The notes beneath the pieces were generated by a model. The model searched no databases. It saw nothing but the letters and a program-made list of their open reading frames with translations, and had not been told where the DNA came from. A stretch of 34,550 nucleotides of DNA, taken from the sequence record SRR31156797_9558; one strand, 5' to 3'. The first letter of the stretch is position 1, and each line of letters starts with the position of its first letter. This document shows positions 1-34,550 of this stretch, piece after piece. Made by a program: the position numbers and the translations under genes.

Positions 1-424
1 GTCAGTAAACAAAGTAATTTTAGTAGGAAACGTAGGGAAAGACCCCGAAGTAAAACATTTAGAAAACGACCTTTCATTTGCAAAGTTCCCATTGGCAACA
101 TCAGAAAGGTTTAAAACAAAAACTGGTGATCGCGCCGAGCGCACAGAATGGCACAATGTTGTTGTTTGGAGAGGCTTGGCAAAGGTTGTTGAAGATTATG
201 TAAAAAAGGGAACTCAACTTTATATCGAAGGTAGAATTCAAACAAGAAAATACCAGGATAAGGACGGTAACGATCGCTACATCACAGAGATTGTTGCAGA
301 CAATATGCAGATGCTTGGACGTAAAAGTTCAGATGAAAGTGTTCCAAATGCGCAAGCATCAGCCGTGCAAGACGCAAGTGCACCTACTTATGAAGCGGGA
401 GCAGAAGAAGACTTGCCATTTTAG
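1..424 (+). CDS. ssb: Single-stranded DNA-binding protein (5' end truncated by the window edge)
   Basis: The frame is open from base 2 (SVNKVILVGNVGKDPEVKHL...) and base 1 is probably the G of the ATG. It contains TEWHNVV and KGTQLYIEGRIQTR, and ends in the acidic tail EEDLPF. The ORF-track start at 92 is internal. Confidence 0.97.
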   Translation, partial: SVNKVILVGNVGKDPEVKHLENDLSFAKFPLATSERFKTKTGDRAERTEWHNVVVWRGLAKVVEDYVKKGTQLYIEGRIQTRKYQDKDGNDRYITEIVADNMQMLGRKSSDESVPNAQASAVQDASAPTYEAGAEEDLPF

Positions 425-446
425 TTTAACTTAAACCAATTGACCT

Positions 447-1778
447 TTGGAATCAGAACCGTATTCGACATTATTAAATTCTAATTTTCAAATTGAATTT
501 TTTCCGCTTACAACTGGGACCACAATTGGTTTGATAATATTATTGATACTTATAGCAGCTTCGGCACTTATTTCTGGTTCCGAAGTTGCTTTTTTTTCGC
601 TTAAACCTAATAACATAGATAAGCTGAAGAATAGTAAATCAAGGGTATCTAAAGTTATTATTAAACTGATTGAAGAACCCAAAAAGTTATTGGGTACCAT
701 ACTGGTGGTCAATAATTTTGTAAATGTAGGCATTGTAATCTTGTCTTCATATTTAGCCCTTTCTCTAGTGGATTTTTCTTTATCACCAGTTTGGGGTTTC
801 GTAATTCAGGTGATACTGATTACATTTCTTTTATTACTTTTTGGTGAAATTATACCTAAAGTTTATGCAACGCATAATTATCTTGGATTCGCCAGGTTTA
901 TGGCATTACCGCTGTTTTTTCTAAGTAAATTATTTTCCCCTGTTAGCCGATTTTTAATTTATTCAACAGCTGTTGTTGACCGGAAAGTAAAGAAAAAGCA
1001 AGATATTTCAATTGATGACCTTAGCAATGCTTTAGAATTGACCGAAGAAGATCTCGACGAAGAGAAAGATATGCTCAAGGGTATTGTTGAATTTACAAAT
1101 ACCGAAGTTAGTGAGATAATGAAGCCGCGCGTGGATGTGATTGCTGTGGATATTAAATCGAATTTTCAGTCAATGCTTAATCAGATTATGGATAGCGGTT
1201 TTAGTCGTATACCCATCTATCAGAAAACATTTGATGATGTTAAAGGAGTCCTTTATATAAAAGATTTATTGCCACATTTAAATAAACCATCTAGTTTTAG
1301 TTGGCAAAGCCTTGTGAGACCTCCATATTTTGTGCCTGAGAACAAGAAAATAAATGACTTACTTGGAGAACTTCAGGAAAAGAAAATTCATATGGCTATT
1401 GTAGTTGATGAATATGGCGGTACAAGTGGAATTGCAACTTTAGAAGATATTCTAGAAGAAATTGTTGGAGATATATCTGATGAGTTTGATGAACAAAGGA
1501 CTGACTTTGTAAGAGTAAATGAAAATACTTTCTTGTTTGAAGGTAAAATCTCAATTAATGACTTTTGTAAATCAATTGATTATCAGGGAGATATATTTGA
1601 GAATTCAAATGCCGATACCCTTGCAGGCTTTATTTTAGAACAATCAGAAGAAATACCTAATGTATACGAAAAATTTAGTTATCCTCGTTTTACATTGCAA
1701 ATTGAAGCTGCCGATCATAGAAGAATTAAAAAAGTTAAGGTTACATTGCATGATGATGATATTTCTGAAGAACAATAA
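447..1778 (+). CDS. gldE: Gliding motility-associated protein GldE (CNNM/DUF21 + CBS pair + CorC domain)
   Basis: SGSEVAFFSL, FGEIIPK, FSRIPIY and VVDEYGGTSGIATLEDILEEIVG motifs, with a TTG start. The ssb-gldE-gldD order is typical of Bacteroidota. Confidence 0.9.
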   Translation: MESEPYSTLLNSNFQIEFFPLTTGTTIGLIILLILIAASALISGSEVAFFSLKPNNIDKLKNSKSRVSKVIIKLIEEPKKLLGTILVVNNFVNVGIVILSSYLALSLVDFSLSPVWGFVIQVILITFLLLLFGEIIPKVYATHNYLGFARFMALPLFFLSKLFSPVSRFLIYSTAVVDRKVKKKQDISIDDLSNALELTEEDLDEEKDMLKGIVEFTNTEVSEIMKPRVDVIAVDIKSNFQSMLNQIMDSGFSRIPIYQKTFDDVKGVLYIKDLLPHLNKPSSFSWQSLVRPPYFVPENKKINDLLGELQEKKIHMAIVVDEYGGTSGIATLEDILEEIVGDISDEFDEQRTDFVRVNENTFLFEGKISINDFCKSIDYQGDIFENSNADTLAGFILEQSEEIPNVYEKFSYPRFTLQIEAADHRRIKKVKVTLHDDDISEEQ

Positions 1779-2331
1779 AATATTATTCTTGCCTATCGTT
1801 TTTGCTTTATTAGTAAGCTGTGGCGGAGATACTATACCCAAACCTAAGGGATATCTTAGATTTGATTTACCAGAACATGCATATGAAAAATTTGAGGATG
1901 ATTGCCCTTTTACTTTTGAAGTCGGAACATATTCTGAAGTTCAAAATAGGCAAAGTGAAGAGCCTTGCTGGAAGAATATTTATGTAAAGCCTTGTCGGGC
2001 AACAATACACTTAAGCTATAAGCCTGTAAATGATAATTTTGGTGTTCTAGTTGAAGATGCACATGAGTTAGTATACGGACATACTGTAAAAGCTGAAGCT
2101 ATTTCAGAGCAGGTGTTTTTAAATCCTGATAGAGAAGTTTATGGTATTTTATATGAAATTAAGGGAGATGCAGCTTCAAATCTGCAGTTTATTGCCACAG
2201 ACTCTGTAAGTCATTTTATAAGAGGAGCTTTGTATTTTCGAGCATCACCTAATCAGGACTCTCTTGCACCTTTGGTTCGATTTATGCGTAAAGATATAGA
2301 GCACTTTATTGAAACGCTAAACTGGAAATAA
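1750..2331 (+). CDS. gldD: Gliding motility lipoprotein GldD
   Basis: Lipobox LLVSC, then PKPKGYLR, CPFTFE, GDAASNLQF.ATDS..HFIRGALYF and NQDSLAP. The start is placed at the ATG run 1750-1758 so that the signal peptide has a normal length. Confidence 0.9.
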   Translation: MMMIFLKNNKILFLPIVFALLVSCGGDTIPKPKGYLRFDLPEHAYEKFEDDCPFTFEVGTYSEVQNRQSEEPCWKNIYVKPCRATIHLSYKPVNDNFGVLVEDAHELVYGHTVKAEAISEQVFLNPDREVYGILYEIKGDAASNLQFIATDSVSHFIRGALYFRASPNQDSLAPLVRFMRKDIEHFIETLNWK

Positions 2332-2984
2332 TGCCCTTTTATAAGCAAATATGGTTGAATGCCGATACGGCAATACAATTGTGGGAGCTGAATGAATCCC
2401 CGATTGATTTGCTGCCTTGGGCTGAACTTAATTTGTCTGAAAAAGCACAGTTGGAGTCATTAAGAAATCATAAACGTCAATGTGAGTTTCTTGCCATTCG
2501 TATTATGCTTAAAAAAGTTTGGAAAGACCGCCAGATCTATTATACTGATTGCGGAGCTCCATACTTAGAGGGAGAGGAGACTTATATTTCAGTTTCACAT
2601 TCAAAACGCTTTGTGAGTTTAATGCATAGTAAGTATCCCTGTGGAGTTGATGTAGAGAGCATAGAGTCTAAAGCATTGAAAGTTGCAGGTAAATTTCTGA
2701 ATGATGAGGAAAAAAAATTCATTGGTGAGGAATTTCCAGCCAGAGATGCAACGTTATTATGGTCTGCTAAAGAAAGTTTGTATAAATTGCTCAAGTTAGA
2801 AGGAATTGATTTTGCAACTCAGCTATGTATTGATAGAGTTGAAAATCATGATAGCAGAAAAATTCATTCAGAAATACATAGTGAAAAGGCTTCTACAAAT
2901 CACGAGTTGAATTTTGAGATTATTGAAGATCAGATATTAACATGGGTTTTGGATCAGGAAAAAAATAGTAATGCACACAGGTAA
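2331..2984 (+). CDS. 4'-phosphopantetheinyl transferase (Sfp/EntD-like)
   Basis: SVSHS, GVDVE and WSAKESLYK motifs. TAATG overlap with the gldD stop. Confidence 0.88.
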   Translation: MPFYKQIWLNADTAIQLWELNESPIDLLPWAELNLSEKAQLESLRNHKRQCEFLAIRIMLKKVWKDRQIYYTDCGAPYLEGEETYISVSHSKRFVSLMHSKYPCGVDVESIESKALKVAGKFLNDEEKKFIGEEFPARDATLLWSAKESLYKLLKLEGIDFATQLCIDRVENHDSRKIHSEIHSEKASTNHELNFEIIEDQILTWVLDQEKNSNAHR

Positions 2985-3693
2985 TCTAAATAAAGAATCC
3001 AGAAAGCTGGCACTTTTGATTGATCCTGATAAAATGGACAATCAACAAATTAGTGACTTGTTTACTATTCCCGGTGCACAACATATCGACTATTTTTTAG
3101 TGGGTGGAAGTTTACTAACAACCAGTTTTGATTCCTGCATACTTGAATTAAAAAAACAAACACAAAAGCCGGTTGTAATTTTTCCCGGAAATGCTTTTCA
3201 AATTAGCGAATTTGCTGATTCTTTCATGTTATTGAGTTTGATTTCCGGCCGTAATCCTGATTTTCTGATTGGACATCATGTAATGGCTGCTCCGCAGCTT
3301 AAACGAATTGGAATTCCGGTAATTTCAACAGGCTATATTTTGATCGAAAGCGGCCGATCTACTTCAGTGCAATATATGAGCAATAGTATGCCCATTCCAG
3401 CTAACAAAATTGACATTGCTGTTGCAACAGCCCAAGCAGGAGAGATGGTTGGTATGAAACAGCTATATCTTGAAGCAGGAAGTGGTGCAAAACAGCCTGT
3501 TCCGTTAGCTATGATTTCAGCTGTTGCTCAAAATGTAGATATACCAATTATTGTAGGAGGTGGTATTAGAACTCCTGAACAGGCAGAAACTGCATGGAAA
3601 GCCGGGGCAAACCTTGTAGTGGTTGGCAATGCAGTTGAAAAAGATCCAAATTTTATTTCCGAATTAATTACCGCCCGAGCAGCTCTTGGATAA
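2971..3693 (+). CDS. pcrB: Geranylgeranylglyceryl/heptaprenylglyceryl phosphate synthase (PcrB family, group II-like)
   Basis: LIDPDK, VIFPG, SLISGRNP, TGYILI, YLEAGSGA, VGGGI and VVGN motifs. Confidence 0.92.
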   Translation: MHTGNLNKESRKLALLIDPDKMDNQQISDLFTIPGAQHIDYFLVGGSLLTTSFDSCILELKKQTQKPVVIFPGNAFQISEFADSFMLLSLISGRNPDFLIGHHVMAAPQLKRIGIPVISTGYILIESGRSTSVQYMSNSMPIPANKIDIAVATAQAGEMVGMKQLYLEAGSGAKQPVPLAMISAVAQNVDIPIIVGGGIRTPEQAETAWKAGANLVVVGNAVEKDPNFISELITARAALG

Positions 3694-5290
3694 CATCACC
3701 TGTACTTCCGTTGGGTGGAGCAATCTCTAAAAATTCTGATAATGTAACTGCAATATCACTGGTTTTAACGTCTCTGAAAATAGTTAGACGCGGCATTTTC
3801 CAGCCATACCATAAAAGCGGTACATGCACATCATAGTTATATCCTGAATTTTGAAGTACTTTTTTGTCGGTCTTTTCAATCCAACCTGGCTCCAGATTGA
3901 TGATTATATCACCTGAACGCTGGCGATGGTAACTGTTTTGCATTAAATAATTTGTACCTGAGACAAAACTACTTTTTTGCATAATGGATGCAGGCATGGC
4001 ATCTGAAATACCGGTAAACTGAACTACAAATCGGGCAATGCGCTCCTGCATTTCATACAAATCAACTTTAGCATCTTCAATTAATTGGTGGTTGAGATAT
4101 ATCTGTTTGGCGCTATAGTTTTGAATCCATTCCCCTTTGCCATAAACCACATTTAGATAGCTTTTTAAAACAGCAATCATTTGTTTATGGTCAAATTCAC
4201 CTGATGGCACACCATTGGCTTCCAAATAGTCTGGTGCATAACCAGTTCCACGATCAGCCGTGAGAATGAAAAGTACCTGTTCTTTCCCTATTTCGGCATC
4301 TAAGAACGATAGGAAATGTGCGATATCACGATCCAAACGATGGTATGTATCAGCGATTTCATCGGACATTGGTCCATGCTTCTGATTGATTTGGCCGGGA
4401 GCATTGAATCCTACAACTAAAACATCAGTGTAATTGTCATATCCCAGTGAATCATTCACAATACTTGCAATGGCAAAATCTTTTGTTAGTGTATTACCAA
4501 ATGGTGTACGCTTTATGATTCTGTAGTTATTGGTTAGTTTCTTAATGTTGATCAAATCGTGCATGAAGCCTTTAATCGTGAATTTTCCGGTGTCAGCAAC
4601 CTCTTTTTCAGGTTCTAATGGTATCCATTTACGATCGAGGTAAACATCAGCTAGTTTCTTTTCGTTGAATTTGCGAACCCATGTGGGTAAACTGTCTTTG
4701 TAAAATGTGGATGTAATCCAATTCCCACTGGCATGGTCGAACCAGAAAACACCATCAGCTGAATGTCCACCGGCCATGGCTGCTACATCTCCTTCCATCG
4801 CGATAGAATAGATTTTGGAGCGACTTTGATTGCTTAAGTTGAGCTCATCGGTAAAAAAAGATGTACGTAAATGTTTTGGTGAGAAATTAAGATTATCTCC
4901 TTTGGCATCTATCGCTTCTACTTTGGGATCTAACCCAGCTTTGATCATTTCATTATTTACCCTTGAAATCCATTGGTCTGATACTACTCCATGATTAGCC
5001 GGCTCAGCTCCCGACATGATGGTCACATATCCTGGTAAGCTTTGCGTAAGCAGGTAGTTGTGCGTAGCATTTTTAAATACTGTTCCTTCGTTTATTAACT
5101 TTTTGATTCCATCATTGGTAAATTGATCGCTGAAACGATACATATAGTCGAACCTCATTTGATCAACCACAGCAATTACAATCAATTTTGGTTTGTCGCC
5201 CGGCACACGAGGCATATTCTGAGCAACAGTTTGGGAAATAAAAATCGTTAGAAATAAAAAAGACAGTATAAATGGATTTCGGAAATTCAT
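3668..5290 (-). CDS. PafA-like alkaline phosphatase family protein with degenerate metal ligands
   Basis: Signal peptide, PKLIVIAVVDQMRFDY, TPFGNTLT.DFA, RSGDI and YNYDVHVPL. Several metal-binding positions are substituted (see findings). Confidence 0.85.
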   Translation of the reverse strand: MNFRNPFILSFLFLTIFISQTVAQNMPRVPGDKPKLIVIAVVDQMRFDYMYRFSDQFTNDGIKKLINEGTVFKNATHNYLLTQSLPGYVTIMSGAEPANHGVVSDQWISRVNNEMIKAGLDPKVEAIDAKGDNLNFSPKHLRTSFFTDELNLSNQSRSKIYSIAMEGDVAAMAGGHSADGVFWFDHASGNWITSTFYKDSLPTWVRKFNEKKLADVYLDRKWIPLEPEKEVADTGKFTIKGFMHDLINIKKLTNNYRIIKRTPFGNTLTKDFAIASIVNDSLGYDNYTDVLVVGFNAPGQINQKHGPMSDEIADTYHRLDRDIAHFLSFLDAEIGKEQVLFILTADRGTGYAPDYLEANGVPSGEFDHKQMIAVLKSYLNVVYGKGEWIQNYSAKQIYLNHQLIEDAKVDLYEMQERIARFVVQFTGISDAMPASIMQKSSFVSGTNYLMQNSYHRQRSGDIIINLEPGWIEKTDKKVLQNSGYNYDVHVPLLWYGWKMPRLTIFRDVKTSDIAVTLSEFLEIAPPNGSTGDVIQELLGR

Positions 5291-5295
5291 AAATT

Positions 5296-6393
5296 TTAAA
5301 CATTAAATCTTATATGGAGAATATCTCCGTCATCAACAATATAGTTTTTACCTTCAACATGAAATTTGCCTGCTTCTTTTACTTTAACTTCAGAACCAAA
5401 TGTGATGAAGTCTTCGTATTTCATTACTTCAGCCCGTATAAAACCACGTTCTAAATCACTATGAATAGCTCCGGCAGCTTGCGGTGCAGTCATTCCTTTT
5501 TTGATGGTCCAAGCTTTGATCTCTTTGGGGCCAACAGTAAAAAACGACATTAAGTTCAGCAAAGAATAGGCACTCATAATTAATTTGTTAACTCCTGGTT
5601 CTTCTAAACCGGCATCAGCTAAGAACTCTTTTCTGTCTTCGAGGTCCTCCAGGTCAGCAATCTCTGCTTCCAGTTTTCCAGCTATTACCAATATTTCTGT
5701 ATCCTGATCTTTTAATGCCTCTTTTACTTGCTCAACGTATTTATTTCCTGATATAGCTGATTCGTCATCAACGTTACACACATAAATGACAGGTTTTGTA
5801 GTTAACAAGAATATATCATCCATGTGTTTTTGATCCTTCTCAGGAATCTCATAAGTACGTGCATTTTGCATAGATTCCAAATGATCTTTTAAACCGTTTA
5901 AGAACTCTATTCCTTGCTTAGCATCTTTATCTCCAACCTTTGCAAGCTTTTCGTATTTCTGAATTTTCTTTTCTACAGCTTCAAGGTCTTTTACTTGCAG
6001 CTCAAAATCAATGGTTTCAATATCTCGCACAGGATCTACCGAACCATCAATGTGCGGGAGGTTTTCATCATCAAAACATCTCAACACATGAATCAGCGCA
6101 TCTGTATTTCTAATGTCAGCTAAGAACTTATTTCCAACTCCTTCACCCTGATTAGCACCTTTTGTTAATCCGGGAATATCTAAAATTTCAACTGTAGCAG
6201 GAATAACTTTTTCTGTGGGTTGCAATTCCTCTAACTTAGCTAATCTGTTATCAGGAACATTAATAACGCCAATATTTGATGTGTTAGAACTAAATGCGAA
6301 GTTTGTAATTTCTGCTTTGGCGTTCGACATACAATTATACAATGTTGTTTTTCCAACATTTGTAATTCCTATAATACCACACTGTAATCCCAT
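5296..6393 (-). CDS. ychF: YchF/Ola1 Obg-family ATPase with a divergent G1/G2 region
   Basis: NVGKTT, GEGVGNKFL, HVLRCF, FFTVG..E.KAW, AAGAIHSDLERGFIRAEV, EGKNYIV.DGDI and C-terminal RFNV. Confidence 0.93.
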   Translation of the reverse strand: MGLQCGIIGITNVGKTTLYNCMSNAKAEITNFAFSSNTSNIGVINVPDNRLAKLEELQPTEKVIPATVEILDIPGLTKGANQGEGVGNKFLADIRNTDALIHVLRCFDDENLPHIDGSVDPVRDIETIDFELQVKDLEAVEKKIQKYEKLAKVGDKDAKQGIEFLNGLKDHLESMQNARTYEIPEKDQKHMDDIFLLTTKPVIYVCNVDDESAISGNKYVEQVKEALKDQDTEILVIAGKLEAEIADLEDLEDRKEFLADAGLEEPGVNKLIMSAYSLLNLMSFFTVGPKEIKAWTIKKGMTAPQAAGAIHSDLERGFIRAEVMKYEDFITFGSEVKVKEAGKFHVEGKNYIVDDGDILHIRFNV

Positions 6394-6418
6394 CGATCTT
6401 AAAGTTTAAAGTTTCGGG

Positions 6419-6426
6419 CAAAAGTA
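6419..6426 (-). promoter_or_regulatory. Bacteroidota sigma-A -7 element for ychF
   Basis: The reverse complement reads TACTTTTG (TAnnTTTG), about 25 bp upstream of the ychF ATG. Confidence 0.6.
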
Positions 6427-6570
6427 ATATTTATTGTTGATTATGCATAGCGCAGAAAGCTCTTGATTTAATTTGTCTTCCAAAAAGCTTTTCAAAATAC
6501 AATAAACATAGTTTTACAGATTATTTAGAGTTATTCAATTTGTTGATTCGTTTAGCTATTGTAAAAATGC

Positions 6571-6578
6571 TATTTTTG
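6571..6578 (+). promoter_or_regulatory. Bacteroidota sigma-A -7 element for the hldD-HAD-RSH run
   Basis: TATTTTTG, 16 bp upstream of the ATG at 6595. Confidence 0.6.
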
Positions 6579-6594
6579 TAAAAAATCACACATT

Positions 6595-7560
6595 ATGATA
6601 GTAGTTACAGGAGCTGCCGGAATGATTGGCAGCAATATGGTTCGCAAACTCAATGATGAGGGTTTCAAGGATATTGTTGTTGTTGATGAATTTTCAAGAG
6701 CGGAGAAAAACAGGAATCTGGACAATAAGCAAATCTCGCAACGTGTAGATCGCATGCGATTTTTTGATTGGTTGGATGAAAATCAAAAGCTAATACAGTT
6801 TATTTTCCATATGGGGGCACGTTCTGCTACAACAGGTTACCCTAAAGAGGTTTACGACGAACTCAACCTGAACTATAGTAAAACCATGTGGGAAAAGTGT
6901 GTGGAATATGGTATTCCATTGGTTTATGCCTCAAGCGCTGCAACCTACGGAATGGGAGAGTTAGGCTACAATGATGATCATAATGTGGTAAGCAAGCTTC
7001 ATCCGCTAAACCTTTATGGAGAGTCAAAAAATAATTTCGATAAATGGGCATTGGAGCAGGAAAAACAACCATTTTTCTGGGCAGGATTGAAGTTTTTCAA
7101 TGTATACGGACCAAACGAATGGCACAAGGGTCGTATGGCATCTGTGATATTACATACATTCAATCAAATTAAAGAAACCGGCGCTATGAAGCTGTTCAAA
7201 TCCCATCATCCTGATTACCCGGATGGCGGACAAACCCGTGATTTTGTGTATGTGAAAGATTTGTCTGAGATTATGTTTTTCTTAATGACCGATCGTAAGA
7301 ATAGCGGCATTTATAACGTGGGTACTGGCACTGGTCGTACTTTCCTTGATTTGGCCACTAACACATTCAAAGCGATGGGACTTGAACCAAATATTTCATT
7401 TATACCAACACCTGAGGATATTCGTGACAAATACCAGTATTTTACAGAAGCTAATATGAATAAGCTACGTAAAATTGGGTACGATAAACCATTTTTTTCA
7501 CTTGAAAAAGGAATAGATGATTATGTGAAGGGCTATTTAATGAACAACGAGATTTATTAG
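6595..7560 (+). CDS. hldD: ADP-L-glycero-D-manno-heptose 6-epimerase
   Basis: MIVVTGAAGMIGSN, YASSAATYG, PLNLYGESK, FFNVYGPNE.HKGRMAS, RDFVYV and KYQYFTEA. Confidence 0.92.
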   Translation: MIVVTGAAGMIGSNMVRKLNDEGFKDIVVVDEFSRAEKNRNLDNKQISQRVDRMRFFDWLDENQKLIQFIFHMGARSATTGYPKEVYDELNLNYSKTMWEKCVEYGIPLVYASSAATYGMGELGYNDDHNVVSKLHPLNLYGESKNNFDKWALEQEKQPFFWAGLKFFNVYGPNEWHKGRMASVILHTFNQIKETGAMKLFKSHHPDYPDGGQTRDFVYVKDLSEIMFFLMTDRKNSGIYNVGTGTGRTFLDLATNTFKAMGLEPNISFIPTPEDIRDKYQYFTEANMNKLRKIGYDKPFFSLEKGIDDYVKGYLMNNEIY

Positions 7561-7587
7561 ACGTTAATTTTCTAAAGATGGATTGGA

Positions 7588-8418
7588 ATGAGTGTTCAAA
7601 AAATTGGTGCGGTTGTCACAGACCTGGACGGTACACTGCTGACGGATGATAAGAGAGTGCAAAAGCGTGATTTTGATGCTTTTGTGAGGCTTGGTGAACT
7701 TGGCATTAAGCGTATTGCCGCTACAGGACGAAACTTGAAAATTTCCCGTGAAGTTTTACATGACGATTTCCCGTTGGATTATTTGATATTTTCCACAGGG
7801 AGTGGTATTTACGATTGGCAAAAGAAAAAGATTATTCGTTCTGAAGGATTGGAATGGAGACATACTGATAGTGTAATTCAGCGTTTTATGCAAGAGCGGT
7901 TCGATTTTACATTACACCAACCCATTCCAAATAACTACAGGTTTTATTATCATGTTGAGGATGAAAAAAGTTCGCATTTATATGAATATGTTAATCATTA
8001 TCCTGATTTTGGTGAACCATTTCATGTCAATAAACTTCCCATTGAGAATGCTTGTCAATTAATGGCTATTATTGAAACCGATACGGTTAAATATGATCAG
8101 TTGGTTGAAGAATTGGAAGATGTAAAACTGGTTCGTACAACATCTCCACTGAATGGCAAAGCTATGTGGATTGAGGTTTTTCCCAAGCACGTGAGTAAAG
8201 CATGGGGATTAAATTATATTCATGAGCAATATGATATACCACTTGAGCAAATGCTAGGTATTGGTAATGATTATAACGATATTGATTTTTTGGAAGCAGT
8301 TGGACATCCCAGAGTTGTTTCCAATGCACATCCTGATTTACTAGAGATATTTCCGGTGGTGAAAAGTAACGAAGATTGTGGTGTGGCTGATGCCATCGAA
8401 TCTTTGATTGAAGTTTAA
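7588..8418 (+). CDS. Cof-like HAD family hydrolase
   Basis: DLDGTLL (motif I), ATGR, SKAWGL and GNDYND (motif IV). Confidence 0.9.
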   Translation: MSVQKIGAVVTDLDGTLLTDDKRVQKRDFDAFVRLGELGIKRIAATGRNLKISREVLHDDFPLDYLIFSTGSGIYDWQKKKIIRSEGLEWRHTDSVIQRFMQERFDFTLHQPIPNNYRFYYHVEDEKSSHLYEYVNHYPDFGEPFHVNKLPIENACQLMAIIETDTVKYDQLVEELEDVKLVRTTSPLNGKAMWIEVFPKHVSKAWGLNYIHEQYDIPLEQMLGIGNDYNDIDFLEAVGHPRVVSNAHPDLLEIFPVVKSNEDCGVADAIESLIEV

Positions 8419-8438
8419 AACAGTTGCATTAACAGCTT

Positions 8439-10616
8439 ATGGAAGAAAAGTATAAAGTAGAGGAGCAGGCGCTAAAAAATGAGTTGCTTACTTTAAGCAA
8501 AAACAGACTTTCAAATGAAGCACATACTGATATTCAAGCGGCTATTGAATTTGGAGAGCAAATTTATGGTAATGAGTTGCGTAAATCGGGTGAGCCATAC
8601 TTTATTCACCCATTGGCTGTAGCCTTAACTGCTGCGGAAGAGTTGGGAATGACCCGAAACTCAGTTATCGCAGCATTATTGCATGATTTGTACGATTTTA
8701 AGTCTTTCAATGAAGATCAAATAACTGAAAAGTTTGGTGATAAGGTGTTGGAAATTATGCGCGGTTTGCATAAAATCTCAGGACTGTATACTCAAAATAT
8801 CACACTACAGGATCAAAACTATATCAACCTGATTTTGAATATAGTAACTGATGTACGTATCATCCTCCTGAAGTTGGCTGATCGTCTGCAGAATATGCGT
8901 AATATCAATAACTTTAATAAAGAGAAGCAACGTTCATTGGCTGAAGAGATTGGAGCTTTATATGCACCTATTGCGCATAGACTGGGACTATATCAGGTAA
9001 AGACTGAAATGGAAGATTTTTGGTTGAAAATGACGCATCCTGGAGCTTATAAAAATATTTTACGTCAAATTGAAAAAAACAGTGCTTCGTTAGATCGATA
9101 TATTGCTGATTTTACAAAACCAATAAAGGAAGAGTTAGATGCAATTGGGGTGAAGTATGAGATGAAAGGACGCGTGAAATCTGTATATTCTATATGGCGA
9201 AAAATGGAAAAACAAAATGTCGATTTTGAAGAAATATATGACTTTTTTGCCATTCGGATTATATTGGAAGAAGTAGCTCGTGAACAAGAAAAAGCCATTT
9301 GCTGGAATGCTTATTCTATAGTTTCAAATTTATATCGACCAAATCCAAAGCGTTTACGTGACTGGATTTCTGCACCTAAATCCAGTGGATATGAATCTCT
9401 GCATACTACAGTGCAAGCATTGGATGATAAATGGGTAGAAGTGCAAATCAGAACCCGGCGTATGGATGATGATGCTGAAAAAGGACAGGCTGCTCACTGG
9501 AAATATAAAGAAGCTGGAGGCGCTTCTAAACAAGATGAATGGTTGGCTAAAGTAAGAGATGTATTGGAGTCTCCTGCAAAGAGTGATGAGGATATTGAAA
9601 TTTCTACCCAGGCTAAAGATTTTTCCCCTAACGTATTTGTTTTTACTCCCGCGGGAGACATTAAAAAATTGCCTCGCGGAGCAACCATTATTGATTTTGC
9701 TTTTAGTATCCATAGTCGGGTAGGAGAGCAATGCACCGGTGCGCGCATTAATGGGAAAATAGTGCCCATCAGATACAAATTACAGAATGGCGAAACAGTA
9801 GAAATTATCACTTCGAAAAAACAGAAACCTACAGAAAGCTGGTTAAAGATTGCTGTTTCTACCCGAGTAAAAAACCGAATAAAAAGAGCATTGCGTGAAA
9901 CTCGCTATCGTGAGGCTGAATTGGGTAAAGAAGAATTACAACGTAAATTAAAGCAATTAGATCTTAATGAGACAGAAGATTACATTGTAAAGCTTTTGAA
10001 ACATTTCAAATTGGATTCAGCAGTTGATTTGTATGTGGCATTTGCTCAGGATGATATTGATTTTAATACTGTAAGAGACATCTGTACACGAGATGCAGAA
10101 CAGGAAGTAACTTCAGCTGAAGATCTGGTTACGAAAACCACAACCTCTAAACCTAAAGATGACGATTACTTGATTATTGGTGACGATATTAGTCAGGTGA
10201 ATTATCAATTGGCAAAGTGTTGTAGTCCGGTGTTTGGAGATAAAGTTTTTGGATTTGTTTCAGTAGCAAAAGGTATTGTAATACATAGAGATCGCTGTCC
10301 CAATGCAAAGTCTTTAAAAGAAAATTTTCCATATAGGATTATTCAGGCTAAATGGAACGATGCATCAGAAGATAAGCATTTCATGACAGATGTACGTGTC
10401 ATTGGAATTGATAAAATGGGTGTGCTGAATCAAATCAGTAAAGTATTTGCTGATGAGATGAATATAAACATCCAATCTATGAATATTTCAGCCCATGAGG
10501 GCATTTGGGAGGCTATTATTACTTTTAATGTACGTGATAATGATCACCTTCAGTATATTTTGAGGCAACTGGAGCAGAATAAGATGGTTTTGCAAGCTGA
10601 GAGACTTGAGTCTTAG
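8439..10616 (+). CDS. Long RelA/SpoT homologue (HD-SYNTH-TGS-ZFD-ACT)
   Basis: RKSGEPY..HP, LLHD, KLADRL, YAPIAHRLG, GYESLHTT, EVQIRT, AAHWKYK, TGS (VFVFTP, DFAF.IHS), AKCC and a C-terminal ACT domain. Confidence 0.96.
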   Translation: MEEKYKVEEQALKNELLTLSKNRLSNEAHTDIQAAIEFGEQIYGNELRKSGEPYFIHPLAVALTAAEELGMTRNSVIAALLHDLYDFKSFNEDQITEKFGDKVLEIMRGLHKISGLYTQNITLQDQNYINLILNIVTDVRIILLKLADRLQNMRNINNFNKEKQRSLAEEIGALYAPIAHRLGLYQVKTEMEDFWLKMTHPGAYKNILRQIEKNSASLDRYIADFTKPIKEELDAIGVKYEMKGRVKSVYSIWRKMEKQNVDFEEIYDFFAIRIILEEVAREQEKAICWNAYSIVSNLYRPNPKRLRDWISAPKSSGYESLHTTVQALDDKWVEVQIRTRRMDDDAEKGQAAHWKYKEAGGASKQDEWLAKVRDVLESPAKSDEDIEISTQAKDFSPNVFVFTPAGDIKKLPRGATIIDFAFSIHSRVGEQCTGARINGKIVPIRYKLQNGETVEIITSKKQKPTESWLKIAVSTRVKNRIKRALRETRYREAELGKEELQRKLKQLDLNETEDYIVKLLKHFKLDSAVDLYVAFAQDDIDFNTVRDICTRDAEQEVTSAEDLVTKTTTSKPKDDDYLIIGDDISQVNYQLAKCCSPVFGDKVFGFVSVAKGIVIHRDRCPNAKSLKENFPYRIIQAKWNDASEDKHFMTDVRVIGIDKMGVLNQISKVFADEMNINIQSMNISAHEGIWEAIITFNVRDNDHLQYILRQLEQNKMVLQAERLES

Positions 10617-10623
10617 GACAGTT

Positions 10624-10651
10624 TTGAGTATTGAGTTTTGTGTATTGAGGA
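10624..10651 (+). repeat. Degenerate 7-bp tandem repeat, 4 copies
   Basis: ttgagta ttgagtt ttgtgta ttgagga. Confidence 0.7.
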
Positions 10652-10680
10652 ACTGAGAGCGAAGAGATTTAAGAAAAAAA

Positions 10681-10734
10681 GAGACTTAAGTTAACTAAGG
10701 GACTTAAGTGAACTAAGAGACTTAAGAGACTTTA
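10681..10734 (+). repeat. Degenerate 9-bp tandem repeat, 6 copies (alternating, 18-bp super-period)
   Basis: gagacttaa gttaactaa gggacttaa gtgaactaa gagacttaa gagacttta. Confidence 0.85.
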
Positions 10735-10736
10735 AC

Positions 10737-10815
10737 TTGGAAACGTCATTACGAGGAAATTTTACTGTAGCGAAGCGAAAGTAAATTGACGAAGTAATCT
10801 CGTTCAAACTTCTAC
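10737..10815 (+). repeat. REP/REPIN-like element, left arm
   Basis: Reads gtcattacgaggaa-[hairpin]-tgacgaagtaatctcgttcaaacttctac. Bases 10787-10815 match the reverse complement of 12417-12445 at 27/29 positions. Confidence 0.8.
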
Positions 10816-10883
10816 GCAGAACAAATTAACTATTCATCGCATATTTTGCAACGAAAAGGCGTATTATTCGTTGAGTCAATATA

Positions 10884-10891
10884 TAATTTTG
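10884..10891 (+). promoter_or_regulatory. Candidate sigma-A -7 element for the T9SS cargo gene
   Basis: TAATTTTG, about 50 bp upstream of ATG 10943 and inside the inverted-repeat bracket. Confidence 0.45.
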
Positions 10892-10942
10892 AATCCTTCA
10901 ACTATTGTTATAAATTTATAAGAGTTTTCAATCTGATATGCT

Positions 10943-12394
10943 ATGAGATACTTTGTCATTTTTTGTATTGGATTTTTAGCTTTCTATTCTCACTTATTTG
11001 CTCAGGAATGGAGTGATCCTTCTATAATAAGTGGAGGAAATAAAATAGATAATCCAGACTTTTGTATAGATAATTCTGGAGTAATTCATTGTGTATGGAC
11101 ACATGAGGTAGAAGAAAACTTTAAAAAAATATACTATTCAAAATCAAGTGATGACGGAAATACATGGTCCACTCCAACAGACGTTGTCCAAAATGAATCA
11201 TTATGGCTTGATAATGCAAGCATAGCTTGTGATAGTAATGATGATATATACATTTGTTATGACCATGACAATGCCAATCCTTATGCAACCATCGTTTTAT
11301 TAACAAAACTTATCAATAATACCTGGTCAACCCCCGATACAGTTTCAGAAGGACTTTACAGCTCTTATCATAATAGAATAATATTTGATAATGATGATAG
11401 ATTATATGTTTTTTGGCATAGGCCTGAATCGATCTACTATAGATATTATTATAGTAATGCATGGAGTAATATAATTATTCCTTATGATGATGATAATTTT
11501 ATTGGCCTTGCGGATGTAAAGGCAGATACAAATAATAATTTACATTGTATTGGTTCATTTCATTATCTAGGTCAGAATCATTATAATGATCGCGCTGTTT
11601 ATTTTTCATATGATTTATTTAATAGTCAATGGAGCGAAATTGAGGTTTTGAGTGATAGCACTACTTGGTGGGGATTAAAATTAGATTTAGATAATAATCA
11701 TTTCCCACGAACAACATGGGGCCAATACACCTCATTAGATTATCCACCTAAAAAAGGAACATATTATTCTGAGTTTAATGGAAATAATTGGAGTCAACCA
11801 ATACTACTAAATGAAAACTTACCCAATAATCAAGTAATTGCAATTGATAGGAATAATATTACTCATATATGCAATAGAGAAGATTTTAATGACACAGTTA
11901 ACGAAGAAATAATAAGTACACTTACACATTATTTTTATTCAGATGGAGTGTGGTATAATAATATAGTTGATCAAAGTGATTTTAATATTGGTGATTTAAA
12001 TATAAAGTATTATGATGGGAATCTATACTTAATATATAAAAAAATAATAGATGGTGAATCTGTTAGTAATTTGATAATTAAGACTTATGAAGTTGCTGTT
12101 GGTGTTACTAATATTATTAAAAATTCCTCGATGATTAGTTGTTTCCCCAACCCATTCACCGCCAAAACCAGATTCTCCTTTTCTCTTGAAAAAGCTGCCG
12201 ATATAACCCTTCAAATGTATAACCAGCAAGGGCAGTTGGTAGACATAATTGAGAAACAAAATTTGGCTAATGGAGAGCATCAAATTGAATGGCAATGTGG
12301 GAATAATCCAAAGGTTCCTCTGGGAGTTTATATGGCTTCATTGTTTGTGGATGGGGTGAGAGAGGGGAGTGTGAAGGTGGTTAAGGTGGAGTAG
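10943..12394 (+). CDS. T9SS type-A sorting domain protein with a BNR/Asp-box beta-propeller passenger
   Basis: Sec signal ending in ...LFA|Q, Asp-box SSDDGNTWS, repeated WS.P blades with D.NN..H.. strands, and a CTD reading FPNPF...MYNQQGQLV...GVYM...KVVK. Confidence 0.85.
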   Translation: MRYFVIFCIGFLAFYSHLFAQEWSDPSIISGGNKIDNPDFCIDNSGVIHCVWTHEVEENFKKIYYSKSSDDGNTWSTPTDVVQNESLWLDNASIACDSNDDIYICYDHDNANPYATIVLLTKLINNTWSTPDTVSEGLYSSYHNRIIFDNDDRLYVFWHRPESIYYRYYYSNAWSNIIIPYDDDNFIGLADVKADTNNNLHCIGSFHYLGQNHYNDRAVYFSYDLFNSQWSEIEVLSDSTTWWGLKLDLDNNHFPRTTWGQYTSLDYPPKKGTYYSEFNGNNWSQPILLNENLPNNQVIAIDRNNITHICNREDFNDTVNEEIISTLTHYFYSDGVWYNNIVDQSDFNIGDLNIKYYDGNLYLIYKKIIDGESVSNLIIKTYEVAVGVTNIIKNSSMISCFPNPFTAKTRFSFSLEKAADITLQMYNQQGQLVDIIEKQNLANGEHQIEWQCGNNPKVPLGVYMASLFVDGVREGSVKVVKVE

Positions 12395-12416
12395 GTTTTC
12401 GGTTTCAAATTTCGTT

Positions 12417-12517
12417 GTAGAAGTTAGAACGAGATCACTTCGTCATTTTCATCAAATCTTTGATTTGATGAATATTCCCCGTGATGCTTCGACTTCGCTC
12501 AGCACAACGCGTTTCAA
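12417..12517 (-). repeat. REP/REPIN-like element, right arm, with an internal hairpin and a nested palindrome
   Basis: Inverted copy of the left arm. It holds a perfect 11-bp stem ttcatcaaatc/gatttgatgaa (12448-12472) and the nested tgcttcgacttcgctcagca (12485-12504). Confidence 0.8.
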
Positions 12518-12544
12518 TTTTCTTCGATCCAAAATCCAAGATCC

Positions 12545-12566
12545 ACCCTTCGACTCCGCTCAGGGT
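12545..12566. repeat. REP-like short imperfect palindrome
   Basis: acccttcgactccgctcagggt has the same core as 12485-12504. It is preceded by the 7-mer repeat gatccaa aatccaa gatccac (12526-12546). Confidence 0.75.
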
Positions 12567-12650
12567 CCTATTCACTTAAGGTCCGAAAACGATAGTTCTA
12601 ATATGCAATTCCAATTAATAATTAATCAATAACCAATAAAAAATAATCAA

Positions 12651-13289
12651 TCAAAGTAGGTTGTGTTGGGTAGCAAAAACAGCAAGCGTTACCGAATTCT
12701 TCGATTTGGTCTTTTTAAGTAAAGCGTCTCTGTGCTTTTCTACGGTGCGGGGGCTGAGTTCCAGTTCTTCTGCTATTTCTGCACTTGACATGCCCTGGCA
12801 GATGAGTTTAAGCACCTGGTCTTCACGTTTGGAAAGGAGGTGTTTGATTTGACTCTTATCGTTGCGCTGCGACATGTATTCAATGGCGTTTTCCAGTAAT
12901 TGTGGGGAGAAGTATTTTTCACCTTCATGAACATTATAGATGGCTTTAACAAGCTCACTGGCTTCGGCATTTTTGACTACAAAACCCATGGCGCCAACTT
13001 CAATTACTTTGTTGTAATTGTCGAAATCGTCGAACATGGAAACGGTGATGATTTTGATGTCAGGGCGTTTAGCAAGTGCTTTTCTGGCAGCTTCAATACC
13101 ATCCATCTCAGGCATATCAATATCCATCAATGCGATATCGAATACTTTTTTATCCAATGCTTTAAGGAAGTCTTTTCCTGTGTATCCTTCGCCAACTACT
13201 TTTATTCTTTCGTCTTTTTCCAGCATCACTTTCATGCTACTAAGCAATAGCTTGTGGTCATCAACTAAAAATACACGTATGTCTTTCAT
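12651..13289 (-). CDS. NarL/FixJ-family response regulator (REC + LuxR HTH)
   Basis: LVDDH, LMDIDMPEMDG, GFVVK and LSKRE..VL.LI.QG.S..EIA..L.LS.RTVE.HR. Confidence 0.95.
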   Translation of the reverse strand: MKDIRVFLVDDHKLLLSSMKVMLEKDERIKVVGEGYTGKDFLKALDKKVFDIALMDIDMPEMDGIEAARKALAKRPDIKIITVSMFDDFDNYNKVIEVGAMGFVVKNAEASELVKAIYNVHEGEKYFSPQLLENAIEYMSQRNDKSQIKHLLSKREDQVLKLICQGMSSAEIAEELELSPRTVEKHRDALLKKTKSKNSVTLAVFATQHNLL

Positions 13290-13307
13290 CTATCTTGTTT
13301 TTATAAA

Positions 13308-13341
13308 TAACCGTGGGTCTTCACATGAAAACCCACGGTTA
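13308..13341 (-). terminator. Stem-loop: probable terminator of the OmpA/repeat-protein operon, or a REP-like palindrome
   Basis: taaccgtgggt...acccacggtta forms an 11-bp perfect stem 12 bp downstream of the 13354 stop. The T-tract is short. Confidence 0.6.
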
Positions 13342-13353
13342 GATTATTTTTCT

Positions 13354-15234
13354 TTATTTCGTTTTTATAACGGTAATATTTGATTTTAAGATTGATCCTA
13401 CACTTGAGAAGAATAGGTAGTTTTCAGTGAGTTCAAAATCATCAGCACTTTTAGCCACATCTCTAACATATCCTCCGGCATTGGTGAGCTCCATTACCGT
13501 ATTATTCGATCCCATAACCAGAATGTTTGTGCTTGGCAAATACTTCACTTTCTTAACATTTTGAGTGGTTTGGGTAACGTTTTTATTTTGACTATCCCAT
13601 AAAAACAGGTTAAAATCGGCATTAACTCCTGCAGCATAAATAATACCTTCTTTTTCAATTACATCCAGTATAATTAAGGTGCTGTCAAGTATATTGTCTT
13701 GCTGAATATAACCTTGCTCATTAACATGAACAACCCAGTTTCTTCCACTGAATATTTGTCCATCTGTAGAGTGTGCATTTATTGATCTAATACTTCCAGG
13801 AGTTGAATAGGTGCGTGTATATAATTTATCTGCTTCAGCATCGTATTTAACCAAATACATTGCTTTTGTTGAATCTGTTTTATGACCACCAACAATTACA
13901 TTTTTACCTGATTTTACACTGCTCATTGGATAGATATCGGTCAGCAATTTCATCCATTGTTTTTTGCCATCAGCAGCGACACTTAGCATCCAACCTTGTC
14001 CAGCTGTTGTGTCAGTAGCACCATAAATACCTAGTCCCAGTAGTGATCCATCTTCTTGTAAATAAAGCTCATTGATATGATCGTTGGCAGGTGAGCCGAA
14101 TTGTTTATTCCAAATCATTTTGCCCGTAGGATCGAGTTTTAACAACCATACATCTTGCAATGGTGCGGTATCAAGTTGAATGGTCCCTGCAACGTAAATA
14201 TTTCCTTGATTATCAACTGCAGCAGCATTGAACTTGTCATTGGTCTGACTGTAGTCAAAAGCTCGTGCATATACAAAATCTTTCACCTGGCTTTTTTCTG
14301 CAATTCTTTGACCCAGCGCTTTTGATTTGAGATTGAAAATATCATCATAATATTTACCAAATGGGTATTCTTTGACAAAGTTAGTGTAAGCTTCAATGGT
14401 ATTAATCTGTTTTGCTTTTTCAAACACGAGTTTTTGTCTCAATTTTTTAGCATCAGCTAATTGTAGTGCGTTTGGGTAATCCCTTATAAAAACATCTATC
14501 GCATCTAATGAGTTAGCTGCTTTAGCCTTATCGTAAGCTAATTGGTTTCTAAGTAATAATGCATCCGTGCGTTGTTTTGCTAATGGGTACTTTGCAATAA
14601 AATCATTTAATGCATCAAGAGATTTTGAAGTTTTGGCCTCTTCATATTTAAGTTCGTAGATTAATTCCTGAGCTTTCTCAATTTGCGCAGCTTCCGGAAA
14701 GTCTTTTTGGAATTTAATGAGGGCATCTACTGTTCCTTCTTTTTTAGCTTTTTCGTATGCATAATGATTGCGAATATGGATAGTATTGTCTAAAAATGGA
14801 CTTTTTGGAAACATTTCAATAAACTTGGCTGCAAGCGCAGGATCTAACTCTTCACGTACATAGTTGATAGTTGTTTCCTCAATATCATTGTATTTCTTTT
14901 CAACCCTGAAATCATATGGTTTTTTTCGAGTTTTAGGCATATTAGCTTCCATATGAGTCATTAATTCTTGTTTGTCTTCAGGTGTTAATGAGCTTTCATT
15001 TTCCTTGTAAAGCATCATGTGTTTATAGGCCTTAAAAAAGTCTTCTTCATCGAAATACATCCAGGCCATTAAAAAATTTGCTCCTGGGTTATTAGCATCT
15101 TCACTTAGGGCCTTGTTGGCTATTTCTTTAGCTTTTTCAAAGTCCTTTTTTTCCATTTTCTTTACAATTTTTCCAATTTGGGCATTGGCAGAAATTGCGA
15201 TTATGATGAACAGATATGTGATTATCGTTTTCAT
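13354..15234 (-). CDS. Exported protein: TPR-like N-terminus, ~37-aa helical repeats and a C-terminal beta-propeller
   Basis: Signal peptide ...ANA|Q, repeats of AY.KAK..N..DA...FI..YP, and propeller blades such as DNQGNIYVAG...VWLLKLDPTGKMIWNKQFG. Confidence 0.75.
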   Translation of the reverse strand: MKTIITYLFIIIAISANAQIGKIVKKMEKKDFEKAKEIANKALSEDANNPGANFLMAWMYFDEEDFFKAYKHMMLYKENESSLTPEDKQELMTHMEANMPKTRKKPYDFRVEKKYNDIEETTINYVREELDPALAAKFIEMFPKSPFLDNTIHIRNHYAYEKAKKEGTVDALIKFQKDFPEAAQIEKAQELIYELKYEEAKTSKSLDALNDFIAKYPLAKQRTDALLLRNQLAYDKAKAANSLDAIDVFIRDYPNALQLADAKKLRQKLVFEKAKQINTIEAYTNFVKEYPFGKYYDDIFNLKSKALGQRIAEKSQVKDFVYARAFDYSQTNDKFNAAAVDNQGNIYVAGTIQLDTAPLQDVWLLKLDPTGKMIWNKQFGSPANDHINELYLQEDGSLLGLGIYGATDTTAGQGWMLSVAADGKKQWMKLLTDIYPMSSVKSGKNVIVGGHKTDSTKAMYLVKYDAEADKLYTRTYSTPGSIRSINAHSTDGQIFSGRNWVVHVNEQGYIQQDNILDSTLIILDVIEKEGIIYAAGVNADFNLFLWDSQNKNVTQTTQNVKKVKYLPSTNILVMGSNNTVMELTNAGGYVRDVAKSADDFELTENYLFFSSVGSILKSNITVIKTK

Positions 15235-15245
15235 ATTTTCGATTT

Positions 15246-16652
15246 TTATTTTTTAACAAGGAAAAATTCAACTCTACGATTATTGGCTCTACCGGCTTCT
15301 GTTTGGTTTGTATCAACCGGCCTGTCTTGTCCAAAACCAACGAAAGTTAGCACATCAGCGCTTACTCCTTGACTTACAAGGTAATCAACAACTGATTTTG
15401 CTCTACCTTCACTAAGTTTTTGGTTATAAGCAGGATTACCCACATTATCTGTATGTCCTGAAATTTCAATTTTACTGATATTGTTGTCTTTAATGAATGA
15501 AGCAACCTTGTTGAGTTCAGTAAATGATTGTGGAAGTAGGGTGCTTTTACCGGTTTCGAAGAAAATGTTATTCAAAACAATAGCAGCTCCTTCCTTGATA
15601 CTAAATAAGTCGTCTTCTTTTTCTTCTTCTTGAACTTTAGGAGCAACAAATTTTACATCACCCTTACGAATACAATTTAGGGCATCGGTAACGGTGTATT
15701 TGTATTCTCCGGCAATTAGATTTGAGACTTTTAGGTCAGAGCTTCCATTGCTCCATTTTATATCGTAAGGTTTGGTTCCACCCTGCACGGTAATTCGAAT
15801 ACGACCATCATTTTGCTTTTGGTCAATTTTTCCTGTAATAGGGTTAAATCCTCCGGTGTAGAAAGAATCCACAACGGCAACCTTTAAATCATGAGGAATA
15901 CAGGCGCATGCTTCACATTTTGTAATTTCTCTTACTTCAACTAAATCAAAATAGTAGTAGGCGTAATCAGTTAAAGAATGATTGGTTGTATTTTTCTTTT
16001 CTACACCTACATAGTTTGTGTTTTCATAAGAATTGAAATTTCCAATGGTAATAAATTGTTCCCCGCCTTTAGCTTCATACACACGGCAGAAATGTTCCCA
16101 ATTTTTGGTGTCGTTCAAAAACAAACCTTTGGGGTTGCTTAATTGAGGTTCAACTTTTACCTCTTTTTTGGTATTATAGGCGAGTTTATCATTGGAAAGG
16201 TGCACACCTAATTGGTCGATTGCAAATCTGGAGCCGCTTGCAAGTTTGTAGTAAAACGAAACGCAATATCGTTTTCCCGGTTTCATTGCTTCAGTAAGTT
16301 GACCTTGTATGTATTCCCGATGTTCAAAAGTTGATCCACTAAGGATAGCTCCAGCATAAGCTTTTCCTTCTTTTGCCTGGCTATATCCTGCAAAGTTTGA
16401 TGGAATACCTGCTCCTTTATCAGAGCATTTGTTAAAATAATCAGAGGCAGTTTTGTTTGGAAAAGTCCAGTTCGGAATTAGTGTATTAGTTGCATCTTCC
16501 GGAGTATGTCTGATTGGACATTCCACATACTCTTCAAATCCTGGATTCTTCACAAGGTTATTTTGTGCCTTGGTCTGCAATGCAGACAATGTGATAATTG
16601 CAATACTCACAATAATTGCTTTCATGCCGATTTTACTGACAATCCCTATCAT
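15246..16652 (-). CDS. OmpA-like peptidoglycan-binding protein with an N-terminal beta-sandwich and one SprB-like repeat
   Basis: NLVKNPGFE N-domain, GGTKPY...WSNG...L.AGEY..TVTDA..C repeat, and OmpA C-domain IEISGHTDNVG...N..LS..RA..V...NRRVEF. The start may be 16625. Confidence 0.88.
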   Translation of the reverse strand: MIGIVSKIGMKAIIVSIAIITLSALQTKAQNNLVKNPGFEEYVECPIRHTPEDATNTLIPNWTFPNKTASDYFNKCSDKGAGIPSNFAGYSQAKEGKAYAGAILSGSTFEHREYIQGQLTEAMKPGKRYCVSFYYKLASGSRFAIDQLGVHLSNDKLAYNTKKEVKVEPQLSNPKGLFLNDTKNWEHFCRVYEAKGGEQFITIGNFNSYENTNYVGVEKKNTTNHSLTDYAYYYFDLVEVREITKCEACACIPHDLKVAVVDSFYTGGFNPITGKIDQKQNDGRIRITVQGGTKPYDIKWSNGSSDLKVSNLIAGEYKYTVTDALNCIRKGDVKFVAPKVQEEEKEDDLFSIKEGAAIVLNNIFFETGKSTLLPQSFTELNKVASFIKDNNISKIEISGHTDNVGNPAYNQKLSEGRAKSVVDYLVSQGVSADVLTFVGFGQDRPVDTNQTEAGRANNRRVEFFLVKK

Positions 16653-16690
16653 GCTTTAAAAATTAAGTTTGTGCAATAATTTATAAAACA

Positions 16691-16716
16691 AAAATAGGGA
16701 AAAGTATCCCTATTTT
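16691..16716 (-). terminator. Hairpin with T-tract, overlapping a TAnnTTTG promoter element (16689-16696)
   Basis: aaaataggga-aaagta-tccctatttt. On the minus strand it is followed by TGTTTT, and the reverse complement of 16689-16696 is TATTTTTG. Confidence 0.55.
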
Positions 16717-16788
16717 CTAATTTATTTTGTTAAGTCTAGAAATTCTATCCTTCAGCTATTTAAAGAGAAGGTTTCTTTTAGTAGTATT

Positions 16789-18309
16789 TTATTTTCTACC
16801 TGATAAGAAGCGACTTAGCGCACGCGATGATTCATTTTGTATGTCTTGTAACATTTTGCTATCAAGACCTTGAAGCAGGCTATTCACATTGCTAAAGTTT
16901 AATCCATCATCGTAAGATATTTCTCCGGGAATATCTGTATAAAGCAATACAAATTCTTCTCCAAGAGAATATTTATCAAGGCCACGTACAAATACAAAAA
17001 TACGATCGCTATACCCATTCACTTTATAGTAATGCCAGATCTGATAGTCAACTGCGTCAATAAGAGCCGCTTGTTCACCAGGAACAGCAACAATTTGTTG
17101 TTGACCTAAATGATCCTTTTTAATTGAATTAGGTGGTCCATATTTTAAGTAAATTCTACCCAAATCTGTTGCATAACCTCGTCTTTTTCCATACCCAAAG
17201 TGTTTCTGAACAATCTTTAATTGTTGTTTGTAAGTATTCCACTCTTCTTCTGCTTTTGAAGGGTTTCTTTCTTTCCAAAAATTATAGAAAAACTGCTGCA
17301 TTAGTTTCATTTGTTCAGGTTTAAAATCCTGTAAAATAAACTTTTGCTCGATTCGATTTGCTATGGGGTATAATGCAAATATGTGATCTTCAAGTTGTTT
17401 GAAATTTGTTATGTTTTGTGCAAATGTTTTGGATATGTCAATATTGGTATAATCAATTTCTTGTTCGTAATAATCGGCATTTGAACGTTGTATAAACTTT
17501 TTATGTGTGCCAATAATTTTGTTTTTATTATTTCTGAGTTCAATAACAAGGTTGTAATTTCCACTATTCAGTTTAGTGATATCAAAAGATTTCATTAATA
17601 CATTGATTGGTGCAGCGCTTTTAGGTGAGCGGGTCGCAAATTCACTGTACATACGTTTAGTTGGGTTTCCTTCTAAATATGTGGTTATAAGAAATGGTTC
17701 ATCCCTTCCAAGGACTTTATCAAGATTGTAAATTTCAAGGTAGAATGACAATGAATTAACATTGTCAGGATAAAAATTACTTACATAAGGTACTACGTCA
17801 AATCCGCTCTTAGAATATTGATTTCGTTTGTCAGTTGGCGTCATTTGCTCGGCCAGCGTAACTCCACTGAACGCCAATTCTTCCTTTTCAATATCTATGG
17901 TAATAATATCACTGAACTTAAATACTTCAGAAGAATCTACATTATTGTCTTTGAGTGTGAGCTCAAAATTATAAGTTCCATTTTCCAATGAAAAACGCTC
18001 CAGGTGCAAGAAGGATGGTCTTTCTGTTTCATCTTCATCTAATTTGGAACTTTTTAAATTGAATTTACGGTACCCTTTAACAATATCACCATTTTTGAAT
18101 ACCATGGTAACTTCAACTGAAGCTTGTATCTTATCATCATCAACCGGCATGTATGCAACTGAATTTCCTGCAATTGCAAGATAAGTTTCCAGGTATGTTT
18201 CTTTTTCCATATCCATAAATGAAGCATAATGGAAATAACCTGTAGGACTTTGTGCCCAAATATTTATGGTCAAAATCTGAATGAAAACAATTAGTAATAG
18301 TTTCTTCAT
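16789..18309 (-). CDS. GWxTD domain-containing exported protein
   Basis: FFYNFWKERNP...GYATDLGRIYLKYGPPN...YQIWHY. The signal peptide begins at MKKLLLIV (18309), so the ORF-track start 18360 is probably too long. Confidence 0.85.
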   Translation of the reverse strand: MKKLLLIVFIQILTINIWAQSPTGYFHYASFMDMEKETYLETYLAIAGNSVAYMPVDDDKIQASVEVTMVFKNGDIVKGYRKFNLKSSKLDEDETERPSFLHLERFSLENGTYNFELTLKDNNVDSSEVFKFSDIITIDIEKEELAFSGVTLAEQMTPTDKRNQYSKSGFDVVPYVSNFYPDNVNSLSFYLEIYNLDKVLGRDEPFLITTYLEGNPTKRMYSEFATRSPKSAAPINVLMKSFDITKLNSGNYNLVIELRNNKNKIIGTHKKFIQRSNADYYEQEIDYTNIDISKTFAQNITNFKQLEDHIFALYPIANRIEQKFILQDFKPEQMKLMQQFFYNFWKERNPSKAEEEWNTYKQQLKIVQKHFGYGKRRGYATDLGRIYLKYGPPNSIKKDHLGQQQIVAVPGEQAALIDAVDYQIWHYYKVNGYSDRIFVFVRGLDKYSLGEEFVLLYTDIPGEISYDDGLNFSNVNSLLQGLDSKMLQDIQNESSRALSRFLSGRK

Positions 18310-18387
18310 TTCTCTTCTTTTTTTACTTAAATAAGCTTGATCAATATATGAACCACGCAAATATAATATTATTGTTTGACAATACCT

Positions 18388-19182
18388 TTAAACAAGATTT
18401 TCAGCTAAAATTTGCTGTATTTCATTGGCCAGATGAGGATTGGATGCAATGATCTGTTTGCCATATATAAAATCATCTTTGCCGCTAAAGTCTTGCACAT
18501 AACCCCCAGCTTGCTGCACTATAAATGAACCTGCGGCTACGTCCCAGGGACTAAGACTGTATTCGAAGAATCCGTCAAATCTGCCACATGCCACATATGC
18601 TAAATCAGTGGCTGCACTTCCAAGTCTTCTAATACCTGTAGTGGTTTTCATAAATTCAGCCAAAGCTTGCAAGTAGCCCTTCAGCTTATAATAGTCATAA
18701 TATGGAAAGCCTGTGGCCAGGAAGGCTTCTTCCATTTTTGTGCGTTCTGAAACGCTAATAGGCTTCCCATTAAGTGTAGCTTCTTCTTCCTCAAATGCGG
18801 CAAACATTTCATCATTACCTATTTCGTAAACAATACCGGCAATAGTTTTATTCTGATATTGCAAAGCTACGCTTATTGCAACCGGATATATATCGTTAAT
18901 GAAATTAGTGGTTCCATCCAATGGATCAATAATCCAGAGATAGTCACTACTTGTATTTTCACCAGTGCCTTCTTCAGCGAGGAAGGATGAATCTGGAATT
19001 AGTTTTTGAAGTTCCTTTACTAGCATCTCTTCAGCTTTTTTATCCACATGAGTTACAAAGCTGTTTTTGCTTTTTATGTCAACTTCCTTATCTTTTATTT
19101 TTCCTTTTTCCTCACGAATATAATTACCAGTTGATTTAATAATCTCAAGGATAGCAGGTTTTATTTGTTGCAAGTTTATCAT
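18388..19182 (-). CDS. suhB: Inositol monophosphatase family protein
   Basis: LAEE, WIIDPLDGTTNF, RRLGSAATDL.YVA.GR and WDVAAG. Confidence 0.9.
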   Translation of the reverse strand: MINLQQIKPAILEIIKSTGNYIREEKGKIKDKEVDIKSKNSFVTHVDKKAEEMLVKELQKLIPDSSFLAEEGTGENTSSDYLWIIDPLDGTTNFINDIYPVAISVALQYQNKTIAGIVYEIGNDEMFAAFEEEEATLNGKPISVSERTKMEEAFLATGFPYYDYYKLKGYLQALAEFMKTTTGIRRLGSAATDLAYVACGRFDGFFEYSLSPWDVAAGSFIVQQAGGYVQDFSGKDDFIYGKQIIASNPHLANEIQQILAENLV

Positions 19183-19187
19183 AACTG

Positions 19188-20474
19188 TTAAAGATTTATT
19201 TCGCCAAATACATTCTGATCTTGATCTATCTCAACCAATTTTACTTCAATTATTTGGTTTTCCATGCCACTTTTATATTTTACTTTTGTCCGGATATAAT
19301 TATCTGTAAAACCATATATGAAGCCATCTTTTATCTCTTTTTCAAATAATACTGGTCTCGTAGTACCCAGGTTTTCATTCAGAAATTTAACTAAAAACTC
19401 ATCTGATAACCTATGTAAGTTTTTACTTCTATCATTTCTATCTTTTTTGTTGACTTGATCTTTCATTTTTGCCGCTTTCGTTCCCGGTCTTTCTGAATAA
19501 GTGAATACATGTAGGTATGATATATCAAGCGACTTAAGAAATTCGATAGTTTGCTGGTAATCTTCATCAGTTTCACCCGGTACTCCAACAATTACATCAG
19601 CTGCAATGCAAGCATCCGGTATTTTAGCCTTGATTTTTGCAACTCGCTCAGCATAAATTTCAGTAGTGTACCTGCGATTCATGCTTTCGAGTAATTTATT
19701 GGTACCACATTGTAGTGGAATGTGGAAATGAGGCATAATCATCTCATTTTCTGACACAAGATTAATAACTTCGTTTGTGATAAGGTTGGGCTCAATGCTG
19801 CTTAATCTTAGTCTTTTGAGATTAGTTTTGTTTACAATTTCAGATAACAATTGACCAAAAGTTTCATTGTGTTGTCTGCCAAAATCTCCCACATTAACTC
19901 CTGTTAAAATAACTTCCTTTGAGCCTTGTGATATGATTTCGTTTAAATCTGTTAGCACTTCTTCTATTTTAGGGCTTCGACTTAATCCTCTTGCCATAGG
20001 TATTGTGCAGTAAGCGCAGAAATAGTTGCAGCCATCCTGTACCTTAAGAAAAGTTCTGGTTCGATCAGAAGAGGACCAGGCTGAATCAAAGCTAGTGATT
20101 TCTTTGTATGGATGTCTATGGATTTTTTCTGAACCATTATCTTCAATGAGTTCGAAAATTTTGAATTTTTCCTCGTTTCCCAAAATCAAATCTACATTCT
20201 TAAGGGCATCTAATTCCTCTGGTCTTAATTGCGAGTAGCAGCCCATAGCTATAATTTTTGCGTTGGGATTTGATCTTTTTGCTTTTGAAATAATATTTCG
20301 TCCTTTTTTTTCAGCCAGTGAAGTAACTGCGCATGTATTTATGACAACTATATCTGAATCTATGAATTCATTAGTTCTTTGGTATCCTTTTTTCTCAAAT
20401 TGGGCTGCGAGTGAGGATGTTTCTGCAAAATTTAATTTACATCCAAGTGTATAAAAAGAGACTTTTTTGTTCAT
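19188..20474 (-). CDS. mtaB: tRNA ms2t6A37 methylthiotransferase (radical SAM)
   Basis: TLGCKLNFAET, INTCAVT, RTRTFLKVQDGCNYFCAYCTIP.ARG, HVFTYSERPGT and G.TDNY. The start is placed at MNKKVSF (20474). Confidence 0.93.
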   Translation of the reverse strand: MNKKVSFYTLGCKLNFAETSSLAAQFEKKGYQRTNEFIDSDIVVINTCAVTSLAEKKGRNIISKAKRSNPNAKIIAMGCYSQLRPEELDALKNVDLILGNEEKFKIFELIEDNGSEKIHRHPYKEITSFDSAWSSSDRTRTFLKVQDGCNYFCAYCTIPMARGLSRSPKIEEVLTDLNEIISQGSKEVILTGVNVGDFGRQHNETFGQLLSEIVNKTNLKRLRLSSIEPNLITNEVINLVSENEMIMPHFHIPLQCGTNKLLESMNRRYTTEIYAERVAKIKAKIPDACIAADVIVGVPGETDEDYQQTIEFLKSLDISYLHVFTYSERPGTKAAKMKDQVNKKDRNDRSKNLHRLSDEFLVKFLNENLGTTRPVLFEKEIKDGFIYGFTDNYIRTKVKYKSGMENQIIEVKLVEIDQDQNVFGEINL

Positions 20475-20541
20475 ATCATCACAAATTCCTGTTCCTATTC
20501 TTCTTTTTGATTTTGGTAATACTAGAATTACAATAATCATA

Positions 20542-20549
20542 CAAAAATA
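20542..20549 (-). promoter_or_regulatory. Sigma-A -7 element for mtaB-suhB-GWxTD
   Basis: The reverse complement is TATTTTTG. Its position argues against the ORF-track start at 20540. Confidence 0.55.
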
Positions 20550-20614
20550 GCATTATTTAAGCATCATAAGTGGAACTAATAAGGTCAAAATTTTCGTAAT
20601 TAGAATTATTTTGC

Positions 20615-20662
20615 TTGTTTTGTTTAAAAAATCTACCGAAATCATAAACAAAAATTAAACAG
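20615..20662 (+). promoter_or_regulatory. Candidate CarH/LitR operator upstream of the regulator gene
   Basis: TAAACA at 20645 and 20656 (11-bp period, TnnACA), plus an inverted TGTTTA at 20621. Confidence 0.6.
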
Positions 20663-20690
20663 TGGGGTTTACCCTTAAAAGGTTGGAATT

Positions 20691-21581
20691 ATGTATTCTA
20701 TAAAAGATTTGGAACGTTTAACAGGAATTAAGGCTCATACTATACGTATTTGGGAAAAGAGGTATAGTATTATTGAGCCTGACCGAACGGATACCAATAT
20801 CAGAACATATTGTGATGAAGATGTAAAGAAACTGTTGAATGTTGCAGTACTCAATAAGCATGGAGTTCGTATTTCGAAATTAGCAGAAATGACTGATCAG
20901 GAACTTCGTGAAAAAGTTGTTGGTCTAAATGTTGGTCTTAATACCTCCAGTGTTCAAATAGAGCATCTCATTATAAGCATGATTGATTTGGATGAAATTA
21001 AATTTGAATCGGTCCTAAATAGATCTATCATAAAGAACGGATTTGAGGAAACAGTAAAGAATTTGTTATTTCCCTTTTTTGATCGAGTGGGAGTTTTATG
21101 GCAAACCGGATCAATTAATCCGGCGCAAGAACACTTTGTGTCGAATTTAGTAAGACAAAAACTATTTGTGGCAACAGATCGTATAGTGCCTGAATCAAAC
21201 TCAAAGTCTCCTACATTTGTGTTTTTCTTACATGAGCAGGAATTACATGAAATTGGATTACTTTTTTATCATTACATTGCAAAGAAATGGGGTATGAAAA
21301 CCGTTTACCTAGGTCAAATTGTACCTTTTGATGATTTAAAACTGGTTTACAAAAAAATAAAACCTCAGTATCTGTTTTCTTCATTTACTTCTTCAATGGA
21401 AGAAGGTTGGATTAAAAAATATTTAAAAGAATTGGCTAAAACATTCAGTGATATTAAAATTTTCGCCAGCGGTTATCAGATGGCCAATATTAGTAATTTA
21501 CCTGAAAATGTAATTGCAGTGAGAGATATTGAGGTGTTTAAAGAAGAGATAAAGAAGATTTTAGCTGAGAACGAGCAATAA
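20691..21581 (+). CDS. MerR-family cobalamin-binding regulator (CarH/LitR type)
   Basis: MerR HTH YSIKDLE.LTGIKAHTIRIWEKRY, W-x9-EH (WQTGSINPAQEH), ExHxxG (ELHEIG), YLG and SFT. Confidence 0.9.
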   Translation: MYSIKDLERLTGIKAHTIRIWEKRYSIIEPDRTDTNIRTYCDEDVKKLLNVAVLNKHGVRISKLAEMTDQELREKVVGLNVGLNTSSVQIEHLIISMIDLDEIKFESVLNRSIIKNGFEETVKNLLFPFFDRVGVLWQTGSINPAQEHFVSNLVRQKLFVATDRIVPESNSKSPTFVFFLHEQELHEIGLLFYHYIAKKWGMKTVYLGQIVPFDDLKLVYKKIKPQYLFSSFTSSMEEGWIKKYLKELAKTFSDIKIFASGYQMANISNLPENVIAVRDIEVFKEEIKKILAENEQ

Positions 21582-22105
21582 TGAAAGTTTTTTTGATATT
21601 GCTCTTCATATTCCCTTCAGTAGTTTATAGCCAATTGGAATCTAATTATACTATGAAAACTGTTGATTCACTTGATTTGGAGAAATATTCCGGTACCTGG
21701 TATGAAATATATAGATTACCAATGCGTGCAGAAAAAGATCTTGTGAATGTAACTGCTACATATACCTTGAAAGAAAATGGAAAGATTGGGGTATTAAATC
21801 AAGGTTTCAAGCACAGTCCTAATGGAAAACATAAAAAGGCTAAAGCTATTGCATGGAGGCCGAATAATGATAATCAGGGGGCTTTAAAGGTGAGATTTTT
21901 TTACTTAATAAGGTCTTCATATAATGTTTTTGCAATAGCTGATGATTACAGTTGGGCTATTGTGGCAACAGACAATAAGGATTACGCCTGGATATTATCT
22001 CGTAACCCTGAAATATCTTCCGGATTGGATGCTCAACTTTTACAAAAAGCAGAATCTATTGGTATCAATACGGCTCAATTTGAAAAGACGCTTCAGCAAT
22101 GGTAA
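21581..22105 (+). CDS. Bacterial lipocalin (Blc-like)
   Basis: LDLEKYSGTWYEI.R, NVTATY, LKVRF, DDYSWAIV and YAWILSR.P. Sec signal with no lipobox Cys. TAATG overlap with the regulator stop. Confidence 0.92.
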   Translation: MKVFLILLFIFPSVVYSQLESNYTMKTVDSLDLEKYSGTWYEIYRLPMRAEKDLVNVTATYTLKENGKIGVLNQGFKHSPNGKHKKAKAIAWRPNNDNQGALKVRFFYLIRSSYNVFAIADDYSWAIVATDNKDYAWILSRNPEISSGLDAQLLQKAESIGINTAQFEKTLQQW

Positions 22106-23394
22106 GTCAAAAACTAGTGATACATTGGTTTAGAAGAGACCTTCGTTTAGATGATAATAAATCACTTTTTAGTGCCTTAACCTCTGGTTTTAAAGTTATT
22201 CCCTTATTTATTTTTGATACTGAGATTTTAGATGAATTGCCTGATGATGATAGGCGTGTATCGCTGATTTATAATAGGTTGATCGAGCTAAGCGAACAGC
22301 TTGGAAAATATAATAGTAGTATATTTATTGAGTATGGTAAGCCGTATGAGGTTTTTGAGCGACTTCTTAAAACCTATTCAATTGATGCTGTATATACAAA
22401 TGAAGATTATGAGCCGTATGCCATTGCCCGCGATAGGAAAATTGAAGCGCTTTTAAAGCGTAATGGTGTTAAATTCCAGTCTTTTACAGACCAGGTTTTG
22501 GTTCACCCATCCCTAGTGAAGAAGAAGGATGGCAAACCTTATACTGTTTTTACACCATGGTCAAAACAATGGCTTCAGAAATTTGATCCTTCAAGTTTGG
22601 AGAATTATCCTTCAGAGCAACATTTAAAGAATATATTACCAGAACATTTTGATTTGCCAGATCTTAAAGAATTAGGTTTTACTTTTCAGAAAGTAGATGT
22701 AAATACATCTTTTCCTTCAACGAAAATATTAAGTGCTTATGCAGAGCAGAGGAATTTCCCAGCACAAAATGGAACCTCCAGATTGAGTGTAGCTTTAAGA
22801 TTTGGCATAATTAGTATTCGAAAACTTGCAGCGCAGAGTTCTAAATCAAAAGTTTATTTGAATGAGCTTGGATGGCGTGAGTTTTATATGATGATTCTAT
22901 ACTTTTTCCCCAAAGTCGTCACTGAATCATTTAAATCTAAGTATGATAATATTCAATGGCGCAATAACAAAAAGGAATTTGAGTTATGGAAATTGGGGAA
23001 AACCGGGTACCCTATTGTTGATGCCGGTATGCGTCAATTATTGGAGTCAGGGTATATGCATAACCGTTTAAGAATGATTACCGCAAGCTTTTTAACTAAA
23101 CATTTGTTAATTGATTGGCGATGGGGAGAAAGTTGGTTTGCAGAAAAGTTATTGGATTATGAGTTAGCTTCAAATAATGGAGGGTGGCAGTGGGCTGCCG
23201 GAACAGGATGCGATGCTGCTCCTTACTTTCGGGTATTTAATCCAACTACTCAAACCGAGAAGTTTGATCCTGAATTGTCGTTTATCCGCCGCTGGGTGCC
23301 TGAATTTGAGACGTTTAATTATACGCAACCCATTGTAGAGCACAAATTTGCAAGGCAAAGAGCATTAGATATATACAAGAAAGCACTGAATTGA
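22099..23394 (+). CDS. phrB: Deoxyribodipyrimidine (CPD) photolyase / cryptochrome family
   Basis: WFRRDLRL.DN, TSRLS, EL.WREFY, GKTGYPIVDAGMRQL..GYMHNRLRM, IDWRWGE.WF, NNGGWQW and PYFRVFNP. Confidence 0.94.
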   Translation: MVSQKLVIHWFRRDLRLDDNKSLFSALTSGFKVIPLFIFDTEILDELPDDDRRVSLIYNRLIELSEQLGKYNSSIFIEYGKPYEVFERLLKTYSIDAVYTNEDYEPYAIARDRKIEALLKRNGVKFQSFTDQVLVHPSLVKKKDGKPYTVFTPWSKQWLQKFDPSSLENYPSEQHLKNILPEHFDLPDLKELGFTFQKVDVNTSFPSTKILSAYAEQRNFPAQNGTSRLSVALRFGIISIRKLAAQSSKSKVYLNELGWREFYMMILYFFPKVVTESFKSKYDNIQWRNNKKEFELWKLGKTGYPIVDAGMRQLLESGYMHNRLRMITASFLTKHLLIDWRWGESWFAEKLLDYELASNNGGWQWAAGTGCDAAPYFRVFNPTTQTEKFDPELSFIRRWVPEFETFNYTQPIVEHKFARQRALDIYKKALN

Positions 23395-23422
23395 TTTAAT
23401 TAGAAAATAATTTGATCAATTA

Positions 23423-23454
23423 TTTGAATCGTTTGTTTAAATATTATAAATTTG
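23423..23454 (+). promoter_or_regulatory. Complete Bacteroidota sigma-A promoter with a TGTTTAA site in the spacer
   Basis: TTTG (23423-26), a 20-nt spacer, then TAAATTTG (23447-54). TGTTTAA lies at 23434-40. Confidence 0.7.
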
Positions 23455-23471
23455 ATTAAAATCGCCAACCT

Positions 23472-24392
23472 ATGAATATATTTGTTTTCGGAGGAACAGG
23501 AATGATTGGAAGAGCATTTTGCGAATATGCCATGCTTAATGGGCACAAACCAATTATAGTCTCTCGTTTTCCAGAAAAACACGACCTACCTTACCAGGTT
23601 TTTGGTTATCCGGAAGCATCTTCAACAAATGTTCAGCGCTTAATGGCAGGAGGATTTTCAGTTGTTAATTTAAGTGGTGCTAATATAGCTGAAAAGAAGT
23701 GGACAGCCGAACGCAAAGATATGCTTGAGAAGAGCAGAGTTGAAATTATTGATAGGGTTGAGTTATTTATCCAACAAGCCCCACAGGAACCTGATGCAAT
23801 TCTTCAGGCATCAGCCATTGGTTATTATGGAAATACTGGTGATAAAGAAATAGTTGAAAAAGATGAATCGGGTGATGGATTTCTCGCTGAACTAGCCGTG
23901 AAATGGGAAAAGCGATTCAAGGCTATTGAATTGGAAGATACTCGAAAAATGATACTTCGAACAGGCGTTGTTTTATCCAATAAGGGTGGAATGTTGCCTC
24001 GTATTTCCAAACCTTTCAAAATGTTTATGGGTGGTGTAATAGGATCAGGAAAACAATACGTTTCCTGGATTCATATGCAAGATCAGATTAGAGCAATGCT
24101 GCATTTGCTTGAGGATGATTTCGCCAATGGTGTGTTTAATTTAACTGCGCCTAATCCAGTAACAATGAAAGAGTTTTCAAAAACTTTAGGAAAAACACTG
24201 AAAAGACCTTCTTCATTTCCTATTCCTACATTTATTGTAAAAATGCTTTATGGTCAAATGGCCAAAGAAACAATGCTTTCTGGAACAAGAGTGCTTCCTA
24301 AGAGGTTGGAGGAGTTTGAATTTGAATTTATTTACACTGATCTTGAACTGGCATTGAAGAATTTACTTATTAAGCGTAAGGGAAAAGAATAA
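23472..24392 (+). CDS. TIGR01777-family (YfcH/SDR39U1-like) NAD(P)-dependent epimerase/oxidoreductase
   Basis: GGTGMIG, VNLSGANI...WT...K....SR, ASAIGYYG, GFLA.L...WE, RTGVVL, GSGKQY.SWIH..D and FNLTAPNPV. Confidence 0.93.
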   Translation: MNIFVFGGTGMIGRAFCEYAMLNGHKPIIVSRFPEKHDLPYQVFGYPEASSTNVQRLMAGGFSVVNLSGANIAEKKWTAERKDMLEKSRVEIIDRVELFIQQAPQEPDAILQASAIGYYGNTGDKEIVEKDESGDGFLAELAVKWEKRFKAIELEDTRKMILRTGVVLSNKGGMLPRISKPFKMFMGGVIGSGKQYVSWIHMQDQIRAMLHLLEDDFANGVFNLTAPNPVTMKEFSKTLGKTLKRPSSFPIPTFIVKMLYGQMAKETMLSGTRVLPKRLEEFEFEFIYTDLELALKNLLIKRKGKE

Positions 24393-24425
24393 TTTTTTTT
24401 ATTTCGGTAGCAACAAAAAAAAATA

Positions 24426-24462
24426 TTGTTTGTTTAAGAATTAGTCTTTTAAACATAAACAA
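24426..24462 (+). promoter_or_regulatory. Candidate CarH/LitR operator upstream of the TonB-dependent receptor
   Basis: TTGTTTGTTTAA-N16-CATAAACAA, the same layout as TTGTTTTGTTTAA-N15-CATAAACAA upstream of the regulator. Confidence 0.55.
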
Positions 24463-24467
24463 GTATT

Positions 24468-26861
24468 ATGCAAAGAATATTATTGATTTTGTTGTTTACT
24501 GCGGTAGCAACAGGAGTATTTGCGCAAAAGGCAAAGCTTGAAGGAAAAGTAATTGATCCTGTAAATAATGAGCCTGTCCCTTTTGCCAATATAATTGTTA
24601 GCGGTACAACAATAGGTGCCATTTCAGATATAGATGGTAATTTTAATTTTACCGGGTTAGAACCTGGCTATATTAGTCTGGAAGTAAGTTCAATTGGTTA
24701 CCAGAGAATTAAAACTAAGCGTATACTTGTTACAAATGCAAAAACTGCATATTTGGAAATAGCGCTTGAACCTGTGGCAGAGCAATTAGATGTTGTAACT
24801 GTGACAGCCAGTAGGTTTAGGCAAAAAGTGGAAAGTCCTGTTTCAATGCGCTCTATAGGTGTAGCAGAAATAGAAAAAAATCCCGGAGGTAATCGCGATA
24901 TTTCAAAAGTTTTACAATCATTTCCCGGTGTAGCTTCAACACCTGCATTTAGAAATGATGTAATAGTTCGTGGAGGAGGAGCTAACGAAAATTCCTTTTA
25001 TTTGGATGGTGTTGAAATTCCTAATTTGAATCACTTTGCTACGCAAGGTGCTTCAGGAGGTCCTGTAGGTATAATAAACGTTGATTTTGTGCGTGAGGTA
25101 GATTTTTACTCCGGCGCGTTCCCTGCTAATAGAGGAGGTGCTGTAAGTTCAGTTTTAGACTTTAGACAGATAGATGGAAATAAGGAAAAAATGAAGTTCA
25201 GAGCTACAGTTGGAGCTTCCGACCTGGCGCTAACTGTTGATGGTCCAATAAGTGAGGATGCAAGTTTGATTTTTTCAGTCCGTAGATCTTATTTGCAATT
25301 CTTGTTTAGTGTGCTGGAACTTCCTTTTTTACCAACCTATAATGATGCCCAGTTTAAAAGTCGTATTAGATTAAATAAGAAAAACGAGATTACCTTAATT
25401 GGGTTAGGTGCATTGGACCAATTTGAGTTGAATTTGGATGCAAATGAAACACCTGATCAAAGATATATTTTGAATTACTTACCAGTGAATGAACAATGGA
25501 ACTATACATTTGGTATTGTCTACAAGCATTATAGAGATCGCGCATACAATACCCTAGTGGTTTCCAGAAATCACTTAAACAACTCTGCATTTAAATATCA
25601 AGATAATATTGAAGCACCTGAAAATTTAACACTCAATCTAAGTAGTGACGAAATAGAAACAAAAATCAGATATGAAGATAATATCAGATATGATGATTAT
25701 AAATTAATTTATGGAGCAGGTTTAGAGTATTCTGAATATTACAATAGTACATTTAGTAAAGTGTTTTTAAATGGTGAAACATTTGATTTGGACTATTCTT
25801 CCAGGTTAGATTTTTTCAATTATAATGCCTTTGGACAACTTAGTCGTGGTTTTTTCGGAAAGAGGTTGAATTTATCCGTTGGATTAAGATTTGATGGAAA
25901 TAATTATGATAAAGATATGGCGAATCCATTAAAACAATTTTCACCGCGATTCTCTGCCAGCTATGGCCTTAATGAAAAATGGTTCGTGAATTTCAATACT
26001 GGTCGTTTTTATCAAAAACCATCATATACCACATTAGGTTATCGTGATGCAGATGGAGTTTTAGTGAATAAGGAAAACGGAATTAAATATTTCTATGCAG
26101 ATCATTATGTTGCAGGTTTGGAATATAGACCAAACGATGAAAGCCGTATTACCATTGAAGGGTTTTATAAAAATTATGGCGATTACCCTTTTTCAGTAGT
26201 TGATGGTGTAGCTATTTCAGGTAAAAGTGCTGATTTTGGGGTGTTTGGAGATGAAGAGGTTACAAGTACTGGAGAAGGAAGAGCATATGGTGTTGAGTTT
26301 TTGATTCGCCACAATGATATTTTTGGTATAAACTTAATTAGTGCATTGACACTCGTACGAAGCGAATTTAAGAATCTAGAAGGTGGATATGATCCTTCTG
26401 CCTGGGATAATCGGATTTTATATAATTTAACTGCCACACGAAAAATTGGTAAAAACTGGGATGTAGGAATGAAATGGAGATATGTTGGTGGAGCTCCTTA
26501 TACTCCTTTTGACTTAGAAACATCGAGCCTGGTGCAGGCATGGGATAGAAGGAATCAACCCTATTTGGATTATAGTCAGTTTAATTCTAAAAGACTTGGT
26601 GCTTTTCATCAATTAGATGTTCGGGTGGACCGACAATTCTTTTTTAATAAATGGACACTGATGTTATACCTGGATATTCAAAACCTTTACAATTTCAAAG
26701 CAGATCAGCAAGATAATTACATAAACGAGGATGAAGATGGTAATGTAATTATTGAAAATCCTGGTGCAGATCCTGAAGATCAACGTTATGTGCTAACCCG
26801 AATACCAAGTGATGGGGCTGGTACTGTTTTACCAACATTAGGTATTATGATAGAATTTTAA
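24468..26861 (+). CDS. TonB-dependent receptor with an N-terminal CarboxypepD_reg-like domain
   Basis: Signal peptide, EPVPFANI...GA.SD.DG.F, LDVVTVTA, plug motifs PGV...VRGG...EN..YLDG.EI.N.NHF and GAFPA..G...SSV, barrel LDVRVD..F, and terminal Phe. Confidence 0.93.
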   Translation: MQRILLILLFTAVATGVFAQKAKLEGKVIDPVNNEPVPFANIIVSGTTIGAISDIDGNFNFTGLEPGYISLEVSSIGYQRIKTKRILVTNAKTAYLEIALEPVAEQLDVVTVTASRFRQKVESPVSMRSIGVAEIEKNPGGNRDISKVLQSFPGVASTPAFRNDVIVRGGGANENSFYLDGVEIPNLNHFATQGASGGPVGIINVDFVREVDFYSGAFPANRGGAVSSVLDFRQIDGNKEKMKFRATVGASDLALTVDGPISEDASLIFSVRRSYLQFLFSVLELPFLPTYNDAQFKSRIRLNKKNEITLIGLGALDQFELNLDANETPDQRYILNYLPVNEQWNYTFGIVYKHYRDRAYNTLVVSRNHLNNSAFKYQDNIEAPENLTLNLSSDEIETKIRYEDNIRYDDYKLIYGAGLEYSEYYNSTFSKVFLNGETFDLDYSSRLDFFNYNAFGQLSRGFFGKRLNLSVGLRFDGNNYDKDMANPLKQFSPRFSASYGLNEKWFVNFNTGRFYQKPSYTTLGYRDADGVLVNKENGIKYFYADHYVAGLEYRPNDESRITIEGFYKNYGDYPFSVVDGVAISGKSADFGVFGDEEVTSTGEGRAYGVEFLIRHNDIFGINLISALTLVRSEFKNLEGGYDPSAWDNRILYNLTATRKIGKNWDVGMKWRYVGGAPYTPFDLETSSLVQAWDRRNQPYLDYSQFNSKRLGAFHQLDVRVDRQFFFNKWTLMLYLDIQNLYNFKADQQDNYINEDEDGNVIIENPGADPEDQRYVLTRIPSDGAGTVLPTLGIMIEF

Positions 26862-26877
26862 TTGAAATTTATTTACC

Positions 26878-27594
26878 ATGAAACATATAGCATTTATTTT
26901 ATGTATTCTGATTTTTGCAAATCATTTATTGGCACAGGAAAATATTGCAGCTAATTCTCAAGCTGAGGGTAACGCTTTTCAGTTAACTTTTAAAATAGGA
27001 GAGTCTCACAATCATCCTAGTCTGGCTATCTGGTTAGAATCTATTGATGGTGAGTTTATTCAAACTTTATTTGCAACTAAATCTGTGGCAACAGGCATGT
27101 ATGGATATAAACAAGCTGGTGATTTAAAGTGGGTTAAAGGTCCGGGTAGAGCAGAAAGACCTGCAGCATTACCAGTTTGGTTTCATAAACGTGATAATCA
27201 AAAAATAGAAGGTGCAATTTTACCCTCTCCTGAAGATCCTGTAGTGGATGCTTATACAGGTGCAACTCCTAAAAAAGATTTTATTTTAGACCTAAAAGCG
27301 GATAAAAAGCATACTGGAAAGGTAAAGATATTGGTTGAATTTAATCAACCATGGGATGTGAATGATTATTGGACTAATGGTAAATATCCTGAAAATACGC
27401 AGTATCTAACTTCATGTCAACCTGCTTTGGTTTATGCTGTAGAGATCGATTTGGATAATTTAATGTCTGAATACTATCTGAACCCTATCGGACATGGTCA
27501 TCCTTATGGTGCAGATGGTCGATTGTATACCAATCTTACGACTTTTACATCTGCACTGGATATATTCAAGTGGATAAAGCTAGAAGTGAAATAA
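26878..27594 (+). CDS. Exported DUF2271-like protein with a putative flavinylation motif
   Basis: Signal peptide, P.LAIWLE..DG.FIQTLFAT, RP.ALPVW and VDAYTGATP. Confidence 0.7.
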   Translation: MKHIAFILCILIFANHLLAQENIAANSQAEGNAFQLTFKIGESHNHPSLAIWLESIDGEFIQTLFATKSVATGMYGYKQAGDLKWVKGPGRAERPAALPVWFHKRDNQKIEGAILPSPEDPVVDAYTGATPKKDFILDLKADKKHTGKVKILVEFNQPWDVNDYWTNGKYPENTQYLTSCQPALVYAVEIDLDNLMSEYYLNPIGHGHPYGADGRLYTNLTTFTSALDIFKWIKLEVK

Positions 27595-27595
27595 T

Positions 27596-30241
27596 CTATT
27601 GATTTTTAATAATCTTTTTGACGAATTGTGTTCCTGATTTCGTTTCAACTTTTAGGAAATAGAGACCATCAATAAGATTACTTATATTCAAGTGTATATG
27701 TGATTCGTCCTTTTGGAATTGTTTTACCAGTTGACCTTTGCTATCATAAATATGTATAGATTTTGACTGTTCAGGTAATTTAATTGCCAGTTCATTAGAG
27801 AAAGGATTAGGATAAACAAACATTTGATTTATTGCATTATCGGGACTGTCAATGCTTAGAATGTATTGTTGAGCAGCTTGTATTTGATCAATTAAAATGC
27901 TTTCATGATTAGCTGTTGTCATTACATATTGAAGTACAATACTATCTCCTGCTTCCAAAACTAGACCATCTGTAGAAACTAAATGTGCTACATCGTCACC
28001 TGTACTTAGTCCCGCTTCTTCTCTTTCTGTTGTCAAAGCAAACCATCTTTCTTCATTAGTAAAACCATCTGTAATATCAATGCCTTCTGTTTCTCCATTT
28101 AGTTCAAAAGCATAATGCTTAAAAGACAATTCTAAAAGTTTTATTCCAAATAATCTGCTGTTCCCAACTACATTTTCACAAATAGCAATTTGATGTTCAT
28201 CATTAAAGTATGCATGATTATTTCTGAGTGGTTCAATATCCCAATCGAAGAAGAGTCCGGCGTGAAAATCATCATAGGTATTGCTACTTTTATTAATCAG
28301 CATATACTCAAATAATAATGTATTTTCCATATCTGGGTCACTTACAGCAGTTACTTTTTGTTTGATGTAAATATTCATGCTATTATTCTTATTGGTATCA
28401 ACCATTTCAGCATGAGTTATCACATTTTCATTTATATCAGTTTCAAAAGAAATATTTTTAGTAATGCTAAATGGCTGTGCATCCAAAAAACAACTCATTA
28501 TTTGTGTGCTACTATTTCCGTATAATAATCCGGCTTCCCAAACCATATTCCGGGAATTATCAAGCCAAATACCATTTCCGAATATAGGGTCAACACTTGA
28601 AAATCCGATTCTACCATTTGAAGGTATAGTAGCATTGAGATTGTTAAGTGTAATATCTGTAAAAGATTTATTGGCTGTAAAAGTGTGTAGCCGATCATAA
28701 GTTCTCGCACCATCATTGATGGTGAATTTGATGGTAGCCAATTGGTCAAATTGAATTTCTTCCGAAATATAAATGGGTATCTCATTTTCTCCAATTATGT
28801 AAGAACTTCCTGAATTTATAATTCCTGCGTTAATGGAAGAGATTACTGGTGTTATATCAGGATGTAATGATTCAATTTCAATATTGATTACGGCACTTTG
28901 TAAATGATTAGTGAATACTCCGGTTAAATATACTGTATCGCCGGCCATCGCATCGCCAATTATCTCTACATCTGACAATGTTACCCCGCTAATTAGTGTG
29001 TCAGTTAGTGCAGCATAACCATCAACCCTGCCGGAGCCAAGTTTGTTGGCAAAAATTACATTTTGAGGTATTGTATCAAGGAAATAAGTAGTGTTTAATA
29101 ATTGTTGTTTTATTTGTTCAGCATTTAAGTGTGGTCTGTTGCTTTTAATCAGACCTGCTATGGCTCCAACAATTGGTGCGGCATAACTGGTTCCGTTTCC
29201 AAAACCGTAGCCGTTATTTTGACCTAAAAGATAAATTTCACTTCCTGGTGCTGAGATATCAACGGAATAACCATAAGAACTTCCAGACCATCTTTGATCA
29301 TTGATATTAGTAGCCGCAACAGATAATACTTCAGGGTAACTGGCCGGGTAAAAAAGCTTTTCATCTGCGTCGTTTCCTGCCGCTGCAACAACTAATGCAC
29401 CTTTGTCAATGGCAGCATATTGCACAATATCTCGCCCAAAAGCACTGGATATATATCCTCCCCATGAGCAAACTATTATATCAGCACCTTGATCCGCAGC
29501 ATAGATAATGCCTTCATAAGGGGTATTTAATTCACCTTGCGCATTCATGGTTTTCACAGGTAAATACTTTAAGTTGTATCCAACTCCGGCCATTCCAATT
29601 CCATTATTGGTATTTGCAGCAACAATTCCTGCAACCTTGGCACCATGAAAGTCAGCATCATATTGTGGATTATTATTGTTTTCACTTAAGTCCCAGCCAT
29701 AATAATTATCGATAAAGCCATCCTGATCATCATCTATTCCATTGATCGGGTCATCTGTATTATATGCGATCTTGCCATCCAGGTCTTCGTGTGTCAAATC
29801 TGTCCCAGAATCAACAATTCCAATAACCACCGTTGCATTGCCTGTTTCAATATCCCATGCATCAAACATATTCGTGATGTTAATGTAATATTGAGAACTC
29901 AACCCGGGGTCATCAGGGACCTCAAATAGCTTTACTTCTGGTTTGTACTCAATATATGCTATATTGGGATTATCAATTAAGCTGCTTAATAATTGTTTTT
30001 GTTTATCAGTGGAAGTTTGAATGGCATAGATATTCGAAAGCCTTGACGCAAATTTGGAATGTCGTTTATTATAATGGTTCTCGAATAACGGAATAAGCTC
30101 AATCTTATAATTTTCCTCTATTTCAACTACTTGTTTGTCATCAGTTGAATTTAGTTTCAAAATAAGCGTTTTTGATTCTTGTTGTCCAACAAGTGTAATT
30201 GTATAAAAAAAAGCAAAAATATAGAGTAGAACAGTCCGCAT
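27596..30241 (-). CDS. S8 (subtilisin-like) serine peptidase with a T9SS type-A CTD
   Basis: Triad IGIVDSG / FHGAKVAG / GTSYAAP, oxyanion AAAGN, insert NGIDDDQDGFIDNYYGWD, and CTD VYPNPF...IYDSKGQLV...GLYFL...KKIIK. Confidence 0.94.
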   Translation of the reverse strand: MRTVLLYIFAFFYTITLVGQQESKTLILKLNSTDDKQVVEIEENYKIELIPLFENHYNKRHSKFASRLSNIYAIQTSTDKQKQLLSSLIDNPNIAYIEYKPEVKLFEVPDDPGLSSQYYINITNMFDAWDIETGNATVVIGIVDSGTDLTHEDLDGKIAYNTDDPINGIDDDQDGFIDNYYGWDLSENNNNPQYDADFHGAKVAGIVAANTNNGIGMAGVGYNLKYLPVKTMNAQGELNTPYEGIIYAADQGADIIVCSWGGYISSAFGRDIVQYAAIDKGALVVAAAGNDADEKLFYPASYPEVLSVAATNINDQRWSGSSYGYSVDISAPGSEIYLLGQNNGYGFGNGTSYAAPIVGAIAGLIKSNRPHLNAEQIKQQLLNTTYFLDTIPQNVIFANKLGSGRVDGYAALTDTLISGVTLSDVEIIGDAMAGDTVYLTGVFTNHLQSAVINIEIESLHPDITPVISSINAGIINSGSSYIIGENEIPIYISEEIQFDQLATIKFTINDGARTYDRLHTFTANKSFTDITLNNLNATIPSNGRIGFSSVDPIFGNGIWLDNSRNMVWEAGLLYGNSSTQIMSCFLDAQPFSITKNISFETDINENVITHAEMVDTNKNNSMNIYIKQKVTAVSDPDMENTLLFEYMLINKSSNTYDDFHAGLFFDWDIEPLRNNHAYFNDEHQIAICENVVGNSRLFGIKLLELSFKHYAFELNGETEGIDITDGFTNEERWFALTTEREEAGLSTGDDVAHLVSTDGLVLEAGDSIVLQYVMTTANHESILIDQIQAAQQYILSIDSPDNAINQMFVYPNPFSNELAIKLPEQSKSIHIYDSKGQLVKQFQKDESHIHLNISNLIDGLYFLKVETKSGTQFVKKIIKNQ

Positions 30242-30334
30242 GGGTTATTTTTATTATTGTTATAAATCAGGTTTTAATTAATATAGAAACATTAAAAAAA
30301 TGCTTCAATGCATAAAATTAGGTAAATTATTGAC

Positions 30335-30342
30335 TATATTTG
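30335..30342 (+). promoter_or_regulatory. Sigma-A -7 element for the LytTR regulator gene
   Basis: TATATTTG, about 95 bp upstream of ATG 30436. Confidence 0.5.
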
Positions 30343-30435
30343 GAATTTAAAAGGTTAATAATAGATAACAAGTTATGAACTAGCTTTTTTAATAGATTAA
30401 CAAATAGCTGCTGTCATAATCAAAAAGGAATAACT

Positions 30436-31149
30436 ATGAATTGTATTATCATTGATGACGATGCACTTTCGAGAAAAATAATTGAAGAGTTTGTAAAAAA
30501 GTCAGATGCCTTAAACTTAATAGAATCTTACGACAATGCGGTAGATGCCATTCAGGCATTTAATGGCCCTGAGTCAATAGATCTTGTTTTTCTTGATATT
30601 GAAATGCCCGAAATGTCAGGATTAGATTTTCTAAATACATTAGACAATCCTCCACAAATTATAATAATCTCAGGTAAGGAAAAATATGCATTGGAAGCCT
30701 TTGAATATGATGTGACAGATTATTTGCTGAAACCAGTAAGTTTACCACGTTTTATAAAGGCAACTAATAAAGCGCACAAACGCTTCAGCGATGCTGCACA
30801 AGTATCAGGAGAAACCACTGATGAAATTTTTATTAAAAAGAAGAATTCTACACTTGTTAGGCTTAATTATAGTGACATTTTATACATCGAAGCACTTGAA
30901 AATTATGTAATTGTAGCTACCTATGATCAGAGGTTTACAATACATTTTACGATGAAGGCGATCACGAATAAATTACCTGAAAATAAGTTTAAACGAGTAC
31001 ATCGATCATATATCATCAATGTAAATAAGATTGAATTGATTGAGGATAATACAATTGTAATTAAAGAGCAAACAGGCTCAAAAGTGATTCCAATTGGAAA
31101 ATCATACAGAGATGGTTTGATGGATGACCTGAATTTAATATCTAAATAA
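30436..31149 (+). CDS. LytTR-family response regulator
   Basis: CIIIDDD, FLDIEMPEMSG, DYLLKP, ILYIEALENYV, F.RVHRSYIIN and IPIGKSYR. Confidence 0.95.
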   Translation: MNCIIIDDDALSRKIIEEFVKKSDALNLIESYDNAVDAIQAFNGPESIDLVFLDIEMPEMSGLDFLNTLDNPPQIIIISGKEKYALEAFEYDVTDYLLKPVSLPRFIKATNKAHKRFSDAAQVSGETTDEIFIKKKNSTLVRLNYSDILYIEALENYVIVATYDQRFTIHFTMKAITNKLPENKFKRVHRSYIINVNKIELIEDNTIVIKEQTGSKVIPIGKSYRDGLMDDLNLISK

Positions 31150-31182
31150 GAGAAATCAATTACAGCTGATAATTAAGTTTGT

Positions 31183-32382
31183 ATGAAGAGTAATAGACAA
31201 CTCTTTTTTGAACATGTTGCACAAACTTCTATAGATCCCTTAGCTATCGAAATCGAAAAAGCTGAGGGAATTTTCTTGTATGGAGCAGATGGTAAACGTT
31301 ATGTTGATTTAGTTTCTGGTGTATCTGTATCAAATGTTGGACATCATCACCCTAAAGTTGTACAAGCAATAAAAGATCAGGCAGAACGCTATATGCACCT
31401 CATGGTTTATGGTGAAATGGTGCAATCTCCTCAAGTAGAATATGCTCATTTGTTATCCGGTTATTTACCTGAAGGCCATAATAGTATTTACTTTGTGAAT
31501 AGCGGAAGTGAGGCTATTGAGGGTGCAATGAAATTAGCTAAAAGAGCAACCGGAAGAAATCAAATAATTGCTTTTAAGAATGCATATCATGGCGGCACGC
31601 ATGGTGCTTTAAGCATATTGGGTAATGAATCACTTAAGCAAGCATTTAGACCGTTACTGCCGGGTATAAAACACCTTGATTTTAATCAAGATGATCAGTT
31701 GGCAGAAATTACAAACGAGACTGCTTGCGTTATTGTTGAGCCTATACAAGCTGAAGCTGGAATTATTGTGCCTGATGTTTCCTATATGCAAGCCTTGCGA
31801 AATAGGTGCAATGAAGTTGGTGCTTCACTGGTTTTTGATGAAATTCAAACAGGTTTTGGCCGCACTGGACGTCTTTTTGCATCAGAGCATTTTAATGTCA
31901 ATCCGGATATTATGGCTATTGCCAAAAGTATGGGAGGGGGAATGCCACTTGGCGGTTTTACAGCTTCATCTGAGTTAATGAAACTGCTCACTCATAATCC
32001 TGCATTAGGGCATATTACCACATTTGGAGGTCATCCTGTTTCTTGTGCAGCGGCTAAAGCAGCGCTAAATGTAATTATTGATGAACATTTGGTTGAAAAT
32101 GCCAATGAAATGGGAGCTTTATTTAGAAAGTCTGTAAAGCATGATAGGGTAAACCAGATAAGAGGGAAAGGGCTTTTTCTTGCTGTTGAGCTTGATAATA
32201 TTTTTATTCCTGATTTTATGAAATTTGCCGCAGATCATGGAGTGATTTTTGATCCATTCTTGTTTAATAGCAGTGCATTTAGAATAGCCCCACCACTTAT
32301 TATTACAAAAGAACAGGTTGTTGAAGTATCAGCAAAACTTAATGATTTAATTGAACGATTTATTAATAGAAGAGATGAATAA
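31183..32382 (+). CDS. Class III PLP aminotransferase (acetylornithine aminotransferase-like)
   Basis: NSGSEA.EGA.KLA, YHG.T.G, VEPIQAEAG, FDEIQTGFGRTG, AKSMGGG and TFGGHP. Confidence 0.92.
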   Translation: MKSNRQLFFEHVAQTSIDPLAIEIEKAEGIFLYGADGKRYVDLVSGVSVSNVGHHHPKVVQAIKDQAERYMHLMVYGEMVQSPQVEYAHLLSGYLPEGHNSIYFVNSGSEAIEGAMKLAKRATGRNQIIAFKNAYHGGTHGALSILGNESLKQAFRPLLPGIKHLDFNQDDQLAEITNETACVIVEPIQAEAGIIVPDVSYMQALRNRCNEVGASLVFDEIQTGFGRTGRLFASEHFNVNPDIMAIAKSMGGGMPLGGFTASSELMKLLTHNPALGHITTFGGHPVSCAAAKAALNVIIDEHLVENANEMGALFRKSVKHDRVNQIRGKGLFLAVELDNIFIPDFMKFAADHGVIFDPFLFNSSAFRIAPPLIITKEQVVEVSAKLNDLIERFINRRDE

Positions 32383-32402
32383 TATGGTTTATTAAAAACC
32401 GT

Positions 32403-32410
32403 TATTTTTG
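32403..32410 (+). promoter_or_regulatory. Sigma-A -7 element
   Basis: TATTTTTG, 17 bp upstream of ATG 32428. Confidence 0.5.
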
Positions 32411-32427
32411 CATGAAAATTATTGAAA

Positions 32428-33276
32428 ATGTCTAGAGGAAAGTATTTTGGATTTGTAGTTGGATTGATTTTGTTACCTGCTGTATTGTTTTCGCAGTCAG
32501 GTAAATCGGTGAATGATACTTTATTTGAGTATTTTCAGTCCCTGCGAGTGACTCAGAATATCCACCAAAAGATGGATATAAATGAAAACATTAAACAGAT
32601 ATTCCGCAGAATACTTGTTCAGGATAAATTTTATGAGCACAGTTTTGATACCATCAAAACCCTGGGTGTGGTAAAATCACCGGATGAAACTTTTAGGATT
32701 ATAAACTGGAATACACAGGATGGCGATGGTACATATACCTACCATGGATTTATACAATATCGCCCTAAAAAACGGGATGAAATAAAATTGACAGAATTGA
32801 TAGATAGTTCTGATAGCATTGAAAATCCGGAGCAGCAGATTTTGCAACCCAATGAATGGTATGGAGCTTTGTATTATGAAATTGTCCCTGCTAAAATTGA
32901 TAAGCAAATGCAGTACGTCTTATTGGGATGGGATGGTGGCGATATTTATATTAATCGTAAAGTCATTGATGTGCTTACTTTCAGTTCAACTGGCAGGGTC
33001 AAATTTGGCAAGAATGTATTCAAATTTGGTAGGGAAAGAAAGAAACGTGCGATATTTGAATTTTCTTATCAAGCCACTATGCGCCTTTTCTATGATGATG
33101 ATATTGACATGATAGTTTTCGAACACATGACACCGGTTAAACCTCAATTAAAAGGACAGAAAATGCAATATGGCTCTGATCTTACTTTTGATGGTTTGGA
33201 GTTAGTAGATGGAAAGTGGATACTCCGTGAAAACCTTGATGTTAAAAATGATAAAAAGAGTTTGAGGAGAAGATAA
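32428..33276 (+). CDS. Exported hypothetical protein
   Basis: Long ORF with a signal peptide (...LFS|Q) and motif-like segments SPD..FRI.NW, WYGALYY.I and Y.LLGWDG. Function not recognised. Confidence 0.75.
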   Translation: MSRGKYFGFVVGLILLPAVLFSQSGKSVNDTLFEYFQSLRVTQNIHQKMDINENIKQIFRRILVQDKFYEHSFDTIKTLGVVKSPDETFRIINWNTQDGDGTYTYHGFIQYRPKKRDEIKLTELIDSSDSIENPEQQILQPNEWYGALYYEIVPAKIDKQMQYVLLGWDGGDIYINRKVIDVLTFSSTGRVKFGKNVFKFGRERKKRAIFEFSYQATMRLFYDDDIDMIVFEHMTPVKPQLKGQKMQYGSDLTFDGLELVDGKWILRENLDVKNDKKSLRRR

Positions 33277-33307
33277 AAAACCTTAACTTTTTCCTAAAAT
33301 TTGAATC

Positions 33308-33826
33308 ATGGCATTTCTCCATAAAATTCTTAAAACTACTGTTTATATTGTTGATGATGATACTGGATTTATTCGTGTTCTCAAACAGCTTTTTGCAAGA
33401 AGTATTGAGAATTATAAAGTGATCACATTTTCGTCGTTGCAAGAATTGATGGAAGCCATTCATTCTCAGGCCTCTGCTAAAATTCAAAGGCACGTTTTTA
33501 TTTTATCTGTAAGTGCCCAATCTACCAATAATAACTCCGTATTTGATACAATTGAAAGATTAAAAACGTCTTTGACTAATGTCCATGTAATAGTAATGTA
33601 TGGTGCTGAAGAGCTTGATAATAAGGAGTTGGAGTTATATAAGGGAGAGATATTAATTGATGATCTTATCATCAAAAATAACTTTGCTCGTTTACGTGTA
33701 CAAAATGCAATTCGTAGAATCTTGAGTCGTGATGACTTTAATATTCGCCGTAAATTGATGTATTGGAGTGCAGGTATTGCTGCATTCTTTATTACATTAA
33801 CGATTGTTTTATTTTTTATCGGCTAA
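33308..33826 (+). CDS. Atypical receiver-domain protein with a C-terminal transmembrane helix
   Basis: VYIVDDD and a late K (LIIKN), no Asp at the end of beta-3 (VFILSV), and a hydrophobic tail AGIAAFFITLTIVLFFIG. Confidence 0.65.
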   Translation: MAFLHKILKTTVYIVDDDTGFIRVLKQLFARSIENYKVITFSSLQELMEAIHSQASAKIQRHVFILSVSAQSTNNNSVFDTIERLKTSLTNVHVIVMYGAEELDNKELELYKGEILIDDLIIKNNFARLRVQNAIRRILSRDDFNIRRKLMYWSAGIAAFFITLTIVLFFIG

Positions 33827-34486
33827 TTCTTTCTGAAGCCTTTTTACAATTAAGTCAGATTTTTTAATTGAAGCTTTGAGCCATTCAAGCAGTATTTGCA
33901 TATGTTCTTCTTCGCTTAATTTCCAATTAATTTCACTACTATTGAGTTGCTCTCTTACGTGGTGAAGAATAATAGCTGCAGAAACTGAAATATTGAAACT
34001 TTCTGTGAACCCGTACATTGGAATTCTAAGATGTTCATCAGCCATATCAATAGCTTCTGCTGTTAAACCACGCATTTCTGTACCAAAAACAAATGCTGCC
34101 GGTCCTTTCTGAATATCAAATTCGTTAAGTGTAACATCATTGGAATGTGGAGTTGTGGCCACAATACGATATCCTTTTCTTTTAAGTTGGGCATATGCAT
34201 CTTTAAGTGCATTTTCACCTTTATTGTGATTAATTGTAAGCCATTTTGATGCACCCATAGCCACCTCACTATTTGGTTTGAATTCGTTTTCTTTTTCAAT
34301 AGTGTAGATGGACTGTATACCAAAGCAATCACATGATCGGAGTACAGCACTTGCATTATGTTCCTGATATAGGTCCTCTATAGCAATAGTGAAGTAGTTG
34401 GTCCTTTGTGCTAATATCTGTTCGAATAATTCTATTCTTTCCGGAACAGCAAATTCCTTAAGTCTTTCTATGAGTGCCTGGTTCAT
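33809..34486 (-). CDS. trmH: TrmH/SpoU-family RNA methyltransferase (tRNA Gm18-like)
   Basis: HNASAVLRSCD.FG, GASKW, VFGTE.RG and IPM.GFTESFNISVS. Confidence 0.88.
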   Translation of the reverse strand: MNQALIERLKEFAVPERIELFEQILAQRTNYFTIAIEDLYQEHNASAVLRSCDCFGIQSIYTIEKENEFKPNSEVAMGASKWLTINHNKGENALKDAYAQLKRKGYRIVATTPHSNDVTLNEFDIQKGPAAFVFGTEMRGLTAEAIDMADEHLRIPMYGFTESFNISVSAAIILHHVREQLNSSEINWKLSEEEHMQILLEWLKASIKKSDLIVKRLQKELADKK

Positions 34487-34550
34487 GTTGTATAAAAATG
34501 TGTGAGCGCGAATTTAGAAAAAATTGGGCAAAAAAAAAGAGCCTTGAGGG

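Follow-up and report, generated by a model that had tools for sequence, protein, structure and literature searches.

Regulators of the CarH/LitR type are known to switch on carotenoid and photolyase genes, and the divergent promoter region of crtI-crtB/crtD-cruF clusters is a canonical type of CarH target. The CarH operator of Thermus thermophilus consists of tandem 11-bp direct repeats, and apo-CarH does not repress in characterized systems. Among flavoproteins, the passages of Meheust et al. 2021 (PMC8238504) that deal with DUF2271 (PF10029) describe periplasmic proteins that are flavinylated by ApbE and belong to iron-reduction clusters of the PepSY-like/DUF4198 kind, with [S/T]GA[S/T] as the flavinylation motif for ApbE. 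In Bacteroidota, the MerR-like iron-homeostasis regulator MliR of Bizionia argentinensis affects iron and TonB-receptor genes, according to the portion of PMC9478572 devoted to it, and a Fur box consensus, ATTTAGAATTATTCTAAAT, is given for Riemerella anatipestifer in the relevant section of PMC5609570. In the library searched, no work was found that combines CarH, TonB-dependent and photolyase, and a further search gave nothing relevant among the matches listed; the SignatureFinder paper is without neighborhood data for TonB or Bacteroidota, and the Chryseobacterium lacus paper does no more than speculate about a LitR-like regulator.

In this report, we analyze a stretch of 34,550 nucleotides (SRR31156797_9558; "the window"). 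We consider it moderately probable, on the basis of sequence comparisons, that one region represents a segment of a regulon of CarH, the AdoCbl photoreceptor-type MerR repressor, organized as three units and including an uptake and flavoprotein module. In the proposed mechanism, B12-loaded CarH oligomers would occupy operator-like arrays in the dark and cause repression. Light or a lack of B12 would release CarH from these sites, thereby lifting repression of carH, of DNA photorepair, of carotenoid genes at other places in the genome, and of a gene pair encoding a TonB-dependent receptor (TBDR) and a partner protein, P0002. That CarH binds the repeat described below, and that light is the signal, is what we infer from these comparisons.

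Gene content and putative transcription units

The sequence-only reading of this DNA had proposed six co-oriented genes, the first three overlapping, in a cluster devoid of carotenoid genes. All three statements hold. The same six plus-strand open reading frames (ORFs) were recovered at 20691-27594 (Table 1), with 1 nt shared by the carH and lipocalin genes and an overlap of 7 nt between the lipocalin and photolyase genes. No carotenoid gene was detected with Pfam among 29 ORFs of the window, comprising a set of 11 and 18 of the ORFs that reach 100 aa in the remainder of it. The photolyase has both of the Pfam domains given in Table 1; its best NCBIfam models score under their cut-offs.

Table 1. 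Genes and operator-like sites in and around the region of interest. Positions are those of the window.
Feature	Positions	Strand	Size or placement	Remarks
MtaB gene	19188-20540	-	divergent flank	
Inverted repeat TTGTTTA-N18-TAAACAA	20620-20651		39 nt before carH start	exact; proposed CarH operator (autoregulation)
Everted dyad TAAACAA-N13-GGGTTTA	20645-20671			third half-site of carH operator array
carH-like regulator gene	20691-21581	+	296 aa	MerR HTH and B12-binding domain
Blc-type lipocalin gene	21581-22105	+	174 aa	Lipocalin_2, E 1.3e-38 (Pfam); Blc, E 7.6e-35 (NCBIfam)
Class I-type DNA photolyase gene	22099-23394	+	431 aa	DNA_photolyase and FAD_binding_7 (Pfam)
Everted dyad TGATCAA-N13-TTGTTTA	23413-23439		33 nt before SDR start	2 mismatches; weak operator-like site
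TIGR01777 (YfcH-type) SDR gene	23472-24392	+	306 aa	DUF1731 tail; 297.5 bits, cut-off 207.35
Half-site array GCAACAA-N13-TTGTTTA-N19-TAAACAA	24410-24462		ends 5 nt before TBDR start	proposed CarH operator; everted dyad 24410-24436, exact inverted repeat 24430-24462
TBDR gene	24468-26861	+	797 aa	CarbopepD_reg_2 and Plug
P0002 gene	26878-27594	+	238 aa	predicted secreted beta-sandwich protein, distant DUF2271 relative
S8/T9SS peptidase gene	27596-30241	-	convergent flank	

Rather than a single operon, these genes probably constitute three transcription units, and an operator-like site stands before each of them. The units would be carH-lipocalin-photolyase, the SDR gene alone, and TBDR-P0002. 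Metatranscriptome contigs, all of them from one study, extend over each of the six genes; an RNA-library contig bridges the carH, lipocalin and photolyase genes, and the TBDR/P0002 junction is likewise bridged by an RNA-library contig. The RNA contigs leave gaps, for example at 22840-23093 and at the SDR/TBDR junction, that do not lend themselves to interpretation. A scan for sigma-70 promoters and terminators yielded counts at the level of chance and is uninformative for Bacteroidota promoters; its four terminator-like sites all lie on the minus strand. Rfam gave no match in the window.

The regulator contains MerR_1 (residues 2-70, E 6.1e-14) and B12-binding_2 (E 4.1e-10) domains according to Pfam. 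It aligns over residues 1-224 with T. thermophilus CarH (5C8D/3WHP, E ~1e-17), with the W-x9-EH and ExHxxG motifs in register. As had been claimed, both motifs are intact: the former is WQTGSINPAQEH at residues 137-148, and the latter is ELHEIG, which aligns with ERHEIG of the T. thermophilus protein. Moreover, W-x9-EH and the axial His are unchanged across all 29 CarH homologues compared. The regulator had no match to the Pfam B12-binding family (PF02310) at E 0.01. With the NCBIfam equivalog NF052513, which has a cut-off of 400, it scored 89.3 bits; the regulator is a divergent CarH member, and not an equivalog as defined by NF052513.

An operator-like repeat shared by carH and the TBDR gene

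The inverted repeat TTGTTTA-N18/19-TAAACAA occurs in just two exact copies in the window, one upstream of carH and the other upstream of the TBDR gene. By chance, 0.05 exact copies are expected in the window, and none of 100 shuffled sequences yielded two or more. Everted dyads with at most two mismatches number exactly three in the window, and each resides in a promoter region. Each putative unit is preceded by the same kind of operator-like array of alternating 7-bp half-sites, idealized as TAAACAA-N13-TTGTTTA-N18/19-TAAACAA. A 9-mer, TTTGTTTAA, was rejected as a candidate signal; it occurs in three copies when 2.43 are expected, an insignificant number, and only its placement is notable. 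The control site common to carH and the TBDR gene suggests that exposure to light turns on an uptake system in these bacteria, with iron as its probable substrate.

We searched for the repeat in 80 related loci that, together with the window, amount to 1,232,693 bases. All 12 exact copies in this set are directly upstream of carH (3) or of the TBDR-P0002 module (9), and 26 of the 34 copies with at most one mismatch are upstream of the module, carH or an operon joining the SDR gene to the module. In L001 and L002, the repeat is retained upstream of carH. The third half-site, xxGTTTA, recurs in both and in L104. The arms upstream of the TBDR gene are kept in L001 and L003 with one mismatch and in L002 and L161 with none, with differing spacers. 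In L047, the full inverted repeat, with one mismatch, precedes an SDR-P2271-TBDR operon. Promoters of carH genes that are unlinked to the module also carry the repeat, with no mismatches in L081, L083 and L104, one in L082, L099, L101 and L107, and two in L102, L103 and L105; in L100 no repeat was found, and in L106 only a half-site.

The association extends to a sample of 401 genomes of the order Bacteroidales, in which we sought the repeat, with at most one mismatch, in the 260 nt that precede the module. It was present in 30 of 59 CarH-positive genomes and in none of 37 CarH-negative genomes (p = 1e-8 by a Fisher test that ignores shared ancestry); four loci whose gene start lies beyond the end of the sequence retrieved for them were left out. 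The other 29 CarH-positive genomes have no good repeat upstream of the module. Nor is a good repeat found in a dnaN-linked syntenic group of 17 loci, one with two mismatches and 16 with three or more, even though CarH was present in all eight of the group's genomes searched for it. Membership of the module in the regulon therefore appears to be lineage specific. Reading the module promoters of the dnaN-linked group as everted dyads was dropped, because by eye too many mismatches were present.

Genome-wide, the repeat with one mismatch is about as common as a reversed control (18 versus 21 and 16 versus 12 copies), and exact copies number 1-4 per genome versus 0-2 for the control. Lone repeat sites tell little unless conserved, and the one-mismatch scans, being at the control level, were left out of the calling of regulon members.

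The sequence-only reading had supposed that the regulon may serve uptake rather than local pigment synthesis, and had proposed a search for crt genes with the same operator. When this search was run in relatives, the supposition did not hold up. In the four relatives examined, crtI-crtB/crtD-cruF clusters are located elsewhere than the module, and the divergent promoter region of each (4/4) contains the repeat with at most two mismatches. The central idea, that the regulon reaches the TBDR and its DUF2271-like partner, is strongly backed by genome comparison, in that the repeat is common to the carH and TBDR promoters, is kept when these genes are unlinked, and is found at the module only in CarH-bearing genomes. 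What must be amended is the arrangement, with three units and rare linkage: the module is beside carH in only two of the 80 loci and in four of 100 loci of the genome sample. Absence of linkage in related genomes, which had been put forward as grounds for rejection, would wrongly reject the idea, because the repeat still marks the unlinked genes.

The TBDR-P0002 module, its probable flavinylation and a proposed link to iron

The TBDR has a carboxypeptidase-regulatory-like domain at its N terminus and a Plug domain at residues 120-223 (E 1.7e-10), but Pfam detects no barrel family at E 0.01. Its 797-aa length and conservation along the whole length are compatible with a barrel. A SusC model matches only over its N-terminal 144 positions, no SusD-like lipoprotein is adjacent, and the sole match among PDB sequences is to an N-terminal SusC-type domain, with no solved BtuB matched. 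The partner of the TBDR is instead P0002, and homologues of the two are side by side in 72 of the 80 loci. The module was found in 135 of the 401 sampled genomes. It lies beside the SDR gene in 10 of 80 loci (12/100 in the genome sample), and in that sample beside photolyase in 7/100 and lipocalin in 5/100, in several gene orders. We suggest that TBDR-P0002 is an old, self-contained two-gene module, distributed across Bacteroidales and some other phyla, in which a TonB-dependent importer of the outer membrane would be paired with a protein that is either secreted or a lipoprotein. A complex prediction for TBDR residues 115-797 and P0002 residues 21-238 gave scores of 0.00 and 0.00, which speak neither for nor against binding.

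P0002 has a visible hydrophobic N-terminal leader, and relatives show Cys-containing, lipobox-like leaders. Its family exhibits the sequence DAYTGATP, with D124, G128, T130 and P131 invariant in 16 of 16 sequences, as well as conserved His clusters. The TGAT at residues 127-130 fits the [S/T]GA[S/T] motif as defined in the passages of PMC8238504 on DUF2271, and ApbE was found in all five relatives searched. This sequence evidence makes Thr130 of P0002 a probable site of flavinylation by ApbE. No apbE was found among the Pfam-scanned ORFs of the window, and neither PepSY-like, DUF4198 nor apbE genes were found in the window or among the annotated recurrent neighbors (31 representatives).

The description of P0002 as DUF2271-like had been made from the letters alone, and it is weakly true. 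P0002 itself matches no Pfam model, that of DUF2271 included. Of 16 relatives, nine match PF10029 under threshold (11.8-19.6 bits versus a cut-off of 27.3; best E 8.1e-4), with matches confined to profile positions 4-40, or up to 71 in two cases. One database relative carries the name DUF2271 protein. P0002 had no hit among PDB sequences (best E 0.91) and none with Foldseek against the PDB at E <=0.001. VIA-align over 48,161 chains reached at best a Z of 6.3, for beta sandwiches of a generic C2-like type, which give no functional lead.

With respect to cargo, a Fur box with at most three mismatches to the consensus given in the pertinent section of PMC5609570 is found before the module in only five of 35 CarH-negative genomes and in none of 59 CarH-positive genomes. 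Because Fur boxes stand on the module in some genomes lacking CarH, we take iron to be its probable cargo. Of the cargo classes suggested earlier (a cofactor, a metal chelate or a lipophilic pigment), a metal chelate, of iron, thus fits best. The window itself has no Fur box: even the closest matches carry 5 to 7 mismatches, and the best one upstream of the TBDR gene, where a box would be expected within about 100 nt of the start, has 7/19. By analogy with proteobacterial DUF2271 systems, and given that Fur boxes replace the CarH-type site in some genomes, the most likely job of the module would be uptake of ferric or other metal chelates with flavin-mediated periplasmic reduction.

Alternative explanations and comparison with known systems

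The repeat could be real but bound by another transcription factor, or form part of an ECF-type sigma promoter, that jointly controls carH, crt and the module, while CarH uses other sites. Its architecture is unlike that of characterized CarH operators, and the everted part, TAAACAA-N13-TTGTTTA, is readable as AAC-N16-GTT, which resembles ECF promoters. We nevertheless judge this explanation improbable: the arms are exact reverse complements and are equally conserved, as fits a symmetric DNA-binding protein more than an asymmetric -35/-10 pair, and the repeat accompanies carH promoters (L100 and L106 excepted), where autoregulation is expected. That the repeat is missing before the module throughout the 37 CarH-negative genomes argues the same way. 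This last observation, together with recurrence of the repeat upstream of the module in numerous contexts and with the genes in either order, also makes it highly unlikely that TBDR-P0002 is a chance neighbor of the photoprotection operon in this family, with a nonfunctional repeat and a response to some other cue such as iron. In support of that explanation, most loci place the module in unrelated housekeeping contexts (dnaN, plsY, pyrBI, nqr, gap), and only the closest relatives place it beside carH; yet no Fur box is present in the window.

Another explanation treats CarH mainly as a B12 sensor, with TBDR-P0002 importing or processing corrinoids; whether AdoCbl is lost by scarcity or by photolysis, repression would be lifted and the cofactor replenished, in a feedback loop. 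Given that apo-CarH does not repress in the systems characterized, any CarH target would also be induced without B12. In addition, the repeat lies upstream of a gene for a carboxyltransferase of methylmalonyl-CoA family type, exactly in G283 and G015 and with one mismatch in G001, and the family of this gene suggests a tie to B12-dependent metabolism. We regard corrinoid uptake as unlikely, because the TBDR sequence matches none of the solved BtuB proteins, the Fur boxes indicate iron, and no cobalamin riboswitch was found in the window or around the module at 40 CarH-negative loci, where Rfam reported only tRNAs and two DUF805b RNA matches.

Returning to a CarH regulon that includes TBDR-P0002, an importer with a flavoprotein partner as a CarH target would, if true, mean that light/B12 signaling also governs nutrient uptake in a large group of Bacteroidales from sediments, mats and the sea. 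Relatives in culture exist. New elements are a candidate Bacteroidota CarH operator, TTGTTTA-N18/19-TAAACAA plus an N13 third half-site, unlike the solved Thermus complex; a widespread two-gene module with a biochemical prediction, flavinylation at Thr130; and the apparent exchange of regulators by one module, some genomes having a CarH-type site where others have a Fur box. A broader hypothesis, which we advance tentatively, is that in non-phototrophic Bacteroidales a B12 photoreceptor gates TonB-dependent import and a coupled periplasmic reductase bearing covalent flavin, so that light would drive acquisition of a metal, probably iron, through the outer membrane, with Fur and CarH control having been swapped repeatedly.

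The regulator shares with CarH/LitR proteins of T. thermophilus, Myxococcus xanthus and Bacillus megaterium the MerR HTH, an apparent B12-binding module, W-x9-EH and the His-on motif. As in those systems, a putative operator lies in the promoter region of the regulator gene as well as at carotenoid genes, and a photolyase gene is in its operon. The regulon here differs in taking in an outer-membrane TonB-dependent receptor and a candidate periplasmic flavoprotein, and the window arrays consist of alternating inverted 7-mers with spacings of 18/19 and 13 nt, in contrast to the T. thermophilus operator. MliR is likewise a MerR-family protein of Bacteroidota tied to iron and TonB-receptor genes, but it was discarded as a relative of the regulator because, as portrayed in that portion of PMC9478572, it is without an effector-binding domain, whereas the regulator has what looks like a full B12-binding module.

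P0002 resembles the DUF2271 systems, as the corresponding passages of PMC8238504 depict them, in being a predicted secreted small beta protein with a TGAT motif and weak profile similarity, and its module is linked to iron through Fur boxes in some genomes. It differs in its length (~215 mature residues versus a domain of ~135 residues), in scoring under the Pfam threshold, with only the N-terminal strands showing similarity, and in its pairing with a TBDR instead of PepSY, DUF4198 or an adjacent apbE. Finally, orthologous modules in five of 35 CarH-negative genomes bear a Fur box, as do Fur-regulated Bacteroidota TBDRs, whereas the module in the window bears the CarH-type repeat in its place.

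Gene block and its regulator

The six co-oriented genes of the sequence-only reading, a proposed B12-dependent light regulon, were recovered by ORF finding at exactly the same coordinates (see the table below). Their names agree with Pfam and NCBIfam scans, but P0002, the product of the last gene, has no match in either. Overlaps of 1 and 7 nt link the carH, lipocalin, and photolyase genes, and gaps of 77, 75, and 16 nt follow the photolyase, SDR, and TonB-dependent receptor (TBDR) genes. The block is bounded by a divergent MtaB gene on one side and a convergent S8/T9SS peptidase gene on the other. The earlier statement that the cluster has no carotenoid genes holds: neither a carotenoid gene nor an ApbE gene occurs among the 29 window ORFs scanned against Pfam (a set of 11, plus 18 of those with 100 aa or more in the remainder of the window). 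An Rfam scan of the window gave no RNA family match. The closest public contigs are Salinivirgaceae metagenome-assembled genomes, and gene order is identical in locus L001, with protein identities of 59-95%. Synteny with the S8 peptidase and LytTR genes beyond the cluster is retained in L001 and L003 only, both from Salinivirgaceae.

Features in the window and in loci of related genomes
Feature	Location	Strand	Basis or context
carH-like gene	20691-21581	+	MerR_1 + B12-binding_2
Lipocalin gene	21581-22105	+	family scan
Photolyase gene	22099-23394	+	family scan
SDR (TIGR01777) gene	23472-24392	+	family scan
TBDR gene	24468-26861	+	family scan
P0002, 238-aa ORF	26878-27594	+	no Pfam or NCBIfam match
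S8 peptidase gene, T9SS sorting domain	27596-30241	-	beyond cluster
LytTR response regulator gene	30436-31149	+	beyond cluster
Exact repeat	L222, G283:C1:1021864-1021895		before Carboxyl_trans gene
Exact repeat	L221, G015:C51:508-540		before Carboxyl_trans gene
1-mismatch repeat	L245 1396-1428 (G001)		before Carboxyl_trans orthologue
Two exact repeats, 150 nt apart	L220 1501-1533 and 1655-1686 (G283)		SDR-DoxX pair, beside DUF2867 gene
Exact repeat	L224 1501-1532 (G283)		SpoIIE/PP2C phosphatase gene
Exact repeat	L226 1501-1533 (G283)		SRPBCC gene
carH, then metallo-beta-lactamase-fold gene	L082 2354-3250		co-directional
carH, then metallo-beta-lactamase-fold gene	L083 2382-3230		co-directional
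DUF805b RNA match	L132 5195-5227		Rfam
DUF805b RNA match	L146 1421-1453		Rfam

By sequence reading, the regulator carries WQTGSINPAQEH (W-x9-EH) and ELHEIG. Its residues 1-224 align with Thermus thermophilus CarH (5C8D, 3WHP; E ~1e-17), with both motifs in register with those of the Thermus protein, and 29/29 collected CarH homologues retain W-x9-EH and the axial His without change. It scores 89 bits against the NCBIfam CarH equivalog, far under the cut-off of 400, and is thus a divergent member. On its motifs, the regulator is predicted to belong to the AdoCbl-dependent CarH/LitR class.

Each of the six genes is covered in part by metatranscriptome contigs (identity to the window >=95%; four runs of one study, at most three samples), which are uninformative on transcript ends, expression levels, and light response and could reflect DNA carry-over. 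A single contig (20974-22660) spans carH, lipocalin, and photolyase, and another (26784-27374) spans the TBDR/P0002 junction; the photolyase/SDR and SDR/TBDR junctions are spanned by none of the contigs listed. For one sample, contigs of two runs (X4, X5) share a start at 24470, 2 nt inside the TBDR ORF and immediately past the inverted repeat described below; this is a hint only, because contigs cannot define a 5' end.

The TBDR-P0002 pair in other genomes

Database searching yields 651 relatives of P0002 (E <=0.001); a homologue in Salinivirga cyanobacteriivorans, L21SP5_03165, is 62% identical. Sixteen relatives were aligned, and the alignment was used to fetch 80 loci from species-representative genomes, in which neighbors were counted by tblastn with the window proteins. 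A TBDR gene adjoins the P0002 homologue, in either gene order, in 72/80 loci; in each of the other eight, one flank of the P0002 gene is a contig end. The TIGR01777 SDR adjoins in 10 of the 80, photolyase in five (plus one distant copy), lipocalin in three, and carH in two (L001 and L002). In other loci its surroundings are unrelated housekeeping genes (such as dnaN/plsY, pyrBI, nqr, and gap), and in L057, from a cultured isolate, carH and the module are unlinked. The TBDR-P0002 pair is thus a self-standing module. Judged only by this gene-neighborhood analysis, proposed as a check on a light regulon extending to the TBDR and a DUF2271-like gene, the light-regulon idea would therefore look weak.

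In three further loci (L183, L189, and L219), carH directly adjoins the TBDR-P0002 pair, divergently in L183 and upstream in the other two. No photolyase, SDR, or lipocalin gene was detected in the fetched stretches of these loci, so the carH-module linkages look independent.

An inverted repeat and its probable binder

When the sequences upstream of carH in the window, L001, and L002 were aligned, a conserved inverted repeat emerged, TTGTTTA-N18-TAAACAA. The repeat recurs with a 19-nt spacer before the TBDR gene, ending 5 nt upstream of the start codon. The exact pattern occurs twice in the 34.5-kb window, where 0.05 copies are expected, and two copies arose in 0/100 shuffles. Before the TBDR genes of the closest relatives, the arms are retained (one mismatch in L001 and L003, none in L002 and L161) although the spacers vary. 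The 80 loci and the window (1.23 Mb) contain 12 exact copies, all directly upstream of carH (3) or the module (9). With at most one mismatch and spacers of 17-20 nt, 34 copies are found, of which 26 lie upstream of the module (in 21 loci), upstream of carH (3), or, in L047, ahead of an SDR-P2271-TBDR operon, and eight lie elsewhere. Genome-wide, 1-mismatch copies occur at the frequency of a reversed control, and there are one to four exact copies per genome versus zero to two for the control. In a second arrangement, TAAACAA-N13-TTGTTTA, the window has exactly three matches with <=2 mismatches, upstream of carH, the SDR gene, and the TBDR gene (mean in simulated sequences, 0.86 per window). 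The resulting picture would be an alternating half-site array upstream of each of three transcription units.

Several observations bear on which protein binds the repeat. We examined carH promoters in 12 genomes whose module has the repeat; in all but that of L104, carH is also apart from photoprotection genes. The repeat is present in 10/12 of these promoters, with zero to two mismatches and ~40-80 nt upstream of the start; it was not found in L100, and L106 has a half-site only. Among 401 genomes drawn from the order, the P0002 family was found in 89 with and 46 without a detected CarH, and not found in 77 and 189, respectively (odds ratio 4.7, uncorrected for ancestry). The module was then fetched from 60 CarH-positive and 40 CarH-negative genomes, with four loci dropped because the gene start was off the fetched stretch. 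In the 260 nt upstream of it, the repeat (<=1 mismatch) is present in 30/59 CarH-positive versus 0/37 CarH-negative genomes (Fisher p = 1e-8, ancestry not factored in). Finally, in four relatives with a crtI-crtB operon divergent from crtD-cruF, the common promoter region carries the repeat in 4/4, with one or two mismatches.

Given the carH promoters, the restriction to CarH-positive genomes, the crt targets, and the motif conservation, CarH would be the most economical binder of the repeat. Several results count against this: the frequency of 1-mismatch copies at control level, an architecture unlike the Thermus operator, and the lack of a good site before the module in 29/59 CarH-positive genomes. 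In the dnaN-linked group, 0/17 loci have a good site (two mismatches at best in one locus, at least three in the other 16), and CarH is present in the 8/8 genomes of this group searched for it. We consider it likely that the TBDR-P0002 pair is co-regulated with carH, and the joint claim that CarH is the regulator and light the signal for the pair is, with slightly less confidence, probable.

Other genes also carry the repeat. It is exact ~50 nt upstream of a Carboxyl_trans gene (methylmalonyl/propionyl-CoA carboxyltransferase type) in two Salinivirgaceae-like genomes (G283 and G015), has one mismatch before an orthologue in G001, and was not found before that in G011; this gene may be a further regulon member tied to B12-dependent metabolism. 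In G283, a complete genome, exact repeats precede an SDR-DoxX pair, a SpoIIE/PP2C phosphatase gene, and an SRPBCC gene, which are possible regulon members. In L082 and L083, the repeat is upstream of carH, which is apart from photolyase.

Possible function and comparison with known systems

The P0002 family has an invariant stretch, D-A-Y/I-T/S-G-A-T-P (16-member alignment), and conserved His clusters (HNHP at 44-47, H103, and GHxH at 205-208). Its TGAT core fits the ApbE flavinylation site of DUF2271 proteins, [S/T]GA[S/T], as given in PMC8238504, and ApbE was found in 5/5 relatives searched. Pfam DUF2271 matches 9/16 members weakly, in the N-terminal strands only, and a protein-atlas neighbor cluster is annotated DUF2271 in part. 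An AlphaFold model of P0002 is a beta sandwich (pLDDT 78) and gave no informative match in a structural search. Proteobacterial DUF2271 genes are in clusters proposed for periplasmic ferric iron reduction (PMC8238504; bioRxiv 10.1101/2024.10.16.618771). Upstream of the module in CarH-negative genomes, a palindrome matches the Riemerella Fur box ATTTAGAATTATTCTAAAT (PMC5609570); with <=3 mismatches, this box is present in 5/35 CarH-negative loci, 0/59 CarH-positive loci, and 2/500 random windows.

The ApbE-type motif, the DUF2271 iron clusters, and the Fur boxes favor a metal-chelate importer. A corrinoid uptake system, the alternative, has little support, as an Rfam scan detected no cobalamin riboswitch in either the window or 40 loci and the TBDR does not match solved BtuB sequences. 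With modest confidence, then, we propose that the module couples metal-chelate import to a flavinylated reductase in the periplasm; iron itself is a tentative choice of cargo.

Other motifs occur upstream of distant P0002 paralogues: TGTTCCCGATTAGTAACA in CarH-negative genomes (L127, L144, and L155, where the P0002-like genes have no adjacent TBDR), and the palindrome TTGACAATTGTCAA in L132 and L146, or TTTGTCAA in L153. L132 and L146 also have matches to the Rfam DUF805b RNA. TTCCCGATT(A/C) lies within the spacer of the repeat in two CarH-positive loci (L192 and L215).

A full-text search combining CarH, TonB-dependent, and photolyase, with subscription journals outside its coverage, found no literature, and nothing relevant was among the matches listed when CarH/LitR was combined with TonB and regulon, or with Bacteroidetes and B12. 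An outer-membrane importer with a flavoprotein candidate within a proposed CarH regulon would be new. It would also be new that a Fur box seems, in other lineages, to have taken the place of the CarH-type site on this module. The architecture of the putative CarH operator would also be new: the Thermus CarH operator consists of direct repeats in tandem, whereas the repeat described here is inverted.
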